This document shows, piece after piece, positions 1-64,000 of a stretch of 64,000 bases of DNA; position 1 is the first letter of the stretch; every line of letters starts with the position of its first letter. The notes beneath the pieces are model-generated. The model had not been told where the DNA came from and made no database searches. It saw only the letters and a program-made list of their open reading frames with translations. The DNA is from a virus. Made by a program: the position numbers and the translations under genes. The DNA is taken from the IMG/VR virus record IMGVR_UViG_3300031951_000022, positions 64,001 through 128,000 of that record. The stretch is one strand, 5' to 3'.

Positions 1-37
1 TTATCGACATTCTACAGGATAAACTTTAGGCCGTCAA
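1..37 (-). promoter_or_regulatory. Nested sigma70-like (TTGACG-17-TAGAAT) and sigma28-like (TAAAGTTT-12-GTCGATAA) promoter
   Basis: The reverse complement reads TTGACGgccTAAAGTTTatcctgTAGAATGTCGATAA. It would drive a gene beyond the window edge. Confidence 0.65.
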
Positions 38-211
38 CTCTGCAAAATCCACAATTCGAAGAATTTTTCCTTCCGAATCAACTTCGCAGACCGAGCAATC
101 GTACTGGTACAGGAAACGGCTCTGAATATCACGCTTCCAAACCACAACAGCTTCCGCAAGAGTAGCATATCGGGCAGTCTGAACAAAACCATCATGAGCA
201 ATTGCAAACAT
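26..211 (-). CDS. Small hypothetical early protein (61 aa)
   Basis: Purine-rich RBS (AGGAGAAAAGAAAG-ATG) and its own promoter at 232-267. Confidence 0.75.
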   Translation of the reverse strand: MFAIAHDGFVQTARYATLAEAVVVWKRDIQSRFLYQYDCSVCEVDSEGKILRIVDFAELTA

Positions 212-231
212 CTTTCTTTCTCCTAACTCTT

Positions 232-267
232 ATATCGACATTCTAGCGTCTAGTCTTTAAATTGCAA
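232..267 (-). promoter_or_regulatory. Nested sigma70-like (TTGCAA-16-TAGAAT) and sigma28-like (TAAAG-15-GTCGATAT) promoter
   Basis: Read directly upstream of the RBS of ORF 26..211 and repeated at 1216-1251. Confidence 0.65.
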
Positions 268-287
268 GAGAAAAATCTGAAATTTTG

Positions 288-305
288 TGTCAAGAGTTTT
301 TGACA
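288..305. promoter_or_regulatory. TGTCAA-N6-TTGACA palindrome (operator-like)
   Basis: TGTCAAgagtttTTGACA; second copy at 1272-1289. Confidence 0.55.
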
Positions 306-330
306 AAACTTTTCTGCCTTTTGCTAGATT

Positions 331-346
331 TGGCATATGATTTGCT
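331..346 (+). promoter_or_regulatory. sigma54 (-24/-12)-like box
   Basis: TGGCATATGATTTGCT has GG-N10-GC spacing. The variant TGGCACGGGTTTTGTA sits at the same position in repeat copy 2 (1316-1331). Confidence 0.5.
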
Positions 347-354
347 AGATCGGT

Positions 355-436
355 CGTAAGTCGTTATGCCTCAAGTACTTACGTCAAATTCGGCCCGCCG
401 CCCGCGTCGTAAGTCCTTACGCCACAAGGGTTTGCG
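355..436. repeat. Pair of 29-bp 11-7-11 imperfect palindromes (355-383, 408-436)
   Basis: CGTAAGTCGTT-ATGCCTC-AAGTACTTACG and CGTAAGTCCTT-ACGCCAC-AAGGGTTTGCG, 53 bp start-to-start. Confidence 0.85.
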
Positions 437-464
437 TCAAGTTTTTTTTGCTAGTGTACGGATG

Positions 465-791
465 TCACCCCTCCGAAAAGGGGGAGACTTCCTCACCACA
501 TGCCTGAATGGCTGTATACTGTTCGATAAGAGCCTGAACACGCTCACGCGAACCCGGCTTGCCAACCTTTACGATCATAAGATCTTCACCCCCCACAAAG
601 CGGGGATCGTTATTTTCTTTCTTTTTCTTGCCAATGTTACGCAACGCGGTACGATTGAACTTCAAAATCTTTTCGCTCTTGATTGGCCCATACTCTCCGT
701 TAGCTAGAGTCGGTTGGTGCGGAATGGCAATTCCCACAAAGCACATGCGAGCTTGACGCTTGGCGTTTTCGATAATTGCAAACTTGGTCAT
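465..791 (-). CDS. Hypothetical early protein (108 aa, MTKFAIIENAKRQ...)
   Basis: Start reassigned to ATG 791 behind an AAGGAG RBS and a TTGACA-17-TACAAT promoter (817-845). Confidence 0.75.
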   Translation of the reverse strand: MTKFAIIENAKRQARMCFVGIAIPHQPTLANGEYGPIKSEKILKFNRTALRNIGKKKKENNDPRFVGGEDLMIVKVGKPGSRERVQALIEQYTAIQACGEEVSPFSEG

Positions 792-841
792 TTCTCTTTT
801 CTCCTTAGTTGGATGAATTGTAGGGAATTGTTTTAGGGTTG

Positions 842-982
842 TCAAGAGCATTTTGCCAAAAGATTCTGAACATATCGAAGTTTAGCGACATCATACCTAA
901 TTTGCCCATTTTGCATACACAGCACAACCTTGCCATTCTCAACAAAAGCAATCGTGCTACCAGAAACTTTTACGGCTTTCAT
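842..982 (-). CDS. Small hypothetical protein (46 aa, MKAVKVSGSTIAF...)
   Basis: GA-rich leader and TTGACT-16-TAGAAT promoter upstream. Its TGA stop lies inside the next -35 box. Confidence 0.65.
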   Translation of the reverse strand: MKAVKVSGSTIAFVENGKVVLCMQNGQIRYDVAKLRYVQNLLAKCS

Positions 983-1032
983 TTTCTTTCTCTCTTTCTC
1001 TTTCCAGTATTCTAGCAAGTATTTTTTGGGAG

Positions 1033-1188
1033 TCAATAGGTTTCCGAAAGCATAGCTTCCAGTTTCGCAATCTCTAGGCGAATCTTGCGAACCATAACCC
1101 AATCCCTATCATTCTTGTAGTTATCCAACTCATAACGAAGGCCAATGATTTCTTGCATAACTTGCATCTTAACGTTTTTCATTTTCAT
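1033..1188 (-). CDS. Small hypothetical protein (51 aa, MKMKNVKMQVMQEIIGLRYEL...), not in ORF track
   Basis: Translated by hand. GA-rich leader downstream of promoter 1216-1251; TGA stop lies inside the next TTGACT box. Confidence 0.65.
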   Translation of the reverse strand: MKMKNVKMQVMQEIIGLRYELDNYKNDRDWVMVRKIRLEIAKLEAMLSETY

Positions 1189-1212
1189 TCTCTCTTTCTT
1201 TCTCTCTTACTT

Positions 1213-1427
1213 CTTATATCGACATTATACCAGCTATTCTTTAGCTTGCAAGAGAAAAATCCACATTTTTATGTCAAGAGATTTTGACAAAACTTTTGCT
1301 TGTTTTGTGGATATGTGGCACGGGTTTTGTATTTGGTTGGATTAGCTGTAACTCCTTATGCCACAAGCACTTACGTCAAATCCGCCCGCCCGCCTTGTCG
1401 TAAACCCTTACGTACCAATCACTTACG
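1213..1427. repeat. Composite intergenic repeat, copy 2, including 29-bp palindromes 1347-1375 and 1399-1427
   Basis: TGTAACTCCTT-ATGCCAC-AAGCACTTACG and CGTAAACCCTT-ACGTACC-AATCACTTACG, 52 bp apart. Promoter TTGCAA-16-TATAAT with TAAAG-15-GTCGATAT on the minus strand. Confidence 0.85.
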
Positions 1428-1477
1428 CTTAGCGTTAATCTCTTTAAGAATAGCCACGATCATAGGAATTCCGGTAT

Positions 1478-1741
1478 TCATTTGTTCACCTCATTCTGCA
1501 CAAACTTGGTTACCACCTTGCCTGTACTCTTGTCCAGCATCTTCACATTAAACTTTTGCCCACTACCATCCTCAAGCAGTACGCCGAGGATATGTCCCAT
1601 TGTAGCCGATCCGTCGTTAGCTACAAGTGTCACAAGAATTCTATCGGCCATCGTTATAGCGATACGCTTGGCGTTTGCATAGCGATAGCAGTTAAGAGGC
1701 TTCCCGTTTGAGTCGTGATAATGAATGGCATTCTTTTGCAT
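1478..1741 (-). CDS. Hypothetical protein (87 aa)
   Basis: AAGGA RBS; follows ORF 1753..1902 directly. Confidence 0.7.
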   Translation of the reverse strand: MQKNAIHYHDSNGKPLNCYRYANAKRIAITMADRILVTLVANDGSATMGHILGVLLEDGSGQKFNVKMLDKSTGKVVTKFVQNEVNK

Positions 1742-1752
1742 GGCTAATTTCC

Positions 1753-1902
1753 TTAGAGAATCGTACCATCACCACGAATACGATACATGATACCGCCGAT
1801 ACTGTACAGGCTGATACCCTCGCCCATATGCTGCACAAACGTAGCCGAATATCCATGTCGAGCAACCAACCGGCGAACTGTATTTTGTACTTGAATGGTC
1901 AT
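1753..1902 (-). CDS. Small hypothetical protein (49 aa, MTIQVQNTVRRLVARHGYS...), not in ORF track
   Basis: GAGGAG RBS and TTGACG-16-TAGAAT promoter (about 1927-1954). Confidence 0.7.
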   Translation of the reverse strand: MTIQVQNTVRRLVARHGYSATFVQHMGEGISLYSIGGIMYRIRGDGTIL

Positions 1903-1968
1903 TTCTTTTCTCCTCTGTATGATTCTATTCTAGCAAGATTTTTTAGATCGTCAATACTATACAGAAGA

Positions 1969-2127
1969 TCAGCCGTCATCATATCCTTCTTCGAACTTCT
2001 CCAGCATCTTAGCCCTAAGATCGTCGTTCACGTTCATGTTTTCGCAATATGCTTCAAACTCGTTTGAGGAAGCCTGATCGTATCCCATGTTGTAAGCCGC
2101 AATCATCAGTTCGTCAATCTGGTTCAT
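1969..2127 (-). CDS. Small acidic hypothetical protein (52 aa, MNQIDELMIAAYNMGYDQ...), not in ORF track
   Basis: GA-rich leader; promoter at 2158-2199. Confidence 0.7.
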   Translation of the reverse strand: MNQIDELMIAAYNMGYDQASSNEFEAYCENMNVNDDLRAKMLEKFEEGYDDG

Positions 2128-2157
2128 TTTCTTTTTCTCTTTCTTTCTTGTTGATGA

Positions 2158-2199
2158 ATTCTATACAGTTCTTATCGGCTTGTCAAGTCTATTTCTTGA
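2158..2199 (-). promoter_or_regulatory. Overlapping sigma70-like (TTGACA-17-TAGAAT) and sigma28-like (TCAAG-15-GCCGATAA) promoter
   Basis: The reverse complement reads TCAAGaaatagacTTGACAaGCCGATAAgaactgtaTAGAAT. Confidence 0.65.
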
Positions 2200-2335
2200 G
2201 ATTCTCAAAAAACTTTTTCACAGCCAAATCATTCTGAACCATATCCTTATTCACGATTGGCATGGCATATGCCTTAGCAACCATAACCTTTTGATTCATT
2301 CTCTTAACCGCATTTTGCATCGTCTTATTCATCAT
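2189..2335 (-). CDS. Small basic hypothetical protein (48 aa, MMNKTMQNAVKRMNQK...), not in ORF track
   Basis: GA-rich leader and TTGACT-17-TATAAT promoter (2362-2390). Confidence 0.65.
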   Translation of the reverse strand: MMNKTMQNAVKRMNQKVMVAKAYAMPIVNKDMVQNDLAVKKFFENLKK

Positions 2336-2420
2336 CTTCTTTCTCTCTTTCTTATGCCACAATTATACCTACATCATCGTCCAAAGTCAAGCCCCACCTT
2401 GAAAATATTTTTGGATTTTT

Positions 2421-2585
2421 CCTAAGTTATTATCCTACAAGCACTTAGATCAAAAAGATTTTTTATGATTGCTCAATGGACACGTTACACAATGAGAAAG
2501 TGTGCGTAAGTCTTTGTGTCGTAAGGGTTTACGTCAAATTTTGCTGCCCTGTTTGTCGTAAGTCTTTGTCCCACATATGGTTAGG
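2421..2585. repeat. Three further 29-bp palindromic sites (2421-2449, 2505-2533, 2557-2585)
   Basis: CCTAAGTTATT-ATCCTAC-AAGCACTTAGA; CGTAAGTCTTT-GTGTCGT-AAGGGTTTACG; CGTAAGTCTTT-GTCCCAC-ATATGGTTAGG. The last two are 52 bp apart with a TCAAATT linker. Confidence 0.75.
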
Positions 2586-2689
2586 GGGTTTTTTTGTTTC
2601 TGATTGGTACTGGAAGATTTCTCCGAAAAAGCCCCGGTGGTCCAAAAACAATAAGCCACCCCATATATAATTGGCCAGTTTATTAGCCC

Positions 2690-3922
2690 TTATCGTCTAA
2701 TATAACCAGAATAGGCAATAGCTTCTTTTTGATTCACGGCGTCCAGAATCTTCACCACTACCAGATTCCATTTTTTACTAAAATATTTTTTAGATAGATT
2801 CAAGGTAAACTGTGATCCGTTGCCACTATTTGCTACTACCACATATCTTGTAGTGTTGTTGATACTAACCTGTACTTTAAGCTTGTTACTCATATTCGAT
2901 GAATCATAAGCCCACCCACTAATAATACTTTTAGATACTTTATACAGCCCATAAACGATCTTAGGCTGTACTACAATTTGCACCGGAGGTTGATAACTTT
3001 CTCCCAATGGAACCATGTTTTTTAATAAAGTAATTGCCCCACCCACATTCAAAAAACCATAACCCACCTTATCTGCTAAATTTTCCACATATGATGCTGC
3101 TGATAATATTGCGCTTTTAATCTGAGAGGCCACATAATTAATATTAATACTTTTCAACAAAGCTACCGCCCCACTAACAAAAGGAGCCGCCATGCTAGTG
3201 CCACTAACATATCCATAACTATTATTTGGTAATGTAGAATAGATACCCGTTCCTGGAGCAGCAATATCTACACTATTTTTTCCATAGTTAGAATAATTAG
3301 CCAAAGTTAAATCCCTATTAGTAGCGGCCACACTAATAGTATTAGATAATTTATAAGAGCTAGGATATCTTGGAACCAAATCATTATTTGAAGAGTTATT
3401 ACCAGCAGCGGTCACAACCACTATACCCAGATCATTAGCTCTTTTTATAGCACTTTCTAAAATTAAAGAAGATGATGTTCCTCCACCCCAGCTTAAATTA
3501 ATAGAAGCTATATTAATGCCTTTTAATTTCATATTAGTAGCATAATTAATAGCAGAAGCGGCAGCGCCCGTATATCCTAGTCCGCTACTATTTTGAAACT
3601 TTAGAGGCATAATACTAATATCATTAGATACGCCGGTTACTATACCAGCCACATGAGTACCATGATAAAAATCATCTTGAGGAATATTATTATTGCTTAC
3701 AAAATTCCACCCACTAATATCATCAATATAGCCATTGTTATCATTGTCTATATTATCCCCCGCTATTTCTTTAGTATTAATAAAAATATTGTCTTTAAGA
3801 TCAATATGATAAAGATCAATACCAGAATCAACAATGGCCACTATGGGCTGAGAAGACGAGGTCGAACTTAATACTTTTTTATTTTCTAGTTGTTCTATGC
3901 CCAGAGCGCAGTCCTTGCTCAT
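2690..3922 (-). CDS. S8 subtilisin-like serine protease with a Planctomycete-type LEPRxLL-like N-terminal motif
   Basis: Catalytic motifs VAIVDSG, HGTHVAG, AAGN and GTSMAAP. N-terminus LGIEQLENKKVLS. AAGGAGG RBS and TTGACT-16-TAGAAT promoter (3951-3978). Confidence 0.93.
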   Translation of the reverse strand: MSKDCALGIEQLENKKVLSSTSSSQPIVAIVDSGIDLYHIDLKDNIFINTKEIAGDNIDNDNNGYIDDISGWNFVSNNNIPQDDFYHGTHVAGIVTGVSNDISIMPLKFQNSSGLGYTGAAASAINYATNMKLKGINIASINLSWGGGTSSSLILESAIKRANDLGIVVVTAAGNNSSNNDLVPRYPSSYKLSNTISVAATNRDLTLANYSNYGKNSVDIAAPGTGIYSTLPNNSYGYVSGTSMAAPFVSGAVALLKSININYVASQIKSAILSAASYVENLADKVGYGFLNVGGAITLLKNMVPLGESYQPPVQIVVQPKIVYGLYKVSKSIISGWAYDSSNMSNKLKVQVSINNTTRYVVVANSGNGSQFTLNLSKKYFSKKWNLVVVKILDAVNQKEAIAYSGYIRR

Positions 3923-3979
3923 TTCATAATCCTCCTTGAAAGATATGAGGATTCTAACCCAGAAAAAGCAATAGTCAAG

Positions 3980-4019
3980 AAAAAAAATGAGGGATCCCGA
4001 TTTGGCCGAGATCCCCCAT
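3980..4019 (-). terminator. Intrinsic terminator after the HTH gene
   Basis: GGGATC...GATCCC stem followed by a T8 run on the minus strand. Confidence 0.6.
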
Positions 4020-4028
4020 TAATTTCAT

Positions 4029-4241
4029 TCAAACTACAGTATTTTCACCAGCACTTTTCTTTCTACGACCCCTGGGCTTGCTAACTCCCAGCTTTCGTCT
4101 TTGACGTCTAATCATACCATAAGTTACAGTTTCCCCAGTCATTTCACTCAGCTTCTTAGCTAGCTCATCATCACTAAAACCATTAAGATTGTCCTTAATA
4201 TACTGCAATTCAACATCTGTCCATCTTTTATATGTAGCCAT
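4029..4241 (-). CDS. Small HTH/Myb-like DNA-binding protein (70 aa, MATYKRWTDVELQYIKDN...)
   Basis: WT.xE...I....SD.ELA..L...T...IR..RRKLG pattern. AAAAGGAAA RBS places the start at 4241. Confidence 0.75.
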   Translation of the reverse strand: MATYKRWTDVELQYIKDNLNGFSDDELAKKLSEMTGETVTYGMIRRQRRKLGVSKPRGRRKKSAGENTVV

Positions 4242-4262
4242 AAAATGTTTCCTTTTTGACAA

Positions 4263-4295
4263 AAAGTGTACAAAACATATTATATAGTACACTTT
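4263..4295. promoter_or_regulatory. Inverted pair of AGTGTA motifs (putative overlapping, oppositely oriented phage-sigma promoters or an operator)
   Basis: AAAGTGTAC-N15-GTACACTTT between the divergent HTH and sigma genes. The same RGTGTA motif precedes late genes. Confidence 0.55.
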
Positions 4296-4320
4296 GGTCA
4301 CTTTAATGCAAGAGGTAAAA

Positions 4321-4470
4321 ATGAATATTGACCCCATTATCCCCTCTATTCTCCACATAACTGCTAAAGAAAATGTGGATATAAATGCTGATTTAACAGC
4401 AGAACAGATCAAATCCATAGGCCAACTACTAGAAGAAGCTCATGAAGAAGAAAAAGATTCACAAAGTTAA
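4321..4470 (+). CDS. Small acidic hypothetical protein (49 aa, MNIDPIIPSILHIT...), not in ORF track
   Basis: GAGGT RBS; overlaps the start of the sigma gene. Confidence 0.5.
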   Translation: MNIDPIIPSILHITAKENVDINADLTAEQIKSIGQLLEEAHEEEKDSQS

Positions 4471-5062
4471 CGAAGACGAATTTCTTAAGATAATTGATAT
4501 TATCGCCAAAAAATTAGCCTATAAATTCAAGTTTGGATATCATGATTTTGATGATATGAAGCAACAGATAAGCATCTTTGCGCTAGAAGGTCTTAAAAAT
4601 TATGATCATAAAAGACCACTAGAAAACTTCCTTTGGACCCACGTAAGAAATCGCCTCTTCAACTATAAAAGAGATAATTACCAAAGGCCCGACAAACCAT
4701 GTTTAAGCTGCCCCCTTTACGACCCTCACTGTAAAAATAGTAGTAGTGGATGTGTTGAATATAATAATAAAAATGACTGTAGTTTGTATTCATCGTGGTT
4801 ATCAAGAAATAGTACCAAAAAGAACCTTATGCACCTTACAACAATAGACGAAGTTAAAAACTACGGGAATGCTTTTAGTAGTGATGATAATTTATTGTTT
4901 GATAATATTTCAAATAACGAAATTTTATCCTTAGTAGAACAACATCTTATGGGCGAAGAAAGATCCACTTATATTAAGGTAAAGGGTGGCGCCAAGGTTA
5001 GTAAGGCAGACATGGACAAGCTAGTTGAAACCATAAGGGAGATAATAAGACTTCATGGCTAA
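4442..5062 (+). CDS. Phage-encoded RNA polymerase sigma factor (sigma70 region 2-like) with a Cys-rich insert
   Basis: DDMKQQISIFALEGLKNYD...LENFLWTHVRNRLFNYKRD resembles region 2 and is followed by CLSC..HC..C..C. Confidence 0.75.
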   Translation: MKKKKIHKVNEDEFLKIIDIIAKKLAYKFKFGYHDFDDMKQQISIFALEGLKNYDHKRPLENFLWTHVRNRLFNYKRDNYQRPDKPCLSCPLYDPHCKNSSSGCVEYNNKNDCSLYSSWLSRNSTKKNLMHLTTIDEVKNYGNAFSSDDNLLFDNISNNEILSLVEQHLMGEERSTYIKVKGGAKVSKADMDKLVETIREIIRLHG

Positions 5063-5876
5063 AAAACGTGGACAACTTAGTTTAGACGAAGAAAAATTTA
5101 TCAGAGAAAATATAGAAAGTTTAAGCGTAGAAGAAATTGCTGATGCTCTTAATCGTAATGTTGATCCAGTTAATAGATACATTGATGAAAATCAATTATA
5201 TGATATTAATGACAAGAGCGAGAACGAGATTCTCAGGCGCAAGCTACGCAGCAAAACCTTTTGGAATGAGATACTACGTCAGTTTGACGAAAATACTGGC
5301 GAATTACAATACTTTGAAGATACGTGGATTGGCCTAATTAAACAGTTCAGAGAGGACGTTTTACCCGCCGAAGAACTTCAAATCAAACAGTTTATCACCA
5401 TAGATATTCTTATTAACAGAAGCATGAAAGAACGTAAGCGTCACATTTCCGAGACAGAAAAATTACAAAAATTAGTTGATAAAGAATACGAAAAACTTGA
5501 AGACCAAAGAGACATTCCCAAACTAGCTAATTTAGAAGCTCAATTAAGTTTCGCCCGCAACAGTATAGCAAGTTATACAAATGAATATACTAAGCTTTTA
5601 AACGAGCAACAAAAAATTAGCAAAGATCTTAAGGCTACTCGTGAACAGCGTATTAAAAGAATTGAAGATGGTAAAAGTTCTTGGGTTGGATTGATAAGAA
5701 TGTTGGAGGATGAAGCTATTAGAGAAAAAGAAGGACGAGAAATGGAAATTTTGGCTATGGCTACACAAAAGGCTAAAAATGAACTATATGACTATCACGA
5801 ATATGCAGATCGTAGAGTTGATTCACCAATTTTAAGTCCAGACTCTATAGGTTATAATAATGAGAAACTATCGTGA
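5055..5876 (+). CDS. Putative terminase small subunit (N-terminal HTH + coiled coil)
   Basis: SVEEIADALNR HTH, long helical region, position upstream of terL. Confidence 0.45.
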   Translation: MAKKRGQLSLDEEKFIRENIESLSVEEIADALNRNVDPVNRYIDENQLYDINDKSENEILRRKLRSKTFWNEILRQFDENTGELQYFEDTWIGLIKQFREDVLPAEELQIKQFITIDILINRSMKERKRHISETEKLQKLVDKEYEKLEDQRDIPKLANLEAQLSFARNSIASYTNEYTKLLNEQQKISKDLKATREQRIKRIEDGKSSWVGLIRMLEDEAIREKEGREMEILAMATQKAKNELYDYHEYADRRVDSPILSPDSIGYNNEKLS

Positions 5877-6126
5877 TCCTCAATATATTCAGTGGAGAAA
5901 AGATGTTAGAAAAAGAGACCACAATTGTTGTCAATGGCCCGGTTGTAATAAAAAAACCAAGCTACAGGCTCATCATATTCAAAAGTGGTCAGATTTTCCA
6001 GGACTAAGATATCATATAGATAATGGCATTACACTATGTAAAGATCATCACAACATGATAAAGGATAACGAAGAAAACTATAGCGGATTCTTTTTTAAAT
6101 TAATTCTAAATAAAAGAGGAAAATAA
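5860..6126 (+). CDS. HNH endonuclease (packaging-associated type)
   Basis: WR..V..RD...CQ..GC...AHHI...NGITLCKDHH motif next to the terminase. Confidence 0.88.
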   Translation: MRNYRDPQYIQWRKDVRKRDHNCCQWPGCNKKTKLQAHHIQKWSDFPGLRYHIDNGITLCKDHHNMIKDNEENYSGFFFKLILNKRGK

Positions 6127-6127
6127 A

Positions 6128-6712
6128 ATGCAACTAGATAAACCAGTAACAATTATCCCACCATCATATATTTTAAACAATCAAGTAATACATCCTAATC
6201 CTTTTGTTTTAAAAGAACTAGATATCACTTATACAGACAATCCTAAAGACAAAAGAATCTATCTCACCATCAAGCCATTTCCTATTGGTGTACAACTATG
6301 GGGTCCAGAATCTTACGACGCAGTTGGAGACTGGACTCAAAAGCAAGCAGAAGACAGATTAAAAGCTTTAATTAATAATGAGATACATAAGTTTTTAGGA
6401 TTATTGTTTAAGCAAACCGGAGATACTGACCCCGATGGTCCAGGCAGCATTTTAGCAGGAATGTTTAGTGGACTAGGAATCAAAACGTCTCCAACTTGCT
6501 CTTGTAAAAAACACATGAGAGAAATGAACCTTAGAGGTAATGATTGGTGTGAAAATAATATGGATACTATTATGAGTTGGCTTAGAGCAGAGTCTGAAAA
6601 GCGTAAATTGCCATTTGTAGAAATTGTAGCAAAAACTATTGTGCGTAGTTCTATTAAAAAATCCCGTAGACTTTTAGAAAAAAGAATACTAGCTAATGCC
6701 CAAACAAGATAA
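6128..6712 (+). CDS. Hypothetical protein with a C-terminal CSC/WC domain shared with 48801..49241
   Basis: G.GS.L...GIK.SPTCSC...M...G.DWCENN.DTI..WL..E..KR.LPF. Confidence 0.7.
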   Translation: MQLDKPVTIIPPSYILNNQVIHPNPFVLKELDITYTDNPKDKRIYLTIKPFPIGVQLWGPESYDAVGDWTQKQAEDRLKALINNEIHKFLGLLFKQTGDTDPDGPGSILAGMFSGLGIKTSPTCSCKKHMREMNLRGNDWCENNMDTIMSWLRAESEKRKLPFVEIVAKTIVRSSIKKSRRLLEKRILANAQTR

Positions 6713-7184
6713 CTTCACAATCATAGTTGACACAAGAGAACAACTTCCTTGGGAATTTGGTTTTCATGTAACCAGCAAAAAGAAGCTGGATACTGGAGAT
6801 TATAGTATGGAAGGATTCGAAAGTCTTTTTACAATAGAGCGTAAGCGCAGCGTTAGTGAGATAGCAAATAATATTACAGAAAGTCGATTCAAAGATGTTC
6901 TGGATCGTATGAGCAAAATCCCTCACAGTTTTATGTTGATGGAATTTGGTATAGATGAAATTTATAATTTCCCGGTCGGCAGCGACATCCCCAAGAAAAT
7001 GTGGGATAAGCTAAGAATTAGTGGTAATTATATTATGAAATATTTAGTAGAGGCCCAACTTAATCATAATATTCACATACTTTTTTGCGGAGATGCAGAA
7101 ACAGCAGAGCGTACAGCAGTAGGTATTATGAAAAGAATTTACGAGAAATATGGAAAACAAACAGAAAACAATAACAACGTTTGA
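6696..7184 (+). CDS. ERCC4/XPF-family nuclease (possible resolvase)
   Basis: IIVDTREQ...LDTGDYS...IERK signature. Confidence 0.88.
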   Translation: MPKQDNFTIIVDTREQLPWEFGFHVTSKKKLDTGDYSMEGFESLFTIERKRSVSEIANNITESRFKDVLDRMSKIPHSFMLMEFGIDEIYNFPVGSDIPKKMWDKLRISGNYIMKYLVEAQLNHNIHILFCGDAETAERTAVGIMKRIYEKYGKQTENNNNV

Positions 7185-9183
7185 TGATGCTTGGCTAGGT
7201 CTAGGTGATCTTAGTCAAATAGTTATCGACCACAACCCTATGATTGGTCGAAACAAGGAAGATATAGAAAATCCAGACCTACATCTATTGAGACTGTTGA
7301 GAGATCCCAAATACTTCGGATCTACTGCTAAACTATTATTCAATATAGAACTTCACCCTATACAGATAGCTATCTTGCAAGAATTTTGGCTAAGACCATT
7401 TCCTATGTTCATTGCATCTCGTGGTTTTGGTAAGTCGTTCTTAATGGCTATGTATTGTACATTAAAATGTATTTTGGTACCCGGAACAAAGATTGTTGTA
7501 GTAGGTGCTGCTTTTAGACAGAGCAAAATTATTTTCGAATATATGGAAACGCTATGGAGAAATAGCCCTATCCTAAGAAGTGTTTTTAATGGTAATGATG
7601 ATGGTCCACGACGTGACGTAGATAGATGTACTATGAGGCTTGGCGAAAGTTGGACAATCGCTGTTCCTATGGGCGATGGTAGTAAAATTAGAGGCTTAAG
7701 AGCGCATATTATTATTGCTGACGAATTTGCCTCTATTTCTCCTGATATTTATGAGACGGTAGTTTCAGGTTTCGCTGCCGTATCTGCTAGTCCAATACAA
7801 AATGTTAAAGAAGAAGCTAAAAAGAAAGCGATGACAGCAGTAGGATTATGGAATGATGAATTAGAAGCAGTGCAAATTAAAAAGGGTAACCAAGCTATCA
7901 TAGCCGGTACTGCTGACTATAGTTTTAAGCATTTTGCTACTTATTGGAAAAGATATCAAGCTATCATTAATAGTCAAGGAGATAAGCAAAAGCTGGAAGA
8001 AATTTTTAAGGGAGAAGTACCAGATAGTTTTAACTGGAAAGACTATAGTATAGTACGCATACCATATGAAATTATTCCTAAAGGCTTCATGGATGACAAA
8101 CAAGTTAGTCGTGCCAAAGCTACTATTCATACCGGCATATATAATATGGAATATGCGGCGTGTTTTACAGAAGACAGTGACGGTTTTTTCCGTCGATCAC
8201 TAATAGAAAGTTGTGTGGTACATGAAAGCAAACCAATTGTGGTTAATGGTACTCCTGTTTTGTTTGATGTTAGTACCAAAGGAAACCCAGACCTTCAATA
8301 CATTTATGGCATTGACCCAGCTTCTGAAAAGGACAATTTTAGTATCGTAATATTAGAGGTTCATAAAGATCATAGTCGGCTAGTATATTGTTGGACCACT
8401 AATCGTAATAATTTTAAAGATCGTCAAAAAACTGGATTAATTAACGAATATGATTTTTACGGTTTCTGCGCTCGTAAGATACGCAACCTAATGAAAGTAT
8501 TCCCTTGTGCTCGTATTGGATTAGATGCTCAGGGTGGTGGTGTGGCAATTGAAGAAGCATTACACGATCCAGGCAAACTAGAAGATGGTGAATCCTTAAT
8601 ATGGCCGGTTATAGACATTAATAAACCCAAAGAAACCGATGATCAGCAAGGATTACATATATTGGAATTAGTACAGTTTGCAAGGGCTGATTGGACGGCA
8701 CAAGCTAATCACGGATTAAGAAAAGACCTAGAAGATAAAGTATTACTTTTTCCAAGATTTGATCAAGTCAGTTTGGCTCTTGCTTTAGACAAAGAAGGTA
8801 AAGATATTATGTCTGCGGATCTTATGAATCTTTACGACAGTGAAAGCGAATGTATTTTAGAGATTGAAGAGCTAAAGAATGAATTGACCACTATTGTTAT
8901 GACACAAACTAGTACTGGACCTAACGCTAGAGATAGGTGGGATACCCCAGAAGTTAAGCTGCCTAATGGAAAAAAGGGAAAACTAAGAAAAGATAGATAT
9001 AGCGCATTAATAATCGCTAATATGTTAGCTAGACAATTAAGTAGAACTTTAGAGCCAACTACTTTTGAGGTTATTGGTAATAATCTAGATATAGTAGAAA
9101 AGAAAGAAGGCCAAATGTATAAGGGGCCAAACTGGTTTATTGATGGAGCAAATGCTAACATATATGGTGGAATTTATAGATAA
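7150..9183 (+). CDS. terL: Terminase large subunit
   Basis: Walker A ASRGFGKS, Walker B IIIADEF, nuclease motif YGIDPAS and C-terminal KDRYSAL; upstream of the portal. Confidence 0.93.
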   Translation: MENKQKTITTFDDAWLGLGDLSQIVIDHNPMIGRNKEDIENPDLHLLRLLRDPKYFGSTAKLLFNIELHPIQIAILQEFWLRPFPMFIASRGFGKSFLMAMYCTLKCILVPGTKIVVVGAAFRQSKIIFEYMETLWRNSPILRSVFNGNDDGPRRDVDRCTMRLGESWTIAVPMGDGSKIRGLRAHIIIADEFASISPDIYETVVSGFAAVSASPIQNVKEEAKKKAMTAVGLWNDELEAVQIKKGNQAIIAGTADYSFKHFATYWKRYQAIINSQGDKQKLEEIFKGEVPDSFNWKDYSIVRIPYEIIPKGFMDDKQVSRAKATIHTGIYNMEYAACFTEDSDGFFRRSLIESCVVHESKPIVVNGTPVLFDVSTKGNPDLQYIYGIDPASEKDNFSIVILEVHKDHSRLVYCWTTNRNNFKDRQKTGLINEYDFYGFCARKIRNLMKVFPCARIGLDAQGGGVAIEEALHDPGKLEDGESLIWPVIDINKPKETDDQQGLHILELVQFARADWTAQANHGLRKDLEDKVLLFPRFDQVSLALALDKEGKDIMSADLMNLYDSESECILEIEELKNELTTIVMTQTSTGPNARDRWDTPEVKLPNGKKGKLRKDRYSALIIANMLARQLSRTLEPTTFEVIGNNLDIVEKKEGQMYKGPNWFIDGANANIYGGIYR

Positions 9184-9185
9184 TT

Positions 9186-9200
9186 AGTGTAATATATAAT
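9186..9200 (+). promoter_or_regulatory. Putative late promoter motif RGTGTA + AT-rich tract
   Basis: AGTGTAATATATAAT upstream of the portal. The motif recurs at 11397, 12245, 14488, 21426 and 24118. Confidence 0.55.
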
Positions 9201-9231
9201 ACCTATTACAATACCCATTATAATACCTATT

Positions 9232-11415
9232 ATGCCAAGAAAAAAATATCCTAAAAGCGACAATATTCCAACAGCTCCTAATGTTATGCCTGAAAATGCA
9301 TATGTAACATGGGATGATAATGATTTGGCCAGTAAACAAAAAGCTTTAGATGAATCCAGCAAGGGTTTAGAAGAATACGGCTTATTCACCAATAAGACTA
9401 CTGCTGCTACTAGTCGTTTTAGAAACTTTATGAATCTAGACGGTCAGGTTTCTGGTCGCCCAGGATTAACAAAAAACGATTATGATTATTTCCGTCCAGA
9501 TGAAGCCATACCCACAGAAATCAAAGCCATCTTTGCAATGGCAGATCAAATCTATAATCGTGTAGGCTTAGTAAAAAATGTTATTGATCTTATGGGCGAC
9601 TTTGCTAGTCAAGGTATTAGGCTTGTTCATCCCAATAAGCGTATAGAAAGATTTTATCGTAATTGGTTTGAGAAAGTTAAGGGAGAAGAAAGAAGCGAAA
9701 GATTTTTAAATAATTTATACAGAGTAGGTAATGTTGTTATTCATAAGCAAACAGCTAAGATCAGTGTCAAAGTAGCCGATGAAATGTATAAAGCCAAAGC
9801 TTCTTCTGATCTTATCGTTAGTTCTGATGATACTAAAGTAGAAAAAAGAGAAATTCCTTGGAAATATACTTTTATAGATCCTCGTGCGGTGGACATAGTA
9901 GGAGCTTCTTTATCTTCTTTTGTCGGGGATAAAAAATATACAATCACTATTCCTGCTAGTCTCAGAAAAATTATTAATGCTCCTCGTAATGATGCTGAAA
10001 AAGAAATAATAAATCAACTACCTTTAGCTATTATCGAAGCAGCACAAAGCAAGAAGGGCTATAATTTAGACCCAGAAAAAACATTAGTATTTCACTACAA
10101 GAAAGACGATTGGAAAACATGGGCCTTCCCCATGATCTATAGTATTATGGATGATATTTCTATTGTAGAAAAACTAAAACTAGCAGACTTAGCAGCTCTT
10201 GATGGCGCCATTAGCAATATTAGAATTTTTAAACTAGGAAGCCTAGAACATAAGATTGCTCCAACACAAGCCGCCGCTAGTAAGCTTAGTCAAATACTAC
10301 AGGGAAATGTTGGTGGTGGTACAATGGATCTTGTGTGGGGTCCAGATATTGAGCTAATTGAAAGTAAAACATCTGTACATCAGTTCTTAGGCGAAGGCAA
10401 ATATACTCCGCACTTAAATGCTATTTATGCGGGATTAGGTATTCCACCTACTCTCACCGGCACTTTCGGTGCTGCTGGTACCACAAATAACTTTATTAGT
10501 TTAAAGACATTAACTCAAAGACTTCAGTATGGTAGAAAAGTATTGATGTCTTTTTGGAAGCATGAAATTGAACTAGTACAAAAGGCTATGGGTTTTAGGT
10601 TTCCAGCAAAGATAGAGTTTGACAGAATGGATCTTAGTAATGAAGATGCCGAAAAGGCGTTATTAGTACAACTAGCTGATCGTAATCTTGTTAGCGATGA
10701 AATGCTACAAAGAGTCTTTGGTTTTGATCCAGATACAGAAAAGAGTAGACTTAACAGAGAATATAAGGCTAGAACTAATGAAACAATGGTCCCTAAAGCT
10801 GGTCCTTGGCATAATCCTCAGCTTGAAGATAATCTTAAAAAGATTGCTTTACAAACTGGCATAGTAACACCAAGTCAGGTTGGATTAGAACTTGATAGAA
10901 AAAAACCCAGCGAACAAAGCGCTATGGATATGAAGTCTCCTTCATCTTCTGGTCCTCAAGCGCCTACTAGTCCGTCCGGACAACCACAACAAGGCCGACC
11001 CAAAAACAGCAACGATACAAAAAAAAGAAAGACCAAACAGTTCAGCCCACAAACAGGCGCGTCTTTACATCTATGGGCCATAGAAGCTCAAGACAAAATT
11101 GCGGAACTTATGAATCCTCATCTTCTAGCTTTTTATGACAAAAAAAATATGAGGAGCTTATCTAACGCAGAATATGAAGAAGCAGAAGCAACAAAAACGA
11201 AAATCTTCTTGTCACTGTCTCCGATGGAAACAATTACCGAAGAATTAGTTTTGTCAAAACTCAATACTATTAATAGTATTGATATTAATGCGAAAAATAA
11301 AAACTATAATAAACTATTAAAAGGCATAAGTAACGAAATTAATAGAGAACCAACAACCGAAGAACTTAAGTATACCAAAGCGTATTTTTATCAAACGGTG
11401 TATTCTGAGCAATAG
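9232..11415 (+). CDS. Portal protein
   Basis: 727 aa between terL and the head protease; contains VKNVIDLMGDF, GLGIPPTL and a GRP-containing C-terminal tail. Confidence 0.82.
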   Translation: MPRKKYPKSDNIPTAPNVMPENAYVTWDDNDLASKQKALDESSKGLEEYGLFTNKTTAATSRFRNFMNLDGQVSGRPGLTKNDYDYFRPDEAIPTEIKAIFAMADQIYNRVGLVKNVIDLMGDFASQGIRLVHPNKRIERFYRNWFEKVKGEERSERFLNNLYRVGNVVIHKQTAKISVKVADEMYKAKASSDLIVSSDDTKVEKREIPWKYTFIDPRAVDIVGASLSSFVGDKKYTITIPASLRKIINAPRNDAEKEIINQLPLAIIEAAQSKKGYNLDPEKTLVFHYKKDDWKTWAFPMIYSIMDDISIVEKLKLADLAALDGAISNIRIFKLGSLEHKIAPTQAAASKLSQILQGNVGGGTMDLVWGPDIELIESKTSVHQFLGEGKYTPHLNAIYAGLGIPPTLTGTFGAAGTTNNFISLKTLTQRLQYGRKVLMSFWKHEIELVQKAMGFRFPAKIEFDRMDLSNEDAEKALLVQLADRNLVSDEMLQRVFGFDPDTEKSRLNREYKARTNETMVPKAGPWHNPQLEDNLKKIALQTGIVTPSQVGLELDRKKPSEQSAMDMKSPSSSGPQAPTSPSGQPQQGRPKNSNDTKKRKTKQFSPQTGASLHLWAIEAQDKIAELMNPHLLAFYDKKNMRSLSNAEYEEAEATKTKIFLSLSPMETITEELVLSKLNTINSIDINAKNKNYNKLLKGISNEINREPTTEELKYTKAYFYQTVYSEQ

Positions 11416-11437
11416 ACCACAATAATTGAGGTAAATA

Positions 11438-12919
11438 ATGCATATTTTTAAAGATGAACAAGAAGCAGGACTATCAGAAGCCTTATCTGCAAAATCCTCT
11501 ATTGTATATGCTTCGCTGGCCGAAAAAGTAGAGCCTGCCGAAATCGCACATAAAAAACTTAAATCTGACAAGGCTTTAGCTGGAATAGAAGATACAGACC
11601 TATACTATACACAGTCCATTTTGGTAACAACATCATGGAATAAAAATGACGATATTTTTGATGCTAAAGAGGTTTGGCTGGCTAGAGAAACCCCAACCCA
11701 CAAACCCACCAATCTTGAACATAACGAAAGCATTATAGTAGGCCATATAACTTCTAATTGGCCAATAGACGATGAAGGAAACCCAATTGAAACTAACACT
11801 GCAACACAAGATTTACCAGAAAAATTTCATATTTTAACAGGCTCGGTTATCTATAAGGGATTTACGGATCCTGAACTCCACGAAAGAGCCACACAACTTA
11901 TCGAAGAAATTGAAGCTGGCGAAAAATATGTTAGTATGGAATGTTTTTTTAAGGGATTTGATTATGGACTCTTAAATAAAAGCACTGGTAAGTATCATAT
12001 TTTAGCAAGAAATGAAGATACAGCATTTTTAACAAAACACTTAAGAGCTTATGGTGGAATAGGAGAACATGAAAATTATAAGGTTGGTAGAGTATTAAGA
12101 GAAATAACATTTTCTGGCAAGGGGTTTGTTAATAGGCCAGCCAATCCAGAAAGCATTATATTTACTAAAGACAATCTTAAATTATCAAAAGAGATAGCAT
12201 CCACAAAAAAAATAAACGAAAAAAATGACGATTCTTCGCAAGAAGGTGTATTTTCAAATCAAGCCAATTTAAAGGAGACAATTATGAGTGTTGAATCTGA
12301 AATAACTCAAGCAGAAGAAGTAACCACTGTCACCGAAACAGAGGTTGTTGATACTGTTGAGTCTACAGAAGTTGTGGCCACAGACACTGTCATTGACACA
12401 GAGACAGTTGAAAAAGAAGAAGCTGCCAAGAAAATGGTAGAAGAAATGACCAAAAAAGAAGAAGAAATGAAAAAGATGAAGGCCGCACTAGAAGCCGCTC
12501 AAGCAGAATTAGAAGTCGCCAATGAAGCTTTAGCAGCCTATAAAAATAAAGAAGCAGAAATGCTCAAGAAAGAAAAGAAGGCCAAAAGAATGGCTGCTCT
12601 TATGAACAGTGGCGTTAGCGAAGAACTAGCTAGTGCAACAGTTGATAAGTTCGAATCTTTAGAAGATGAAGCTTTTGACAGTATCGCATCTTTAGTAGCG
12701 GCTAGTAAAACAGCAACTACAACAGAAGAAACAACTAAGGCCGAAGAAACAGAAGTCAAGACTGACGATGTTTCGCTTGCTTTAGAAAACGTTGAAGTAG
12801 AGCAGGTTCCAGACCTTGCTGTTGGCGGCGAGACAGAATCAGAAGCTCAAAGTACTAGAGCAGCATTAGTTGACTTTGTTTGTATTAGACTAGGTAAAAA
12901 ACTTAATAAGGGAGAGTAA
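11438..12919 (+). CDS. Prohead protease-scaffold fusion
   Basis: N-domain NKNDD.F...KPTNLEH...IVGHI...VSMEC...FSGKG.V..PA; acidic coiled-coil C-domain. Confidence 0.8.
   Translation: MHIFKDEQEAGLSEALSAKSSIVYASLAEKVEPAEIAHKKLKSDKALAGIEDTDLYYTQSILVTTSWNKNDDIFDAKEVWLARETPTHKPTNLEHNESIIVGHITSNWPIDDEGNPIETNTATQDLPEKFHILTGSVIYKGFTDPELHERATQLIEEIEAGEKYVSMECFFKGFDYGLLNKSTGKYHILARNEDTAFLTKHLRAYGGIGEHENYKVGRVLREITFSGKGFVNRPANPESIIFTKDNLKLSKEIASTKKINEKNDDSSQEGVFSNQANLKETIMSVESEITQAEEVTTVTETEVVDTVESTEVVATDTVIDTETVEKEEAAKKMVEEMTKKEEEMKKMKAALEAAQAELEVANEALAAYKNKEAEMLKKEKKAKRMAALMNSGVSEELASATVDKFESLEDEAFDSIASLVAASKTATTTEETTKAEETEVKTDDVSLALENVEVEQVPDLAVGGETESEAQSTRAALVDFVCIRLGKKLNKGE
12284..12919 (+). CDS. 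Nested in-frame scaffolding protein (211 aa)
   Basis: Internal GGTGTA motif (12245), AAGGAG RBS and in-frame ATG (codon 283). Confidence 0.6.
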   Translation: MSVESEITQAEEVTTVTETEVVDTVESTEVVATDTVIDTETVEKEEAAKKMVEEMTKKEEEMKKMKAALEAAQAELEVANEALAAYKNKEAEMLKKEKKAKRMAALMNSGVSEELASATVDKFESLEDEAFDSIASLVAASKTATTTEETTKAEETEVKTDDVSLALENVEVEQVPDLAVGGETESEAQSTRAALVDFVCIRLGKKLNKGE

Positions 12920-12921
12920 AC

Positions 12922-13398
12922 ATGGCTTTAAAATCAGATCGCGTTGAAGCTTACACAGATATTTCATTTTTCTGCAACGACTCGTCAGCAGAGCGTGGCG
13001 TTATCGCCGTACACAGTACAGGTGGTAGCGGCGTGGCTATGGACGATTCACTTGCCGTAGTAACAACAGTAGTTGCAGCACCATCTGGCACAAGACCAGC
13101 CGGTTTGCTACTCAATGATGTTGTAAGTCTTGATCTTACAAGACAACACATCAACTGGCATCGTGATGAAGTTCAAACAGGTAGTAAAGTAACACTATTA
13201 CGTCAGGGTCAAGTAACAACAAACATGGTTGTTTCTGGCGTAACACCAACAGTGGGCCAAGATGCTTACTATGGTGTTAACGGTAAACTAACCAACGTTA
13301 GCACAGTAGGTGCAGCATCTGCTGGCGTTAAGGTAGGTCGTTTCCTAAGTGTGAAAGATGCTGACGGTTACGTAAAAGTAGACATTAATATAACTTGA
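12922..13398 (+). CDS. Capsid decoration/cement protein
   Basis: 158 aa, Gly/Val-rich, directly before the major capsid gene; GGGAG RBS. Confidence 0.7.
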   Translation: MALKSDRVEAYTDISFFCNDSSAERGVIAVHSTGGSGVAMDDSLAVVTTVVAAPSGTRPAGLLLNDVVSLDLTRQHINWHRDEVQTGSKVTLLRQGQVTTNMVVSGVTPTVGQDAYYGVNGKLTNVSTVGAASAGVKVGRFLSVKDADGYVKVDINIT

Positions 13399-13412
13399 TA
13401 AGGGAGAAAAAC

Positions 13413-14429
13413 ATGGCTAATAGAAAATTTGAAGCAACACCAGAACTCACAAATTTACTTGTAAAGTCTGGTTCATTACATAAAGAAGAGGCTCTTGCCG
13501 CAAACCACGAGTTTGCCAAGGCCCTAGAACTACCCCTTCGTCAGGGTGTTCTAAGTGGTAATATTCTAGATGACATTTTCGAGCCAATTCAACTTGCTCA
13601 AAGTGCCACTCCAGAATTTCCACTAGACTTCCTTGCTCCTGGTTCGGAGAAGGATTTCGTGGCTTATACCATCCCAAATCATGGTTATATTCCACAAAAG
13701 CACGTTGAAGGCGATTATGTCATGGTTCCAACCTATGATATTGGCGCCAGCATCGACTATCTTCTAAAGTATGCCCGTGACGCCCGCTGGGACGTTGTTG
13801 GTCGTGCTATGGAAGTTCTCGAAGCACAGTTTGTCAAGAAGATGAACGATGATGGTTGGCATACTCTTCTTGCTGCTGGTGTAGACCGTAACATCGTGGT
13901 ATATGATACCGACGCTAACGACGGCCTATTCAGCAAGAGACTAGTAAGTCTTATGAAGACTGTGATGCGCAGAAACGGTGGTGGTAACTCAGCTAGTAAC
14001 AATCGTGGTATGTTAACAGACCTCTATGTTTCTCCAGAGGCTATGGAAGACATCCGCAATTGGGGTCTAGATCAGATCGACGAAGTTACTCGTCGTGAAA
14101 TCTACACTGCTGCTGATGGCACTCTCAACCGTGTTTTCGGTATCAATCTCCATGATCGTGATGAGCTTGGTGAAGGTCAGCAATATCAACTCTTCTACGA
14201 AAACGTTCTCGGTGGAACTCTCCCCGGCGACGAAACTTTCCAGAAGACTGAGCTTGTTGTTGGTCTTGATCTTCGCAAGAGAGATAGCTTTATTATGCCA
14301 GTTCGTCAAGAAGTTCAAATCTTCGAAGATGATACTCTTCACCGTCAGAAGAGAGCCGGTTTCTACGGCTGGGCAGAGCAAGGCTTTGCTGTTCTTGACA
14401 ATCGTAGAGTGCTCCTCGGCGCCCTATAA
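13413..14429 (+). CDS. Major capsid protein (HK97-like fold expected)
   Basis: 338 aa from the ATG behind AGGGAG. Codon usage suggests high expression; followed by a terminator. Confidence 0.85.
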   Translation: MANRKFEATPELTNLLVKSGSLHKEEALAANHEFAKALELPLRQGVLSGNILDDIFEPIQLAQSATPEFPLDFLAPGSEKDFVAYTIPNHGYIPQKHVEGDYVMVPTYDIGASIDYLLKYARDARWDVVGRAMEVLEAQFVKKMNDDGWHTLLAAGVDRNIVVYDTDANDGLFSKRLVSLMKTVMRRNGGGNSASNNRGMLTDLYVSPEAMEDIRNWGLDQIDEVTRREIYTAADGTLNRVFGINLHDRDELGEGQQYQLFYENVLGGTLPGDETFQKTELVVGLDLRKRDSFIMPVRQEVQIFEDDTLHRQKRAGFYGWAEQGFAVLDNRRVLLGAL

Positions 14430-14455
14430 TTGCTCATATCAAACCTTAATAAAAG

Positions 14456-14486
14456 AAGGCTGGCCGAAAGGCTGGCCTTTTTTTTT
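14456..14486 (+). terminator. Intrinsic terminator after the major capsid gene
   Basis: AAGGCTGGCC-GAAA-GGCTGGCCTT followed by a T-run. Confidence 0.9.
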
Positions 14487-14487
14487 A

Positions 14488-14500
14488 GGTGTATATTATA
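14488..14500 (+). promoter_or_regulatory. Putative late promoter
   Basis: GGTGTATATTATA immediately after the terminator. Confidence 0.6.
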
Positions 14501-14535
14501 AGGTAACATCAATTAAAAAATACTGAGGAGTATAC

Positions 14536-14940
14536 ATGGCAGCCTCAAGATACGATTTTTCTATCGAACAAGGGTCTTCTTTTGCCTTATCTATTGTTTA
14601 TAAGGACGGGAATGGTAATATTATAGATTTGACAGGATATTGTGCTAGACTAATGTGGAAAACTAATAATGGAACAATTAAAGTATTTAGTTCTTTAGAT
14701 ACTAACTATAGCGAATATTGGTTGAATATAGATGCAGTTCTTGGGAAAATAGTTTTCATGCTTCCCTCTGATATTACTAATTCTCTTGGTTTTAAAATGG
14801 CTAAATATGATTTAGAGCTACAAAGTGGCACCGACCTATATGTTGGGGGTGGTAAACAAACAGATAGAATTCTATATGGTTTAATATCGGTAGTTGAAAG
14901 ATTTAGTCAATCACCATCACAACTAGACTGTGCTTCATGA
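14536..14940 (+). CDS. Virion structural protein (BppU-N-like fibre adaptor)
   Basis: YDFSIEQGSSF...DLTGY.AR...KYDLEL pattern. Confidence 0.6.
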   Translation: MAASRYDFSIEQGSSFALSIVYKDGNGNIIDLTGYCARLMWKTNNGTIKVFSSLDTNYSEYWLNIDAVLGKIVFMLPSDITNSLGFKMAKYDLELQSGTDLYVGGGKQTDRILYGLISVVERFSQSPSQLDCAS

Positions 14941-17078
14941 GTATTTTTGAAGTTCAAATACTGCAACCGTCTGGAGCCGTTTTAGAAGTAGAGACAGTAT
15001 CAGGCTCTAACACTTCTAGGCTAGAAATTCTTCAAGAGAATAATACAAAAAATATAGAGATTCTCCAAGAAGATGTTACAAATATAGAAATTATACAAGA
15101 GGGAATAAATAATCTAGAGATTGTTCAGGGCGTCACAGCTATTCTGCCGCCTGACTTTACTTCTTTAATAGATCAAGAAATTGTAGATTTTATTAAAGCA
15201 GGATCCGGAATAATATTATCTGCTTCATCTAGCGGACTAGAAATTTCTACTTCTATAGTTGGTGGTAGTGGTGGCGTTCAGCTTAGTCCTGAGCAAATTG
15301 ATGATCGTGTTAGTAATTTATTAAAAGCTGGTCAATATATTACTTTAACTTATAATGATGCTCAAGATCAGCTTGTTGTTGGGGTGACTGGATTACAACC
15401 TTCGGGCAATTATAGTATCAGTGGTCATGCTCATACCACATCAGACATTAGCGGTTTTACTAACGGCGTTTTAAATTCTGTTAGTGGAATTTACGCTCCT
15501 TTAAATAGTCCTAGTTTTAGTGGCGCTCCAACGGCCCCAACGGCCCCTAGTGGATCTAACTCTACTCAGATTGCCAATACGTCTTTTGTGAAGACTGAAA
15601 TAAATAGTCTAATTAATGGGGCTCCGTCGGGACTAAACACCCTTCAAGAATTAGCTTCTGCAATAAATAATGACGTTAATTTTTTTAGCACAGTGTCTAG
15701 CGGCTTAGCTCAAAAGGCCAATTTATCCGGAGCATCTTTTGCTGGTCCGGTTGCGGCACCATCCGGCAACTTTAGTATTTTACAACAGAGTGGAATTGCT
15801 GTTAGCGTATCCGGACATAAACACACTTATACTGATATTACTAATTTTGCAAGCGGTATCGAACAAGAAGTGAGTACATTATTAGTAGCTGGCAATTATA
15901 TTAGTATTAATTACGATAGTCTAAATGACACCTTAACCGTTAGTGCTACTGGCGTTCAGCCAAGCGGTAATTATAGCTTGGTGGGTCATACTCATACATC
16001 ATCAAATATAACGGATTTTAACAGTAGCGTTAGCGGATTATTACCCGTTAAGAATGTTATTGGTAGCGGATATATTGGAGTATCTGGTTCAAATGGTAAT
16101 TACACAGTATTTGCAACTGGATTACAGCCTAGTGGAAATTATGCTAACTCTATTCATTCTCATGCCATCGGAGACGTTACAGGACTACAAACGGCGTTAG
16201 ACAATAAAGTCCCGACAAACCATACCCACGATGATCGTTATTATACTGAGAGCGAAGTAGATAATTTATTATCCCTTAAACAATCTAGTGGTAACTATTC
16301 AATAGTTGGACACTCTCATACATCATCAGATATAACTAACTTTAATACTTCCGTTAGTGGTCTTCTTCCGGTAACAAATATTACTGGCGGAACAAATATC
16401 AGCGTTGTTCCCAGCGGAACCAATTTTACAGTTAGTGTAAGTGGACAACTTGGGTTGACGGCGGAAGAAGTAGACGACAGAGTTAGTAATCTACTAGTTG
16501 GTGGGAGTGGGATTAGTTTAAATTATGATGATAATGCAAATACTTTAACCATTAATAATACTAGTATTAGTCCAGACGAAATAGAAGAATATGCGACCAC
16601 AAGTAATTTCCCAGCGAGTGGCAATGCCAACATTCTTTACGTAGCTACTAATACGGGTCAATTATTTAAGTGGGATGGTTCTGTCTACTATGAGGCTGGA
16701 CCACAAGGAGCAAGCACAGGAACACACGGAACACAACACGACAGCGACGGAATTGACCCTATTCCTCTTACAGAATATAATGTTCCTCAGTTTACAGCTA
16801 ATACAAACAATTTAAATCACTTAAATAAAGATATACTATATATTACTGCTGATGCTAATAATAGGGAATTAACGGGCCTTTTAGCTCCAACTTTTTGTTG
16901 TGTAAAATTATTAGTAAATATTAGTAGTACAAATACTATAATTATAGATAATCAGTCCACTAATTCTGATCCGGCGAATAGATTTTTAATTTATACTGGA
17001 GCAGACTATTATTTATTGCCGGGACAGAGTTTGTCGGTATTATATAGTACAGAAGCTATGAGATGGAGAGTGTTGTGA
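14937..17078 (+). CDS. Fibre protein with QPSGNY..GHxH repeats
   Basis: Four QPSGNY(S)..(G)HxH-like repeats, repeated E.IDDRVSNLL..G...LxYxD units and an SP.FSG.PTAPT fibre motif. Confidence 0.75.
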   Translation: MSIFEVQILQPSGAVLEVETVSGSNTSRLEILQENNTKNIEILQEDVTNIEIIQEGINNLEIVQGVTAILPPDFTSLIDQEIVDFIKAGSGIILSASSSGLEISTSIVGGSGGVQLSPEQIDDRVSNLLKAGQYITLTYNDAQDQLVVGVTGLQPSGNYSISGHAHTTSDISGFTNGVLNSVSGIYAPLNSPSFSGAPTAPTAPSGSNSTQIANTSFVKTEINSLINGAPSGLNTLQELASAINNDVNFFSTVSSGLAQKANLSGASFAGPVAAPSGNFSILQQSGIAVSVSGHKHTYTDITNFASGIEQEVSTLLVAGNYISINYDSLNDTLTVSATGVQPSGNYSLVGHTHTSSNITDFNSSVSGLLPVKNVIGSGYIGVSGSNGNYTVFATGLQPSGNYANSIHSHAIGDVTGLQTALDNKVPTNHTHDDRYYTESEVDNLLSLKQSSGNYSIVGHSHTSSDITNFNTSVSGLLPVTNITGGTNISVVPSGTNFTVSVSGQLGLTAEEVDDRVSNLLVGGSGISLNYDDNANTLTINNTSISPDEIEEYATTSNFPASGNANILYVATNTGQLFKWDGSVYYEAGPQGASTGTHGTQHDSDGIDPIPLTEYNVPQFTANTNNLNHLNKDILYITADANNRELTGLLAPTFCCVKLLVNISSTNTIIIDNQSTNSDPANRFLIYTGADYYLLPGQSLSVLYSTEAMRWRVL

Positions 17079-18625
17079 GTTTAGCTAAATTAGTATTACC
17101 GGCACAAATACGAAGAAGGTATGATCCTGACGCGGCGGCGTATATAGCTAATGTTGAGGCCGCAGACGGCCAGAGTCTAGAGCAAGGAATCAAGGATGCT
17201 ATTACGGGTTTTGTTATTGATTGTAAAACCACTGGTATTTGGAATTCTATAAAAAGCTGCTGTTTGTTGTGTGGGGCCAGAACAATAGCCGGGGCCACAG
17301 TGCCACTAAAAGGAAATGCCCCAATATTGACAAGTTTTGTTGGAAATTACAGTAGAGAAAATGGATTAGTAAGAACGGGCGGATTTTTTAGTATTAATAG
17401 AAATAATAATGCTGATCCTCAAAATAGTAAACATGTTGCAGTATATCCGACCAGCATAGACTATGGAAGCTCGGATAGTAATTTTAGAGCAATAATAGGA
17501 TCAACAACAAGCAGCGGTTCTACATTTATTACAGTAAATAGCTTAGGTCTTGTCGCTAGAGCAAATACTTCTACTAATTTAGTTAATAATCAGCCAGTGT
17601 TCGCAAATAGTTTAATTGGCATATCCATATTCAACGATAGTCAAAGCCAACTATTATATAATAATAACTTATCAATATTAAATATATCAACAACAACACC
17701 AGTAAATAATGACTTATTATTATTCACTGGGGCTGGAGTTGCACCTTCTGCTGGTAGAGTAGTTTTTTATAGTGTTGGAGAAAGTTTAAATTTACAAATA
17801 TTAAATAATCTAATTAAAATACTAAGACAAAAAATACTACGCACTTTATCAACATATAGCGTGATAGACAATGATGCTCTAAATTATATAAAAAGAGTAG
17901 AAACTGCTGATGATTTTGTTTTAGAAAATAGCGTTAAGCAGGCTATAGATAATTTTATCTTAGGATTAAAAAACGACAACACTTGGTCAGCTATAAAAGC
18001 TTCGTGCATTATGTGTGGAGCTAGAACCATAAACGGAGCTTTAGTTCCTCTGGTCGGATTGCCTCCTATTAATTTCAATTTTACTCATGACAATAGCTAT
18101 ATTCGCTCTCTAGGATTAATTGGAATAAATAACGGTTTTAGGTTTTTAGATTCACGTAGAAGAAACGATGAAGACCCCCAAAACAATAGTCACCGTGCAG
18201 TTTACAAGCCTGTAGCCTCAAATTACTTAAATGTTTTTATTGGTACAACAAATACCAATGGACATGACTTTATTGGTGCTAGGGGTCAATTGTCTGGCGC
18301 TCTCATGGTAGCATCTAGACTAGCTGTAACTGCTGCTAATGATACGCCGTGGGGTTTTAATACAGGCGCAGGCTTAATAGGAATAGCTAGAAACAACAAT
18401 CTTAATTATGAGGTGATAGGTGCAGGATTGACAACAACTATCAGCGCAACATCTTTAACTCCTAGTGCTGGAAATATAGCTATTTTTGCTAGACCCGGAG
18501 GAGGAGTTAATTCCAACACAGATGCTAGATTATCTTTCTATAGCATTGGTGAGTATCTAAACTTGTCAACGCTAAATAGTAGAGTAGCTACATTAATGAC
18601 AGCACTGTCTAACGCTGGAATATAA
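17075..18625 (+). CDS. Virion-associated protein with two tandem homologous domains
   Basis: D.DA..YI..VE.AD...LE..K.AI..F...K....W..IK..C..CGART..GA.VPL occurs twice. GTG start overlaps the upstream stop. Confidence 0.7.
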   Translation: MSLAKLVLPAQIRRRYDPDAAAYIANVEAADGQSLEQGIKDAITGFVIDCKTTGIWNSIKSCCLLCGARTIAGATVPLKGNAPILTSFVGNYSRENGLVRTGGFFSINRNNNADPQNSKHVAVYPTSIDYGSSDSNFRAIIGSTTSSGSTFITVNSLGLVARANTSTNLVNNQPVFANSLIGISIFNDSQSQLLYNNNLSILNISTTTPVNNDLLLFTGAGVAPSAGRVVFYSVGESLNLQILNNLIKILRQKILRTLSTYSVIDNDALNYIKRVETADDFVLENSVKQAIDNFILGLKNDNTWSAIKASCIMCGARTINGALVPLVGLPPINFNFTHDNSYIRSLGLIGINNGFRFLDSRRRNDEDPQNNSHRAVYKPVASNYLNVFIGTTNTNGHDFIGARGQLSGALMVASRLAVTAANDTPWGFNTGAGLIGIARNNNLNYEVIGAGLTTTISATSLTPSAGNIAIFARPGGGVNSNTDARLSFYSIGEYLNLSTLNSRVATLMTALSNAGI

Positions 18626-18635
18626 GGAGATAATT

Positions 18636-18869
18636 ATGCCACTTAACTTCCCAAACAATCCATCATTAAATCAAACAACCACCATCAACGGGCGTACTTA
18701 TCAGTGGAATGGCACTGCTTGGAATTTAGTAACATATACTTTGCCAACAGCATCAATCTTAAATCAAGGTAGCGTGCAAGTTGTTGATGGCGGTGGTATT
18801 AATGTATCAAACAGCGGACAAATAAGTTCTATAGGTTCACAATTGTATTTATGGGCAAACTTTAGGTAA
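18636..18869 (+). CDS. Small fibre-associated protein
   Basis: MPLNFPNNPSLNQ...YQWNGTAW motif typical of phage fibres; AAGGAG RBS. Confidence 0.7.
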   Translation: MPLNFPNNPSLNQTTTINGRTYQWNGTAWNLVTYTLPTASILNQGSVQVVDGGGINVSNSGQISSIGSQLYLWANFR

Positions 18870-18892
18870 AATTTTTAAGAAAGGAACTTTCT

Positions 18893-19279
18893 ATGGCAAG
18901 TAATCCAGTTTTTGCAGTAACACCACGCATAGGGTTTGGTCAAGTTAGCACAGCGAACACGAACTATGACGGTGTGACCGGAACATATGTTGATATTATA
19001 ACGGGTGCTAGCACTGGCACAAGAATAGCGGAAATTGTCATACAGGCTACCGCAACAACAACAGCCGGTATGGTGCGTTTATTTATTACTGATGGCACAA
19101 CTACAAGAATGTTTGACGAAGTTTCCGTTGCCGCCGCCACGGTGAGTGCATCAGTAAAAGGAGCGAGACTAAGTACAACCTACAACAATCTTATTCTTCC
19201 AAATCAAAATTGGAGAATACGAGCTAGTACCCATAACGCCGTTGCTATAAACGTATTTGCTTTGGGGGCAGATTTGTGA
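18893..19279 (+). CDS. Small beta-rich structural protein
   Basis: AAGGA RBS; Thr/Ala-rich; lies in the fibre module. Confidence 0.65.
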   Translation: MASNPVFAVTPRIGFGQVSTANTNYDGVTGTYVDIITGASTGTRIAEIVIQATATTTAGMVRLFITDGTTTRMFDEVSVAAATVSASVKGARLSTTYNNLILPNQNWRIRASTHNAVAINVFALGADL

Positions 19280-20961
19280 ATAATGGTATTTTTGTACAAG
19301 ATTCATATGATGGTAAAGTCTCTTTTGATTCTCAATCAATAAAGGGGTTGTTAGGTAATCCAACTCTTGTTCCGTTGCCGTATAGTTGCTCTTTTAATCG
19401 TTGGGATCCAAATAAGCTAGTCTATGTTATAGACACAAGACTGCAAAGTTCTACAACTATAACATTTAGTACTAGTAGTTTAATATATACTATTGATTGG
19501 GGTGATGGATATATAGAAAGTATTCGTGTAGCATCTCCATATTTTATTATACGGCACACTTATGCGACTCATGGCTCGTATATCATTCAAACAGATAACA
19601 TAAATAATCCAGTTATAGGTGAAGCCTCTTTAATAGGAATATTATCTTTTGGAACATTTCCTTCTAATGTAAACCTCATATATAATGGAGGAGGTGCTGG
19701 ATCTTTTGCTAACTCTTCAAATTTATTGTTTGTTCCATCTAATCTTCCGCTTCATAATTCGCTTGATTTAGGTACAGCATTAAATAACGCTTTTAAACTC
19801 AATGATCAAAATATTTCTTTGTGGGACACTAGCAAAGTCACCACAATGAGATTTTTATTTCAAAATAATAGATTTTTAAATCAGCCTCTAAATTCTTGGA
19901 ATACATCTAATGTAACATCTATGCAAGGAATGTTTGGCGGAGCTTTATCGTTTAATCAAGATTTGAGCAATTGGAATGTTCGCAAGGTAACGCTTTTTGA
20001 TAGTATGTTTGTGGGAGCAACTAATTTTAATGGTAGCCTTAGCGGGTGGGCGTTGGGTGCAGATACCGCTGGAGCAAGTTGCTCATCGATGTTCTCAAGC
20101 TGTATAAATTTTAATCAAGATTTAAATTCTTGGAATGTTAGTAAAGTTACTAATTTTAATGGTATGTTTAATGGCGCTAGTTCTTTTAATCAAAACCTTA
20201 ACTCTTGGAACACTATTTCTGCAACTACTATGGATAGTATGTTTGTTAACGCTGTTGCTTTTAATGGAGATGTTGGAAATTTTAATACTTCTAATGTTAC
20301 TAGTTTTGGCAATATGTTCAATACTGCTACCTCTTTCAATAAACCAATTAGTAATTGGAATGTTGGCAATGTTACCATTACAGCAAATATGTTTTTGAAT
20401 GCTACTAACTTTAATCAGTCGCTAGACAACTGGAATGTAAGGAAATGTACTAATATGTCTAGCATGTTTAATAATGCTCGTAATTTTAATAGTAGTTTAA
20501 ATAACTGGTCTCCCGGACTTGACTCAACAGGAGTTAATTGTAATGGCATGTTTAGATCTGCTAGATCATTTAATCAAAATCTTACTAGTTGGAATATGAG
20601 TAAAGTAAACAATATATCTGAAATGTTTTTATGCGATGGAATACCCGGAGGAAATGTGCCTAGTGCATTTCAAGGAGATATTAGTAATTGGAATTTGGCT
20701 GGATTAAATGCTAGTACATCATTAGATAATTTTATGAACGGAAAAAACTTAACAGACAGGTATTCAACAGCAAACTATGACGCTTTGCTTATCGGTTGGA
20801 ACAACAATAAATTGATTGGAGCTAATGGTGTAGCTAATTGGCGTACAGATTTGCGCCCCAATTTTGGTGGGGCAAGATATACAGCGGGCGGTGCAGCGGC
20901 AACGGCTAGAGCAGCCCTAGTAAGTTACGGATGGACAATAACAGATGGAGGAGTAGCATGA
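19276..20961 (+). CDS. DUF285/PARCEL (BspA-like) surface-repeat protein
   Basis: Roughly a dozen ~25-aa repeats FNQ.L.SWN.S.VT.M..MF, preceded by a PKD-like IDWGDG motif. Confidence 0.88.
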   Translation: MNNGIFVQDSYDGKVSFDSQSIKGLLGNPTLVPLPYSCSFNRWDPNKLVYVIDTRLQSSTTITFSTSSLIYTIDWGDGYIESIRVASPYFIIRHTYATHGSYIIQTDNINNPVIGEASLIGILSFGTFPSNVNLIYNGGGAGSFANSSNLLFVPSNLPLHNSLDLGTALNNAFKLNDQNISLWDTSKVTTMRFLFQNNRFLNQPLNSWNTSNVTSMQGMFGGALSFNQDLSNWNVRKVTLFDSMFVGATNFNGSLSGWALGADTAGASCSSMFSSCINFNQDLNSWNVSKVTNFNGMFNGASSFNQNLNSWNTISATTMDSMFVNAVAFNGDVGNFNTSNVTSFGNMFNTATSFNKPISNWNVGNVTITANMFLNATNFNQSLDNWNVRKCTNMSSMFNNARNFNSSLNNWSPGLDSTGVNCNGMFRSARSFNQNLTSWNMSKVNNISEMFLCDGIPGGNVPSAFQGDISNWNLAGLNASTSLDNFMNGKNLTDRYSTANYDALLIGWNNNKLIGANGVANWRTDLRPNFGGARYTAGGAAATARAALVSYGWTITDGGVA

Positions 20962-21425
20962 GTAGCGAAATACGAGCGGGAGATAATAGAACATACTGGA
21001 TTATTAGTAATGGTAATAGTTATGTGGACGGCGTGACCGATCCTAATCTTGTTACAACTGTTGGTAATGGTTGGCATATTTATTGGATAGGAAGCGATTA
21101 TAGTGAGTATTTAACGTCATGTAATAATTGCAATATAATGCCAAGAAATACTGATCCTAATACTCCTTCGATTTCTAATAATTATCCGAAGGTTAGCGCC
21201 AGACAGATAAGATTGTGGCTAATTCAAAATGGTATTAGTTTAAAGACCGTTTATGATGCTATCGATACTATTGAAGATCCAACTTTGAGAGATAGTGTAG
21301 CTGTAGAGTGGGAATATGCTCCATATATTGAGCGTAGTCATCACATGTTGGTTTCTTTGGCGGGAATTTTAGGTTTGACAGAAACTGATATAGACAGAGC
21401 TTTTAAAGAAGCTATTAGTCTATAA
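20958..21425 (+). CDS. Fibre-assembly/chaperone-like protein
   Basis: C-terminal VSARQIRLWL...EWEYA..IER......LA..LGL...ID..F..A motif; ATGA overlap with the upstream gene. Confidence 0.6.
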   Translation: MSSEIRAGDNRTYWIISNGNSYVDGVTDPNLVTTVGNGWHIYWIGSDYSEYLTSCNNCNIMPRNTDPNTPSISNNYPKVSARQIRLWLIQNGISLKTVYDAIDTIEDPTLRDSVAVEWEYAPYIERSHHMLVSLAGILGLTETDIDRAFKEAISL

Positions 21426-21473
21426 GGTGTATTTTATATAGTAAATATCTGACTTACAACAAAAGGGTCAAAA

Positions 21474-21998
21474 ATGAGCTGGCAAACCGAATTAACTATT
21501 ATAGTACGCACATTAATTAATGATTTAAATGAACCATATGAATTTTCAGATGCTAGAATACAGCAAATATTAACTGTAGCTGGCAAATATGTTCAATTTG
21601 ACGTTAACTTAGAACATCCATATACTATTGATGTTGTTAATAATAATATTAGTCCTGATCCCACAGTAGATAATGATAGTATTTTTACTAGTTTAGTTTG
21701 TTTAAAGGCTGCATGTATTATTGACCAAGGCACATTCAGAACAAAGGCGGCCCTAGAAGGCATTAGAACAGCACTAGGTTCAGCGTCATTGAGTTTTGGT
21801 GGTTCGTTAGCTGGATGGCAATCTATTATAGATCATGGGGCCTGTGGCCTATACGAAGAACTAACAAGCCATTGGGATGTTAGAAATGCTACGGCGTTTG
21901 CTGCTGTACTTAGTCCTTTCGTTAGTAATAAGTTTGATCCAAGATATCTTAATGTTGGACCATTCAGAAATGTTGGCAATAATGACTTTTATTCGTAA
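21474..21998 (+). CDS. Putative head-tail adaptor (neck 1)
   Basis: VRTLIND....EFSD..I pattern; preceded by GGTGTA (21426). Confidence 0.6.
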   Translation: MSWQTELTIIVRTLINDLNEPYEFSDARIQQILTVAGKYVQFDVNLEHPYTIDVVNNNISPDPTVDNDSIFTSLVCLKAACIIDQGTFRTKAALEGIRTALGSASLSFGGSLAGWQSIIDHGACGLYEELTSHWDVRNATAFAAVLSPFVSNKFDPRYLNVGPFRNVGNNDFYS

Positions 21999-22007
21999 GG
22001 ATAATCC

Positions 22008-22517
22008 ATGACATATCCCAATTTTCCTAATTTGCAGCAGATATATAATAATCAAATGGATTTATTGTTTGCTAGTACTGGATTAACCACAGAATGTCAA
22101 CTAAATTTTGGCATAACAAAAAAAGATATGTGTCCAAACTGTTTATATGATCCAGCCTTAAAAAAGTCTGCGAATAAATATAAAACTGGTGGGCCAATAG
22201 CTTTTTCTTTAGGTCAGCTTTGTCCATATTGTAATGGTCTGGGATATTATGGAGAAGAAACTACAGAAAATATTTTTATGGCTATTATTGCTGATCATAA
22301 AAAATGGATTAATCCACCCATTAATTTAGCCATTAGTGATAATGTTGTTCAGTCTATGTGTTCTAGAATTTATTTAGCAAGCATCAAAAGATGTAAAGAT
22401 ATGACAGTATTGTATAGTGCAACCAATACAAATCCAACATATACTCTATTCACAGATCCTACGCCTGCTGGACTTGGTGATAATAATTACATTATTTGTT
22501 TATGGAAAAATGTATGA
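22008..22517 (+). CDS. Putative head-closure protein
   Basis: CPNC...CPYCNG.G motifs; position in the neck module. Confidence 0.55.
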   Translation: MTYPNFPNLQQIYNNQMDLLFASTGLTTECQLNFGITKKDMCPNCLYDPALKKSANKYKTGGPIAFSLGQLCPYCNGLGYYGEETTENIFMAIIADHKKWINPPINLAISDNVVQSMCSRIYLASIKRCKDMTVLYSATNTNPTYTLFTDPTPAGLGDNNYIICLWKNV

Positions 22518-23152
22518 ACTTATCTTTAAAAATTTTAGAAACTAATCAAATTATTCAAAAGGAAATTCTTCAAGCTCTACTACCACAAGTAGATATCTAT
22601 ATGACTAGGATTATGGGTAATCTTAAAGAAAAACTACCTCCTATTGTGTCCAAAGCTATTACCAACAGACCAGAATATATGAGCTTAGTTAGCGGTAGAT
22701 TAAGACTAGAATTAGGAATACCGGACGCTTCTACCAAAGTATCACAACTAATACAAATATGGATCTCTAATATTCAATACACATACAAAAAACCACAAAT
22801 TAGTGGTGGCGCTATTAAAAGCTCTTTTTCTGCATCTCTAATCAAGAACGATTTTTCAGATGTAACTAATACTGAAGCAGGATCTGTGCAGGACAATATA
22901 AGAGGTTATAGTTTGCCTTGGTTAGAATGGTTGTTATTAGATGGCAATCGCACTATTGTTCCTAATCAGTCTGTAGTTATCGGACCCAATAACAGTTCTC
23001 GTACTGGAATGGCTATTATGAGAGAATCTCCGGGAGGATGGAAAGTTCCAGCAGAATTTACAGGAACTATCAACGACAACTGGATCACACGAGCGATAGA
23101 AGATGCTGCCCCAGACATTAACAATTTATTAAACAGGATTATGAAATCATGA
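22514..23152 (+). CDS. Putative neck/tail-completion protein
   Basis: ATGA overlap with the upstream gene; LPWLEWLL...GT..DNWITRAI; synteny. Confidence 0.5.
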   Translation: MNLSLKILETNQIIQKEILQALLPQVDIYMTRIMGNLKEKLPPIVSKAITNRPEYMSLVSGRLRLELGIPDASTKVSQLIQIWISNIQYTYKKPQISGGAIKSSFSASLIKNDFSDVTNTEAGSVQDNIRGYSLPWLEWLLLDGNRTIVPNQSVVIGPNNSSRTGMAIMRESPGGWKVPAEFTGTINDNWITRAIEDAAPDINNLLNRIMKS

Positions 23153-24105
23153 GCTGCGAACACAACACCACCTTCAAAGGCATCAACAGTATATCTGATG
23201 ATCTATTACTAAATATAGTAGAATCAAACTTTAAAACTTTCTTCGATTGGGCATTTCTGCATATAGGGGCGTGGTTTGATGCCTCTGCCGCTAATAGCGG
23301 AACAATTTACGCCAATAGACCTCCTGCACAACTATTAGCTGTAGACGATATGTCTTATACAGACGGTAGGGTTTGGCAAGGGGTTAGAAAAGATTGGGTG
23401 TGGGAATATGAGTCTGTTTTTAATAGTGGGTCTCCTATTCAAATTAGTGGTGTTTATGTCAACAACAACTATGTGCCGTATGCTAGTGGTGGCTTTGTTG
23501 TGAACTATCCAGAAGGTAAAATTATTTTTGATAATCCGATATCAACTAATAGTTCGGTCAAAATCAACCATAGTTATAGATATGTGCAAGTTTATAGAGC
23601 AAGCGATAGTCCTTGGTTCAATGTTTTACAGTATCCGACATTCAATAATTCTTTGCCAGATATTCAGCAAATTTCGACGGGAGAGTGGTCAATAGGCTCA
23701 CAACATAGAGTTCAATTGCCATGCATTATTATAGATCCAGTACCCAGATCACGATCAAGACCTTATGAAATAGGCAATACAAGCTTATGGCTAGAACAAG
23801 ATATTGCTTTTTATGTTTTAGCCGAAAGTAAAAATGAAAGAAATAAACTTCTTGATATTATTCGTTTACAACAAGATCTAACTATTCAGCTTTACAATAC
23901 TAATAGCTTAACTCAAAACGATCAATATCCTCTAGATTATAATGGCGATTTAAAAAATAATCCATTAATGTATCCAGATATGATTGATCAATATCCTTGG
24001 AGAAAGTGTTTTATTAAGAATATTAGCCTATTTGAGATCGATTCTACAACTCCAGGTTTACACCAAGGCATGGCAAGGGCTACCGTGGAAATAATTTCTG
24101 GTTGA
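23149..24105 (+). CDS. Putative tail terminator/completion protein
   Basis: QLPCIII...RPYEIG...QDIAFYVLAE..ERNKL; directly upstream of the tail tube gene. Confidence 0.5.
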   Translation: MSCEHNTTFKGINSISDDLLLNIVESNFKTFFDWAFLHIGAWFDASAANSGTIYANRPPAQLLAVDDMSYTDGRVWQGVRKDWVWEYESVFNSGSPIQISGVYVNNNYVPYASGGFVVNYPEGKIIFDNPISTNSSVKINHSYRYVQVYRASDSPWFNVLQYPTFNNSLPDIQQISTGEWSIGSQHRVQLPCIIIDPVPRSRSRPYEIGNTSLWLEQDIAFYVLAESKNERNKLLDIIRLQQDLTIQLYNTNSLTQNDQYPLDYNGDLKNNPLMYPDMIDQYPWRKCFIKNISLFEIDSTTPGLHQGMARATVEIISG

Positions 24106-24206
24106 TTCGGAACCTTTAGTGTATCATAAAATAAGATTAATATAGCAAAATACCATCATATAATTAGTTATCACTAAACTACATTTCAATTAAGTGGAGA
24201 TAAATT

Positions 24207-25307
24207 ATGGCCAATAATCGTATCTATTATGCAATTCAACAGGTTAAACTAGGCCCCGCAGCAGGCGTCATGGCTCCCATAAACGGCTTACAAACTGTTG
24301 GCATGACAACAAACTTTAATCTAGAGCAAGTGTTTGAAATGGGTCAGTTGGCTATCTATCAAAACATCGAAAACGTACCAGATGTGGAAGTCACACTTAA
24401 TAAGGTTCTTGATGGTTATCCACTAGTATATGTTTTAGCTACTGAAGAAGGCTCTAGTGTCGCTACTGGTCTTACCGCAGTGAATCCAACAATTGCTGGT
24501 CGCCAAAATGCTCGTTGCGATATGAGACTATCTATTTTCAACGACACCAATGTGAGTTCTAGTGGTAATTCTATTGCTAATGTTACATGTTCTGGTATGT
24601 ATGTGAGTAGTGTAAGTTATACGTTTCCAGTTGATGGAAATTTTACAGAAGACGTAACACTAGTAGGAAACAATAAGGTTTGGGGTGGTGTAGTAACTGG
24701 TTCTTTTGCCGGAAATAATGATGAGCCATTATCTGCAACCGGTGTTGGTCGCAGACAATATCTAAGTATGGCTAATTGCAGATTTCCTACTCAAATCCCA
24801 GGCATCTCAGGAGACGGCACCAACGCATTATTAGGTAATGGCAGTGGTTACGCAGCACACTTCCAGAATATCTCAGTAAGTTGCGATTTTGGTCGTGAAG
24901 CCATTAGCGAACTAGGCACATTTGCTCCGTATCATCGCTATGTAACATTTCCTGTTGAAGTTACTAGTGAGTTTGAATTAGTTGCTGTTTCTGGAGATAT
25001 GATTAATGCCACAGAAAGTGGATATTATAGAGGCTTAACTGGTACAACGGTCGCTACACCAAGCGATACAGGCTGTGTTGCTCGTCATAATCTATTAGAT
25101 CAAACAATCTTCTTAGAAACATGCGAAGGCACCAGAATTTATCTTGGCACCAAGAATAAACTAACTAGTGTTAACTACACAGGTGGTGATACTGGTGGTG
25201 GTAACGTGAATGTCACATATAGCTATAGTACATTTAATGACTTTGTTGTGGCTCACTCTGGTGGTGATTTTTATAGTCAATTAGCCGGTAGTACATATAC
25301 TCCATAA
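24207..25307 (+). CDS. Major tail tube protein
   Basis: GLQTVGMTTNFNLEQVFEMGQL with a duplicated second half (RE.I.ELG). GGAG RBS and AGTGTA motif at 24118. Confidence 0.72.
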   Translation: MANNRIYYAIQQVKLGPAAGVMAPINGLQTVGMTTNFNLEQVFEMGQLAIYQNIENVPDVEVTLNKVLDGYPLVYVLATEEGSSVATGLTAVNPTIAGRQNARCDMRLSIFNDTNVSSSGNSIANVTCSGMYVSSVSYTFPVDGNFTEDVTLVGNNKVWGGVVTGSFAGNNDEPLSATGVGRRQYLSMANCRFPTQIPGISGDGTNALLGNGSGYAAHFQNISVSCDFGREAISELGTFAPYHRYVTFPVEVTSEFELVAVSGDMINATESGYYRGLTGTTVATPSDTGCVARHNLLDQTIFLETCEGTRIYLGTKNKLTSVNYTGGDTGGGNVNVTYSYSTFNDFVVAHSGGDFYSQLAGSTYTP

Positions 25308-25349
25308 TTGACTTAAACAAAAGACTCTGGAATTTTGTAGATAAGGACT

Positions 25350-26396
25350 ATGGATCAAACAACAGTAGGAATATATCTATCCAGAATTTTATCTGGGTAC
25401 TATATCTTTTTTTATCGTGGACAAAAATATAAACTCATATATCCTAATATGGATATAAAGTATGAGGCAGATATTTACGCCCAAGAGGAATATGAAAATA
25501 ATAAGTTTAATGATTGGATTTCTGATGATATGATTGTGGATAGTTTGGTTAGTATAGGAATGTGGTCATATAATGGCGATGATAATATAAAAAATATTGA
25601 GAAGCAGATAGAGGATCTTAAGGTAGATTTATATCAAAACTTTTTAAATCCACCAAAACTTAAATCTGTTCGTCGCACCCTAAACAATACAAAGAACACA
25701 TATGATAAGCTTTATCAGATTAGACATTCTTTAGACTCATGTACAGTTAAAGGTTATTGTAATGTTCTTAAAAATCAATATTTATTAATGCACAGTATAT
25801 ATGACAATAGCAATAATTTAGTATTTAATTCTAAAGATGCCGATTTTCAATTACTCAACTCTTTAGCGTCTATTATTGCAGAAAATACTATAGACCTTAA
25901 AACATTTCGCAGCATCGCTAGAGATGACGTATGGAAAAATTACTGGTCCGCTAATAATAATTATGTTTTTGATCAACCAACTATTAATTGGACAGACGAG
26001 CAAAAAACTTTAGTTGTATTAACTAAAATGTATGATAATGCATATCAACACCCAGAATGTCCAGAAGAAAAAGTAATTAATGATGACGATATGTTTGATG
26101 GTTGGATGATTTTACAGCGCAGAGAACACGAAAAAAATAAGAATAAAAATAGAACAGAGAAACTTTTAGAGGGTAAAAAATTAGGAAAAGCGGGTGAGAT
26201 ATTTATAATGGCTAATTCCCAAGAAGAAGCACAAAACATATATGACTTGAACGATATAACATCAAGACATATTATAAAAGAAAGACATTCTACTATTATT
26301 GGTACTAATAATGATGTTAGTGATTCACAGTTGCCAGATGTTAAGCGAAATATGGTAGTACAAAGTAATCAACAATTCAAAGATACTAGGAAATAA
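25350..26396 (+). CDS. Putative tail assembly chaperone
   Basis: Between tube and tape measure; YDNAYQHPECPEEKVINDDDMFDGW. Confidence 0.5.
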   Translation: MDQTTVGIYLSRILSGYYIFFYRGQKYKLIYPNMDIKYEADIYAQEEYENNKFNDWISDDMIVDSLVSIGMWSYNGDDNIKNIEKQIEDLKVDLYQNFLNPPKLKSVRRTLNNTKNTYDKLYQIRHSLDSCTVKGYCNVLKNQYLLMHSIYDNSNNLVFNSKDADFQLLNSLASIIAENTIDLKTFRSIARDDVWKNYWSANNNYVFDQPTINWTDEQKTLVVLTKMYDNAYQHPECPEEKVINDDDMFDGWMILQRREHEKNKNKNRTEKLLEGKKLGKAGEIFIMANSQEEAQNIYDLNDITSRHIIKERHSTIIGTNNDVSDSQLPDVKRNMVVQSNQQFKDTRK

Positions 26397-26399
26397 CTT

Positions 26400-26702
26400 A
26401 TGGACAATATGCATAAAACAATTTTAACTAAAAGATTTCAAACCACAATGATTGGTGCGTTATTCGAATTTGAAAAAGTGTTTGGTTATTTATGGGGTCA
26501 AGACAAGCACGAGGATGAATTGACTAATAAAGAATTGGATTTTTTGGACAGATGGGATAGTGTCAGGAATCAAATTTTGAATAATGGTAATAGTCAGCTT
26601 CGTAAGGCTATTGCTGATCTAGATAAAGTAAATGGACAAATCAAATATAACTACCGTTTTTACCAAAAGAAAGAGGAATCAAATGAAGACCCAAAACTTT
26701 AA
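26400..26702 (+). CDS. Hypothetical protein (100 aa)
   Basis: In-operon ORF. Confidence 0.65.
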   Translation: MDNMHKTILTKRFQTTMIGALFEFEKVFGYLWGQDKHEDELTNKELDFLDRWDSVRNQILNNGNSQLRKAIADLDKVNGQIKYNYRFYQKKEESNEDPKL

Positions 26703-27543
26703 GATTATCAATAAAGAAGGCAAGGAAGTAGAACTTTTAGTCAGGTCTCCTTCTGCTGAAGATCAGAAGCAGGCTACTAAAGTTTATAATCAAGCTTTTA
26801 GTGACGCTATTAAGTCTAAGGCTATAGTCAGAGCTAAATTAGATGATGTATTAACAGAACAGGGACTATGGGACGGCAACAAACAGGTCAAGTTTTTAGA
26901 ATATCAAACAACTATTCTTGAGGGTGAGAGACAACTCGCTAAGGGCGGTATTTCCATCAATCAAGCTAGAGATATTGCCCTAAATATGAAAAAGGCAAGA
27001 GAAGATCTAAAAGAGCTAATTTCTGTTAAGACTAATTTAGACATACATACTGCCGAAGGACAGGCCGATAATGCTCGCTTTAATTATTTAGTTTCAGCTT
27101 GTACGGTGTATAGTGATACTAAAGAGCAATATTTTAAAGGTTATGATGATTATCTAAATAGATCAGGAGAAGTAGCAGCCCTACTTTCTGCTCAACATTT
27201 GGCCGCAATGATATATGGTTTGGACAATGATTATGAAGATAAGTTACCAGAAAACAAGTTTTTAAAGAAATACAAGTTTGTTGATACTAAACTTAGACTC
27301 ATAAACAAAGAAGGTAAGCTAGTAGATAGTGATGGTAGACTGATTGACGAAAGTGGTCGATTTATCAACGATAAGGGTGAGTTTGTTGATAAAGACGGTA
27401 ATGTCGTTGATCAAGAGGGTGACTATGTAGTAGACTTTAAACCATTTTTAGATGATAATGGACAACCAGTACTTGTGGAAGAAAAAAAGGATGAAACCAT
27501 CAACACAACTAGCGAGATTACAGAAGAAAAACAAACTAGTTAG
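26683..27543 (+). CDS. Putative tail assembly chaperone with C-terminal 7-aa (I/V)DxxGxx repeats
   Basis: GAGGA RBS gives start 26683; INKEGKLVDSDGRLIDESGRFINDKGEFVDKDGNVVDQEGD. Confidence 0.55.
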   Translation: MKTQNFKIINKEGKEVELLVRSPSAEDQKQATKVYNQAFSDAIKSKAIVRAKLDDVLTEQGLWDGNKQVKFLEYQTTILEGERQLAKGGISINQARDIALNMKKAREDLKELISVKTNLDIHTAEGQADNARFNYLVSACTVYSDTKEQYFKGYDDYLNRSGEVAALLSAQHLAAMIYGLDNDYEDKLPENKFLKKYKFVDTKLRLINKEGKLVDSDGRLIDESGRFINDKGEFVDKDGNVVDQEGDYVVDFKPFLDDNGQPVLVEEKKDETINTTSEITEEKQTS

Positions 27544-27572
27544 TAGTCCTAAATTTTATACATCATTTGAAT

Positions 27573-27611
27573 ATATCCCCAAAGAATTAACTTCTTTTGG
27601 GGATATTTTTT
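27573..27611 (+). terminator. Intrinsic terminator/attenuator before the tape measure gene
   Basis: ATATCCCCAAAGAA-loop-TTCTTTTGGGGATAT followed by a T-run. Confidence 0.7.
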
Positions 27612-27627
27612 ATAGAAGAGCTTAAAC

Positions 27628-30600
27628 ATGGCACAAGGCTTTAACTTAACAGCAGAAATTAATCTAAGAGGGCCAAGTAATATCAGGACTGTAGTGGCTG
27701 ATATTAGAAGACAGCTAGGTAGTATAGATGTTAACATTAATCCTAGGTTGGATCAAAATGCAGCTCGTAATATTACCAGTCTTAATAATAGCCTAACCAG
27801 ACTCAATTCCACGCTATCAGCCACCAGAACTTCTGCCACAGACGCAGCCAGAGCTATTAGAGATCTAACACAAGCTGCCAATGGTCTAGGCAATAGATCT
27901 ATTCAGCAAAATATCAATAACGCTGCTGCCGCATGTCAAAATCTTGGTAGGTCAGCGGGAGGTGCCGGTGGAGACATAGGTGGCGCCTCTACTAGAATAG
28001 AAGAGTTTGGTAGACAGTCAGCTTTAGCCGTTAGACGTTTTGCTGCATTCAGCTTAGTAACGGGCACGATATATGCTTTAACAGGAGCTATCAGTAGGGG
28101 TATAGATGCTTTTATTGATTTCGATAAAGAGTTTGTTAGATTACAACAGGTTACCGGAGAAAGTGCTAAAGGATTAAAGGGACTAGCCAACGCTATAACT
28201 TCTTTATCAACAAGCTTGGGCGTAAACTCAGCAGAACTAACTACCGTAGCTGTGACTCTCGCACAGGCTGGTTTAAGTGCGACAGACACTAAGAGAGCGT
28301 TAGATGCATTAGCGAAAAGTTCATTAGCTCCATCGTTCGACGATATTAATGAAACTGTGGAAGGTAGTATTGCTTTAATGAGACAGTTCGGCATTGGAGC
28401 TAACGATCTAGAAAAAGCCCTAGGCTCTATTAATGCTGTATCAGCAAAGTTCGCTGTAGAAGCTAGCGATATTATTACTGCTATTCAGCGTACGGGTGGT
28501 GTATTTGCCACAGCCAGTAGAGGTGTGAGCGAAGGCACAGATGCTCTTAATGAATTTATTGCAGTTTTTACAAGTGTACGACAAACTACTCGTGAAAGTG
28601 CAGAAACTATTGCTACTGGTTTAAGAACAGTATTTACTCGTATTCAAAGAGGTCAAACAATAGATGCTCTTAAAGAATTCGGTATTGAGTTGACAGATCT
28701 AGAGGATAAATTCGTAGGACCATTTGAAGCTATCAGAAGACTGAGTGAAGGTCTTAGTACATTAGATCCAAGAGATGTAAGGTTTTCACAGATCGTAGAA
28801 GAGCTTGGTGGCTTTAGACAAATCGGCAAGGTTATTCCATTAATTCAGCAGTTCGCCGTTGCCCAACAGGCTTTAAAAACAGCACAAACAGGACAAGACT
28901 CTTTGGCGGCCGATGCTGCAACAGCACAATTATCTTTAGCTAATCAAATAGCAAAAGTTAGAGAAGAATTTACGGCACTTATAAGATCAATAGGCGAGAG
29001 TGAAAGTTTTAGAAGTTTCGTAAGTCTCGCCTTACAATTAGCTAGCGCTCTTATTCAGGTGGCTGATGCTGCCAAGGGAGTGCTGCCCGCTTTAACTGCT
29101 ATTGCTGCTATTAGAGGTGCCTCGTTTTTAACTCAGTTCGTCACTGGGTTTGGTGGTGGTATTGGTGGTGGTCGTGGTGGTCGTGGCCCTCGTAGATTTG
29201 CTACTGGTGGTTTAGTGCCAGGATCGGGTAATAGAGATACTGTTCCTGCTATGCTCACTCCCGGCGAGTTTGTTATACGTAAAAAAGCCGTAGAACAAAT
29301 TGGAACAGATAATCTGCTTAATATGAATAAAGGCGGGAGAGTTATCAGTCCTGCTGCGACTGAGTCTAAAATGCCACAGCTTTTTATGGAGCGTGGAGGA
29401 GACGTTTCTAATGAAATTAGACAACAGTTAGATACAGGAAGAAAATCACAAGGGTTCTCTGGTCAGACAGCAGCTAAAGGACTAGGGAAAATTACATCCT
29501 TAAGTGAGCAAATCGCACTATCTCCAGATCTTAACGACGTTTATGGTGGTGCGTTTTTAAGTCCAGAGGGTAGTGTAAGAGATCTTAAGGGTTCATTAGA
29601 TAAAAATATAATATCTTCTATTGTTAAAGGAACAGATGCTTATAAAGTTTTATCTAGAGCTAGTGCTCAAACCCCAGAAGGTAAACTTGTATTAGGAGAA
29701 TTAAAGAATATTGAAAAAGCAGCCCAGGCTAAAGGTGATTTTAGTTTGGTTGCTGAGTCGCTCGCTAAAAGTAAATCAGAAAAAATAGAAAATACTATTT
29801 TAGGTAAAGTTTATGATGCTGTTGAAGATGGCTCCAAAGAACTTTCTTCTGCAACAAGGATATCTACAGGAGGAGCATCAGAAGCTACAAGAATTTTAAA
29901 ACAGTCTAATATAGATAATGTCATTGGTAATATTTATGAAGCTATTATTAGTAATGCTGGCTCTCCATATAACGAAAAGGATAGAGACTCTAGCAACGAA
30001 GCTTTCGATTTTCCGTCGGGGTTGGGGTCTGTTGCTTCAAATTTTGGTTCTGGTAGATTAGCTAAAATTATTACAGACGCTAAAACAAGATTTACCTCTG
30101 GGAATATATCATCATTTCTTAATAAAGTAAAGAATTTTGAAAGTAAAAAACTATCTAAAGAAGTAGAAGCCATCTTAGATAGACCAGATATTTTATCAGG
30201 ATTTAGTACGCGAGAGCTAGCAGATAAAAGAGCTTCTAGTGCTAGGTCTGAAGTAAAAAGATTGGTTGATACCAGGATACAAAGAAGAGCATCTGGTGGG
30301 TCCATATCTGGCGAAGACACTGTTCCTGCCATGTTAACCCCCGGCGAATTTATAATTAATAAAAAAGCAGCAAAAAGAATTGGTTCATCTAGTTTACATA
30401 ATCTAAATAGGGCAGATAGAATTGGATACAATAAGGGTGGTGCTGTAGGACATATTCAACATTTTGCTAGTGGCGGTGGAGTACAAAAGTTTTTTGCTGG
30501 TGGGGCTGTTGCCGGTGTGAGAATGTTATTCACATCTATGCCTAGAATTATACAAGGTTTTCAAAGACTATCTACTTCTGTTCAAACAAGTTCTAAAGGC

Positions 30601-33504
30601 TTGACCATGTTTGGTCAAAAGGTTACCAAGCTAGATGTTGGTATACCTCGCACTGGTAGTGGCACAGCTAGAGCCGGCGGGTCTAGTGCTGGCAGAAGAA
30701 ATTTCGACAATCAAGGAGCCGGTGTTCCGCAAAACAGAGACATTGGCACCGCTGGATTATTGGCTTTGACTGCTGGAGGCGCCGCGGTTGAAGGTTTATC
30801 TAGTGGTATTGGTGGCTCAACCGGAGAAGTTATTAGTGCTGTAGGTAACGACGTTTTAAATTATTCTGCTATTGGAGCAACTATAGGATCTATGGTTCCC
30901 GTGGTGGGAACGGCAGCAGGAGCGGCAGCAGGAGCATTAGTTGGTTTAACTACAGGCTTATTTAAGTCTACAAAAGCAGTAAATGAATTCAATCTAGAGC
31001 TTGCTACAAATAAAAAGAACGCAGCCGCAGACGCATCAGATGCTAGTATTGCAAAGTTTGCTAAAACCGGATCACAATTAGACAAGGGTAATGCTTTATT
31101 GGACTTTAGTAAAACGATGAAAGCCGAACAAGAATTGGCTACCCAAAAGGGTGGTCTTAGAAAGATGACCACACAAGAGAACGTACAAGTGCAACAAAGA
31201 GGTGCTGAGCAAGCTATAGCTATACTTTCAGCAGAAATGTTGAATACGGGCCAAACGCTGGAACAAGTACAAAAGGCTATGGATCCAGCTTTGTTTGATA
31301 GTTTAAGTATAGAAATAGCCGAAGCTCAGTATGATTATATTGAAGCACAAAAAAGAATCAATCAAGAGTTTCAAGACGCAGAAGGAAACGAAGCTAAACA
31401 AAGAGATATTAAAAAACAAGGACTAATAGAACTTAAAAAAATTAGAGATAAAAATGTACAACTGCTCTTAGCAACTGCCGACGCAGAAGTTAAAACTAGA
31501 GAGAATGCTAAAAAACAAGCTGAAGTTAGAAAAGTAGTTGAATCTTTATTAGATAAATATCGTAAGATATCTGCAAGCCTTGAAAGATTTGGAGATGAGA
31601 TAGAAGCTATCAAGGAAAGCGCAGCTAACTCAGTTAAAGGTTTTCAGGGACAAGCAGAATTCAATAATGTTGACAGATCTAATGAGAAGACTCTTGGTAA
31701 TCTTAGTGCATATTCTATGGCAGAGGTTGCAAAGGTTGCCAACCAAGTTGGTAATTTAGCTGGAGGTCAAACAGGACAAGAATTAAGCAATAATATACAG
31801 TCAGCAAAAGTAGCTCAAGATATTTTGCCTGGAATTTTACGAAATACTATGGCAAAAGATTCTCAAGGGGTTGTGGATGAGTTAAAAGCGGCTTTTGCTA
31901 AGGAAAAGATTCCGTTCCCTGACTTTTTAGCTAAAGATATTACCTCTGTATTAGGAGATGAAAGTGTTAGCCGTCAAGGAAAAAGCTTTAGTGAACTAGC
32001 CGACGACCCATCTTTACTTAATAATCTAAGCAAAGCAATGGGCGTCTCATTAGAAACTGCTACCTTATACTTGAAAAAATATAATGATGCCCTACAAGCT
32101 GCTCTTACAGAGATTAGTAATAGTTATGCTAAATCTATGGCAGAGGCGGCAGAATGGCAATCTAAAGCATCAGATATTAGAGCCAGATCTCGCATTGAAT
32201 TAGACCAAGCACTAGGAAAAAATATTAGTTTGGAAAGAATGAATGAGCCATTTGATCAGAGAATCAGAGGATTAACGGGAGATGTGGTTTTCGGAGGCAG
32301 CACCAATCCAGCAGAAATTGCGAGAGGTATGAGAGACTCTATAGCTGCAAAACCAGGAGAAGAAAAAAAACTACAAGACTTATTAGCAAAAGACCTAGCT
32401 ATTGACCCCAACAACGAAGCAGCTAAAAAAGCATCCACAGCAGCTATTGTTAATCAAACGAAAGCTTTGGCTAATCAAAATAATGGTATTAATAATGCTC
32501 GTAAAGCACTAGAAGAATTAGCTAATGATAGCAGCGCAGCGGCTAATGCGTTAACAAAAATTCAAGAAGTCCAGAGAGTGTCTCAAGGAGCTACAAACTT
32601 TGCTCGCAAAGCACTAACAAGTGATAATGAGCAACTAGCAGAAATGAATGACGCATTAACCGCATATACTAAGATTGTATCTGGACAAGCTACCAAAGAC
32701 GAACTGAATTCTTTACCTTTTAGACAGCAAGGTTTTGAAGGTATGGATATGATTAAGGATTTAGTTCCAGAAAGCATGGGTAGGCGCATTGAAGCTCAAA
32801 TGACCAGACAAATGATCGAAGCTATGCCAAATGGACAAGAGCTTCTTAATAAGCCTATGGCTCTTCGTCCAGACGGAGAAAAAATTACTTTAGGTGGAGC
32901 GCTAGATAATGCCGCATCTGGTATAGATCCAGTACAACAAAAATATATTGACGCATATACAGAAGCAACATCTAGACAAGCAGAAGCAGCAGATGAACTA
33001 GGTAAATCGGCAGTCTCTGTTGCTCAAGTTTTTGAAGGTAAGATGGTAGAGATTCTAAATAGAATTGGACAAACAATGGGCGTAAAAGACGGAGTTCCGG
33101 CTATACCACAAGCTGGCGGTGCCGCCGGAGCACCTATTCCTTTTGGCGCCCTCCCAGCAGCAGCACCCAATAATGGTGGACAGGTCGCAAATAATGGTAA
33201 TGCAGTAGCTAATATACCCGGTTTCGGCCCCATCACAGTAGATGATGCCGCTAAACAATTTGCTCAAAGTATTAGCTCTGGATTTGAGGCATTTGGTACT
33301 TATGTACAAGCCCTGTCCGGTATTAAGTTGCCAGAAAAAATTGAACTATCTGGTAATCATGTTGTAGACGTTAGAATCACCGGAGCGGCTGCTTTTGATG
33401 CTCTAAAGAAAGATTTTACAAATATGATTTCTGTAGAAGTTAGTAAGGCTATGAATCAGATATGGAATCAAACTGGCGGTGGAATAGGAAGCGCCCCAAA
33501 ATAG
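27628..33504 (+). CDS. Tail tape measure protein (1958 aa)
   Basis: TP901-type TMP core (LAQAG...INAVS.KFAV...ETIATGLRT.F.RI), long helical Ala-rich sequence, two GG...DTVPAMLTPGEF repeats. Confidence 0.92.
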   Translation: MAQGFNLTAEINLRGPSNIRTVVADIRRQLGSIDVNINPRLDQNAARNITSLNNSLTRLNSTLSATRTSATDAARAIRDLTQAANGLGNRSIQQNINNAAAACQNLGRSAGGAGGDIGGASTRIEEFGRQSALAVRRFAAFSLVTGTIYALTGAISRGIDAFIDFDKEFVRLQQVTGESAKGLKGLANAITSLSTSLGVNSAELTTVAVTLAQAGLSATDTKRALDALAKSSLAPSFDDINETVEGSIALMRQFGIGANDLEKALGSINAVSAKFAVEASDIITAIQRTGGVFATASRGVSEGTDALNEFIAVFTSVRQTTRESAETIATGLRTVFTRIQRGQTIDALKEFGIELTDLEDKFVGPFEAIRRLSEGLSTLDPRDVRFSQIVEELGGFRQIGKVIPLIQQFAVAQQALKTAQTGQDSLAADAATAQLSLANQIAKVREEFTALIRSIGESESFRSFVSLALQLASALIQVADAAKGVLPALTAIAAIRGASFLTQFVTGFGGGIGGGRGGRGPRRFATGGLVPGSGNRDTVPAMLTPGEFVIRKKAVEQIGTDNLLNMNKGGRVISPAATESKMPQLFMERGGDVSNEIRQQLDTGRKSQGFSGQTAAKGLGKITSLSEQIALSPDLNDVYGGAFLSPEGSVRDLKGSLDKNIISSIVKGTDAYKVLSRASAQTPEGKLVLGELKNIEKAAQAKGDFSLVAESLAKSKSEKIENTILGKVYDAVEDGSKELSSATRISTGGASEATRILKQSNIDNVIGNIYEAIISNAGSPYNEKDRDSSNEAFDFPSGLGSVASNFGSGRLAKIITDAKTRFTSGNISSFLNKVKNFESKKLSKEVEAILDRPDILSGFSTRELADKRASSARSEVKRLVDTRIQRRASGGSISGEDTVPAMLTPGEFIINKKAAKRIGSSSLHNLNRADRIGYNKGGAVGHIQHFASGGGVQKFFAGGAVAGVRMLFTSMPRIIQGFQRLSTSVQTSSKGLTMFGQKVTKLDVGIPRTGSGTARAGGSSAGRRNFDNQGAGVPQNRDIGTAGLLALTAGGAAVEGLSSGIGGSTGEVISAVGNDVLNYSAIGATIGSMVPVVGTAAGAAAGALVGLTTGLFKSTKAVNEFNLELATNKKNAAADASDASIAKFAKTGSQLDKGNALLDFSKTMKAEQELATQKGGLRKMTTQENVQVQQRGAEQAIAILSAEMLNTGQTLEQVQKAMDPALFDSLSIEIAEAQYDYIEAQKRINQEFQDAEGNEAKQRDIKKQGLIELKKIRDKNVQLLLATADAEVKTRENAKKQAEVRKVVESLLDKYRKISASLERFGDEIEAIKESAANSVKGFQGQAEFNNVDRSNEKTLGNLSAYSMAEVAKVANQVGNLAGGQTGQELSNNIQSAKVAQDILPGILRNTMAKDSQGVVDELKAAFAKEKIPFPDFLAKDITSVLGDESVSRQGKSFSELADDPSLLNNLSKAMGVSLETATLYLKKYNDALQAALTEISNSYAKSMAEAAEWQSKASDIRARSRIELDQALGKNISLERMNEPFDQRIRGLTGDVVFGGSTNPAEIARGMRDSIAAKPGEEKKLQDLLAKDLAIDPNNEAAKKASTAAIVNQTKALANQNNGINNARKALEELANDSSAAANALTKIQEVQRVSQGATNFARKALTSDNEQLAEMNDALTAYTKIVSGQATKDELNSLPFRQQGFEGMDMIKDLVPESMGRRIEAQMTRQMIEAMPNGQELLNKPMALRPDGEKITLGGALDNAASGIDPVQQKYIDAYTEATSRQAEAADELGKSAVSVAQVFEGKMVEILNRIGQTMGVKDGVPAIPQAGGAAGAPIPFGALPAAAPNNGGQVANNGNAVANIPGFGPITVDDAAKQFAQSISSGFEAFGTYVQALSGIKLPEKIELSGNHVVDVRITGAAAFDALKKDFTNMISVEVSKAMNQIWNQTGGGIGSAPK

Positions 33505-33516
33505 GATAGATAACAC

Positions 33517-35253
33517 ATGAATAATATTTCTGTTTATTATTGTAAAGCTAGCGAATCTCCTGGATCATCACATAGATTATCGCCGGCCCCAACCATATCT
33601 ATTAGTCCAGAAATTTACTATGCAAATGATAATGTAATTGGCTATACTTATGCTATTACTCTTAATGGCTATGCTAATGCTCTGAGATTAGATCTGGATC
33701 CAGGGTCTACTGATTTTGGCTTAGAGCCAACCGTTGAACATATAGGACATATTAGAGAAGTATTCAATACTAATGGTGGTACTTTATATATTAAGGATGG
33801 ATCTAGAAACATTATTGTGGCTAAAGGTGCCACTATTAAAAATATTCAATTTGATACATCTGAGAATAGATGGGTAAATTATGCCCCATATACTGTAGAA
33901 GTTGAGTTTAATGAAGTTGATTTTATCGGTTGTTCTAATAACTCAGCTGTTGCCTGTAATAGTAGTTTTTTTCATTCTCCTCACCAAAGCGCGACTGTTA
34001 CAGCAGATAATTTGGTAGATATCAAAAAACATAAAATTAAAGAGTTTAGTGATAAATGGTCATTTACTGTAGAAAATGAAATTTACGATAATTATAATGG
34101 ATTTTTAAATTCTTTTTTTAATGTGTCTTATACAATATCAGCAACAGGCAAAAATTATTATGTTGGTGATAACTTGGTACCAGCTTGGCATCAAGCTAAA
34201 TTATTTGTACAAGAAAGATTACAAAAACAAGTTTTAGGACTATTGAATGGCGTTTTACAAATTACCCCTCTTAATATAGATGCTTGTGCAGCTTCGGGAG
34301 ATATTTCTAGTTTACACAACGTAGATACTTCTGCCCCAAGAGCTGGAGGATTATTGCAAAATCTCAACACTTTGAGAGATGGTGTTACTAGAACATTTGA
34401 TATTTATAACGAACAAATTTCTTGTGATACTTCGGAAGCGGAGGGCACATTTAGTGTAACCTATAATGCCTTAGTTAAGCGTAGCGATCCCGCTTTGAGT
34501 CCTTCGGCAAATGCCGCTATTTTCACTTATAATAAAAATATTACAGTAACTGATGATGATGGATTAAATGCTACTATTAATCTACAAGGCACAGTACAAG
34601 GACTAGTTAGAGGAGGATTTATATATTATAATAATGACTATGTATTACCATCTACTGGAACAATAGTTATAAATGTCGATAGCGCAGAAACTAAATATAG
34701 TAATGCTGTGGCTTATTTTAATGCCAAGATAGGTACAGCAACTGATTTGTTACAATCATTTAAAGCTTCGCTCAATATTACCAAAAGACAACTATTGCTC
34801 AAGGGTCCAGACGGATATCCTTCGCCATCTTCTTTTATTTTGGAACATAGCTATCATGATGGCTCTATTGGCATTACCGCTGTTTATGATAAGTCTCAAA
34901 CAGAAAATGCTGACAGAGGATACTATACATTATCCATAGTAAGAAATGATCCTGTAGAACTTATACAAGAGTTTGTTATTCCTGGCAGAATACAAGGACC
35001 ATTAATTCAAAGACTTAATGCTTTAACATCTAAAACAATAGCTATTAATATTGAAGGGGCCGATAGGTCGAACAAAATTTGTAACACGATAAACAACCTA
35101 GATCTATGCAGTCTTTACCCAGCTTTTAATATTCCTAATTATACTCAACTATTACAAGACAATGATATGTGGATCAAAACTAAAGAAGACTATACAATGA
35201 ATATTGTAGATGGTTCGTTTAGTATTGCTCTGGAATATACTTCTAAAGGATAA
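33517..35253 (+). CDS. Tail-tip/baseplate protein, paralog A
   Basis: Follows the TMP; co-linear similarity to 35258..37093. Confidence 0.6.
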   Translation: MNNISVYYCKASESPGSSHRLSPAPTISISPEIYYANDNVIGYTYAITLNGYANALRLDLDPGSTDFGLEPTVEHIGHIREVFNTNGGTLYIKDGSRNIIVAKGATIKNIQFDTSENRWVNYAPYTVEVEFNEVDFIGCSNNSAVACNSSFFHSPHQSATVTADNLVDIKKHKIKEFSDKWSFTVENEIYDNYNGFLNSFFNVSYTISATGKNYYVGDNLVPAWHQAKLFVQERLQKQVLGLLNGVLQITPLNIDACAASGDISSLHNVDTSAPRAGGLLQNLNTLRDGVTRTFDIYNEQISCDTSEAEGTFSVTYNALVKRSDPALSPSANAAIFTYNKNITVTDDDGLNATINLQGTVQGLVRGGFIYYNNDYVLPSTGTIVINVDSAETKYSNAVAYFNAKIGTATDLLQSFKASLNITKRQLLLKGPDGYPSPSSFILEHSYHDGSIGITAVYDKSQTENADRGYYTLSIVRNDPVELIQEFVIPGRIQGPLIQRLNALTSKTIAINIEGADRSNKICNTINNLDLCSLYPAFNIPNYTQLLQDNDMWIKTKEDYTMNIVDGSFSIALEYTSKG

Positions 35254-35257
35254 ACTT

Positions 35258-37093
35258 ATGTCTACATATAGCCCAGATGTAAAAATTTATTACGGACCCA
35301 AAGATGCTGATCATAGATTAATTCCGGCCCCAGATGTAGCTATTTCTCTGGAATTAGATTATAGTAATGATACGGTTATTGGTTATAAATATATTATTAC
35401 TTTAACTGGAATTGCTAGTGGATTAGATTTAAGAAATGTAGCCTATGGAGGTAATATACCAGAACCTTCAAGCTATGGGATAGGAGCCATAACAAATCAG
35501 ATTCATATCTTGCGTAAAATTCTTAGTCAAAATGGAAATATTTTACATATTGTTCATGGAGATACTGAAGACCATATCCTTAAAGCCAAGGGTGGTATTT
35601 TAAGATCTTTACGCTTTGATGAGTCCTCTAATAATTGGACCCATTTTGCTAATTATACTGCCACCATAGAGTTTACGTCTCTAGATCTACTAAACTATAC
35701 TGAAGACTGCTCTTCATTATTTTTGGATGGGGCGACTTATTCTGCTAATGATACCGGTATCACTAATATTGCTACATATAAAATTAAGAGCTTTACAGAT
35801 AGCTGGAAGCTTTCATTTGACGAAACAGAAGCATTTAATCGTGTTAAAAATATAGATACAGGTTATAATCTTAACATTAACAATAGTAGCTTTAACATAG
35901 AGTACTCCATCTCTGCTACAGGTAAGCATAATCATGTTTATACTGATGAGGAAACCGGGGAATCTAAATTATTGCCAGCTTGGGAACAGGCTAAGAACTT
36001 TGTGCAGTACAGATTATACTATCAAGTTATTAATCTTCTGAATGGCGTTCTTAAACTCTATGATAATGCCTGTACAAGCACAGATACTCTTTCGACTGTA
36101 AATATTCCGGGCACAACAGCGGCTGGATTATATTCTGGTTTGAATGATTTAGACTATAATATATTTAATGAACAAATTTCTTGTGAAAGCTCAGAATCAG
36201 ACGGCACCTTTTCTGCTACATATTCAGCGGTTGTGAAAAGTAAATTTGGTAATTTAAATTGGAGTAGCGTTAATACAAAACATACTGTAAATAAAACTGT
36301 TACTCGTACAAGCTCTCAAGAAGATCCAAATAATGTATCAATATCAGTTAATGGCTCTATAGAGGGTTTGATTCCTGGGGGTTTAATTAGGGCTCCTAAG
36401 CCACTCGCATTGCCTGATGGCGGAGCTTTTTTAATATTTAATGGCTCTACTCTCTCAAAGTATACGTATGCTAAACTTTTATTAGATCAAATTTATAGTG
36501 ATAATGATTATAATGGTGGTATTGGAGATACTGGAAAAAGAGACTTAAGACCATTTTTTAAAAATGCTTTAGGAATAGTATTACCAGCACTAAATGAAAA
36601 CTGCACTATAGACCCAGGAGTTCCAGAACCAGCAGATCCTCCGCATCCAGTATCATTTAACTTGACACATGACTATAATAGTGGTATTATTACATATGAT
36701 GTTGAATATAATAGTAACAATCTCGGAGGTCGTAAGTATAGAGACGTTTCTATTCAGATTACTAATCCTAACAAGGTGATAGCTGTATTCAGCATACCTA
36801 ATAGCTTGGCTTGTGCCAGAACACAAGAGTTGGGAACATATACGGCTAAAACAGTTAGTGTGACTGTACAAGGAAGAGACTATAGTGAAATGGGTCAACC
36901 CACAGAACTTAACTTAGTAAATGAATGGATGTCTGGTGGGTGGTGTATAGATGAAGCATACCTACCTATCGCCTTACCAATGTTAAATAATGCGATATTG
37001 ACCCAAAAACAATATACAAAAGACCCAATCACAGGAGCATTTACAGTTAATTTGACGTATATTTGCGATAATCCAGGATGTTATATAGCTTAG
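35258..37093 (+). CDS. Tail-tip/baseplate protein, paralog B
   Basis: Shares HRL.PAP, IK.F.D.W, ISATGK, PAW.QAK.FVQ and NEQISC..SE..GTFS with paralog A; AAGGA RBS. Confidence 0.6.
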   Translation: MSTYSPDVKIYYGPKDADHRLIPAPDVAISLELDYSNDTVIGYKYIITLTGIASGLDLRNVAYGGNIPEPSSYGIGAITNQIHILRKILSQNGNILHIVHGDTEDHILKAKGGILRSLRFDESSNNWTHFANYTATIEFTSLDLLNYTEDCSSLFLDGATYSANDTGITNIATYKIKSFTDSWKLSFDETEAFNRVKNIDTGYNLNINNSSFNIEYSISATGKHNHVYTDEETGESKLLPAWEQAKNFVQYRLYYQVINLLNGVLKLYDNACTSTDTLSTVNIPGTTAAGLYSGLNDLDYNIFNEQISCESSESDGTFSATYSAVVKSKFGNLNWSSVNTKHTVNKTVTRTSSQEDPNNVSISVNGSIEGLIPGGLIRAPKPLALPDGGAFLIFNGSTLSKYTYAKLLLDQIYSDNDYNGGIGDTGKRDLRPFFKNALGIVLPALNENCTIDPGVPEPADPPHPVSFNLTHDYNSGIITYDVEYNSNNLGGRKYRDVSIQITNPNKVIAVFSIPNSLACARTQELGTYTAKTVSVTVQGRDYSEMGQPTELNLVNEWMSGGWCIDEAYLPIALPMLNNAILTQKQYTKDPITGAFTVNLTYICDNPGCYIA

Positions 37094-37100
37094 GACTATT

Positions 37101-38723
37101 ATGAGTGATATTATTACACAACCAATTAAGTTTTTAGGGGCCACAGTATTATCTTTTAATGCTACTTTAGGCTTCGGTTCTACCCAAGAAACAACTATTA
37201 ATGTTGATTTAGTGGAAGATTGTGCAAACGGAGATTTATTTTATCCTAATAATGGATTAATTTTTGTTGGAGGTCCAGTATACTTTAGTGCTGGCGCTTT
37301 TAATTTTGGTGGTATTCTGACTAATTGGACAGTATCTCAGGGTGGAGGTGGGAAAACGTTTAATGTTAGGGCTGTAGACCCAAGGTCTCTTTTGGAAAAT
37401 TCTGTAGTTATTATTGATACATATTTAGGTCCGCCAACTCAAGGAATAAATTATTTTAATGTATATGCTGGTTACGAATCTCCTGTTTTAAATGGCAACT
37501 GTCAATTTTTTGGTAGTTCTCTGGGTAATGAAAGAGGTATGCCATATCAGGCTATAATTAGTAAACTTCAACAGATGAACCCAACTATATACTCACCTAC
37601 TGGTTATGCTTTTACTGTTAATTTTAGTTCTTTCCCAACAGGCTTACCAGAATACTATAGAGTTCCAGGACCACAAATCACCCTACTGCAACTTCTTCAA
37701 GACGTTTGTGACATTCTAGGATATGATTTTTATGTAGACTTATTGCCGGGAGGCATTATTAGTGTTGGATTGGTTAATCTTAGACAGCAACCCACTAGTT
37801 TCAACAGCATAATTTCCGCATACAATGGAATTGCCACGGATCTTTCATATGGTCAAGAGTTGAGAAATGAAAAAACCAGAACAGTATTGTTTGGTGAAAA
37901 ACAACATTATTTAGCTCCTATAGATAAATTTAATTTCTTTTTTGGAGAAGATCTAATTAATAATGAAATGGTTCCCGTTATTCCATTTAGAGAAGATTCT
38001 TGTGGCTTTTGGATCAATAAAAAAGTGGATTCATTAAACGCAGCTCTTACTAGGCCACTACCAACTAATGGCCCCTATGAAATTTCAGAACTAGATATTC
38101 GTGCTGCACTATCGTCTTATAAGCTATGGAAAAATAGAGTTTTAACAGCTACTATCCCAGGATCTTTTAATGAGGCTATAAGAGCCAACTGGCCAGAGGC
38201 GGCAGAAGACCTACGGGCGGCTGGTCAAGTATTAGCTAATGGTGGAGACGCGATTAAGGCAACAGAAAATCCTCAGCGAGGATTTGTTGATCAAATGCAA
38301 AATGCTCGTAAACCAGCAGCTAAAAGTAATAAGCCAGAATTTTTAAATGATCTAGAAAAAGTATTTAATTTTGTGAAAAATCTTGGTAGTACATATTATG
38401 GCAAACAATTTTTTGTACCTTTAAACCAAAGAATTTGTTATTATAGAGGAGATGATTTTCAAGAAATTATTTTCTCAGACGTTCCAACCAACGATGGAGG
38501 CTGGGTAGAAGAAGGAGTTCCAGTGTTGGGGTTAGCAGATCCCGAATTGTCTGCTTTTAGAGAAGAAGATAATAGGGTAGGATGTTTTGCAGTTTTTGCT
38601 TTCAATGCCGCAGAAGCACCCATACCAGAAACCTCAGAAGAAGATACTAGTACTGGACCCGTATCTATCCCTGATGATTCTGTGTTTAATGATGGCAGTA
38701 TTCCCCCAGAGCTTCCCTCTTAG
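37101..38723 (+). CDS. Baseplate hub-like/tail-tip protein
   Basis: FLGATV.SF...LG, VDPR.LL and LLQLLQDVCD..GYDFYV; synteny. Confidence 0.55.
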   Translation: MSDIITQPIKFLGATVLSFNATLGFGSTQETTINVDLVEDCANGDLFYPNNGLIFVGGPVYFSAGAFNFGGILTNWTVSQGGGGKTFNVRAVDPRSLLENSVVIIDTYLGPPTQGINYFNVYAGYESPVLNGNCQFFGSSLGNERGMPYQAIISKLQQMNPTIYSPTGYAFTVNFSSFPTGLPEYYRVPGPQITLLQLLQDVCDILGYDFYVDLLPGGIISVGLVNLRQQPTSFNSIISAYNGIATDLSYGQELRNEKTRTVLFGEKQHYLAPIDKFNFFFGEDLINNEMVPVIPFREDSCGFWINKKVDSLNAALTRPLPTNGPYEISELDIRAALSSYKLWKNRVLTATIPGSFNEAIRANWPEAAEDLRAAGQVLANGGDAIKATENPQRGFVDQMQNARKPAAKSNKPEFLNDLEKVFNFVKNLGSTYYGKQFFVPLNQRICYYRGDDFQEIIFSDVPTNDGGWVEEGVPVLGLADPELSAFREEDNRVGCFAVFAFNAAEAPIPETSEEDTSTGPVSIPDDSVFNDGSIPPELPS

Positions 38724-38744
38724 TTTTAAATAAGGACTATATTT

Positions 38745-41700
38745 ATGGCTGGAATTAACTGCGGCAAATTAGATATAACTAATATTAATGATGATGATGT
38801 TATTGCCATTAATAATAAGGCATGGGTTAGGGGCGATGTAGACGAAAAGGTTTATATATGGGACAATAAAGCTTGTGTTGTTATTAAATTTAATGATGCT
38901 TGTACAGCTACTATATGTAATGATCAAACAGACGTAAATAAGACATTGATGTTGTTGTCTAGTGCTATTGAAGTATCAAAAGAATCTGGAGATGGAGAGT
39001 CAAGCCCTTCTCCGCCAAACGTAGACGAAGACAGTGCTAATGAAGAAAGAGAAGCTAAGTCTATTTGTGGAGTTGAATTAGACAAACTAAAAGAAGCCCA
39101 AAAAGCTTTAGATTCATCTAGTATTAACGACAGAGGATATCAGGGTGCTGCCGTTATGCCGATTGGTGCTGTGGTGCCTATGAGATCCAATGTTCGCACC
39201 TACGGACCATATGCGTCTGCTAATTTCGGCAGCAGCGCCGGTGGAGTAAATGTAGAGGTTAATACCGAACTATGCCCTTGGGTTTTCGGTTCTATAACAG
39301 CCATGCATGCTGCTGGCTCTTCTTTAGTATCTAATGCGGATGTTGGTCTAACCAGAGCTGAGACAGGATCTATAACCATACAAGGACTACCCGATCTCAT
39401 AGGTCTAGGCGCTACTGTTGTTAGTGGAGGACCAAATCTTACAGGATTAAATGTTAGTTTTGGCTCATCTGGTATTACGACTAATTATGAGTTTAGAACA
39501 TATACTCCTAAATTTGGTGGATTAAATAGGCATTATTTAGAAAAATTCAAGAGCATTGCTAAAAATAGAGTAGAACAACTAAGATTTTTGCGCAACAATC
39601 AAATTTTACAAAATAAAATTCGTAGAAAACTTAAAAATATAGATCGCAACAATAATAAAGCTGGCGGAATATTAGACAAAGACGAAGGATCTAAAAATTC
39701 GCTACAACGAGTCTTAATGGGAGAAATATATAATTGGCAAAATGATGACGGAAGTATAAGTCAAAGAACTGTAGTAGGAACAAACGGCCTAGCTAAAAGT
39801 GTAGCAGAAATGATGTATGACTATGAGAAAAAAGCATACGTTAGTCTAGACGCCCTTTTCGGTCCTGTATCATTATATGGCGACGGTCAATTGCCCAGAT
39901 ATGCTAATCCAAATCCTCTGGAACACAAAAAGTCTAGCATAGGCGCCCAACCACCATTTGCTAAATATGGTCAATGTTATGGCTCATTGAATTTAGATCA
40001 ATATAATATAGACTTAACACAACAATATTTAAATCCTCTAACTAATAATTTTGGAGATAATGATCATCACCATACTGGTCCTGGTGCCGGCCACGTTATA
40101 GATGTGGTTGGTAGAAATAGCGAAGTGCCAGACAATGGCGTTATCACCAATATGTATTCTCCAGACGATTCTAGCAGATACTCCAACGATTATCGCTTTT
40201 TAGCCATGAGAGGACCATTAGTTTTACATAGTTGGGGATATGACTTAGATGGTAAACCAATACCCAATGCTGCTGATGATGAAAATGCTACGAAGGCAGG
40301 AACATTCAAGACAGATCTCTTAAAAGATCAATTTTTGAAAGATTGGCTCAAGAAGCCCGCAACATGGCCAGCTGCTCCTGTTGACCTTAGATTTGATAGA
40401 GAAAGAGGATTATGGGTTAGTCCACAGCCATACAAAATTGTGGTAGCAAAAATAGTTACTAAAATTAATCCGTTTCAAGAAGGTCGTGGGGTGTTGATTA
40501 ATTATGGTAAAAAACTATTTGATCAAACTGGCGCAGAAATTCGTGCAGATGGTGAAGGAGAGTGTGAGAATACAGAAAAACAAGAAGAATGGGTATTAGT
40601 TAATCTAACTGATTGTCAAGAGCCAAAATATTGGTGCTGTACAAATGGACAAGACGAATACTCTAACTTACTATATAAGTGTGTTAGAGAGGATGACTAT
40701 AATTTTTGTGGTGCTGCTAATTCTGTTAGTGGTCCATATGATACTCCTAGCTGTGATGGTGGGTGTGATGGTGGAGAAAATTATTATTGTTGTACTAATG
40801 GCACAGACGAAGAAGGCAATCCTTTATATAGATGTTTAAGAGATAATGATCCTGCATTTTGTGGTGTGGATAATGCTGTTGGCGGACCATATTTTGATGA
40901 CCCCAACTGTGATGCTGGTTGCGGACCACAAGGCAGTTCTTCCTCTTCTTCCTCTTCTTCCTCTTCTTCTAGTATAGACCTATGCAATCCTCCATGCGCT
41001 CAAACGATTACAGTATTAACTAGTATTTCTTTGAGTTCTGGTGGATTAGTTGCCGGAACTGCCTCAGTTAGAGTTTTAGATTATACTCCTACCGCGCCTA
41101 TTCTTATTGCGGCTACCGCTTGCTCTGGAACAGGAAGTAGTAGTAGCAGTAGTAGTTCTATGTTTAGCGGATATTATTGTTGTACTAACGGTACAGATGA
41201 GCTTGGTAATCTTTTATATGAATGTATAGCCGATAATGATCGAGCATTTTGTGGTATTGCAAATGCTGTTAGTGGCCCATATGAGGATCCGGCGTGCGGA
41301 GGTTGTGGCGTCGAGAGCAGTAGTAGCAGCAGTAGTAGTAGTAATCCCTGGTATTGTGTATCAGACAATGGAAGTGTATGCTTTTGTAAGGATGATGGTG
41401 GTCAACGACCAGAAGATCCACTATATGAGTTAGAATCAGAATGTATTGCTGTCTGTTGTGAATCTAGCAGTAGCAGTAGTAGTAGTAGTAGTCTTCCTTC
41501 TAGTAGTTCTAGTAGTATTAGTAGTAGTTCTAGTAGTGGTCCCGAGCCGACACCTCCAGACGGAGATACTCAGCAGCCAATGATTAAGCTTGTTGATCGT
41601 ATTGGTAAAGGACATAATGCTGGCGAATTAGTTTATGCTTACTTTGATGCGGAAAATAATGTATATATTGTCTTACAAAGACATAAAGAGCTTAATACTG

Positions 41701-41882
41701 CAACTATTTATGGCGAATTTAGATACGGATACTTACAAGTAGAAGGTATGGCTGGTGTTGATCCTTTAGATAATATAACTATAGGTTCTACTATTCCAGT
41801 ATTTGATAGATTATATTTACAGAAAACTGAGGAAGATTGTTTTAGAAAAGGCGTAGCGGTTAAGTTTACACAATCAGAATAA
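38745..41882 (+). CDS. Tail-tip protein with C-terminal Cys-rich repeats and poly-Ser linkers
   Basis: 1045 aa; LRGPLV..WGYD..G.P-like and PVDLRFD motifs, then three YxCCTNG.DE..N.LY.C repeats and four Ser runs. Confidence 0.7.
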   Translation: MAGINCGKLDITNINDDDVIAINNKAWVRGDVDEKVYIWDNKACVVIKFNDACTATICNDQTDVNKTLMLLSSAIEVSKESGDGESSPSPPNVDEDSANEEREAKSICGVELDKLKEAQKALDSSSINDRGYQGAAVMPIGAVVPMRSNVRTYGPYASANFGSSAGGVNVEVNTELCPWVFGSITAMHAAGSSLVSNADVGLTRAETGSITIQGLPDLIGLGATVVSGGPNLTGLNVSFGSSGITTNYEFRTYTPKFGGLNRHYLEKFKSIAKNRVEQLRFLRNNQILQNKIRRKLKNIDRNNNKAGGILDKDEGSKNSLQRVLMGEIYNWQNDDGSISQRTVVGTNGLAKSVAEMMYDYEKKAYVSLDALFGPVSLYGDGQLPRYANPNPLEHKKSSIGAQPPFAKYGQCYGSLNLDQYNIDLTQQYLNPLTNNFGDNDHHHTGPGAGHVIDVVGRNSEVPDNGVITNMYSPDDSSRYSNDYRFLAMRGPLVLHSWGYDLDGKPIPNAADDENATKAGTFKTDLLKDQFLKDWLKKPATWPAAPVDLRFDRERGLWVSPQPYKIVVAKIVTKINPFQEGRGVLINYGKKLFDQTGAEIRADGEGECENTEKQEEWVLVNLTDCQEPKYWCCTNGQDEYSNLLYKCVREDDYNFCGAANSVSGPYDTPSCDGGCDGGENYYCCTNGTDEEGNPLYRCLRDNDPAFCGVDNAVGGPYFDDPNCDAGCGPQGSSSSSSSSSSSSSIDLCNPPCAQTITVLTSISLSSGGLVAGTASVRVLDYTPTAPILIAATACSGTGSSSSSSSSMFSGYYCCTNGTDELGNLLYECIADNDRAFCGIANAVSGPYEDPACGGCGVESSSSSSSSSNPWYCVSDNGSVCFCKDDGGQRPEDPLYELESECIAVCCESSSSSSSSSSLPSSSSSSISSSSSSGPEPTPPDGDTQQPMIKLVDRIGKGHNAGELVYAYFDAENNVYIVLQRHKELNTATIYGEFRYGYLQVEGMAGVDPLDNITIGSTIPVFDRLYLQKTEEDCFRKGVAVKFTQSE

Positions 41883-41900
41883 AAGCAAAAAGGCAACAAC

Positions 41901-42881
41901 ATGGTATGTACTACATTAACGCCGACACCATCATATACTGGAGCTATTACTCCAACGCCAACAAGAGCTAGTACCCCCACGCCCACGCCAACTCTAACCA
42001 GAACGGCTACTCCTTCTAATTCTCTACCTCTTTCTCCTACGCCATCTTCTGGAGATCCTAATACTTGGCTAACGCCAACCTTTGTTGCTGATGTTCCACC
42101 CACTTCAACACCAGCTCTCTCTAGTACACCAGCATTAACGCCATCCAATTCTCCCACCAGAACATCTAGTAGAACACCAACAAAGACAGTTTCTATTACA
42201 AGAACTAATACTCAGTCTCGCACAGCAACAAGAACACCTTCTTCCACGAGAGGTTCCACTCCCACCCCTACGTCAACTGTGTCGATGACTTTTACTCCAA
42301 CTAAAACCTTAACAGGGTCACTTACTAGAACTCCAACTAAAACACCAACTCTTAGTAAAAGCTTAACTCAGACTATTACCCCTACTAGAACTATTGGAGG
42401 AACTGATACTTCTCCAACACCCACACAAACAGCATCGTCTACTAGACCCTTTACTCCAACACCCACAAATAGTAACACCCCCACTAAATCTAGTACTCCA
42501 GGAGCTAGTCAAACTCGTACTCCTAGTCTAACGACATCTTATAGTCGCACTGTTACTGCTAGCGTAAGCGAATCCTCATGTCCAGTGCCACCAATTAGTA
42601 CAGGAACTTTGACACCAACCCCAACAAATACTACAACAGCATCAAATACTAGAACAATTACTCCAACTAGAACAGGAACTAGAGCACCAACACCCACACC
42701 AGTAATAGCTAGTCCAACACCAACACCAACACCAACATATACCCCCACACAAACCGGAACTAATACTAGAACCCCCACTATAACTAAAACACAGACCAGA
42801 ACCATTACTCGCACAGCATCAAACACACCAACACGAACACCAACACGAACACAAACACGGACTCCATCACGATCTCTATAA
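41901..42881 (+). CDS. Mucin-like Thr/Pro/Ser-rich low-complexity protein (326 aa)
   Basis: Almost entirely TPTPT/TPTRT/SST repeats with varied synonymous codons; no signal peptide; last gene of the structural operon. Confidence 0.8.
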   Translation: MVCTTLTPTPSYTGAITPTPTRASTPTPTPTLTRTATPSNSLPLSPTPSSGDPNTWLTPTFVADVPPTSTPALSSTPALTPSNSPTRTSSRTPTKTVSITRTNTQSRTATRTPSSTRGSTPTPTSTVSMTFTPTKTLTGSLTRTPTKTPTLSKSLTQTITPTRTIGGTDTSPTPTQTASSTRPFTPTPTNSNTPTKSSTPGASQTRTPSLTTSYSRTVTASVSESSCPVPPISTGTLTPTPTNTTTASNTRTITPTRTGTRAPTPTPVIASPTPTPTPTYTPTQTGTNTRTPTITKTQTRTITRTASNTPTRTPTRTQTRTPSRSL

Positions 42882-42884
42882 TAA

Positions 42885-43691
42885 TTATGTTGATGCTTTA
42901 ATTAATATGTTTTTACTCCTCATACAATGAACAATGTTTGACTTAATTGGAAACTTATCTCCTGTCATATAATCTTCAAAAGTCCAGTCTGCATATTCTG
43001 GAAGCTTATTTCTCCAATAGCCAGTCCAATCACTAGCCCATAGCCAACTGGTTTTTTCTAAGGTTCTTTCTTCTGGGTTTTGCATGCAATGACCTAAGAA
43101 GGCCAAAGACACCTCTTCTGTAAAATTATAGTAGCCCTTCTTTTTCGCATAAAAGAAAAAATTAAGTCCAATATTATAAAATTCGTCTATATAATTTTTA
43201 TCAACTATCCAAAATCCAGCATTAGTATTATAGATCTTATCTAACTTTAAGCCAGTTTCTTCATACAATGGTTTATATTTTTCCACAGGACAACCCCACC
43301 AATCTTTTCTTTTAGCATTGGGTGAGGTAATTTCGTTCTCCATTTGAGCAAAAATTTTATGACCATCCATCATATGTATAAAATCGCCCGGATGATTAAC
43401 AAAATAATTGTCGGCGTCTAAAAAAACATAATAGTCATAATTTAAACTGCTAACTTGTTCTTTGAGAAAGTGAAACTTAAACATATATAGGGATTTTTCA
43501 AAAGTACCACACTTATGAACATTGGCCCCGTTTATATGTTCCATATCTGTCCATATGTGAAAGTCCTCTTGTACTCCACAGTCTCGGGCTGATTTCACCA
43601 TTGTTTGTGCCATTTTGGCATGGTGTCCATCAGCAACTGTCCAATAGCAAAATGTTTTATTTGCTATATCCTTTGAAGTTTTTAAATCCAT
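42885..43691 (-). CDS. GT-A fold glycosyltransferase-like protein
   Basis: YDYYVFLDAD (DxD), NAGFWIV and C-terminal IVH. The start is either ATG 43691 (behind GGAG) or 43700. Confidence 0.7.
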   Translation of the reverse strand: MDLKTSKDIANKTFCYWTVADGHHAKMAQTMVKSARDCGVQEDFHIWTDMEHINGANVHKCGTFEKSLYMFKFHFLKEQVSSLNYDYYVFLDADNYFVNHPGDFIHMMDGHKIFAQMENEITSPNAKRKDWWGCPVEKYKPLYEETGLKLDKIYNTNAGFWIVDKNYIDEFYNIGLNFFFYAKKKGYYNFTEEVSLAFLGHCMQNPEERTLEKTSWLWASDWTGYWRNKLPEYADWTFEDYMTGDKFPIKSNIVHCMRSKNILIKAST

Positions 43692-44349
43692 ACTCTCCAT
43701 TACCTCTTCTTTCAGCCTTATTTACCATGAATGTATCTTCCCATCCGAATAATGTATGAAAAGTTCCAGATGTTTGAAGCAATAGGTCCCCCAGCAACAT
43801 ATCTCCATTTCTTTTAATCATGTTTCTATCTGGGTAATCATATTTTCTTAAATATTCACACCTACCTACCCATAACCCACCAACGGGGAAAAAGCATGTG
43901 CTTGGCTGGGTAGGATGTTTAATTCCTTTGTACCAAGATCTGCTTTTTAAAAAATCTATATACAATGCATTTCTGCCATTAACATGAGGAAAACCCAACA
44001 CATCAACCGGATGGTTTTGTATTTGCTCATTTAGCGTTTGGTCCCAATTTGGTTTTCTGATATAGCTATCATCATCAAACCATATCATATATTCAGTATC
44101 TACTAAATCTAATAACATTCTGAACATAGGATCTTTATTAATATTAACATTACAGTCAATTAAACTACTAATTTGAGCAGTATCTAGAAGATGTCTATAG
44201 TATTTTTTAGTCTCATTACAGCACTCACTCAAACCAACATGAATTTTTAGTGGTAGTGTTTTATGTTGTAAGATAGAATCTATACATTTTTTAGATATAT
44301 CATAATAATTGCCATAACAACATATTAAAACTTCAAATTTATTATTCAT
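43657..44349 (-). CDS. Glycosyltransferase family 2-like
   Basis: VLICCY...CIDSI...TEYMIWFDDDSY...GD.LLG. Confidence 0.78.
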   Translation of the reverse strand: MNNKFEVLICCYGNYYDISKKCIDSILQHKTLPLKIHVGLSECCNETKKYYRHLLDTAQISSLIDCNVNINKDPMFRMLLDLVDTEYMIWFDDDSYIRKPNWDQTLNEQIQNHPVDVLGFPHVNGRNALYIDFLKSRSWYKGIKHPTQPSTCFFPVGGLWVGRCEYLRKYDYPDRNMIKRNGDMLLGDLLLQTSGTFHTLFGWEDTFMVNKAERRGNGEYGFKNFKGYSK

Positions 44350-44962
44350 ATTTGTACTTAATTAGCCATGCTACTGTTTGTAATAGGTCTTGCATATATG
44401 GTTTAAGATTTTCTTTTTGAGATATGTCTATTATATGAGAATCTTCTATTTCTAGCCAGTTCCATATTTGGTCTTGCATATGTTCTTTAAAAAAGCCTAA
44501 GTTTGGAGAATAGTCGTGGGCCATAATAATATCGCCCATCTTTAACAGCGGGGCTAGTATATTATACTCACACCTTTTACATCCGCCATCACATAAAACT
44601 AATGTTAAACCATCTTGTCTTATAAAAGAACGAATTTCATCTTCTGCTTTTTTTGTAATAAAAGACGTATTCTCATAATCGAATAAGTTTTCTGTTCTAA
44701 CATCCACAGCCTTGTTTACTACTAGTGGCTTTAAAAATTCTTGGTCATTAATATCATAAGTACGAATAATATTCTTGTGAAGATTTAATTCATCCATAAT
44801 ATCTCTTAACATTAATGTCAGCCCACCATGAAATGTTCCAATTTCTAATATTCTGGCTGGAGTTATTTCTGCTAATAGTTGTTTAAATACTTGTGGCGTA
44901 TTTCTGTGCTGGCTCATAAATAAATAGCCATAAGCAAAGCCACCCTCTACTGTGTCTGTCAT
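44342..44962 (-). CDS. Class I SAM-dependent O-methyltransferase (CmcI/Methyltransf_24-like)
   Basis: ILEIGTFHGG, YDI, LCDGG and GDIIMAHD motifs. Confidence 0.82.
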   Translation of the reverse strand: MTDTVEGGFAYGYLFMSQHRNTPQVFKQLLAEITPARILEIGTFHGGLTLMLRDIMDELNLHKNIIRTYDINDQEFLKPLVVNKAVDVRTENLFDYENTSFITKKAEDEIRSFIRQDGLTLVLCDGGCKRCEYNILAPLLKMGDIIMAHDYSPNLGFFKEHMQDQIWNWLEIEDSHIIDISQKENLKPYMQDLLQTVAWLIKYKYE

Positions 44963-45943
44963 TTATAAGTCCTCTAAAGTAAATTTTGACAATATATAAT
45001 CTATATTATTGTTAGGGTTGCAGTTTTTTAAATACCATTGTCTAGCATTATGACTAACAAACTCAAGATAATCATAGTTATTTTTGATTAAATTCCAATA
45101 GTATTCCACATAGTCGCCAAAATTTTCGTATTGTGAATACCAAGGATTGCCATCCCAATATTTACAGGCATGAAAACAATTAACATAATGATAGTTTGAA
45201 ATTAATGGATCAGGATAATTAATATCTAGGTGTGGTCTTAGAACAGGAACACCCACAGCAAAACACTCTATATCCCTATTACATATCTCAGTTCCTCCAG
45301 GTAGACTTAAAGCAGACCTATTCTCAGACAGTTCTTTTAAGTACTCAAGATAGTTTAGATTATTAGATTCTTTATTTTTGTCGATAATTCTGATAGATGG
45401 ATCGGATATAGTTCTAACCATATCTTCTCTAAAATGCCACATATATCCACGAAAATGCAATAGACCCCGAGTCTGCTTAACATTTCTTTGGGTGTATATC
45501 TCATTAATTTCGTTATAAAAACTATCATAATATGGAGCATAGAAAAAACTATGATATTTATTAGTAATATTCAGAGGACAATCAATGTCAGGATTATCAG
45601 CCTCTACTGATCTAAAATTAAAATAATCAATATAGTTAAAACCACCACAATAAAAAAACTTATGCATTTTAGATGGATTCCAACCTAAATGCTTCATAAA
45701 GTGATATTTCCAATTATCAAAAAATGATACTATGATATAGTTTTGCGTATCAGGATTAATAATAGAAAAATTCATACAGCTATATATACTGCCATATCCA
45801 TTGTTCTCATAGGATGGATCATTATGAATTTCAAAGGTATGTTGCGGAAACCGTGTCTCTATAGTTTTATAAAGCTTTTGAAAAAAAGAAGTTACATAAT
45901 AGTTAGGAATATCTCTAAATTGATGACGTATATGGTATTTCAT
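44963..45943 (-). CDS. GT-B fold glycosyltransferase-like protein (exostosin/GT90-like C-terminus)
   Basis: LHFRG...YLEYLKEL.....ALSLPG...CNRDIECFAVGVPVL...NARQWY; ATGA overlap with the upstream gene. Confidence 0.68.
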   Translation of the reverse strand: MKYHIRHQFRDIPNYYVTSFFQKLYKTIETRFPQHTFEIHNDPSYENNGYGSIYSCMNFSIINPDTQNYIIVSFFDNWKYHFMKHLGWNPSKMHKFFYCGGFNYIDYFNFRSVEADNPDIDCPLNITNKYHSFFYAPYYDSFYNEINEIYTQRNVKQTRGLLHFRGYMWHFREDMVRTISDPSIRIIDKNKESNNLNYLEYLKELSENRSALSLPGGTEICNRDIECFAVGVPVLRPHLDINYPDPLISNYHYVNCFHACKYWDGNPWYSQYENFGDYVEYYWNLIKNNYDYLEFVSHNARQWYLKNCNPNNNIDYILSKFTLEDL

Positions 45944-47217
45944 ATATTGCCTACAATTGGTTCTGACCACCCCTTACTTACGCTGTGAGGCCATACCAAC
46001 CAGCTGTGTGGCTTTTCTTTAGTTTCAAACCATCTCCAAACTTTACAATATCCATCAGGGTCTTTTTTCATTCTTTCAATTTCATCTATATCAGCATCTT
46101 GTCTAAACATTTCTTGGCCATTTTGATCTTTAAATGCTACCGCCCAGAAATCATAGTCATTTTCTGGAACTTGATCATATCCTAGATCAATACAGTGCTT
46201 AAACATGTATACTAAGCTGGCCTCAAAGTCTTCATCAGAGATTTTCATATTATCAAGCTTAGGAGGCTTATGATCTAAAACATCTAATGTAATAGCTCTA
46301 TTTTTAAAACTAATACCAGCATACTTTTCATAATCAGACAATGATCTTTCATTACCAAAATCATATATGCCAAAGTCTATATCTTTGATTTCGCCGTCCA
46401 TACCAAATAATTTGCGATTCCTTGAATGACACTGGTTATTTCTGTCTATCCATTTTTGATCATCGTCCCATTGCTTACTTCTTCCTTTTCTAGTATATTC
46501 ATGCCAACAAATTACCTTATTTGGATAGAATAAATCATACCCCTTAGTAAAAGCCCTAGCGGCAACGTTGATCTCTTCACCATGAAAATAATAGTAAGGA
46601 TCATGCTTAACCTCTTGAGCAAATTGACCGATAGAAAACGCAAAGTGGGCGCTGTAAAATCTGCCGGGAATAGGCTTTGTTATATCTTCTATCTCTGGTT
46701 GTAAACTAGTTGGTAAAAAGAATATGGCGCCTTCTGGTATAAATCTATCAAAAGTCATTTTCCATGGCTCTTGTATTCTAGCAGCCGGATCGTTGTCAGG
46801 ATCAAAACTTGGGATGTATGTTGTTATTAGTGGTTTAGCATGTCCGTCCGCCTGAAGTTCTGAGACCATATTAATGAGCATTTCATCCCAGTCTTTAACA
46901 AATCTATGATGACTATCTAGCTGTAATGTATAATCTTCATTTGAGTATAGTGTTTGAATAAGATTTCTAGCCCAACAAACACCCTGAGAATCTCTATAGT
47001 CTATATCTAGTATTTTAAATCTACTATCTTTTTTAAATTCGTCTAAACTATCCCAACTATCATCAGGATGATGTTGCCAAGCTATACCGAATCTTAGATT
47101 CTCTGGATATTTGGCACTTTCTATTAGGTTGTGCAGGGTAGGTGATAGTTGAGGATCTCTATATGAGGCGATTTGTATAAAAATAGTACTAGTTTTCTTT
47201 TCTTTCTGTTGCGCCAT
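45940..47217 (-). CDS. GT60-type polypeptide/hydroxyproline alpha-GlcNAc transferase (PF11397-like)
   Basis: IFIQIASYRD, GVCWARN, LQLDSHHRF..DWD (DxH), SAHFAF and FHGEE...AARAFT.GYD.F.P motifs. Confidence 0.85.
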   Translation of the reverse strand: MAQQKEKKTSTIFIQIASYRDPQLSPTLHNLIESAKYPENLRFGIAWQHHPDDSWDSLDEFKKDSRFKILDIDYRDSQGVCWARNLIQTLYSNEDYTLQLDSHHRFVKDWDEMLINMVSELQADGHAKPLITTYIPSFDPDNDPAARIQEPWKMTFDRFIPEGAIFFLPTSLQPEIEDITKPIPGRFYSAHFAFSIGQFAQEVKHDPYYYFHGEEINVAARAFTKGYDLFYPNKVICWHEYTRKGRSKQWDDDQKWIDRNNQCHSRNRKLFGMDGEIKDIDFGIYDFGNERSLSDYEKYAGISFKNRAITLDVLDHKPPKLDNMKISDEDFEASLVYMFKHCIDLGYDQVPENDYDFWAVAFKDQNGQEMFRQDADIDEIERMKKDPDGYCKVWRWFETKEKPHSWLVWPHSVSKGWSEPIVGNI

Positions 47218-48817
47218 AATAATGAACTCTTCTGTGTGTAATAGGACTTGCTAATAAAATTGCGGGCTTAACTTCTTTTTGTTTAGTTAGAGTATAAATA
47301 TGGCTCATCCATGTTTGTTCATAAGGATGTTGCCATTTGGTATCCATAAAGCACTTCTTATTGCCTTGCTGACTTATTATATGTGGCCAATTAGAATAGT
47401 AAATCTCACCATCAGCATATGGTATACCATTTAAACTTTTAATATTATTGAATTGGGTTGGTGGCTTGTGTTGTAAGTCTTCAAAATACTCTACTCTCAA
47501 AGACTGTGGTACATTATGCCAACTCCATTGTTCTCCGTTATGACCATAAAATTCACTAAAGCTAAACTTTATAAAATCATAATTCTCTTTATTCATAATT
47601 TTAATAAGGTTACTATATAGACTATTTATTGTTTTAGAAAAGCCAAAATTACAAAATCCTTCATACTCCAACAACATATCATCCTCAAAGAAGAACATAA
47701 AATCAGCACCACTTTCCGCAAAGTGTTCAGCAGCCAATTGTCTACCCCCACAAATACCAATGTTGCCGGGCCTTATCTCTATGAAGTTATATTCTGCGAC
47801 AATTTTATCATATTCATCAAAGAATTTATTTTCAGTAGAATTATTAATTAGTATTTTATTAGTTTTGTCTAGAAAATCACGATCATATTCTTCAAAAGAA
47901 GACAAGACCATCCTTACCTGTTCAGGCGAATTAAAGGTTAAGATATACAGGTTTGTTTGATTGGTTTTGACCTTAATACGAGAGTCCTGTAGCTGCTCAA
48001 AGAAATAATAGACCAAACCATCACCCTGAATTAATTCATAGTGGTAGGTTGATGGGTCTAGATATGTCATTATTGTGAAAATGCTCTCCTCTGTACCCAT
48101 GTATCCGTCATCTAGGGTGTCATTTAAGAGTCTATAATAAAGATCATTGGCTGGAGATATGCTGTTTTTAGACCCGCCAAAAAACCCTCCGCGTACCACC
48201 CTAGTAATATTATCTGTTTGGCCATATTGTTTCATTCCATTTATATTAAATCCATGAATCTCAGTATCTGTTTCATATGGAAAAGCTATAAACAAGAAAT
48301 TGTCTGATATTTTAATAAGATTATTAATAACTACAGGATTTTGAAAATATCCTAAGCTCATAGTATTGCTTAATCCACCATCTATCCAATAAAAATAATC
48401 ACTATTAAATGGATCAAAACACTTAGCGTTATGTAGCAAAAACATCTTGCTCATAACCATAGGATTATAATATTCTAAAGATGCCTGCGTACTATCCTGT
48501 AACCAACCAACCTGATTATACCATTCTGGATTATTTCTTATGTTTTGTACTTTATTAAAGAATGGAAAAAAAGATCCAGCAAAATCTTGTTTTGTATGAT
48601 AATATATGCGAGTATTATGCTTCGACCTATGCTGCCACACAATATCTTCTAATGTTGGATCAATAAAAACAATTAGATTATAGTCTTTAAGGTCCGCTAG
48701 AAGTTGAATGAAGTGATGAATATAGTGGTCAAAACTTCTTTGCCAGCCCGGTTTGGATTTGTCTCTATCCAAGTTCCAAATACCAGTGACAAAACAAATA
48801 TTATGTTTTTTTTGCAT
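47189..48817 (-). CDS. HtrL/YibB (WlaTC)-family glycosyltransferase fused to a GT2-like domain
   Basis: FVTGIWNL.R..W.RSF..Y, SKMFLL...DPFNSDYFYWIDGG, GGFFGG and GTEE in the N-domain; FFFEDD in the C-domain. Start reassigned to ATG 48817. Confidence 0.78.
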   Translation of the reverse strand: MQKKHNICFVTGIWNLDRDKSKPGWQRSFDHYIHHFIQLLADLKDYNLIVFIDPTLEDIVWQHRSKHNTRIYYHTKQDFAGSFFPFFNKVQNIRNNPEWYNQVGWLQDSTQASLEYYNPMVMSKMFLLHNAKCFDPFNSDYFYWIDGGLSNTMSLGYFQNPVVINNLIKISDNFLFIAFPYETDTEIHGFNINGMKQYGQTDNITRVVRGGFFGGSKNSISPANDLYYRLLNDTLDDGYMGTEESIFTIMTYLDPSTYHYELIQGDGLVYYFFEQLQDSRIKVKTNQTNLYILTFNSPEQVRMVLSSFEEYDRDFLDKTNKILINNSTENKFFDEYDKIVAEYNFIEIRPGNIGICGGRQLAAEHFAESGADFMFFFEDDMLLEYEGFCNFGFSKTINSLYSNLIKIMNKENYDFIKFSFSEFYGHNGEQWSWHNVPQSLRVEYFEDLQHKPPTQFNNIKSLNGIPYADGEIYYSNWPHIISQQGNKKCFMDTKWQHPYEQTWMSHIYTLTKQKEVKPAILLASPITHRRVHYYGATERKEN

Positions 48818-49241
48818 TTTTAATAGCTTTCTTAACCAAAATCCTTCCGGCCATATCAATAAACGGTAAGCCTCTTTTGGTCGCTTCTTCTTTTAACCAT
48901 CCCACGATAGTATCAATATTATTTTCACACCATTCTATTCCATTAGTATCCATTAGTAATGCTTTTTTATTACATGAGCAATTAGGAGTTGCTTTGATTC
49001 CAATTTTACCTAAAAGTTTTTTTAATTCTGTGCCGACGCCAGAGATAGGGGTTTGTGGATTTGGTGAAATCTTTGTTTCAGAGGATAGTCCTGGCTTCGG
49101 CACACTTGGGTAAGCCGGATGCGTCTCGTCCACCGTGATCTTGTTGCCTTCTGCGCTGACGATGCAGGGCTGGACTTGTTCAAGCGTGTAGCCGCGCTGT
49201 CGGCAGATCGCCGCTAGCTGATTCTTGCTCGTGTGGATCAT
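48801..49241 (-). CDS. Hypothetical protein (VDETHPAYP domain + CSC/WC domain)
   Basis: ATGA overlap at 49238-49241; C-domain paralogous to 6128..6712. Confidence 0.7.
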   Translation of the reverse strand: MIHTSKNQLAAICRQRGYTLEQVQPCIVSAEGNKITVDETHPAYPSVPKPGLSSETKISPNPQTPISGVGTELKKLLGKIGIKATPNCSCNKKALLMDTNGIEWCENNIDTIVGWLKEEATKRGLPFIDMAGRILVKKAIKNAKKT

Positions 49242-50584
49242 GGCGGCAGGAATGAAATAACAGGGTCTAGTTGTCCATCGCACCCGCTAGAGCAGGCGCA
49301 GCCATCGCCGGGCAAGTCGCCGCACGCTTCAGGGCGAGGACCGTCAACGTTGATATCAAAGCCCCCGCCCGGCTCGACAGGGAAATACGGCGAAAACCCA
49401 GACCACTGCACGACTTGAGCATCTCCTACGGGGCAGCCGTCCTCGTCATTTTCCCACCGGAGGCAGACAGTCCGCGTGCGTCCGAAAAGCGCTCTTGAGC
49501 TTACAAACTCACTACCTGGAGGCTTTCGGCAAACGAAGCAAAAGTATCGAATCGTTGCCGTTACATAAGCCACGCCATCGCACCAGACAACTGGCCCAAC
49601 GTTAGCAATCGAAACAGAGCTTTCTGTACCTTCTGGCGCATCGTCGCCGGGATCGAAAGGATTTTGGCCTGAACAAAACAAATCACCTTGCGCGCACACG
49701 GTTCCGAAAAAATCACCAAATGCCCCTTGGTTTCTAGTCGGTATTGCTATAGGCCCGCTTTCGAGATTGTTAATGCCCCAATCGACATACATAAACTCTG
49801 GAATTTCGCATGGCGGTCCACCTGACTCGCACGGGCCGTAGCATGCTTCCACGCACTGCCCATCTACGCATGGTCCTTTAATACATTCTTCTGGTAGTGA
49901 AGAGATAATGTTTGGATCGAATTCACACACGCTTCTAGTAATTGTATTTCCACTACAAGCAAACACAATACCATTAATAGGCCCCCAAGGGGCTATATTA
50001 ATCGCTCCAGGTTTTAATTGACATAATGGAAACTGATTAGGATTTGAAAAGGGGGAACATAAAACTGGAGCATTCTGCTCTCCATAAGGAGTAGCACACT
50101 CGCTAGTCACTACATAAGCACCATCTGCTGGGCCATTATAACTATCATTGCAACAACGAGCAGTGATATGCGGAGGAACGACATCCCAGTATCCATCAGG
50201 CTCTTCTTCTGACGGAGGTCTTAACTGTACCACCTCTCCTGAATACGGAATAACATCACAAAATCCAGCGGCTTGCAGAGCAGTTACGGCACCATTTAGA
50301 CTTACACCATCTTCATAGTTATAAACAAACCCACCAAAGGGTCCAGGCTGCCATCCAGTACATATTGCGTTAGTTGCCGATCTTAGTTGCTCTAAGCACG
50401 CCTGTGCGCATGCTTCACTAAAATTAAAATCGCAATTAATAGTAAAATAATCGCAACTTTGATTTGTTGGAAGGTATATTATATCACACACACACACGGC
50501 GTCTTTACAACAACAGCTGTTAGTGGTTGCTAGTTTATTATCGACCAATAATAAACCACCATTATATAGTATAAGCGGAGACAT
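49238..50584 (-). CDS. Cys-rich protein, probably virion-associated
   Basis: N-terminus LILYNGGLLL..NKLA...SCCC, many Cys residues; AAGGA RBS. Confidence 0.7.
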   Translation of the reverse strand: MSPLILYNGGLLLVDNKLATTNSCCCKDAVCVCDIIYLPTNQSCDYFTINCDFNFSEACAQACLEQLRSATNAICTGWQPGPFGGFVYNYEDGVSLNGAVTALQAAGFCDVIPYSGEVVQLRPPSEEEPDGYWDVVPPHITARCCNDSYNGPADGAYVVTSECATPYGEQNAPVLCSPFSNPNQFPLCQLKPGAINIAPWGPINGIVFACSGNTITRSVCEFDPNIISSLPEECIKGPCVDGQCVEACYGPCESGGPPCEIPEFMYVDWGINNLESGPIAIPTRNQGAFGDFFGTVCAQGDLFCSGQNPFDPGDDAPEGTESSVSIANVGPVVWCDGVAYVTATIRYFCFVCRKPPGSEFVSSRALFGRTRTVCLRWENDEDGCPVGDAQVVQWSGFSPYFPVEPGGGFDINVDGPRPEACGDLPGDGCACSSGCDGQLDPVISFLPP

Positions 50585-50593
50585 TATTATCCT

Positions 50594-50914
50594 TTATTTA
50601 TCTTTAGTCCACTTATGCCAGCCTTTGTTGGGTAAATAGTTACCATCATCATCTTTACGCTTAGGAAATAGAGTGCCACCCTTTTTGTGTTGGCCAAAAG
50701 CTAAAATAGCACCACAATCCGCACAGCGTAGTTCGTAATAGTCATTGCCTTCTACACTTCGCACAACAAAGCGCAAATTAGTGCTACTGCATAGACCACA
50801 CTTTTCTTCAGCAAAAATTTCTTGTATTAGAGCCAATTCCTTAAAAATTTCTTTTTGACCAGAACCCTCTAATTCAAATTCAAGCTTGTCTCCAACCTTA
50901 TATTTAACTTTCAT
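50594..50914 (-). CDS. Zn-ribbon protein
   Basis: CGLC...CADCGA; GAGGAG RBS. Confidence 0.7.
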   Translation of the reverse strand: MKVKYKVGDKLEFELEGSGQKEIFKELALIQEIFAEEKCGLCSSTNLRFVVRSVEGNDYYELRCADCGAILAFGQHKKGGTLFPKRKDDDGNYLPNKGWHKWTKDK

Positions 50915-50927
50915 CTTTTAGACTCCT

Positions 50928-51617
50928 CTATTTCCAGCCAGGATCATACCCAATAACATCTTGAGGTATATCGTTGCTTTGTTGATATGATGATAGTGTG
51001 GTAATAGTTTTTACAGCATCATCGTATGATATATTATAGATATTCTTGGAGTCTATAGCAAGTTTATCTAATAGTTTGATAATATTAATATTTAGTCTTT
51101 TACCAAATACATCAAAGAAATTTATTTGTGTACTATTAATTTTACCAATATTATTTTCCTCTAAATGATGGGTATCAATATCTTTTGCTAATTCTTCTGC
51201 TGCTACTACCTTGCGTAGTTTAAGCGCTCTTCTTAATGCTCTTCCTTCGGCTCGTGTTTCTGCTACTGCCACTGGATGATTACGATAAATTTTATCACAA
51301 TTTCCCCAATAAACATCAGCAGCACCACTTACGGTTTTGACCACATTATTATTTAAAACATACTTAATGGAGTGTACAACTGTTGCTCTGCGTTCGTTTT
51401 CCATACTAGGAGATTGAACAACAGAAGAAGTAGCCTCAATTACTGTGCAATCTAGGGCTATTTCCAAAATTCTTCTCAAGCCATCTGTAGTAGGATTGCC
51501 AGCAATTTTTTCGTCATCACTCAATAAACCCAATACATAGTCGGTCCATTCTAGATCATTAATATTTGGGATAGTGATATTATCATCAGCTTCAACGTTC
51601 TTCTTGGGTCTGCCCAT
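50928..51617 (-). CDS. Putative Rad52/Sak-like single-strand annealing protein
   Basis: PT.DGLRR...VSGAAD...VAVAETRAEGRALRRAL motif; replication context. Confidence 0.55.
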   Translation of the reverse strand: MGRPKKNVEADDNITIPNINDLEWTDYVLGLLSDDEKIAGNPTTDGLRRILEIALDCTVIEATSSVVQSPSMENERRATVVHSIKYVLNNNVVKTVSGAADVYWGNCDKIYRNHPVAVAETRAEGRALRRALKLRKVVAAEELAKDIDTHHLEENNIGKINSTQINFFDVFGKRLNINIIKLLDKLAIDSKNIYNISYDDAVKTITTLSSYQQSNDIPQDVIGYDPGWK

Positions 51618-51618
51618 C

Positions 51619-52410
51619 TTAATCTCCTAATTCTATATATCTATGATCAATGTCGGGAAATTTGTTTTTAACGGCCTCAATAGCTTTGTGCAGGGTGTTG
51701 TATAATACTCTGGCTCTAGCTTTAGAAAAGTCCTTCTTTTGCTTAACTCTTATCAACACTAGGCCCTTACCTAATATTAATCCTGTCTTTTTATTATCAT
51801 ATCCTTTGTTTCTTTTTAAAGCTTCGTCTCCCCATACTGGTTCAAAGTGGGAGGGTCCATCAACTTCGATAGCTATGTTTAATGTAGGCAGAAATAGGTC
51901 TATTTGCAACTTTGTATTTAGTAAGCTTTGCTCTTTATGAAAATCAACCTTATACCCATCACCCAATAGCTGTTTTAACAGAAAATCTTCTAGCTTAGAT
52001 CCGTGCTTACTAGCATGTCTAACAGCAGAATTAGCCTGTTGTAGTATTTCTTTTTTAACATCTTCTGGCAAATTTTCCCAATTTTGTCTAGCTTTTTCTT
52101 GTCTCTTTTTCTTTGTTTTAGAGTCTAAGGTTTCCCATGCCTCCATAACGCCGTCTCCAATTTTGTCTTTAACGTCTTGTGGGCGTGGTTTTCCTTTGGT
52201 TGGATGCGTTGTTTTACCAGAGGATAAAGCATTTTTTTGAGCTTCGCTCTTATCTCTGATGCTAATTTTAAATTTTATAGCATCCCGTCTAATTTTATTA
52301 GCATATGTATCATACTTATCTGCTATGTCTCTAAAACTGTTTTGATTATTTTGATATTCTTGATATAGCAGATCTTTTTTTTGCTTTTCTGACAAATCAT
52401 TATACTTCAT
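51619..52410 (-). CDS. HTH/NUMOD-type DNA-binding + Vsr/DUF559-like endonuclease
   Basis: S..DIA....Y HTH, HPTKGKPR, SKLE...IDLFLP.LNIAIEVDG.SH...DNKK..L...G..LIRV. Confidence 0.75.
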   Translation of the reverse strand: MKYNDLSEKQKKDLLYQEYQNNQNSFRDIADKYDTYANKIRRDAIKFKISIRDKSEAQKNALSSGKTTHPTKGKPRPQDVKDKIGDGVMEAWETLDSKTKKKRQEKARQNWENLPEDVKKEILQQANSAVRHASKHGSKLEDFLLKQLLGDGYKVDFHKEQSLLNTKLQIDLFLPTLNIAIEVDGPSHFEPVWGDEALKRNKGYDNKKTGLILGKGLVLIRVKQKKDFSKARARVLYNTLHKAIEAVKNKFPDIDHRYIELGD

Positions 52411-52774
52411 ATTTTTGCATTAGCTCCATTTTATCATTATCGTATTTCAAAATTTGTGTGTTTTTTAATAACGAGATATCTAGCTTATGTTCTAGTGCGT
52501 CCTTAAAGTCTAGCAACAAGACATAGTCATTTGTTAATAAATTATTTTTATTCGCTAAATAATCTTCTACGTTCAGGAAAATTATTTGGCCTGGATAAAA
52601 TGTCATATAGAAAGTAGAAAGTATCGCGGTATCTACTAATAGGCCCGACGCTATATCGTCACTAAATATTAAAAAGTCCACAAGCTCATCCGAAGATTTA
52701 AAAAAAGCCTTCACACGACGAATAATATCAATTTGAACGTTCAGAGCCGACGAGTACACTGCAATAGAAGACAT
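52400..52774 (-). CDS. Hypothetical protein
   Basis: In-operon ORF with an AAGGT RBS. Confidence 0.6.
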   Translation of the reverse strand: MSSIAVYSSALNVQIDIIRRVKAFFKSSDELVDFLIFSDDIASGLLVDTAILSTFYMTFYPGQIIFLNVEDYLANKNNLLTNDYVLLLDFKDALEHKLDISLLKNTQILKYDNDKMELMQKYEV

Positions 52775-52778
52775 CGTT

Positions 52779-53417
52779 TTATACCTTATTTAGTGTTGGT
52801 GTTTTATAGTCTGCAAAAAATGGTCTAATTGTTTGTTTCATGTCTATTATTTTGTTGATGAGTTCAAATATGAAGTTGTTGTGGTTTTGAGTATTTATTA
52901 TTAATTCTTTTAGCGCTCTGGTTGTTTCTTTGTTGAAAAAATAAATTTCTGGTAAATAATTGTCCAGATCATATGCTATATTTTCTATCTTATTGTTCAT
53001 TATCACACAACCAAGCTTGCTTTTTTGTTTATTGTTTATAAATATTTGTGATCCACTTTTGTCAGAAAAATTTTGAAAACTTTTTTGATGTAAATAATTA
53101 TCTCCAAACATAATAATAGTATCGCCAGTTAAATACTGATTGGCTAAATACAGACTATATGCATTATTATACTTCTCATAATTATGGTTGGCTATCATGT
53201 TTAGGTCTTGATATGCTCCATGATTTTTGTTTAGAAAAGAGCACAGCTTTCTACCATCAAAACCATAAACATAATGAATCCTACACTTAGGAAACGAATG
53301 TTTGATAATCTTATATTGCTGCTGAATGATTGTTTTGTTATTAACTTTAATTAATCCAACACACCCCTTGGATTTCATTCGTTTTTGAAATTTATCACCT
53401 ATAATAATAACATTCAT
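52779..53417 (-). CDS. Nucleotidyltransferase-fold (LicC/NTP_transferase-like) protein with a degenerate signature
   Basis: RMKSKG...LIKV.NKTII..Q...VYGF...N.NY.K.NNAYSL.LA...IIMFGD. The canonical LAAGxG motif is replaced by IIGDKF. Confidence 0.65.
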   Translation of the reverse strand: MNVIIIGDKFQKRMKSKGCVGLIKVNNKTIIQQQYKIIKHSFPKCRIHYVYGFDGRKLCSFLNKNHGAYQDLNMIANHNYEKYNNAYSLYLANQYLTGDTIIMFGDNYLHQKSFQNFSDKSGSQIFINNKQKSKLGCVIMNNKIENIAYDLDNYLPEIYFFNKETTRALKELIINTQNHNNFIFELINKIIDMKQTIRPFFADYKTPTLNKV

Positions 53418-54166
53418 ATTATTTGATATGCGGACTTATTCGCTAGGATATTTTCTTTACCAGCAACCCCAAATCTATATACTCCTCCACCAAATACTAC
53501 ACAACTATAGTTCTGATTAGAGGCAACAATAAAAGACTCTAATTTATGATGTACAATATTATTGGCGCCATTAATAGTCTCTTTAATATTTGTGTCATAA
53601 TTATCTATAGATACTATAAACCTATACTTTGGATTAATAACAACAATATTGTGTAGAATTTCCATGTCTGATAGTTCTTTATCTAACATGCTTTGAATTC
53701 TCCAGGCATATTTAATGTTGTATTTGTTAATAATATTTTCAATATTAGCATATGTGAAGTGGTCGCTGTTGCTTTGATGACGAATAAAGATAATTTTTTG
53801 TGGCAAAGTGTCGCAGTTGGAGATTTGCTCACATATATTGTCTAGGTTCTCTAAGCTCATATTTCTTAGGCTAATCACGGCTAGATAGTGTAGCTTATTG
53901 GTGGCATGGAACTTATTAACCTTTTCTTCCATAGAAGCATCTTCCATATCAAATTGCTTAAACCATTTAGGTTCTCTATATCCTAGGCACTTTTTATCGT
54001 TGATAATATAAAACTCTTTATCATCATCGTATGCTTCTATTACCAAGTTTTCCTGTTGGTATTGGTCTAAATATTGTAAAGCGCAGTTTGTTTGAGTAAT
54101 ATTATCATATAGTGCATATGTGCAATTTTTACAAGAAGTATGAATTGTATTTATAGATGGAATCAT
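53414..54166 (-). CDS. Hypothetical protein (N-terminal Cys cluster)
   Basis: HTSCKNC..A...QT.C; ATGA overlaps. Confidence 0.65.
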   Translation of the reverse strand: MIPSINTIHTSCKNCTYALYDNITQTNCALQYLDQYQQENLVIEAYDDDKEFYIINDKKCLGYREPKWFKQFDMEDASMEEKVNKFHATNKLHYLAVISLRNMSLENLDNICEQISNCDTLPQKIIFIRHQSNSDHFTYANIENIINKYNIKYAWRIQSMLDKELSDMEILHNIVVINPKYRFIVSIDNYDTNIKETINGANNIVHHKLESFIVASNQNYSCVVFGGGVYRFGVAGKENILANKSAYQII

Positions 54167-55815
54167 AGAAAATCTTCTTTCTTTATACTATCAGGATGTG
54201 TTCTCATTGTTTCGTACACAATTTTATTATTAAGATGACCCTCTAGTGCTTCTACAATATTCTGTTTAGTAAGGCTCATAATTGATCCATTTCTAGCTAC
54301 TAGTCCAGAAACAGCGTCTCTTATCAATACTTGAATATGGGCAGTGTTTATTAGGGATGGCTCGTTAATGACATTATGACAAATATATTCAATAAACTCT
54401 TTACTATTTAAGCCAGAAGGCACCTTCATTGATGAGTGTTGCGCCTGTTTAACATTAGGACTATCCCAGGCCACTTTGGACTTAATGTCTATACTGTCAA
54501 AACAAGCATCCCATACCGCATATACATGATCCCAGGTATATTTGCTAATACATGCTTGTCTAATTTTTGTGCTATTATCTAAACGTATTGTTTGATCAGT
54601 ATTAACAAAGAAATTGTACATAATGTTGGTAGTAGCATCAATATCAGGATAAGCTCTATCTGCATTAGTCTCCATTTCTCTGAACATTCTAATGACCGGA
54701 ATTTTAATGCCTTTTAATGATTCGCACACCTCAGACATGGCACTATAATCAACAGAAGCTATTTGTACTCCGCAAGCCGCAGCCTCAACCTGTGGCATAC
54801 CAAAGCCTTCGCAAATAGCATATTGAATATACAAATCAAATAAGTTGTATATATCATTTAGGTCTCTTGTGGATATGCCGTGTACAGGACTAGAAACTGT
54901 GGCCGTATGATTTCCACAGCTTTTACACATAGCTAATCCATTGTGAAACTTAGACGGAAAAAATTTCTTACAATGACGACAGTGATATGTGAATAGTGCT
55001 TTATCTAGTACTCCGTATTCAAGAAGTATAGATGGAATATCCCAACCATTATCTTCTGGATAGGACGTGTGTAAATAAAGATATGTTTTGTTACATAGTT
55101 CTATTTGATTATTAGCTTTGAGTGCTTCTAAATATTTCTTAAAAGCTAACACTAGATCAGGAATAAGTTTCCGCTTTTGGTTTCTCATTACTGTGCCAAT
55201 TATATTATAATCATCACCCAAATGCTTAATTTTGTGAGCTTTTTTATCTACTATAGGATAAAATTCTTCTGGATTAATACCAGCATTAGCTATTTGCGGA
55301 AATAGATTAATTTTATTACCACAAGACTTAAGCAGGGTTTGTTTGGCCCACTCTGTATATGGTATTACTACATCAGCATTAGAAAATGTAAATAGCCAAT
55401 CATTTTTCGGAGGAGCTGAATCTGTGGCAGGCATAATCACCCAATTAAAGTGCTTTTTATATGGGCTTGCTTCTTGATATGCGAACATCCAGTAATCACG
55501 AATGTCAAAGACTATATGCGGCTTAAAGTCTGCCAAACAGCGATTAAACCTCCATAAACCAAATTGGTTAATATTATTAGACTTATACTGTTCTTGTCTA
55601 GGGTCATTAGCCTGAACAGCATTTGGATAAACTTTCCAAGGAATATCTTTAATGGCAGGATTAGCAGTATCACAATAACAAGCCATTTCAGCGACTTCAT
55701 ATTTGCCGCTATTATGAAGACGAGTTAAAAGTTCTTTACCATAAATAGAGTAGCCGGTATTTAAACCGCTAAAGTCATTGACTGTGAGAATTCTTTTTTT
55801 TGTTAGTTTACCCAT
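54163..55815 (-). CDS. GT4-family (GT-B) glycosyltransferase with a Zn-finger insert
   Basis: NTGYS, RNQKRK and EGFGMPQVEAAACG (EX7E) motifs; CRHC...CKSC insert. Confidence 0.87.
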   Translation of the reverse strand: MGKLTKKRILTVNDFSGLNTGYSIYGKELLTRLHNSGKYEVAEMACYCDTANPAIKDIPWKVYPNAVQANDPRQEQYKSNNINQFGLWRFNRCLADFKPHIVFDIRDYWMFAYQEASPYKKHFNWVIMPATDSAPPKNDWLFTFSNADVVIPYTEWAKQTLLKSCGNKINLFPQIANAGINPEEFYPIVDKKAHKIKHLGDDYNIIGTVMRNQKRKLIPDLVLAFKKYLEALKANNQIELCNKTYLYLHTSYPEDNGWDIPSILLEYGVLDKALFTYHCRHCKKFFPSKFHNGLAMCKSCGNHTATVSSPVHGISTRDLNDIYNLFDLYIQYAICEGFGMPQVEAAACGVQIASVDYSAMSEVCESLKGIKIPVIRMFREMETNADRAYPDIDATTNIMYNFFVNTDQTIRLDNSTKIRQACISKYTWDHVYAVWDACFDSIDIKSKVAWDSPNVKQAQHSSMKVPSGLNSKEFIEYICHNVINEPSLINTAHIQVLIRDAVSGLVARNGSIMSLTKQNIVEALEGHLNNKIVYETMRTHPDSIKKEDFL

Positions 55816-55825
55816 AATTGTTCTA

Positions 55826-55867
55826 AATAGAAGTCTCTAGCACCATTAAGATACTAGAGACCCTATT
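55826..55867 (-). terminator. Hairpin downstream of ssb
   Basis: AATAG..GTCTCTAG-N13-CTAGAGAC.CTATT; weak U-tract. Confidence 0.45.
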
Positions 55868-55894
55868 CAGATTCCTTCTTTTTTTAGTGTTAGA

Positions 55895-56275
55895 TCAGAA
55901 AGCAACTGTTTCTGTTTCATTCTCAGTTGCCGAGCTATTAGCTCTTTGCGTCTTTACAATATGACCAAAATTATTCACTCTGATCTTTATCGTACTATGC
56001 TTAACTCCGTCTTTTTCCCAGCTATCATTCCTTAATGAGCCTTCGACCATAATTAGATCGCCCTTCTTAAAAGATGCGGCTACGGTCTCGGCGGCACTAT
56101 CCCATGCTTCACACTGAACAAAAGATGTAACCTTGTCCTGTGTGCCGTTAGCCTTCTTAAACTCTCTGGAAACAGCAACGGTAAAATTAACAACTGCTGT
56201 TTTCTTATCTCCAGATGTTACAAAGCGTAGTTCTGGATCACGAGCAAGATTACCACGAAGCATTACAATATTCAT
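55895..56275 (-). CDS. ssb: Single-stranded DNA-binding protein
   Basis: MN.V.L.GNLARDPELR...FTVAVSR...CEAW...KGD...VEGSL...W; acidic tail ending in F. Confidence 0.95.
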   Translation of the reverse strand: MNIVMLRGNLARDPELRFVTSGDKKTAVVNFTVAVSREFKKANGTQDKVTSFVQCEAWDSAAETVAASFKKGDLIMVEGSLRNDSWEKDGVKHSTIKIRVNNFGHIVKTQRANSSATENETETVAF

Positions 56276-56324
56276 ATCAATCGTCTCCTTTTAAAAGTAA
56301 ATTACCAAAGTACCAACGTATCTT

Positions 56325-56352
56325 ATTATAAAAAGTGGGGCGTAGGTGTCAA
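56325..56352 (-). promoter_or_regulatory. Consensus sigma70 promoter for ssb (TTGACA-16-TATAAT)
   Basis: Both hexamers match consensus; the -35 box contains the dnaE-C TGA stop. Confidence 0.75.
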
Positions 56353-58748
56353 GTTCTAGCTACGTAAGCCTTGTCTACAATAAGGCCATCTCCGCTCTTA
56401 GACTTTGACCCCTTAACAATAATAATATTTCCGACGAACAACAGGTTTTTGTATTCGCTATATTTTTCTGGAAAAAACACGATAGAGTCAATAGATCCCG
56501 TGGTGTCCGTCATTGTAACGAAAGCCATTTCTGCTCCAGGATTTTTACCGGTTTTGGTTTTCGTAACATTAATAAAGTCTATCTCTCCACCAAGTATAAG
56601 ATTGTCTTTTTGTGTTGTGGTTTTCAGTTCTTTGCAATTAATATTAGTCATACTAATATCATACATATCAATCTTAGAACAAGTAATAGAACAACCCAGC
56701 AACACATCCTCAGAATCTGCTAACCACTCAGGACTATCGTCTAGAGAATAAGGAGGATTATTTAATGACACTATCATATCTTGGATATTGCTTTTGCGGT
56801 TTTTATTAATTCTAGGCAGTCCTAGCAGAAACTCTAGACAGCCCTTTAAGTCTTTAAAAGAGACTAGATGCACACTGATATGCTCTATCTCTTTTTTGGT
56901 TAAGCTGCTAATTAAATTATATTCAAATAGCATCTTATTGCGAGTCATAGGCAAAAAGCTTAAAGCTCCACTTTGTATCAAAGCCTTTGCTGCTGTAGAA
57001 TTAATATTGTTTAATACCAAAAATAAAAACTCTAACCATGTTGTTTTGGTCAAGTCCATTTTAGATATTATAGATATTAGCTTATCATATACTGATTTGC
57101 CGACACCCTTAATGTCTGTTAATCCAAAATATATAGTATTATTTTTTAAGATAAATAGCTCATTTTTGTTTCTAATATCTGGAGTTTTAACCAATACGTC
57201 CATTTCATTGGCGTTTTGAATTAACTCCTTAATTTCTGCTTGAGGATCTATTTTATCCTTAGCAAATCTTAAATATGATGCAAAAAAGATTTTGGGGAAG
57301 TGTGCTTTAGTATAGGCGGATAGATATGCATTAATAGCATAGCTTACTGAGTGAGACTTATTGAACGAATATCTTTGACTCTTTTCGATCCAACTAAAAA
57401 TCTGTTCTGCCTCATCAACTGTTACAATGCCTAGCTTTTGAGACCCCTCCAAGAACTTACTTTTGACCTTTGCCATTTCTTCCGGTTTTTTCTTACCAAT
57501 AGCCTTTCTTAACATATCTGCTTCTTGCAGATTAAATCCAGCTATAGCCTTAGTTATTTCCATAGCCTGTTCTTGATATACCATTTCCCCATAGGTGTTT
57601 TGCAAAGAGTCTTTCAGAGCTTCGTGAAAATAGTCCACAGACTCTAATCCATTTTTTTTGTCTATATAATGATTAGATACTGTTTTACCATCTCTCACAG
57701 CCTCAAGACAATTATGAACTATTACATTACCAGCAATAAAATTGTGGTGGGGCGACTCCATAGATATATCATAAACCTTTTTATATCCAGTGCTAATTTT
57801 ATCTATATAAGTAGCCCATTTACAGTCATCGCTATAAGATAGTCTATATTTTTTTCTTGCTTCTATAATAGTATCTATATCAATATTACCTTCTGAATAT
57901 TCTCTATGATGGTTTGGACATAAATAACAAAGATTTTCAACATCATTATTGGTATGTCTATTTCCTTCAAGGTGATTAACATCTAAAGATCCTTTATCCC
58001 AATCACAAAAAACACATCTGTATTCATAGTTTTGATAACATCTTAATTTATATGATTTAATACCATCAATATTATCAATACTAATTTTTGAAGAATGTCT
58101 GGATTTAATCTTTTTCTTTAATTTTTTGGTTCCGTTTTTCTTTCTTATAACCAATATCCTCATTCCGGGCTTCATATCTTTAAGCTCTACCCATCCATTA
58201 GGAGTTAAAAGCTTATGGTCATCTGTACATTCTACTTTATACCAATTGTATGGTAATGTATTAGTTTTTCTTTCATTAGTCTTTATCTTGATCTTGAAAC
58301 ATTCTTTAATACCACTATCAATAATATCTAATATTTTGTTTGAAACTAATTTTTTAGACTTTTCATCATACGATATAATTCTGTCATATTGACGATCTTT
58401 AAATAGTTTTTCTATTGAAATAGTTTTATTTCTTAAACGACCATCGGTATGAGTATAATAGCCTACTAAGATCTTAGTATCTCCAGCAATACACCCAGGT
58501 CTCATAATACTAATCAGGGCAGAAAGCTGCTCTATGTTTTCTGGCTTTAGTTTTTTAGCCATAGACCTTCCCAGTCTAGACTCTAGCTGAAAACAACCCT
58601 TGGTATTACCGTCAGATATAAGATCCCACGTTCTTTGACATTCCAGATTAATATTTTCTATAGAAGAATCGAACTTTATACTCAGTCCATTATTCTGCTC
58701 TACTATATCAAAGGAACATCCACAAGGGTATTGGTATTTTTTAGACAT
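56349..58748 (-). CDS. dnaE: DNA polymerase III alpha, C-terminal half (fingers/HhH/OB), intein-containing
   Basis: GCFQLES, MRPG, TYG.MVYQEQ, AD.LRKAIGKK, YSFNKSH, FGL.DIKGVG and KTG..MAF OB motifs. Confidence 0.92.
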   Translation of the reverse strand: MSKKYQYPCGCSFDIVEQNNGLSIKFDSSIENINLECQRTWDLISDGNTKGCFQLESRLGRSMAKKLKPENIEQLSALISIMRPGCIAGDTKILVGYYTHTDGRLRNKTISIEKLFKDRQYDRIISYDEKSKKLVSNKILDIIDSGIKECFKIKIKTNERKTNTLPYNWYKVECTDDHKLLTPNGWVELKDMKPGMRILVIRKKNGTKKLKKKIKSRHSSKISIDNIDGIKSYKLRCYQNYEYRCVFCDWDKGSLDVNHLEGNRHTNNDVENLCYLCPNHHREYSEGNIDIDTIIEARKKYRLSYSDDCKWATYIDKISTGYKKVYDISMESPHHNFIAGNVIVHNCLEAVRDGKTVSNHYIDKKNGLESVDYFHEALKDSLQNTYGEMVYQEQAMEITKAIAGFNLQEADMLRKAIGKKKPEEMAKVKSKFLEGSQKLGIVTVDEAEQIFSWIEKSQRYSFNKSHSVSYAINAYLSAYTKAHFPKIFFASYLRFAKDKIDPQAEIKELIQNANEMDVLVKTPDIRNKNELFILKNNTIYFGLTDIKGVGKSVYDKLISIISKMDLTKTTWLEFLFLVLNNINSTAAKALIQSGALSFLPMTRNKMLFEYNLISSLTKKEIEHISVHLVSFKDLKGCLEFLLGLPRINKNRKSNIQDMIVSLNNPPYSLDDSPEWLADSEDVLLGCSITCSKIDMYDISMTNINCKELKTTTQKDNLILGGEIDFINVTKTKTGKNPGAEMAFVTMTDTTGSIDSIVFFPEKYSEYKNLLFVGNIIIVKGSKSKSGDGLIVDKAYVART
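57711..58493 (-). mobile_element. Cis intein (261 aa) with an HNH homing-endonuclease domain
   Basis: RPG|CIAGDT...CTDDHK...VYDISM...HNFIAGNVIVHN|C. Internal CVFC...VNHLEGN..NN..ENLCYLCPNHH. Confidence 0.92.
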
Positions 58749-59442
58749 TTTCGTTCTTGGTGAAGGCGTTCTTAAACTTAATCTTTTGTCCCAAATTTCT
58801 ATGTAACTTTAAAAATCTAATAATTATTTCAGCGGTATCTCTAACGTCCTTTAAGGCGTCGTGGGCACCTTCTTTGGAAATTCCGAAATAATCTCGCAAA
58901 CTATCAAGAGTGTAGCTTTTTAAGTCATTATTATTTTCGAACCAATAAAAGATTAAATTCATACCATCAATAACATCTCTTGGATAAAAAATATCTGTTC
59001 GCCCTTCCTTATTTAGGTTGCCGTACTTATTACTAAGCCGATCAACAATATGAAGGTCGAATCTGTTGATATTGTATCCCGCCGCAATAGGAGCGCTAAA
59101 TTGGCTTTTCTTAGAACTTCTGGAATGATATTTATCCAGATAGTTAATAAACATCTTCCATGAGTGTTCTTGTTTTGGATATTGATGCCAAGCCTTTAAA
59201 ACATCATCTTGGGAACACCCCTTAACTTTAGAGTGAAATTCCAAAATGTCGGTTTCGTATCTATGGTCTTTGTTATTTTCTAGAACTTCTGGCTTGAAAT
59301 GCATATTAAATTCTGACCCATCAATAACCTCTAATTGTAGAGGATCTATCATAAGTGCAGCAATTTGTACAGGACTGCAAACCCTAGGATCAGAACCGTC
59401 TGTTTCAAAATCAAAAACGCAAATCTTATTATAGTTGATCAT
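58741..59442 (-). CDS. DEDDh 3'-5' exonuclease (DnaQ-like)
   Basis: FDFETDG, GYNI.RFD and HDALKD motifs. Confidence 0.9.
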   Translation of the reverse strand: MINYNKICVFDFETDGSDPRVCSPVQIAALMIDPLQLEVIDGSEFNMHFKPEVLENNKDHRYETDILEFHSKVKGCSQDDVLKAWHQYPKQEHSWKMFINYLDKYHSRSSKKSQFSAPIAAGYNINRFDLHIVDRLSNKYGNLNKEGRTDIFYPRDVIDGMNLIFYWFENNNDLKSYTLDSLRDYFGISKEGAHDALKDVRDTAEIIIRFLKLHRNLGQKIKFKNAFTKNENV

Positions 59443-59614
59443 TTACTTCTACTTCTACATTGGGTGATAGAAACGTTGTATTCTTTTCATTTGCTGTTGC
59501 ATGAGCATTGATTGATCGACAGCAGCTTACTTTTACTGTTGCAGTCTTCTTATATTCAATACCTTTGTGTGTGAATGTTTCGCCTTCTGCAATTTCTGAA
59601 AACTTCTTAATCAT
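59429..59614 (-). CDS. Small hypothetical protein (61 aa)
   Basis: Coupled overlaps on both sides; KKFSEI..GETF...G.EY.K...SCC. Confidence 0.7.
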   Translation of the reverse strand: MIKKFSEIAEGETFTHKGIEYKKTATVKVSCCRSINAHATANEKNTTFLSPNVEVEVNDQL

Positions 59615-61495
59615 ATTTCTACTCCTTCTATTAAGAGATCTTGTATTGTCATAATCTTATCTAACATCGCTACGCCTAAAACATCAAATTTAATAATACC
59701 AATAGCTTCTAGGTCTTGCATTTCCATTCCGGCAATTAGCTGATTATTTTTACTATCAAAAACCATAGGACATAATTCGCTTAATGGCTCTGAACTAATA
59801 GCAATACCAGCCGCGTGTTTGGACTGATTAGACTTAGTTCCTTCTAATCTAATAGCCTGCTCAAACCTTTTTGCCAACGGCCCCTGTAGTTCTCCTTTGT
59901 CGTCAATATAGCACCACTCCTTGAGCTTTTCAGAATTATTTTCTAAAGCCCAACGAATAATAGATGCCTCTCCAGTTTCTTCTTTCATTTCTTGTAGTTC
60001 ATCTGCAATCTTAGCTTCATCTGGAATATTTTTAGTAATACGATTCATTTCTTCAAAACTAATATTACCATATACTCTTAATACGTCCTTAAGAGCACCT
60101 CTTCCCTTGATGGTGTTAAAGGTAACCATTTGAGATACTTTATCATGACTATACTTATCTTTGATATATTGAATAATTACTTCACGCTTATTAATAGGAA
60201 CGTCAACATCAATATCTGGCATACTAATACGATCTTTGGTGTTTCGGCCAGAATTATAAAATCTATCAAAGAATAGGTTGTATTTGATTGGATCAATACT
60301 GGTAATACCTATTAGATATGATACCAGACATCCAGCCGCACTTCCTCGTCCCGGTCCCGGAAGCCACCCACTTGTTCGCACATAATTTACAATATCTTGT
60401 ACTATCAAAAAGTAGCTACTTAAATTCGCCCCCTGTAAAACATCTAGTTCATATTTGATTCTATCTACATATTGTTGTTGATCGTCTTTTGGTATGATAT
60501 TAGCAATTTTTTCTTTCCAGCCCTTACGACAAAGCTCTCTAAGATATTCTGCGTCATCAAAACCTTTCGGACAATCAAATGGAGGTAGTTTAGGCTTGCT
60601 TAGGATATCATATTCTTCTATAAGACTAGCCACATATTGTGTGTTTGCTATTTCTTCTTCTGTATGCAAGGCTGCCATTTCTTCTTGAGAAAGAATATGG
60701 TAATTATCTGATGTGAAAAAGCATCCCATAGGCACATCTTCGTCATTACTAATCTTACGACTAATTTCTGGAAATGTAGTTTTCAAATTGTTACAGAGCA
60801 AAATGCGCTGATCAATAGCGTCCTCTTTACGACAATAATGTGCGTCTGGAGTACAAATAACTTTTGTATCTGTTTGCTTACCAATTTCTCTAATAGCTTT
60901 TGTAAGCTCTTTTTGTACGGTTAGATTTTCGGCATCCATTAGTTGGGCCTCTAAAAACACACCACTAAAGTGCTTCTTAAGATCTAAAACATGATTCTTT
61001 CCTAGCTCTAGCCAGTTTGGTTTGAGTTGATAATTATCCAGAATAGTGTCAGCTAGGGTTGATCCTAGATGTCCGGTGATAGCAATTAAATTACCGTCAT
61101 TTAAAGCATAGAGGCTTTTTAGGTCTAGTCTAGGCTTATGATAATAATTCTCCGGTCTATTGGATTCTGATACTATACGAACGAGAGTTTTCCATCCATC
61201 ATAGTTTTTAGACAAAATTAGAAAATGGCTTAATTCTTTATTATGCTTTTCTTTAATGGTTGGATCATTGTCGCAAATATAAAGCTCACAACCAAGAATC
61301 GGCTTAATGCCAGCCTGTTTCATTGCCATATAAAATTTAACAGCACCGGCAATATTACCATGATCTGTGATAGCACATGCTGTTGCTCCAATCTCTTTGC
61401 ATCTTTCTGCCATTTGTTCTGGTTTAGATAGTCCATCCAAAAGTGAGAACATAGCCCACTTAGGAATGGACATGAAGCGGTATATAGTTGCTCAT
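59611..61495 (-). CDS. dnaE: DNA polymerase III alpha, N-terminal half (PHP/palm/thumb); reading frame interrupted at 61453-61462
   Basis: MSNYIPLHVHS* in one frame and MFSLLDG...ITDHG...GCE...DAHY...GPGRGSAAG...PDIDVD...KHAAG...KFDVLG in another. Confidence 0.9.
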
Positions 61496-61740
61496 GTCCA
61501 TCCAATTTTCTCCTTGTTGGCTACGACCTTCTCACATAATTTAATAAATATATGTAAAGGAAAGTCTAGTTTCATTTTATTAATATCTTTTTTGACCCAC
61601 CAAACATTATTTTTGACGTATCCTTTAGAACTATCAATTCTATCTAATGACCCGTCTTTGTCAAGATCAATTTCTTCGCCTGTGATGGCACACTTTTTAT
61701 TCTGGGTTTCTGTATAAAGTTTCCACAAAAATTCAATGGG
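61492..61740 (-). pseudogene. Free-standing HNH/EndoVII-like homing endonuclease domain lacking a canonical start
   Basis: FLWKL...QNKKCAITG...SLDRIDSSKGY.KNNV.WV...INKMK. No in-frame ATG or RBS after the upstream stop; its own stop overlaps the dnaE ATG. Confidence 0.6.
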
Positions 61741-61747
61741 TATGTAG

Positions 61748-62791
61748 CTATTCAGCCGAGCCAGGAGCCTTGTACTTTCCAATAGTATATCCCGGAACTG
61801 TGTATTCGTCAACTACATTTTCCATCCCCTTGAGTTGAATATCATGCTTAATTTGTTCGCACTTGGTCATTGCTGTATCAACAGAACACAACTGACCATC
61901 TCTATACTCAAGGATTGGTAGAACATGACTATTTTGAAATGTTGTTTTACCAAAATGACAAAGCTTATTACATTTCCAAGACTTATTTAATTGAGGGACT
62001 TTAGTGCTTTTAATTGTTTCAAATTTTTGCCTAATCATATCTTCTGTTTTGGGCAGGTCGTTCTTATCGTAGCATATGCTAAATGCTCCGCCATCATTAA
62101 TGAAATTAATTGTGAATATGATATGTTCTATTTTTGGATACAGCTGACTTACAGCATAATGATAAATTCTTAATTGGGGGTCATTATGTAATTTTGCTAA
62201 GGTTTTTTCTTCGCCAGTTGCCCAATCTAATCTACGACCAGTTTTCCAGTCTACAATTTCAATAGTATTATCGTCAATAGAGGTAATAAGGTCAATAGTG
62301 CCTTTAATAGCCAATTGTCCTTCTAGAATTTCTCCATCAATATTGTATTTATAATTAGCCCACGGCTTATTGATCACAATATCAAAGTGCTGCTCTGGCT
62401 GTAGTATGTTTCTCAACCTAGGGTCAAAGGATTTGTTGTGGTCTGTGATTGCTTTATAGCACCACTTGTGGCAGTCTTTAAAATCTTTAACATCCCACTC
62501 ATGGTGTTTAAACTGGGACGTATAATAATCATAGACCTGTTCAATAATATGGTCTAAATTATACTTGTCAACACTAATGTCTCCAAGAATATCGTCATTA
62601 TATATTTTTTGATTATTCTGTGTACATAGCTTAATATGGGCTAATATTTCTAATACCTTATGACAAATTGTGCCTTTATCGGCTTTAATTCCAGATGGCG
62701 AACGTATACCTAGGACATATTCAATAAAATACTGTTGAGGACACATAGAGTGTGTTCCATAAGAACTGCTTCTTAAATATGTGATTATAAT
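61748..62791 (-). CDS. PD-(D/E)XK nuclease (Cas4/AddB-like, possible Fe-S cluster), probable ATT start
   Basis: RSSS....MCPQQY, KGTI.HKVLE, KGTIDLI, IVDWKTG, QL.IY and C..LC motifs. Confidence 0.85.
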   Translation of the reverse strand: MIITYLRSSSYGTHSMCPQQYFIEYVLGIRSPSGIKADKGTICHKVLEILAHIKLCTQNNQKIYNDDILGDISVDKYNLDHIIEQVYDYYTSQFKHHEWDVKDFKDCHKWCYKAITDHNKSFDPRLRNILQPEQHFDIVINKPWANYKYNIDGEILEGQLAIKGTIDLITSIDDNTIEIVDWKTGRRLDWATGEEKTLAKLHNDPQLRIYHYAVSQLYPKIEHIIFTINFINDGGAFSICYDKNDLPKTEDMIRQKFETIKSTKVPQLNKSWKCNKLCHFGKTTFQNSHVLPILEYRDGQLCSVDTAMTKCEQIKHDIQLKGMENVVDEYTVPGYTIGKYKAPGSAE

Positions 62792-63426
62792 GGTAGTATT
62801 CCTTGATTTTGAAGAAAGGTCAAAATTGTATTGTTTTTTTGTTCAAGTGTCATATTAGAGTTATCTAATACTAGACTAAATCTTGTCCAATCATAATTAT
62901 CTGGATCTAATGCTCGTTCTGGTTCAGAGTCTGAGTTGAATATGTCTTTGGTTAGTCTGATAACTATTCCATTATTATCTAATACGCTATTTACCTCATT
63001 AGGGAAGCGATTGTCTAAAATAATAGCCAAATCATGCTGCTCTCTATATATCTTTGATATAGTAGCATCCACCCAAATATTACCGTACATTTTACGAAAA
63101 ATTTCAGTGCCAATAACCTCCATTACCTGTCGCCCAGTAAGATAGTCATTAGTAACCATGTCATTATAGTGTTTTTGCTGAATCTCTATAGGCATATCTG
63201 ACCAACGAATATTGGTTAAAGTATTCTTATCCTCGTCTGTACCATAGCACTGCTCATGTGTTAATCCTAGCAGATTCATACAGATGTCTTGTTTTAATGG
63301 ATCAGCAAAGCTATATAGCTTGCAAGAAATTGGTAGGAAATTTTGCTTAATAAACTTTTCTACAAATTCCCCTGAAGTACTTTTGCCAGATTGTTTTCTT
63401 CCAGAAAAGGCTAAGATTTTTGTCAT
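62785..63426 (-). CDS. Deoxynucleoside monophosphate kinase
   Basis: SGRKQSGKST, FADPLK, RQVM..IGTE.FR and D.RFPNE motifs. Confidence 0.88.
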   Translation of the reverse strand: MTKILAFSGRKQSGKSTSGEFVEKFIKQNFLPISCKLYSFADPLKQDICMNLLGLTHEQCYGTDEDKNTLTNIRWSDMPIEIQQKHYNDMVTNDYLTGRQVMEVIGTEIFRKMYGNIWVDATISKIYREQHDLAIILDNRFPNEVNSVLDNNGIVIRLTKDIFNSDSEPERALDPDNYDWTRFSLVLDNSNMTLEQKNNTILTFLQNQGILPL

Positions 63427-64000
63427 ACAATACTTTCTAAGTAGGTTTTGATTTCTGTATTAATTTCTTCCTTGCTCATTTCGCCAACGTCTGATTTGCT
63501 GATTTGCGGAATAAAAATTCTGTATGTATTCTGACACTTATTTTTGATTTGTTCTGCTGCTTTCCGTCCAGCGTCATCGTTATCTGTAAGAATAATAAGG
63601 CTCATAGCTCCGGAAGAATCTAATAGTATTTTTTGTCTATCGCTTAAAGAAGACCCAAACATAGCAACACTATTGTGTATACCATTTTCTTCTAGTCTCC
63701 AAACATTACCCGGACTTTCAACAATAATCGCAATGCCGCTTTTTAAAATATGCTCTTTAGCAAACCAGAAGTTATACAAATAGTTTTGACTCTTAAAGTC
63801 AGCATTATGCTTCCACTTGGGAAACTTCCATGAGTTCTCCGATGTGGGGCAAGGATTGGATGAACTGTGATATGCTTTGCAAGCGGGGCATTTTTCATAT
63901 GTGCTACGGCCTGTGCATCCTACCATGAAGTCATAATTATTATCATAGATCGGAACCACCACTCTGTCACTCATCTCCTTGCCTTCTTTGGTACATAATC
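63423..64000 (-). CDS. DNA primase (TOPRIM domain), 5'-truncated by the window edge
   Basis: RVVVPI...VG.TGR, KWKH, LYN, IIVESPGNV and TDNDDAG motifs. Confidence 0.88.
   Translation of the reverse strand, partial: LCTKEGKEMSDRVVVPIYDNNYDFMVGCTGRSTYEKCPACKAYHSSSNPCPTSENSWKFPKWKHNADFKSQNYLYNFWFAKEHILKSGIAIIVESPGNVWRLEENGIHNSVAMFGSSLSDRQKILLDSSGAMSLIILTDNDDAGRKAAEQIKNKCQNTYRIFIPQISKSDVGEMSKEEINTEIKTYLESIV

Follow-up and report, generated by a model that had tools for sequence, protein, structure and literature searches.

Paired palindromes upstream of early promoters in an uncultured phage lineage as candidate docking sites for a dimeric DNA-bending protein

Between positions 355 and 2585 of a 64,000-nucleotide stretch of viral DNA (the window, meaning the whole stretch that was analyzed), seven palindromic sites lie mostly in pairs around blocks of tiny genes. 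A sequence-only reading had proposed that they form an integron-like system for excising or shuffling gene cassettes by a tyrosine recombinase or, alternatively, that they are phased binding sites for a dimeric phage protein at an origin or packaging region. The question is whether such sites serve recombination, fold as RNA, or bind a protein.

Architecture of the sites

All seven 29-bp sites were recovered. Those at 355, 408, 1347, 1399, and 2505 match the reported 11-7-11 pattern with at most 3 mismatches, for which shuffled sequence gives a chance expectation of 0.01 matches, and those at 2421 and 2557 match it with 4. The 52- to 53-bp pitch reported within pairs was reproduced (53, 52, and 52 bp), as was the conserved linker joining them, which is GC rich (family consensus TCaAA..cGGCCGGCCcc.cTcGC) in a genome with a background of about 35% GC. 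The layout of the element is a 29-bp palindrome (hp1), a 24-bp GC-rich linker, and a second 29-bp palindrome (hp2). The blocks of 3 and 4 tiny ORFs between the pairs are present on the minus strand, and the cassettes do bear promoters: the same strand has seven clear sigma-70-type matches (10-11/12) between 9 and 2390 and one weaker match at 267-240. The features are as follows (palindromes and linkers are listed without strand).

240..267, minus strand: sigma-70-type promoter TTGCAA-16-TAGAAT, first after element A; weaker match
288..305: TGTCAA-N6-TTGACA palindrome between promoter and element A; conserved in related contigs
331..346, plus strand: sigma-54-type -24/-12 box TGGCAT-N5-TTGCT, 8 nt before hp1 of element A and pointing into it
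355..383: hp1 of double element A, 11-7-11; 0 mismatches, member of the family model
384..407: linker of element A, GC rich, 24 bp; aligned with the other 10 copies
408..436: hp2 of element A, 53 bp from hp1; 1 mismatch
1224..1251, minus strand: sigma-70-type promoter TTGCAA-16-TATAAT, first after element B; from promoter match
1272-1289: second copy of the TGTCAA-N6-TTGACA palindrome
1316..1330, plus strand: weaker sigma-54-like box TGGCAC-N5-TTGT, before element B
1347..1375: hp1 of double element B; 2 mismatches
1376..1398: linker of element B, GC rich, 23 bp; from alignment of copies
1399..1427: hp2 of element B, flipped copy; 3 mismatches on the plus strand, 1 on the minus strand
2362..2390, minus strand: sigma-70-type promoter TTGACT-17-TATAAT, after the lone palindrome and element C; from promoter match
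2421..2449: lone palindrome, 30 nt upstream of the -35 box at 2390; 4 mismatches
2505..2533: hp1 of double element C, with which the array begins when read along transcription; 0 mismatches
2534..2556: linker of element C, degenerate, lower GC; from alignment of copies
2557..2585: hp2 of element C, degenerate; 4 mismatches

The site at 1399 was assigned as a flipped copy because its minus-strand fit is the better one. The spacers, described earlier as mostly alike in the same orientation, are so among recent duplicates only; 20 of 23 are distinct, and some are inverted (GTGGCAT versus ATGCCAC).

Extent of the array and the element family

The window belongs to a complete phage genome of 157,712 bp (rated 100% complete) in which 11 oriented double palindromes and the lone site lie at genome positions 51,422-66,585, corresponding to window positions -12,578 to 2,585. 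The array therefore extends far beyond the window edge and is confined to a 15-kb early region; no further copies were found outside 51,422-66,585 in the whole 157,712-bp genome. All 11 double elements have one orientation and the same polarity.

Family-wide, 121 stretches of uncultured-phage contigs contain at least 428 copies of the element, which is specific to one large phage lineage sharing a sigma factor, a TerS-like gene, and a terminase. Isolated phages gave no match in a blastn search with window positions 1-6000 or a tblastn search with the sigma factor, and the DNA polymerase and terminase matched known phages at 25-34% identity only. A keyword search of the literature on repeats of this kind returned nothing relevant, and a full-text search with the arm sequences returned only unrelated primers. 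Among 357 nonidentical elements the near-invariant columns are T3A4A5 (95-100%), T10T11 (93-99%), A19A20 (89-94%), and T25T26A27 (95-100%), giving the fixed pattern TAA-N4-TT / AA-N4-TTA with variable columns in between; C1, G2, G6, and T7 are also well conserved in the family palindromes.

Promoters, polarity, and helical phasing

Among 400 elements examined, a sigma-70-type promoter lay on the hp1 side and fired away from the element in 122, while one lay on the hp2 side in 17; promoters of this type firing toward the element numbered 3-4. Measured from hp1, the -35 boxes form clusters at 28-29, 39-40, 49-51, and 61-63 nt, a helical phasing for which 96 distances, with many homologous promoters counted as independent, give a Rayleigh R of 0.66 (period, 10.8-11 bp). 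The three full copies in the window stand 87-114 nt from their own promoters, outside the main distance classes. Sigma-54-type boxes such as those before elements A and B are enriched beside elements across the family, and a search of the phage for a sigma-54 activator gene found none.

Single copies of the palindrome in bacteria

The identical motif occurs in many bacterial phyla, beside integrases, an insertion sequence (IS), and sigma-54 promoters. In loci L191 and L193 it lies between the 3' end of a tRNA or tmRNA gene and a converging integrase gene; in the IS, it stands 16 nt before the -35 box of the transposase. Sigma-54 boxes are 7-fold enriched near the bacterial palindromes, which lie just upstream of them, and the copy in L216, adjoining an activator gene, is placed between upstream repeats and the -24/-12 box. 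These single copies occupy classic IHF positions. Some copies follow tRNA or tmRNA genes by 3-21 nt, and in three loci an ordinary terminator lies 3' of the palindrome. The bacterial palindromes are sporadic and often located in mobile elements; since only 8 of 60 sampled Planctomycetota genomes were positive, the motif resembles a mobile-element feature rather than a housekeeping site of the host. Separately, some bacterial matches are due to chance and fall inside conserved ribosomal-protein operons.

Hairpin and recombination explanations

The palindromes could be RNA or single-stranded DNA hairpins, acting as terminators or processing sites that punctuate the early transcripts or belonging to an antisense small RNA made from the sigma-54-like box. 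Their positions, past the gene ends and ahead of the next promoter, fall in a region without canonical terminators (none was found on the minus strand beside the elements), a T run follows copy A, and some bacterial copies closely follow tRNA or tmRNA genes. In addition, the strand antisense to the genes carries twice as many G.U-type pairs (706 versus 328) and is the one on which hp1 folds slightly better (-6.6 versus -5.2 kcal/mol). However, the better-folding strand is not the mRNA strand, the stems are weak (-6 to -7 kcal/mol) with no consistent U tract, a sigma-54 transcript would begin within hp1, and three of the bacterial palindromes are followed by a terminator of the ordinary kind. 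The sequence-only reading had named variation favoring RNA pairing over arm sequence as evidence that would speak against its own proposal, and the variation came out against pairing. Within genomes, arms paired no better with their own partners than with those of other copies (hp1, z=-3.5; hp2, z=-0.6; positions 8-9, z=-4.3), and in the 11 copies of the phage's own genome 78.5% of cells pair compared with 79.8% in shuffles. Covariation is absent and mismatches are conserved, hp1 position 9/21 being a G.G mismatch in 50% of elements. An Rfam scan of window positions 1-3000 at E values up to 10 returned only noise, RNAalifold predicted no structure for the 11 copies, and the one terminator-like match was at chance level on the noncoding strand. 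The GC-rich linker, considered as a third hairpin, was no more stable than shuffled sequence (-6.2 versus -5.8 kcal/mol). Helical phasing to a promoter is moreover a property of DNA, and we regard hairpin function as very unlikely.

Core sites of site-specific recombination, integron-like or acted on by host XerC/D to excise or shuffle cassettes, are suggested by the 11-7-11 inverted-arm geometry, which is like that of tyrosine-recombinase sites, and by the few sites that look flipped. Against this, the reported lack of a recombinase in the window extends to the whole genome: Phage_integrase (PF00589), Resolvase (PF00239), and Y1 transposase (PF01797) domains are all absent from the 100%-complete sequence, and the search for a tyrosine recombinase was likewise negative in 10 of 10 relatives at least 90% complete. 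Because 20 of the 23 spacers differ, there is no common overlap for strand exchange. The orientation and order of the elements are kept, the cassettes have their own promoters, and most promoters are without an element. When cassette order and content were compared among related phages, homology blocks often crossed elements and gene order was mostly collinear. With no recombinase, distinct spacers, and homology blocks running across the elements, the integron-like proposal is not supported, and recombination at these sites is hardly credible. The same comparison bears on whether element and promoter are mainly a portable homology patch through which early cassettes are swapped by homologous recombination, protein binding being secondary. 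Repeated composite regulatory units flanking tiny variable ORFs would suit such a role, which has been described for the promoter-early stem-loops (PeSLs) of T4-type phages (PMC4122927); breakpoints between related contigs are 2.6-fold enriched near elements (21% within 30 nt versus 8% for random positions), and one block is out of order in L075. That enrichment, however, is no greater than any gene boundary would give, many blocks cross the elements in mostly collinear order, and homology needs neither the invariant columns nor the fixed polarity nor the helical phasing. We judge a primary role as a homology patch to be highly improbable.

A protein site on duplex DNA and its candidate occupants

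Given the architecture, polarity, phasing, and lack of base-pair selection observed above, the element very probably serves as a duplex-DNA site for a protein and is tied to promoter architecture. The alternative offered by the sequence-only reading, phased sites for a dimeric protein, is thus upheld in substance, while its placement is not: the sites accompany promoters and not an origin or packaging site.

Read outward from the center, each half-site is AA-N4-TTA, which corresponds to the CAA-N4-TTR core of the IHF consensus and is near invariant in both halves. The kink introduced by IHF stands 6 bp from the center T of TTR (PMC5829579; 10.1101/382655), H'44A being that center T. Because of this distance, the kinks in the phage site are predicted from sequence geometry at the steps T10 to T11 and A19 to A20, 9 bp apart, and the site span is about 29-37 bp. 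We scored the palindromes against the 9 positions of the IHF consensus WATCAANNNNTTR. At least 8 of 9 positions were matched in 41-46% of family palindromes, with a family mean of about 6.5/9, near the score of the core alone; copies in the phage's own genome scored 5-8/9, little above the AA-N4-TTA core alone. The conserved C1, G2, G6, and T7 are absent from the E. coli IHF consensus. An HU/IHF gene (Bac_DNA_binding) was not found in the phage or in 30 relatives, and the binder, if of this type, would therefore be the host's. On balance an IHF/HU-like binder is a plausible candidate, at somewhat below an even chance.

The evidence for a duplex-DNA site would fit equally well with operators for a phage-encoded dimeric regulator of an unrecognized family that shuts off or reprograms early transcription, in the manner of protein p4 of phage phi29 acting from upstream inverted repeats, or with a protein delivered together with the DNA. 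The restriction of the element to one large phage lineage is in keeping with such a regulator, as is the sporadic, often mobile-element-borne occurrence of the motif in bacteria. Conservation of C1, G2, G6, and T7 exceeds what IHF reads, and within genomes the two arms change in concert at position 2 of hp2 (z=3.9), as would be expected of two site classes. Nevertheless, a Pfam scan of 20 early or adjacent proteins revealed no DNA-binding domain, the sole nearby helix-turn-helix-like gene (4029-4241) has a different palindrome in its own promoter, and the same motif across many bacterial phyla is hard to credit to one phage protein. We consider a phage regulator rather unlikely. We also considered, and rejected for misfitting spacing or arm orientation, resemblances to CIRCE, the BirA operator, TyrR boxes, dif, attC R boxes, and MOBQ nic sites.

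Returning to a host DNA-bending protein, we infer the identity of the binder and its effect on transcription as follows. Each element would be a pair of duplex-DNA docking sites for a dimeric, sequence-reading protein, most likely of the IHF/HU type, with a stiff GC-rich spacer holding the two sites at a distance of five helical turns. Placed between early transcription units and separated by an integral number of helical turns from the host-type (sigma-70) promoter next downstream, the two sites may impose two sharp in-phase bends, folding the DNA immediately ahead of each early unit's lead promoter; the GC-rich rod would keep the two dimers in register. From the first minute of infection onward, and without any phage protein, such folding could shape or insulate the activity of the promoter. 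Several observations count against this explanation: an element is present at only about one promoter in three or four, the promoters are near consensus and should need no activator, the three full copies in the window stand outside the main distance classes, and the palindrome is sporadic among the sampled Planctomycetota genomes. For the full explanation, namely paired docking sites for a host IHF/HU-type bender in phase upstream of early promoters, we see about an even balance, blending our strong confidence in the site with our weaker confidence in its occupant.

A broader and doubtful extension is that the 29-bp palindrome is an unrecognized, near-universal high-affinity site for the homodimeric HU/IHF proteins of many nonenterobacterial phyla, used singly by integrative elements, ISs, and sigma-54 promoters. 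The phage lineage would then have doubled it into a rigid two-bend early-promoter unit that acts as an insulator or activator and, given 22 strong sites in each genome copy, might also soak up the host protein as a sponge.

If the proposed explanation is correct, a large uncultured phage lineage organizes its earliest expression around a fixed two-site DNA-folding module read by the host. With the element as a handle, lead promoters and early regions could be picked out of metagenomic phage contigs; it would also supply a candidate recognition sequence for the nucleoid proteins of little-studied phyla and a testable case, beyond the model organisms, in which helical phasing controls promoters. 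The tempting but unsupported idea of a phage integron is removed by the analysis.

Comparison with known systems

The tyrosine-recombinase core sites dif, loxP, and integron attC share with the phage sites inverted arms of about 11 bp around an asymmetric spacer (6-8 bp). The phage sites differ in having no recombinase and no common spacer, in their fixed orientation, and in being tied to promoters rather than to cassette ends.

The BIME/RIP elements of enterobacteria consist of two REP palindromes flanking an IHF site, the REPs being hairpin forming and mobilized by RAYT transposases. They too are intergenic two-palindrome units with a defined linker, situated between transcription units and associated with a nucleoid protein. 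In the phage element, by contrast, the IHF-like signal is in the palindromes themselves and not in the linker, and the Y1 transposase is absent. Membership in the REP/RAYT group found no support, PF01797 being missing from the genome and pairing selection from the palindromes.

PeSLs combine a terminator stem-loop with a promoter (PMC2839356, PMC4122927) and are likewise conserved composite units between tiny variable early ORFs, in a plastic region where they may serve as exchange points. The phage unit has the promoter and lacks the terminator stem-loop: its palindromes form phased pairs with weak stems, no U tract, and no pairing selection. It precedes only about a third to a quarter of promoters, and its link to breakpoints is weak.

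With IHF/HU sites, such as those at the Mu Pe early promoter, at sigma-54 promoters, and at H' of lambda attP, the phage sites share the CAA-N4-TTR core, predicted kinks 9 bp apart, and a footprint of about 29-37 bp. Known IHF sites are asymmetric, whereas the phage site is symmetric, carries the consensus on both halves together with the extra conserved C1, G2, G6, and T7, and occurs in rigid pairs with a GC-rich spacer, 11 per genome. The likeness extends to position, upstream of early promoters on a fixed helical face, and, for the single bacterial copies, to the stretch separating an att core from int and to the immediate upstream side of -24/-12 boxes.

Array of double palindromes in the early region

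A scan of the entire 157,712-bp genome, a single virus record rated 100% complete that contains the window as bases 64,001-128,000, revealed that the seven palindromic sites picked out in the sequence-only reading are the rightmost members of a more extensive array. Between genome positions 51,422 and 66,585 lie eleven double palindromes, all in identical orientation, and a lone site; no further copies were found in the rest of the record. The pattern proposed in that reading was matched with at most three mismatches at 355, 408, 1347, 1399 and 2505, where shuffled sequences would be expected to give 0.01 matches; the sites at 2421 and 2557 were present but required four mismatches. Each unit comprises a 29-bp palindrome (hp1), a linker of 23 to 24 bp with a nearly pure G+C core, and a second 29-bp palindrome (hp2). 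The genome has a GC content of ~35%, and the array is a GC-elevated island of 41 to 43%.

This 15-kb stretch carries tiny minus-strand genes with near-consensus sigma-70-type promoters ahead of them. Between 9 and 2390, the promoter and terminator scan identified seven clear minus-strand promoters (10 to 11 of 12 positions matched) and a weaker one at 267-240, and no canonical minus-strand terminator adjoining the elements. In the direction of the genes, the end of one gene is followed by hp2, the linker, hp1, a promoter and the next genes.

Distribution among uncultured phages

In IMG/VR, exact-pattern matches were found in at least 120 contig stretches and, among the matches listed, most were pairs sharing the same GC-rich linker. 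A covariance model built from the 11 copies gave 569 matches (both strands counted) in 100 of the listed stretches, and a profile search gave at least 428 distinct elements at no fewer than 121 loci among the matches listed, 368 of the 428 having both palindromes clean and 357 being non-identical. Related contigs were mostly collinear with the early region at 65 to 86% identity. The phage sigma factor, TerS-like gene and terminase adjoin the arrays and are common to the element-bearing contigs, and no close isolated phage was found; the phage thus belongs to a large uncultured lineage. The relevant genes are as follows.

2690-3922, minus strand: subtilisin-like (S8) protease, 410 aa, in AT-rich DNA immediately upstream of the array
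4029-4241, minus strand: helix-turn-helix-like gene, 70 aa
4242-4320: divergent promoters separating the helix-turn-helix-like gene from a 49-aa ORF, which the sigma gene follows
4442-5062, plus strand: phage sigma factor, 206 aa (Sigma70_r2, E value of 8e-5, slightly under the Pfam cut-off)
5055-5876, plus strand: TerS-like protein with an N-terminal helix-turn-helix and no Pfam hit
5860-6126: HNH gene
6696-7184: ERCC4-domain nuclease
7150-9183: large terminase

The last four make up a conserved gene block on the right-hand side of the early array. The sigma factor, which had no match in isolated phages, was the protein most frequently conserved beside arrays (32 loci). The divergent promoters overlap a AAGTGTAC-N15-GTACACTT palindrome that resembles the operator of a separate switch. 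Elsewhere, the DnaE-type DNA polymerase is split between two ORFs (56349-61473, minus strand), the second with an HNH endonuclease-like segment.

Duplex site or folded strand

Among the elements listed, T3A4A5, T10T11, A19A20 and T25T26A27 (palindrome positions 1 to 29) were conserved at 89 to 100%, while the four columns between these fixed blocks were much freer; position 9/21 of hp1 was a G.G mismatch in half of the elements, and 13 to 16% of stem cells were mismatched. The sequence-only reading had weighed RNA pairing against conservation of arm sequence. In the decisive test, right arms were exchanged among copies inside each genome, and arms paired with their own partners no better than with swapped ones: z was -3.5 for hp1, -0.6 for hp2 and -4.3 for positions 8-9, where complementarity was lower than chance. 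Pair counting in the 11 copies of this genome likewise gave 78.5% of cells paired versus 79.8% in shuffles. RNAalifold predicted no structure, hairpins reached at most -6 to -7 kcal/mol, whole elements folded equally on either strand, and the linker showed no excess of structure over shuffled sequence. The sole point in favor of folding was the number of G.U-type pairs, 706 antisense to the genes versus 328 on the other strand, which we read as conserved half-site asymmetry because there was no covariation within the hairpins.

Polarity and phasing relative to promoters

A search for TTGACA-N16-18-TAnAAT around 400 of the listed elements found a promoter that lay on the hp1 side and fired outward in 122 cases; 17 elements had one on the hp2 side, and in 3 to 4 it was aimed toward the element. 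The gap from hp1 to the -35 hexamer peaked at 28-29 nt (28 cases), 39-40 nt (21), 49-51 nt (10) and 61-63 nt (6), with a period of 10.8 to 11 bp (Rayleigh R of 0.66, n = 96); many of the promoters are homologous, so the nominal p-value is inflated, and unrelated sequences are present in each distance class. A constant polarity and helical phasing of this kind characterize proteins assembled on duplex DNA. Five copies in this genome have gaps of 18, 27, 30, 40 and 59 nt, and the gap at the lone site (2421) is 30 nt. In the window, the three full copies were more distant (87, 95 and 114 nt), the extra space in two of them being occupied by a TGTCAA-N6-TTGACA palindrome and a sigma-54-like box. 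Lead promoters across the family were also observed to carry a CGATA motif between the -35 and -10 boxes and, immediately ahead of the -35 box, a cAAAGTTT-like motif, which suggests further conserved promoter signals.

Three sigma-54-type boxes lie 5 to 11 nt before hp1 and are aimed into it, such that a transcript would begin inside the palindrome.

331-346, plus strand: -24/-12 box
1316-1330, plus strand: -24/-12 box
genome 63017, plus strand: -24/-12 box

Across the phage family, 35 boxes within 200 nt of hp1 pointed toward it and 14 away, where 0.15 would be expected by chance. Some were arranged face to face in pairs. The phage itself lacks a sigma-54 activator.

Recombination and the candidate binder

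The sites had been proposed to be an integron-like system shuffling gene cassettes, with no recombinase in the window. That absence extends to the whole genome, in which no tyrosine recombinase, serine recombinase or Y1 transposase was found, and integrases were absent from 10 of 10 near-complete relatives. Since 20 of 23 spacers (the 7-bp palindrome centers) are distinct, the sites lack the shared overlap needed by tyrosine recombinases. Gene order was mostly collinear in relatives, and homology blocks often spanned elements; the integron-like system was therefore rejected. Alignment breakpoints (at least 80% identity) did fall within 30 nt of an element more often than random positions (21% versus 8%), and about a quarter of gene boundaries carry an element. 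This enrichment is real, yet no more than gene-boundary breakpoints predict, and a PeSL-like homology-patch role (PMC4122927) is thus only a possible side effect.

Read outward from the center, the half-site is (Y)AA-N4-TTA, which corresponds to the CAA-N4-TTR core of the IHF consensus WATCAANNNNTTR. The H'44A mutation affects the center T of TTR (10.1101/382655), which lies 6 bp from the nearest of two kinks ~9 bp apart (PMC5829579). Transferred to the palindrome, this geometry would place the kinks at T10|T11 and A19|A20, exactly 9 bp apart and among the best-conserved columns. Among the matches listed, 41 to 46% of palindromes in the family have one half that agrees with the consensus at 8 or more of 9 positions; those of this genome agree at only 5 to 8.

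The same palindrome occurs singly and sporadically in bacterial genomes across many phyla. Five genomes carried 3 to 11 copies each versus 0 to 1 for a reversed control pattern, and 8 of 60 sampled Planctomycetota genomes carried it (14 sites versus 2 control sites). Some copies lie 3 to 21 nt past tRNA or tmRNA 3' ends, and in two of these a converging integrase gene comes next, a placement equivalent to that of the lambda attL H' site. Another lies within an IS, 16 nt ahead of the -35 box of the transposase promoter. Sigma-54-type boxes were 7-fold enriched within 150 nt of bacterial copies, mostly aimed away, and at the bacterial locus L216 the palindrome sits between upstream repeats and a -24/-12 box, with a divergent activator gene adjoining. 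By analogy, several of these contexts are classic IHF positions. Some other bacterial hits are chance matches within ribosomal-protein operons. At three bacterial loci (L157, L220 and L230), a tRNA gene is followed by the palindrome and then by an ordinary hairpin-plus-T-run terminator, indicating that the palindrome is not the terminator there. A Verrucomicrobiae genome (L246, L251 and L256) has at least six near-identical palindromes in a repeated DDE-transposase IS, 16 nt upstream of a TTGACT -35 box.

No HU/IHF-fold protein scored above the cut-off in this phage or in 30 element-bearing relatives (10 complete), so an IHF/HU-type binder would be the host's. The IHF-like half-sites, kink geometry and bacterial contexts together make a host IHF/HU-type bender the leading, albeit tentative, candidate. 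A phage-encoded regulator without a recognized fold is a serious rival. A Pfam scan of 20 proteins from the early region or next to it revealed no DNA-binding domain, although small proteins of this kind often escape Pfam.

Proposed model

We propose that two dimers would bind 53 bp apart, one per palindrome; as 53 bp is five turns, both would lie on the same helix face. With footprints of 35 bp each, ~18 bp would stay uncovered between the dimers, corresponding to the GC-rich core. Because DNA of high GC content resists kinking and disfavors nonspecific HU/IHF binding, the core could set the register of the two dimers. Two sharp in-phase bends would create a compact DNA loop immediately before the lead promoter of each early unit. 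The loop could shield this promoter from transcription and supercoiling originating upstream or, alternatively, place upstream DNA in contact with RNA polymerase. Mu Pe provides a precedent for an early promoter supported by an IHF site (PMC3820752). This regulatory DNA module is real, widespread and oriented, and is a new form among known kinds of element, namely sites for architectural proteins and composite regulatory cassettes of phages.

Follow-up and report, generated by a model that had tools for sequence, protein, structure and literature searches.

A short stop-codon gap in phage dnaE, probably a translational bypass site carried by a homing-endonuclease cassette

Gene layout and the interruption of dnaE

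The window analyzed here is a 64,000-nt stretch (positions 64,001 to 128,000) of the 157,712-nt virus record IMGVR_UViG_3300031951_000022, which comes from an uncultured phage. Its DnaE polymerase is split into two genes (56349-61501), between which lie a 61-aa ORF and a DEDDh exonuclease gene (58741-59442). A cis intein (Pfam Intein_splicing, residues 110-346) lies within the C-terminal half; the end of the N-terminal half showed no intein motif. Outside the window, the record (G000:C1) holds ten tRNA genes (53464-57554 and 13672-13747), with unusual calls for Ser(ACT) and Ile(TAT), and at each of its ends (1-1665 and 155816-157712) there is a repetitive gene built of tandem units, possibly an assembly break point. 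The gene for the N-terminal half of DnaE, on the minus strand, is the only PHP/dnaE match of the record and is the subject of this report. Upstream of it, on the same strand, is a gene for a PD-(D/E)XK (Cas4-like) nuclease (61748-62746). The stop codon of this nuclease gene overlaps the dnaE ATG in most related phages that lack the insert described below, the overlap being 4 nt in 46 of 57 such alleles. In the window, the interval between the two genes holds a start-less, C-terminal remnant of an HNH-type endonuclease (61492-61735, minus strand), with 96% identity over 80 aa to the C-terminus of an intact ORF in contig L002. Next to it, the Y-I-P codons at 61736-61747 (minus strand) match the start of dnaE in the insert-less phage L005. 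This stretch is probably a leftover of the ancestral dnaE start that marks the 5' edge of an inserted cassette, and similar leftovers are present in L266 and L306.

The likely start of dnaE is ATG 61501 (M-D-M-S...), 8 nt behind a Shine-Dalgarno (SD) motif, AAGGAG (61510-61515, minus strand); an equivalent start with an SD-like motif was found in 57 of the 59 insert-bearing alleles. A preliminary description of this DNA had placed the start at ATG 61495, overlapping the stop codon of a preceding gene. That overlap exists, but the stop codon belongs to the start-less HNH remnant, and the start itself is likely to lie two codons upstream. From ATG 61501, a first coding segment of 13 codons (61463-61501) ends in H-V-H-S, its serine codon TCC (61465-61463) being the putative take-off codon. 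Here dnaE is interrupted by a 10-nt coding gap (61462-61453), which opens with the stop codon TAA (61462-61460) and ends in the putative landing triplet GCT (61455-61453). Coding resumes at ATG 61452 with an intact second segment of 613 codons (59611-61452, minus strand), recognized from its sequence as the rest of the PHP domain and the polymerase domain of the DnaE N-half.

The minus-strand sequence quoted in the preliminary description was found at its place, and the effect ascribed there to removal of the 10 nt was borne out. Without them the product reads HVHS-MFSLLDG, with the spacing found in the 57 insert-less phage alleles, in 80 of 80 bacterial loci and in Thermus aquaticus DnaE (2hpi). 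Furthermore, the Pfam PHP model matches the long frame only from model position 8, so that the first HxH strand would be supplied by the short upstream frame. In line with a functional first segment, as had been proposed, its P, L, H and S codons vary synonymously among insert alleles while Y-x-P-L-H-V-H-S is kept; the other PHP metal ligands are retained, also as described earlier, and downstream of the gap the frame stays open.

An assembly error is very unlikely to be the source of the 10 nt, because the identical insert occurs in L002, an independent contig, and because related phages yielded 59 distinct alleles, which carry 35 different insert sequences. The insert is thus not unique to this contig, which the preliminary description had named as grounds for doubt. 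No second occurrence of the insert motif was found within the window. Scanning the entire record for a further cassette of the same anatomy gave one weak candidate beyond the dnaE site, near record position 103144 on the plus strand (window ~39144), where a GTG start with 8 of 9 pairs precedes a long open frame; it falls within a long annotated ORF and is probably a chance match. Promoter and terminator scans gave nothing above chance level. In INPHARED there was no cultured phage with a close DnaE (best, ~34%), and a literature search, with most subscription papers outside its range, found no report of a dnaE gap at this site.

Alleles, predicted RNA folds and mobility

Comparison of the 5' ends of related phage dnaE genes, which the preliminary description had suggested, revealed an insert at exactly the same site in 59 distinct alleles and its absence from 57, a ratio that is not a frequency. 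The set was assembled by protein searches and then enlarged by DNA pattern searches; in the protein-based searches, the insert was present in 3 of 15 and 10 of 80 viral loci, and it was present in 0 of 80 bacterial dnaE loci. Since the insert is probably of single origin, allele counts do not represent independent events. Several matches were rejected as insert alleles: the metagenome matches L427, L440, L449 and L499 arose from wrong parsing of ordinary dnaE, L435 carries a 1-nt frameshift in an unrelated lineage, and L308 and L310 are not dnaE.

The inserts measure 6 nt (1 allele), 7 nt (2), 8 nt (3), 9 nt (13), 10 nt (19), 11 nt (19) or 12 nt (2) and span all three frames, with 21 alleles at 7 or 10 nt, 22 at 8 or 11 nt and 16 at 6, 9 or 12 nt. 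The first insert triplet is a stop codon in all 59 alleles (31 TAA, 25 TAG and 3 TGA), and with search patterns that left this triplet free a stop was still there in 77 of 77 and 29 of 29 dnaE matches. The last triplet is a serine TCN codon in 38 alleles, ACT, GCT or GCC in 19, TGA in 1 and TTT in 1; its middle base is C in 33 of the 35 distinct inserts and its third base is free. The lack of a matching landing codon pointed out in the preliminary description applies to the window allele (UCC versus GCU) but not as a general rule, the last triplet being identical to the take-off codon in 18 of 59 alleles. The match is perfect in the two shortest gaps, which also have the weakest hairpins: L309 (a classic stop-hop of 6 nt) and L236 (7 nt). 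Downstream of the gap the frame is intact among insert alleles; four short cases that were checked break later, in a manner resembling separate intein or nuclease insertions. In L158, L172, L447 and L001, the N-half of dnaE terminates at about codon 460 in an intein-like stretch with a stop behind it, after which most of them have a separate nuclease-like ORF; this ending occurs with and without the gap and resembles the fractured-gene arrangement of PMC2677866. In L198, dnaE is broken at codon 422 of the N-half by a different endonuclease-like ORF.

Two hairpins predicted around the gap are backed by comparative support. In H1 (61466-61501, minus strand; predicted at -19 kcal/mol), the first nine coding bases, in the start codon region (61501-61493), would pair with the HxH codons (61474-61466). 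In all 59 insert alleles the predicted fold of this region has an energy of -13 to -22 kcal/mol, against 0 to -8 kcal/mol in every insert-less allele, so that the ranges do not overlap, and double-sided changes at pairs 1 and 7 indicate covariation. In H2 (61441-61461, minus strand), insert bases 61461-61455 would pair with the F-S-L codons (61447-61441), so that the stop codon would be buried. H2 is predicted in most insert alleles, where the insert pairs with the next two or three codons in two registers and with compensatory changes; contiguous pairs number 6.4, versus 4.5 +/- 0.2 with shuffled partners (maximum of 5.3 in 2000 shuffles). In every ACT, GCT or GCC allele, the odd first base of the last triplet is paired in H2; this could be a trade-off under bypassing, or the base could be the final one of an enzyme-cut intron. 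An alternative helix, H3 (61431-61471, minus strand; -18.1 kcal/mol), is a prediction in which 61471-61464 pairs with the D-G-L codons (61438-61431), and its apparent conservation is partly forced by the search patterns used. H3 is predicted to stack on H2 and, sharing the HxH codons with H1, to exclude H1. The two predicted folds are nearly equal, at -25.3 versus -24.1 kcal/mol in the window and with a mean difference of 0.6 +/- 2.8 kcal/mol across alleles. Structure z-scores were computed on stretches chosen after the fact.

An intact HNH-type nuclease of ~240 aa lies in the spacer upstream of dnaE in seven insert alleles, ending over the dnaE start. Remnants persist in three others, namely the window allele (last 80 codons), L138 and L158 (both shorter), and most of the rest have lost it; no member of this family was found upstream of dnaE in insert-less alleles. 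The protein matches PHROG endonuclease and HNH families, at family level only. In L203, an unrelated HNH-like ORF of 198 aa occupies the same intergenic site without a coding gap, as a second invader of the hotspot. The closely related phages L201 (insert) and L252 (insert-less) share 99% identity upstream and 95% downstream, what separates them being the cassette and ~50 nt of converted coding tract. A protein tree, which was a quick version built from biased sampling, places 13 changes between insert and no insert, at least 4 of them forced by well-supported branches. By this sequence evidence the cassette is mobile, because it distinguishes phages of 95-99% identity and because an intact HNH nuclease adjoins it in seven alleles; its anatomy, conservation and mobility are seen directly in the compared alleles. 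By analogy with known elements, the gap and the recoded flanks probably protect the site from the nuclease of the cassette itself. The nuclease linkage points first to homing-site protection; a regulatory switch, as suggested in the preliminary description, would be no more than a possibility.

Ways of crossing the gap

The best explanation of the locus, to which we assign a probability of about 0.72, is short programmed translational bypassing carried by a homing-endonuclease cassette. A 10-nt bypass was one of three hypotheses in the preliminary description and is the best supported of them, since a hop set off by the stop codon and independent of frame would fit all alleles; bypassing can span gaps in all three frames (PMC5009743). 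From the sequences we infer that ribosomes would start at ATG 61501 and arrive at the Ser codon with the stop codon in the A site, where H2 would sequester the stop and slow release. The peptidyl-tRNA(Ser) would then detach and the mRNA slide by 10 nt, aided by H1 zipping up behind the ribosome. The tRNA would re-pair at GCU, where two of three positions are compatible, and decoding would resume at AUG 61452 to give an intact HxHS-MFSLLDG. At take-off, the 3' arm of H1 would lie in the E site and exit channel; because this arm is inside the ribosome, H1 could be completed only after the mRNA had moved by about the length of the gap, a geometry that would suit the published forward-driver model. 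Before initiation, the start codon would be freed by the H2/H3 fold, and it would be hidden by H1 behind the hopping ribosome. In this model, H1 may act as driver, H2 as a delay of release and the H3/H1 alternation as a switch on initiation. It is possible, if doubtful, that hop length is set by refolding from H3 to H1 and not by codon matching. In the window phage, the nuclease would have decayed and the gap been retained.

Several observations stand against bypassing. By normal decoding rules, no single tRNA reads both UCC and GCU, the pair in the window allele; the landing triplet falls outside the TCN box in 21 of 59 alleles, and the ACT class has a better-matching, out-of-frame TCA 2 nt further on. 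The cassette also lacks a UUCG loop and a mini-SD, and the nascent peptide is only 13 residues long.

Cutting behind the first base of the Ser codon yields TCN in 57 of 59 alleles, as expected if the gap were a micro-intron, excised by a structure-reading endonuclease through cuts within that codon, with a ligase rejoining the ends and the product always being Ser. Such excision would also account for the third-last insert base being free (T, A or G) yet usually paired; the 5' arm of H2 ends 2-3 nt before the end of the insert in 38 of 43 distinct stems, and the phage genome encodes an RNA ligase (PF09414). The ligase gene lies outside the window, at record positions 32837-34148, and adjoins a small HAD-like ORF with which it forms a probable RNA repair pair. 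However, that cut register makes a stop in L291 and a Phe codon in L305, no 3' base is invariant, and the stop-only opening of the gap is left unexplained. The ligase family was found in 1 of 11 insert-bearing records searched and is rare among relatives, RtcB is absent from the phage genome, and there was no Rfam match. In a bulge-helix-bulge intron, a 4-bp helix is flanked by two 3-nt bulges, one on each strand; here, in contrast, both junctions lie on one strand around a helix of 3-9 bp. Excision would have to proceed with neither a ribozyme core nor a bulge-helix-bulge, by some structure-reading enzyme, and we consider it unlikely. The group I-like excision put forward in the preliminary description is not supported either: no register leaves an invariant terminal G (e.g., L013, L044 and L309), and an Rfam search of window positions 55000-64000 gave no intron core and one chance match only.

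It is quite improbable that the first segment is a mere leader and that DnaE starts at ATG 61452 or 61473 without the HxH strand, proofreading being left to a separate DnaQ-like gene. Both ATGs are in the long frame of the window allele, and the DEDDh exonuclease gene at 58741-59442 could fill the latter role. However, the resume frame lacks any ATG, GTG or TTG in 24 of 54 distinct insert sequences, which rules out internal initiation there. Neither ATG in the window has an SD at usable spacing, and the synonymous variation of the Y-x-P-L-H-V-H-S codons and retention of the other PHP ligands likewise argue against a leader.

The +1 frame is open through the insert in the window allele, and the preliminary description had offered a +1 frameshift there. 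A fixed +1 shift is not the general mechanism, since insert lengths are spread over the three frames and four +1-frame alleles are blocked by stops. Allele-specific recoding, with +1 shifts for 7 and 10 nt, -1 or +2 shifts for 8 and 11 nt and readthrough for 6, 9 and 12 nt, would add 2-4 residues; we regard it as very improbable. It requires three mechanisms on one conserved RNA scaffold, shifted-frame stops lie inside the insert in L138, L172, L154 and L291, motif spacing is invariant in the 57 phage and 80 bacterial insert-less loci, and the genome uses all three stops normally, with no suppressor tRNA. Finally, a dead gene or assembly artefact is hardly credible: the adjoining nuclease is decayed, but the same insert recurs in an independent contig and in 59 variants, the downstream frame is intact, and this is the sole PHP/dnaE copy in the record.

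Comparison with known bypassing systems

The bypass of T4 gene 60 lies within a MobA homing-endonuclease element, in which the gap shields the target against nicking and the nuclease undergoes gradual loss; in gene 60 homologues, one and the same tRNA always serves both the take-off and the landing codon (Manning and Atkins, bioRxiv 10.1101/2022.08.31.505936). A 5' stem-loop was suggested to be the forward driver of this bypass (Wills et al., bioRxiv 10.1101/2024.12.09.627546). The dnaE cassette shares with that system a stop directly after the take-off codon (TAA in the window; 59 of 59 alleles), a predicted stem-loop over take-off codon and stop (here H2/H3, with H2 co-varying) and a 5' stem-loop (H1, in 59 of 59 insert alleles and no insert-less one), although its position differs from that in T4. 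Both have a free-standing HNH gene whose end overlaps a new gene start supplied by the element, and both appear, from sequence comparison, to move between close relatives with a homing endonuclease that is later lost while the gap stays. The differences are as clear. The host gene is dnaE and not a split topoisomerase large-subunit gene, the gap is 6-12 nt versus 20-50 nt, and take-off is from Ser versus Gly or Asp, with landing codons that often do not match (UCC versus GCU in the window). Only 13-14 codons precede take-off in dnaE alleles, H1 contains the AUG and lies right against the take-off codon, the pairing partner of H2 is coding sequence past the landing site, and the cassette has no UUCG tetraloop. 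There is also no mini-SD 5-7 nt before the landing site, where the window has the stop and the take-off codon. The dnaE cassette is therefore not a member of the gene 60/MobA family, failing on host gene, codon matching and mini-SD, though it would work in a similar way.

In the terminase of Streptomyces phage Hau3, removal of 10-nt gaps restores homology, and the junction peptide was seen in Escherichia coli for a UAA version (PMC10732093). The likeness to dnaE lies in a 10-nt block, a slow A-site codon at its 5' end and a 5' stem-loop proposed as stimulator. In contrast, Hau3 uses the rare sense codon UUA and developmental control, whereas dnaE has a true stop, variable gap length and a nuclease cassette. 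The byps of Magnusiomyces mitochondria are mobile inserts of 27-55 nt with unassigned codons, made harmless by hopping, and no natural in-frame stop-hop was known to a 2016 review (PMC5009743). The dnaE inserts resemble byps as mobile inserts that would be neutralized by hopping; byps are longer, mitochondrial and tied to unassigned codons. L309 resembles synthetic stop-hops, amounting to a literal Ser-stop-Ser hop.

To our knowledge, gene 60 with its homologues is the one well-studied bacterial case of programmed bypassing, to which the Hau3 candidates can be added. If bypassing of the dnaE gap is real, it would be an independent invention of the process, in a replicative polymerase. The cassette, at ~70 nt, is compact enough for testing as a unit, and its alleles form a natural series, with gaps of 6-12 nt, three stops and both matched and unmatched landing triplets, to which the window contributes an allele with an unmatched landing triplet and a half-deleted nuclease. 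Gene callers would truncate such polymerases at the first PHP motif. The allelic series bears on whether refolding of the mRNA in the exit channel drives and measures ribosome sliding.
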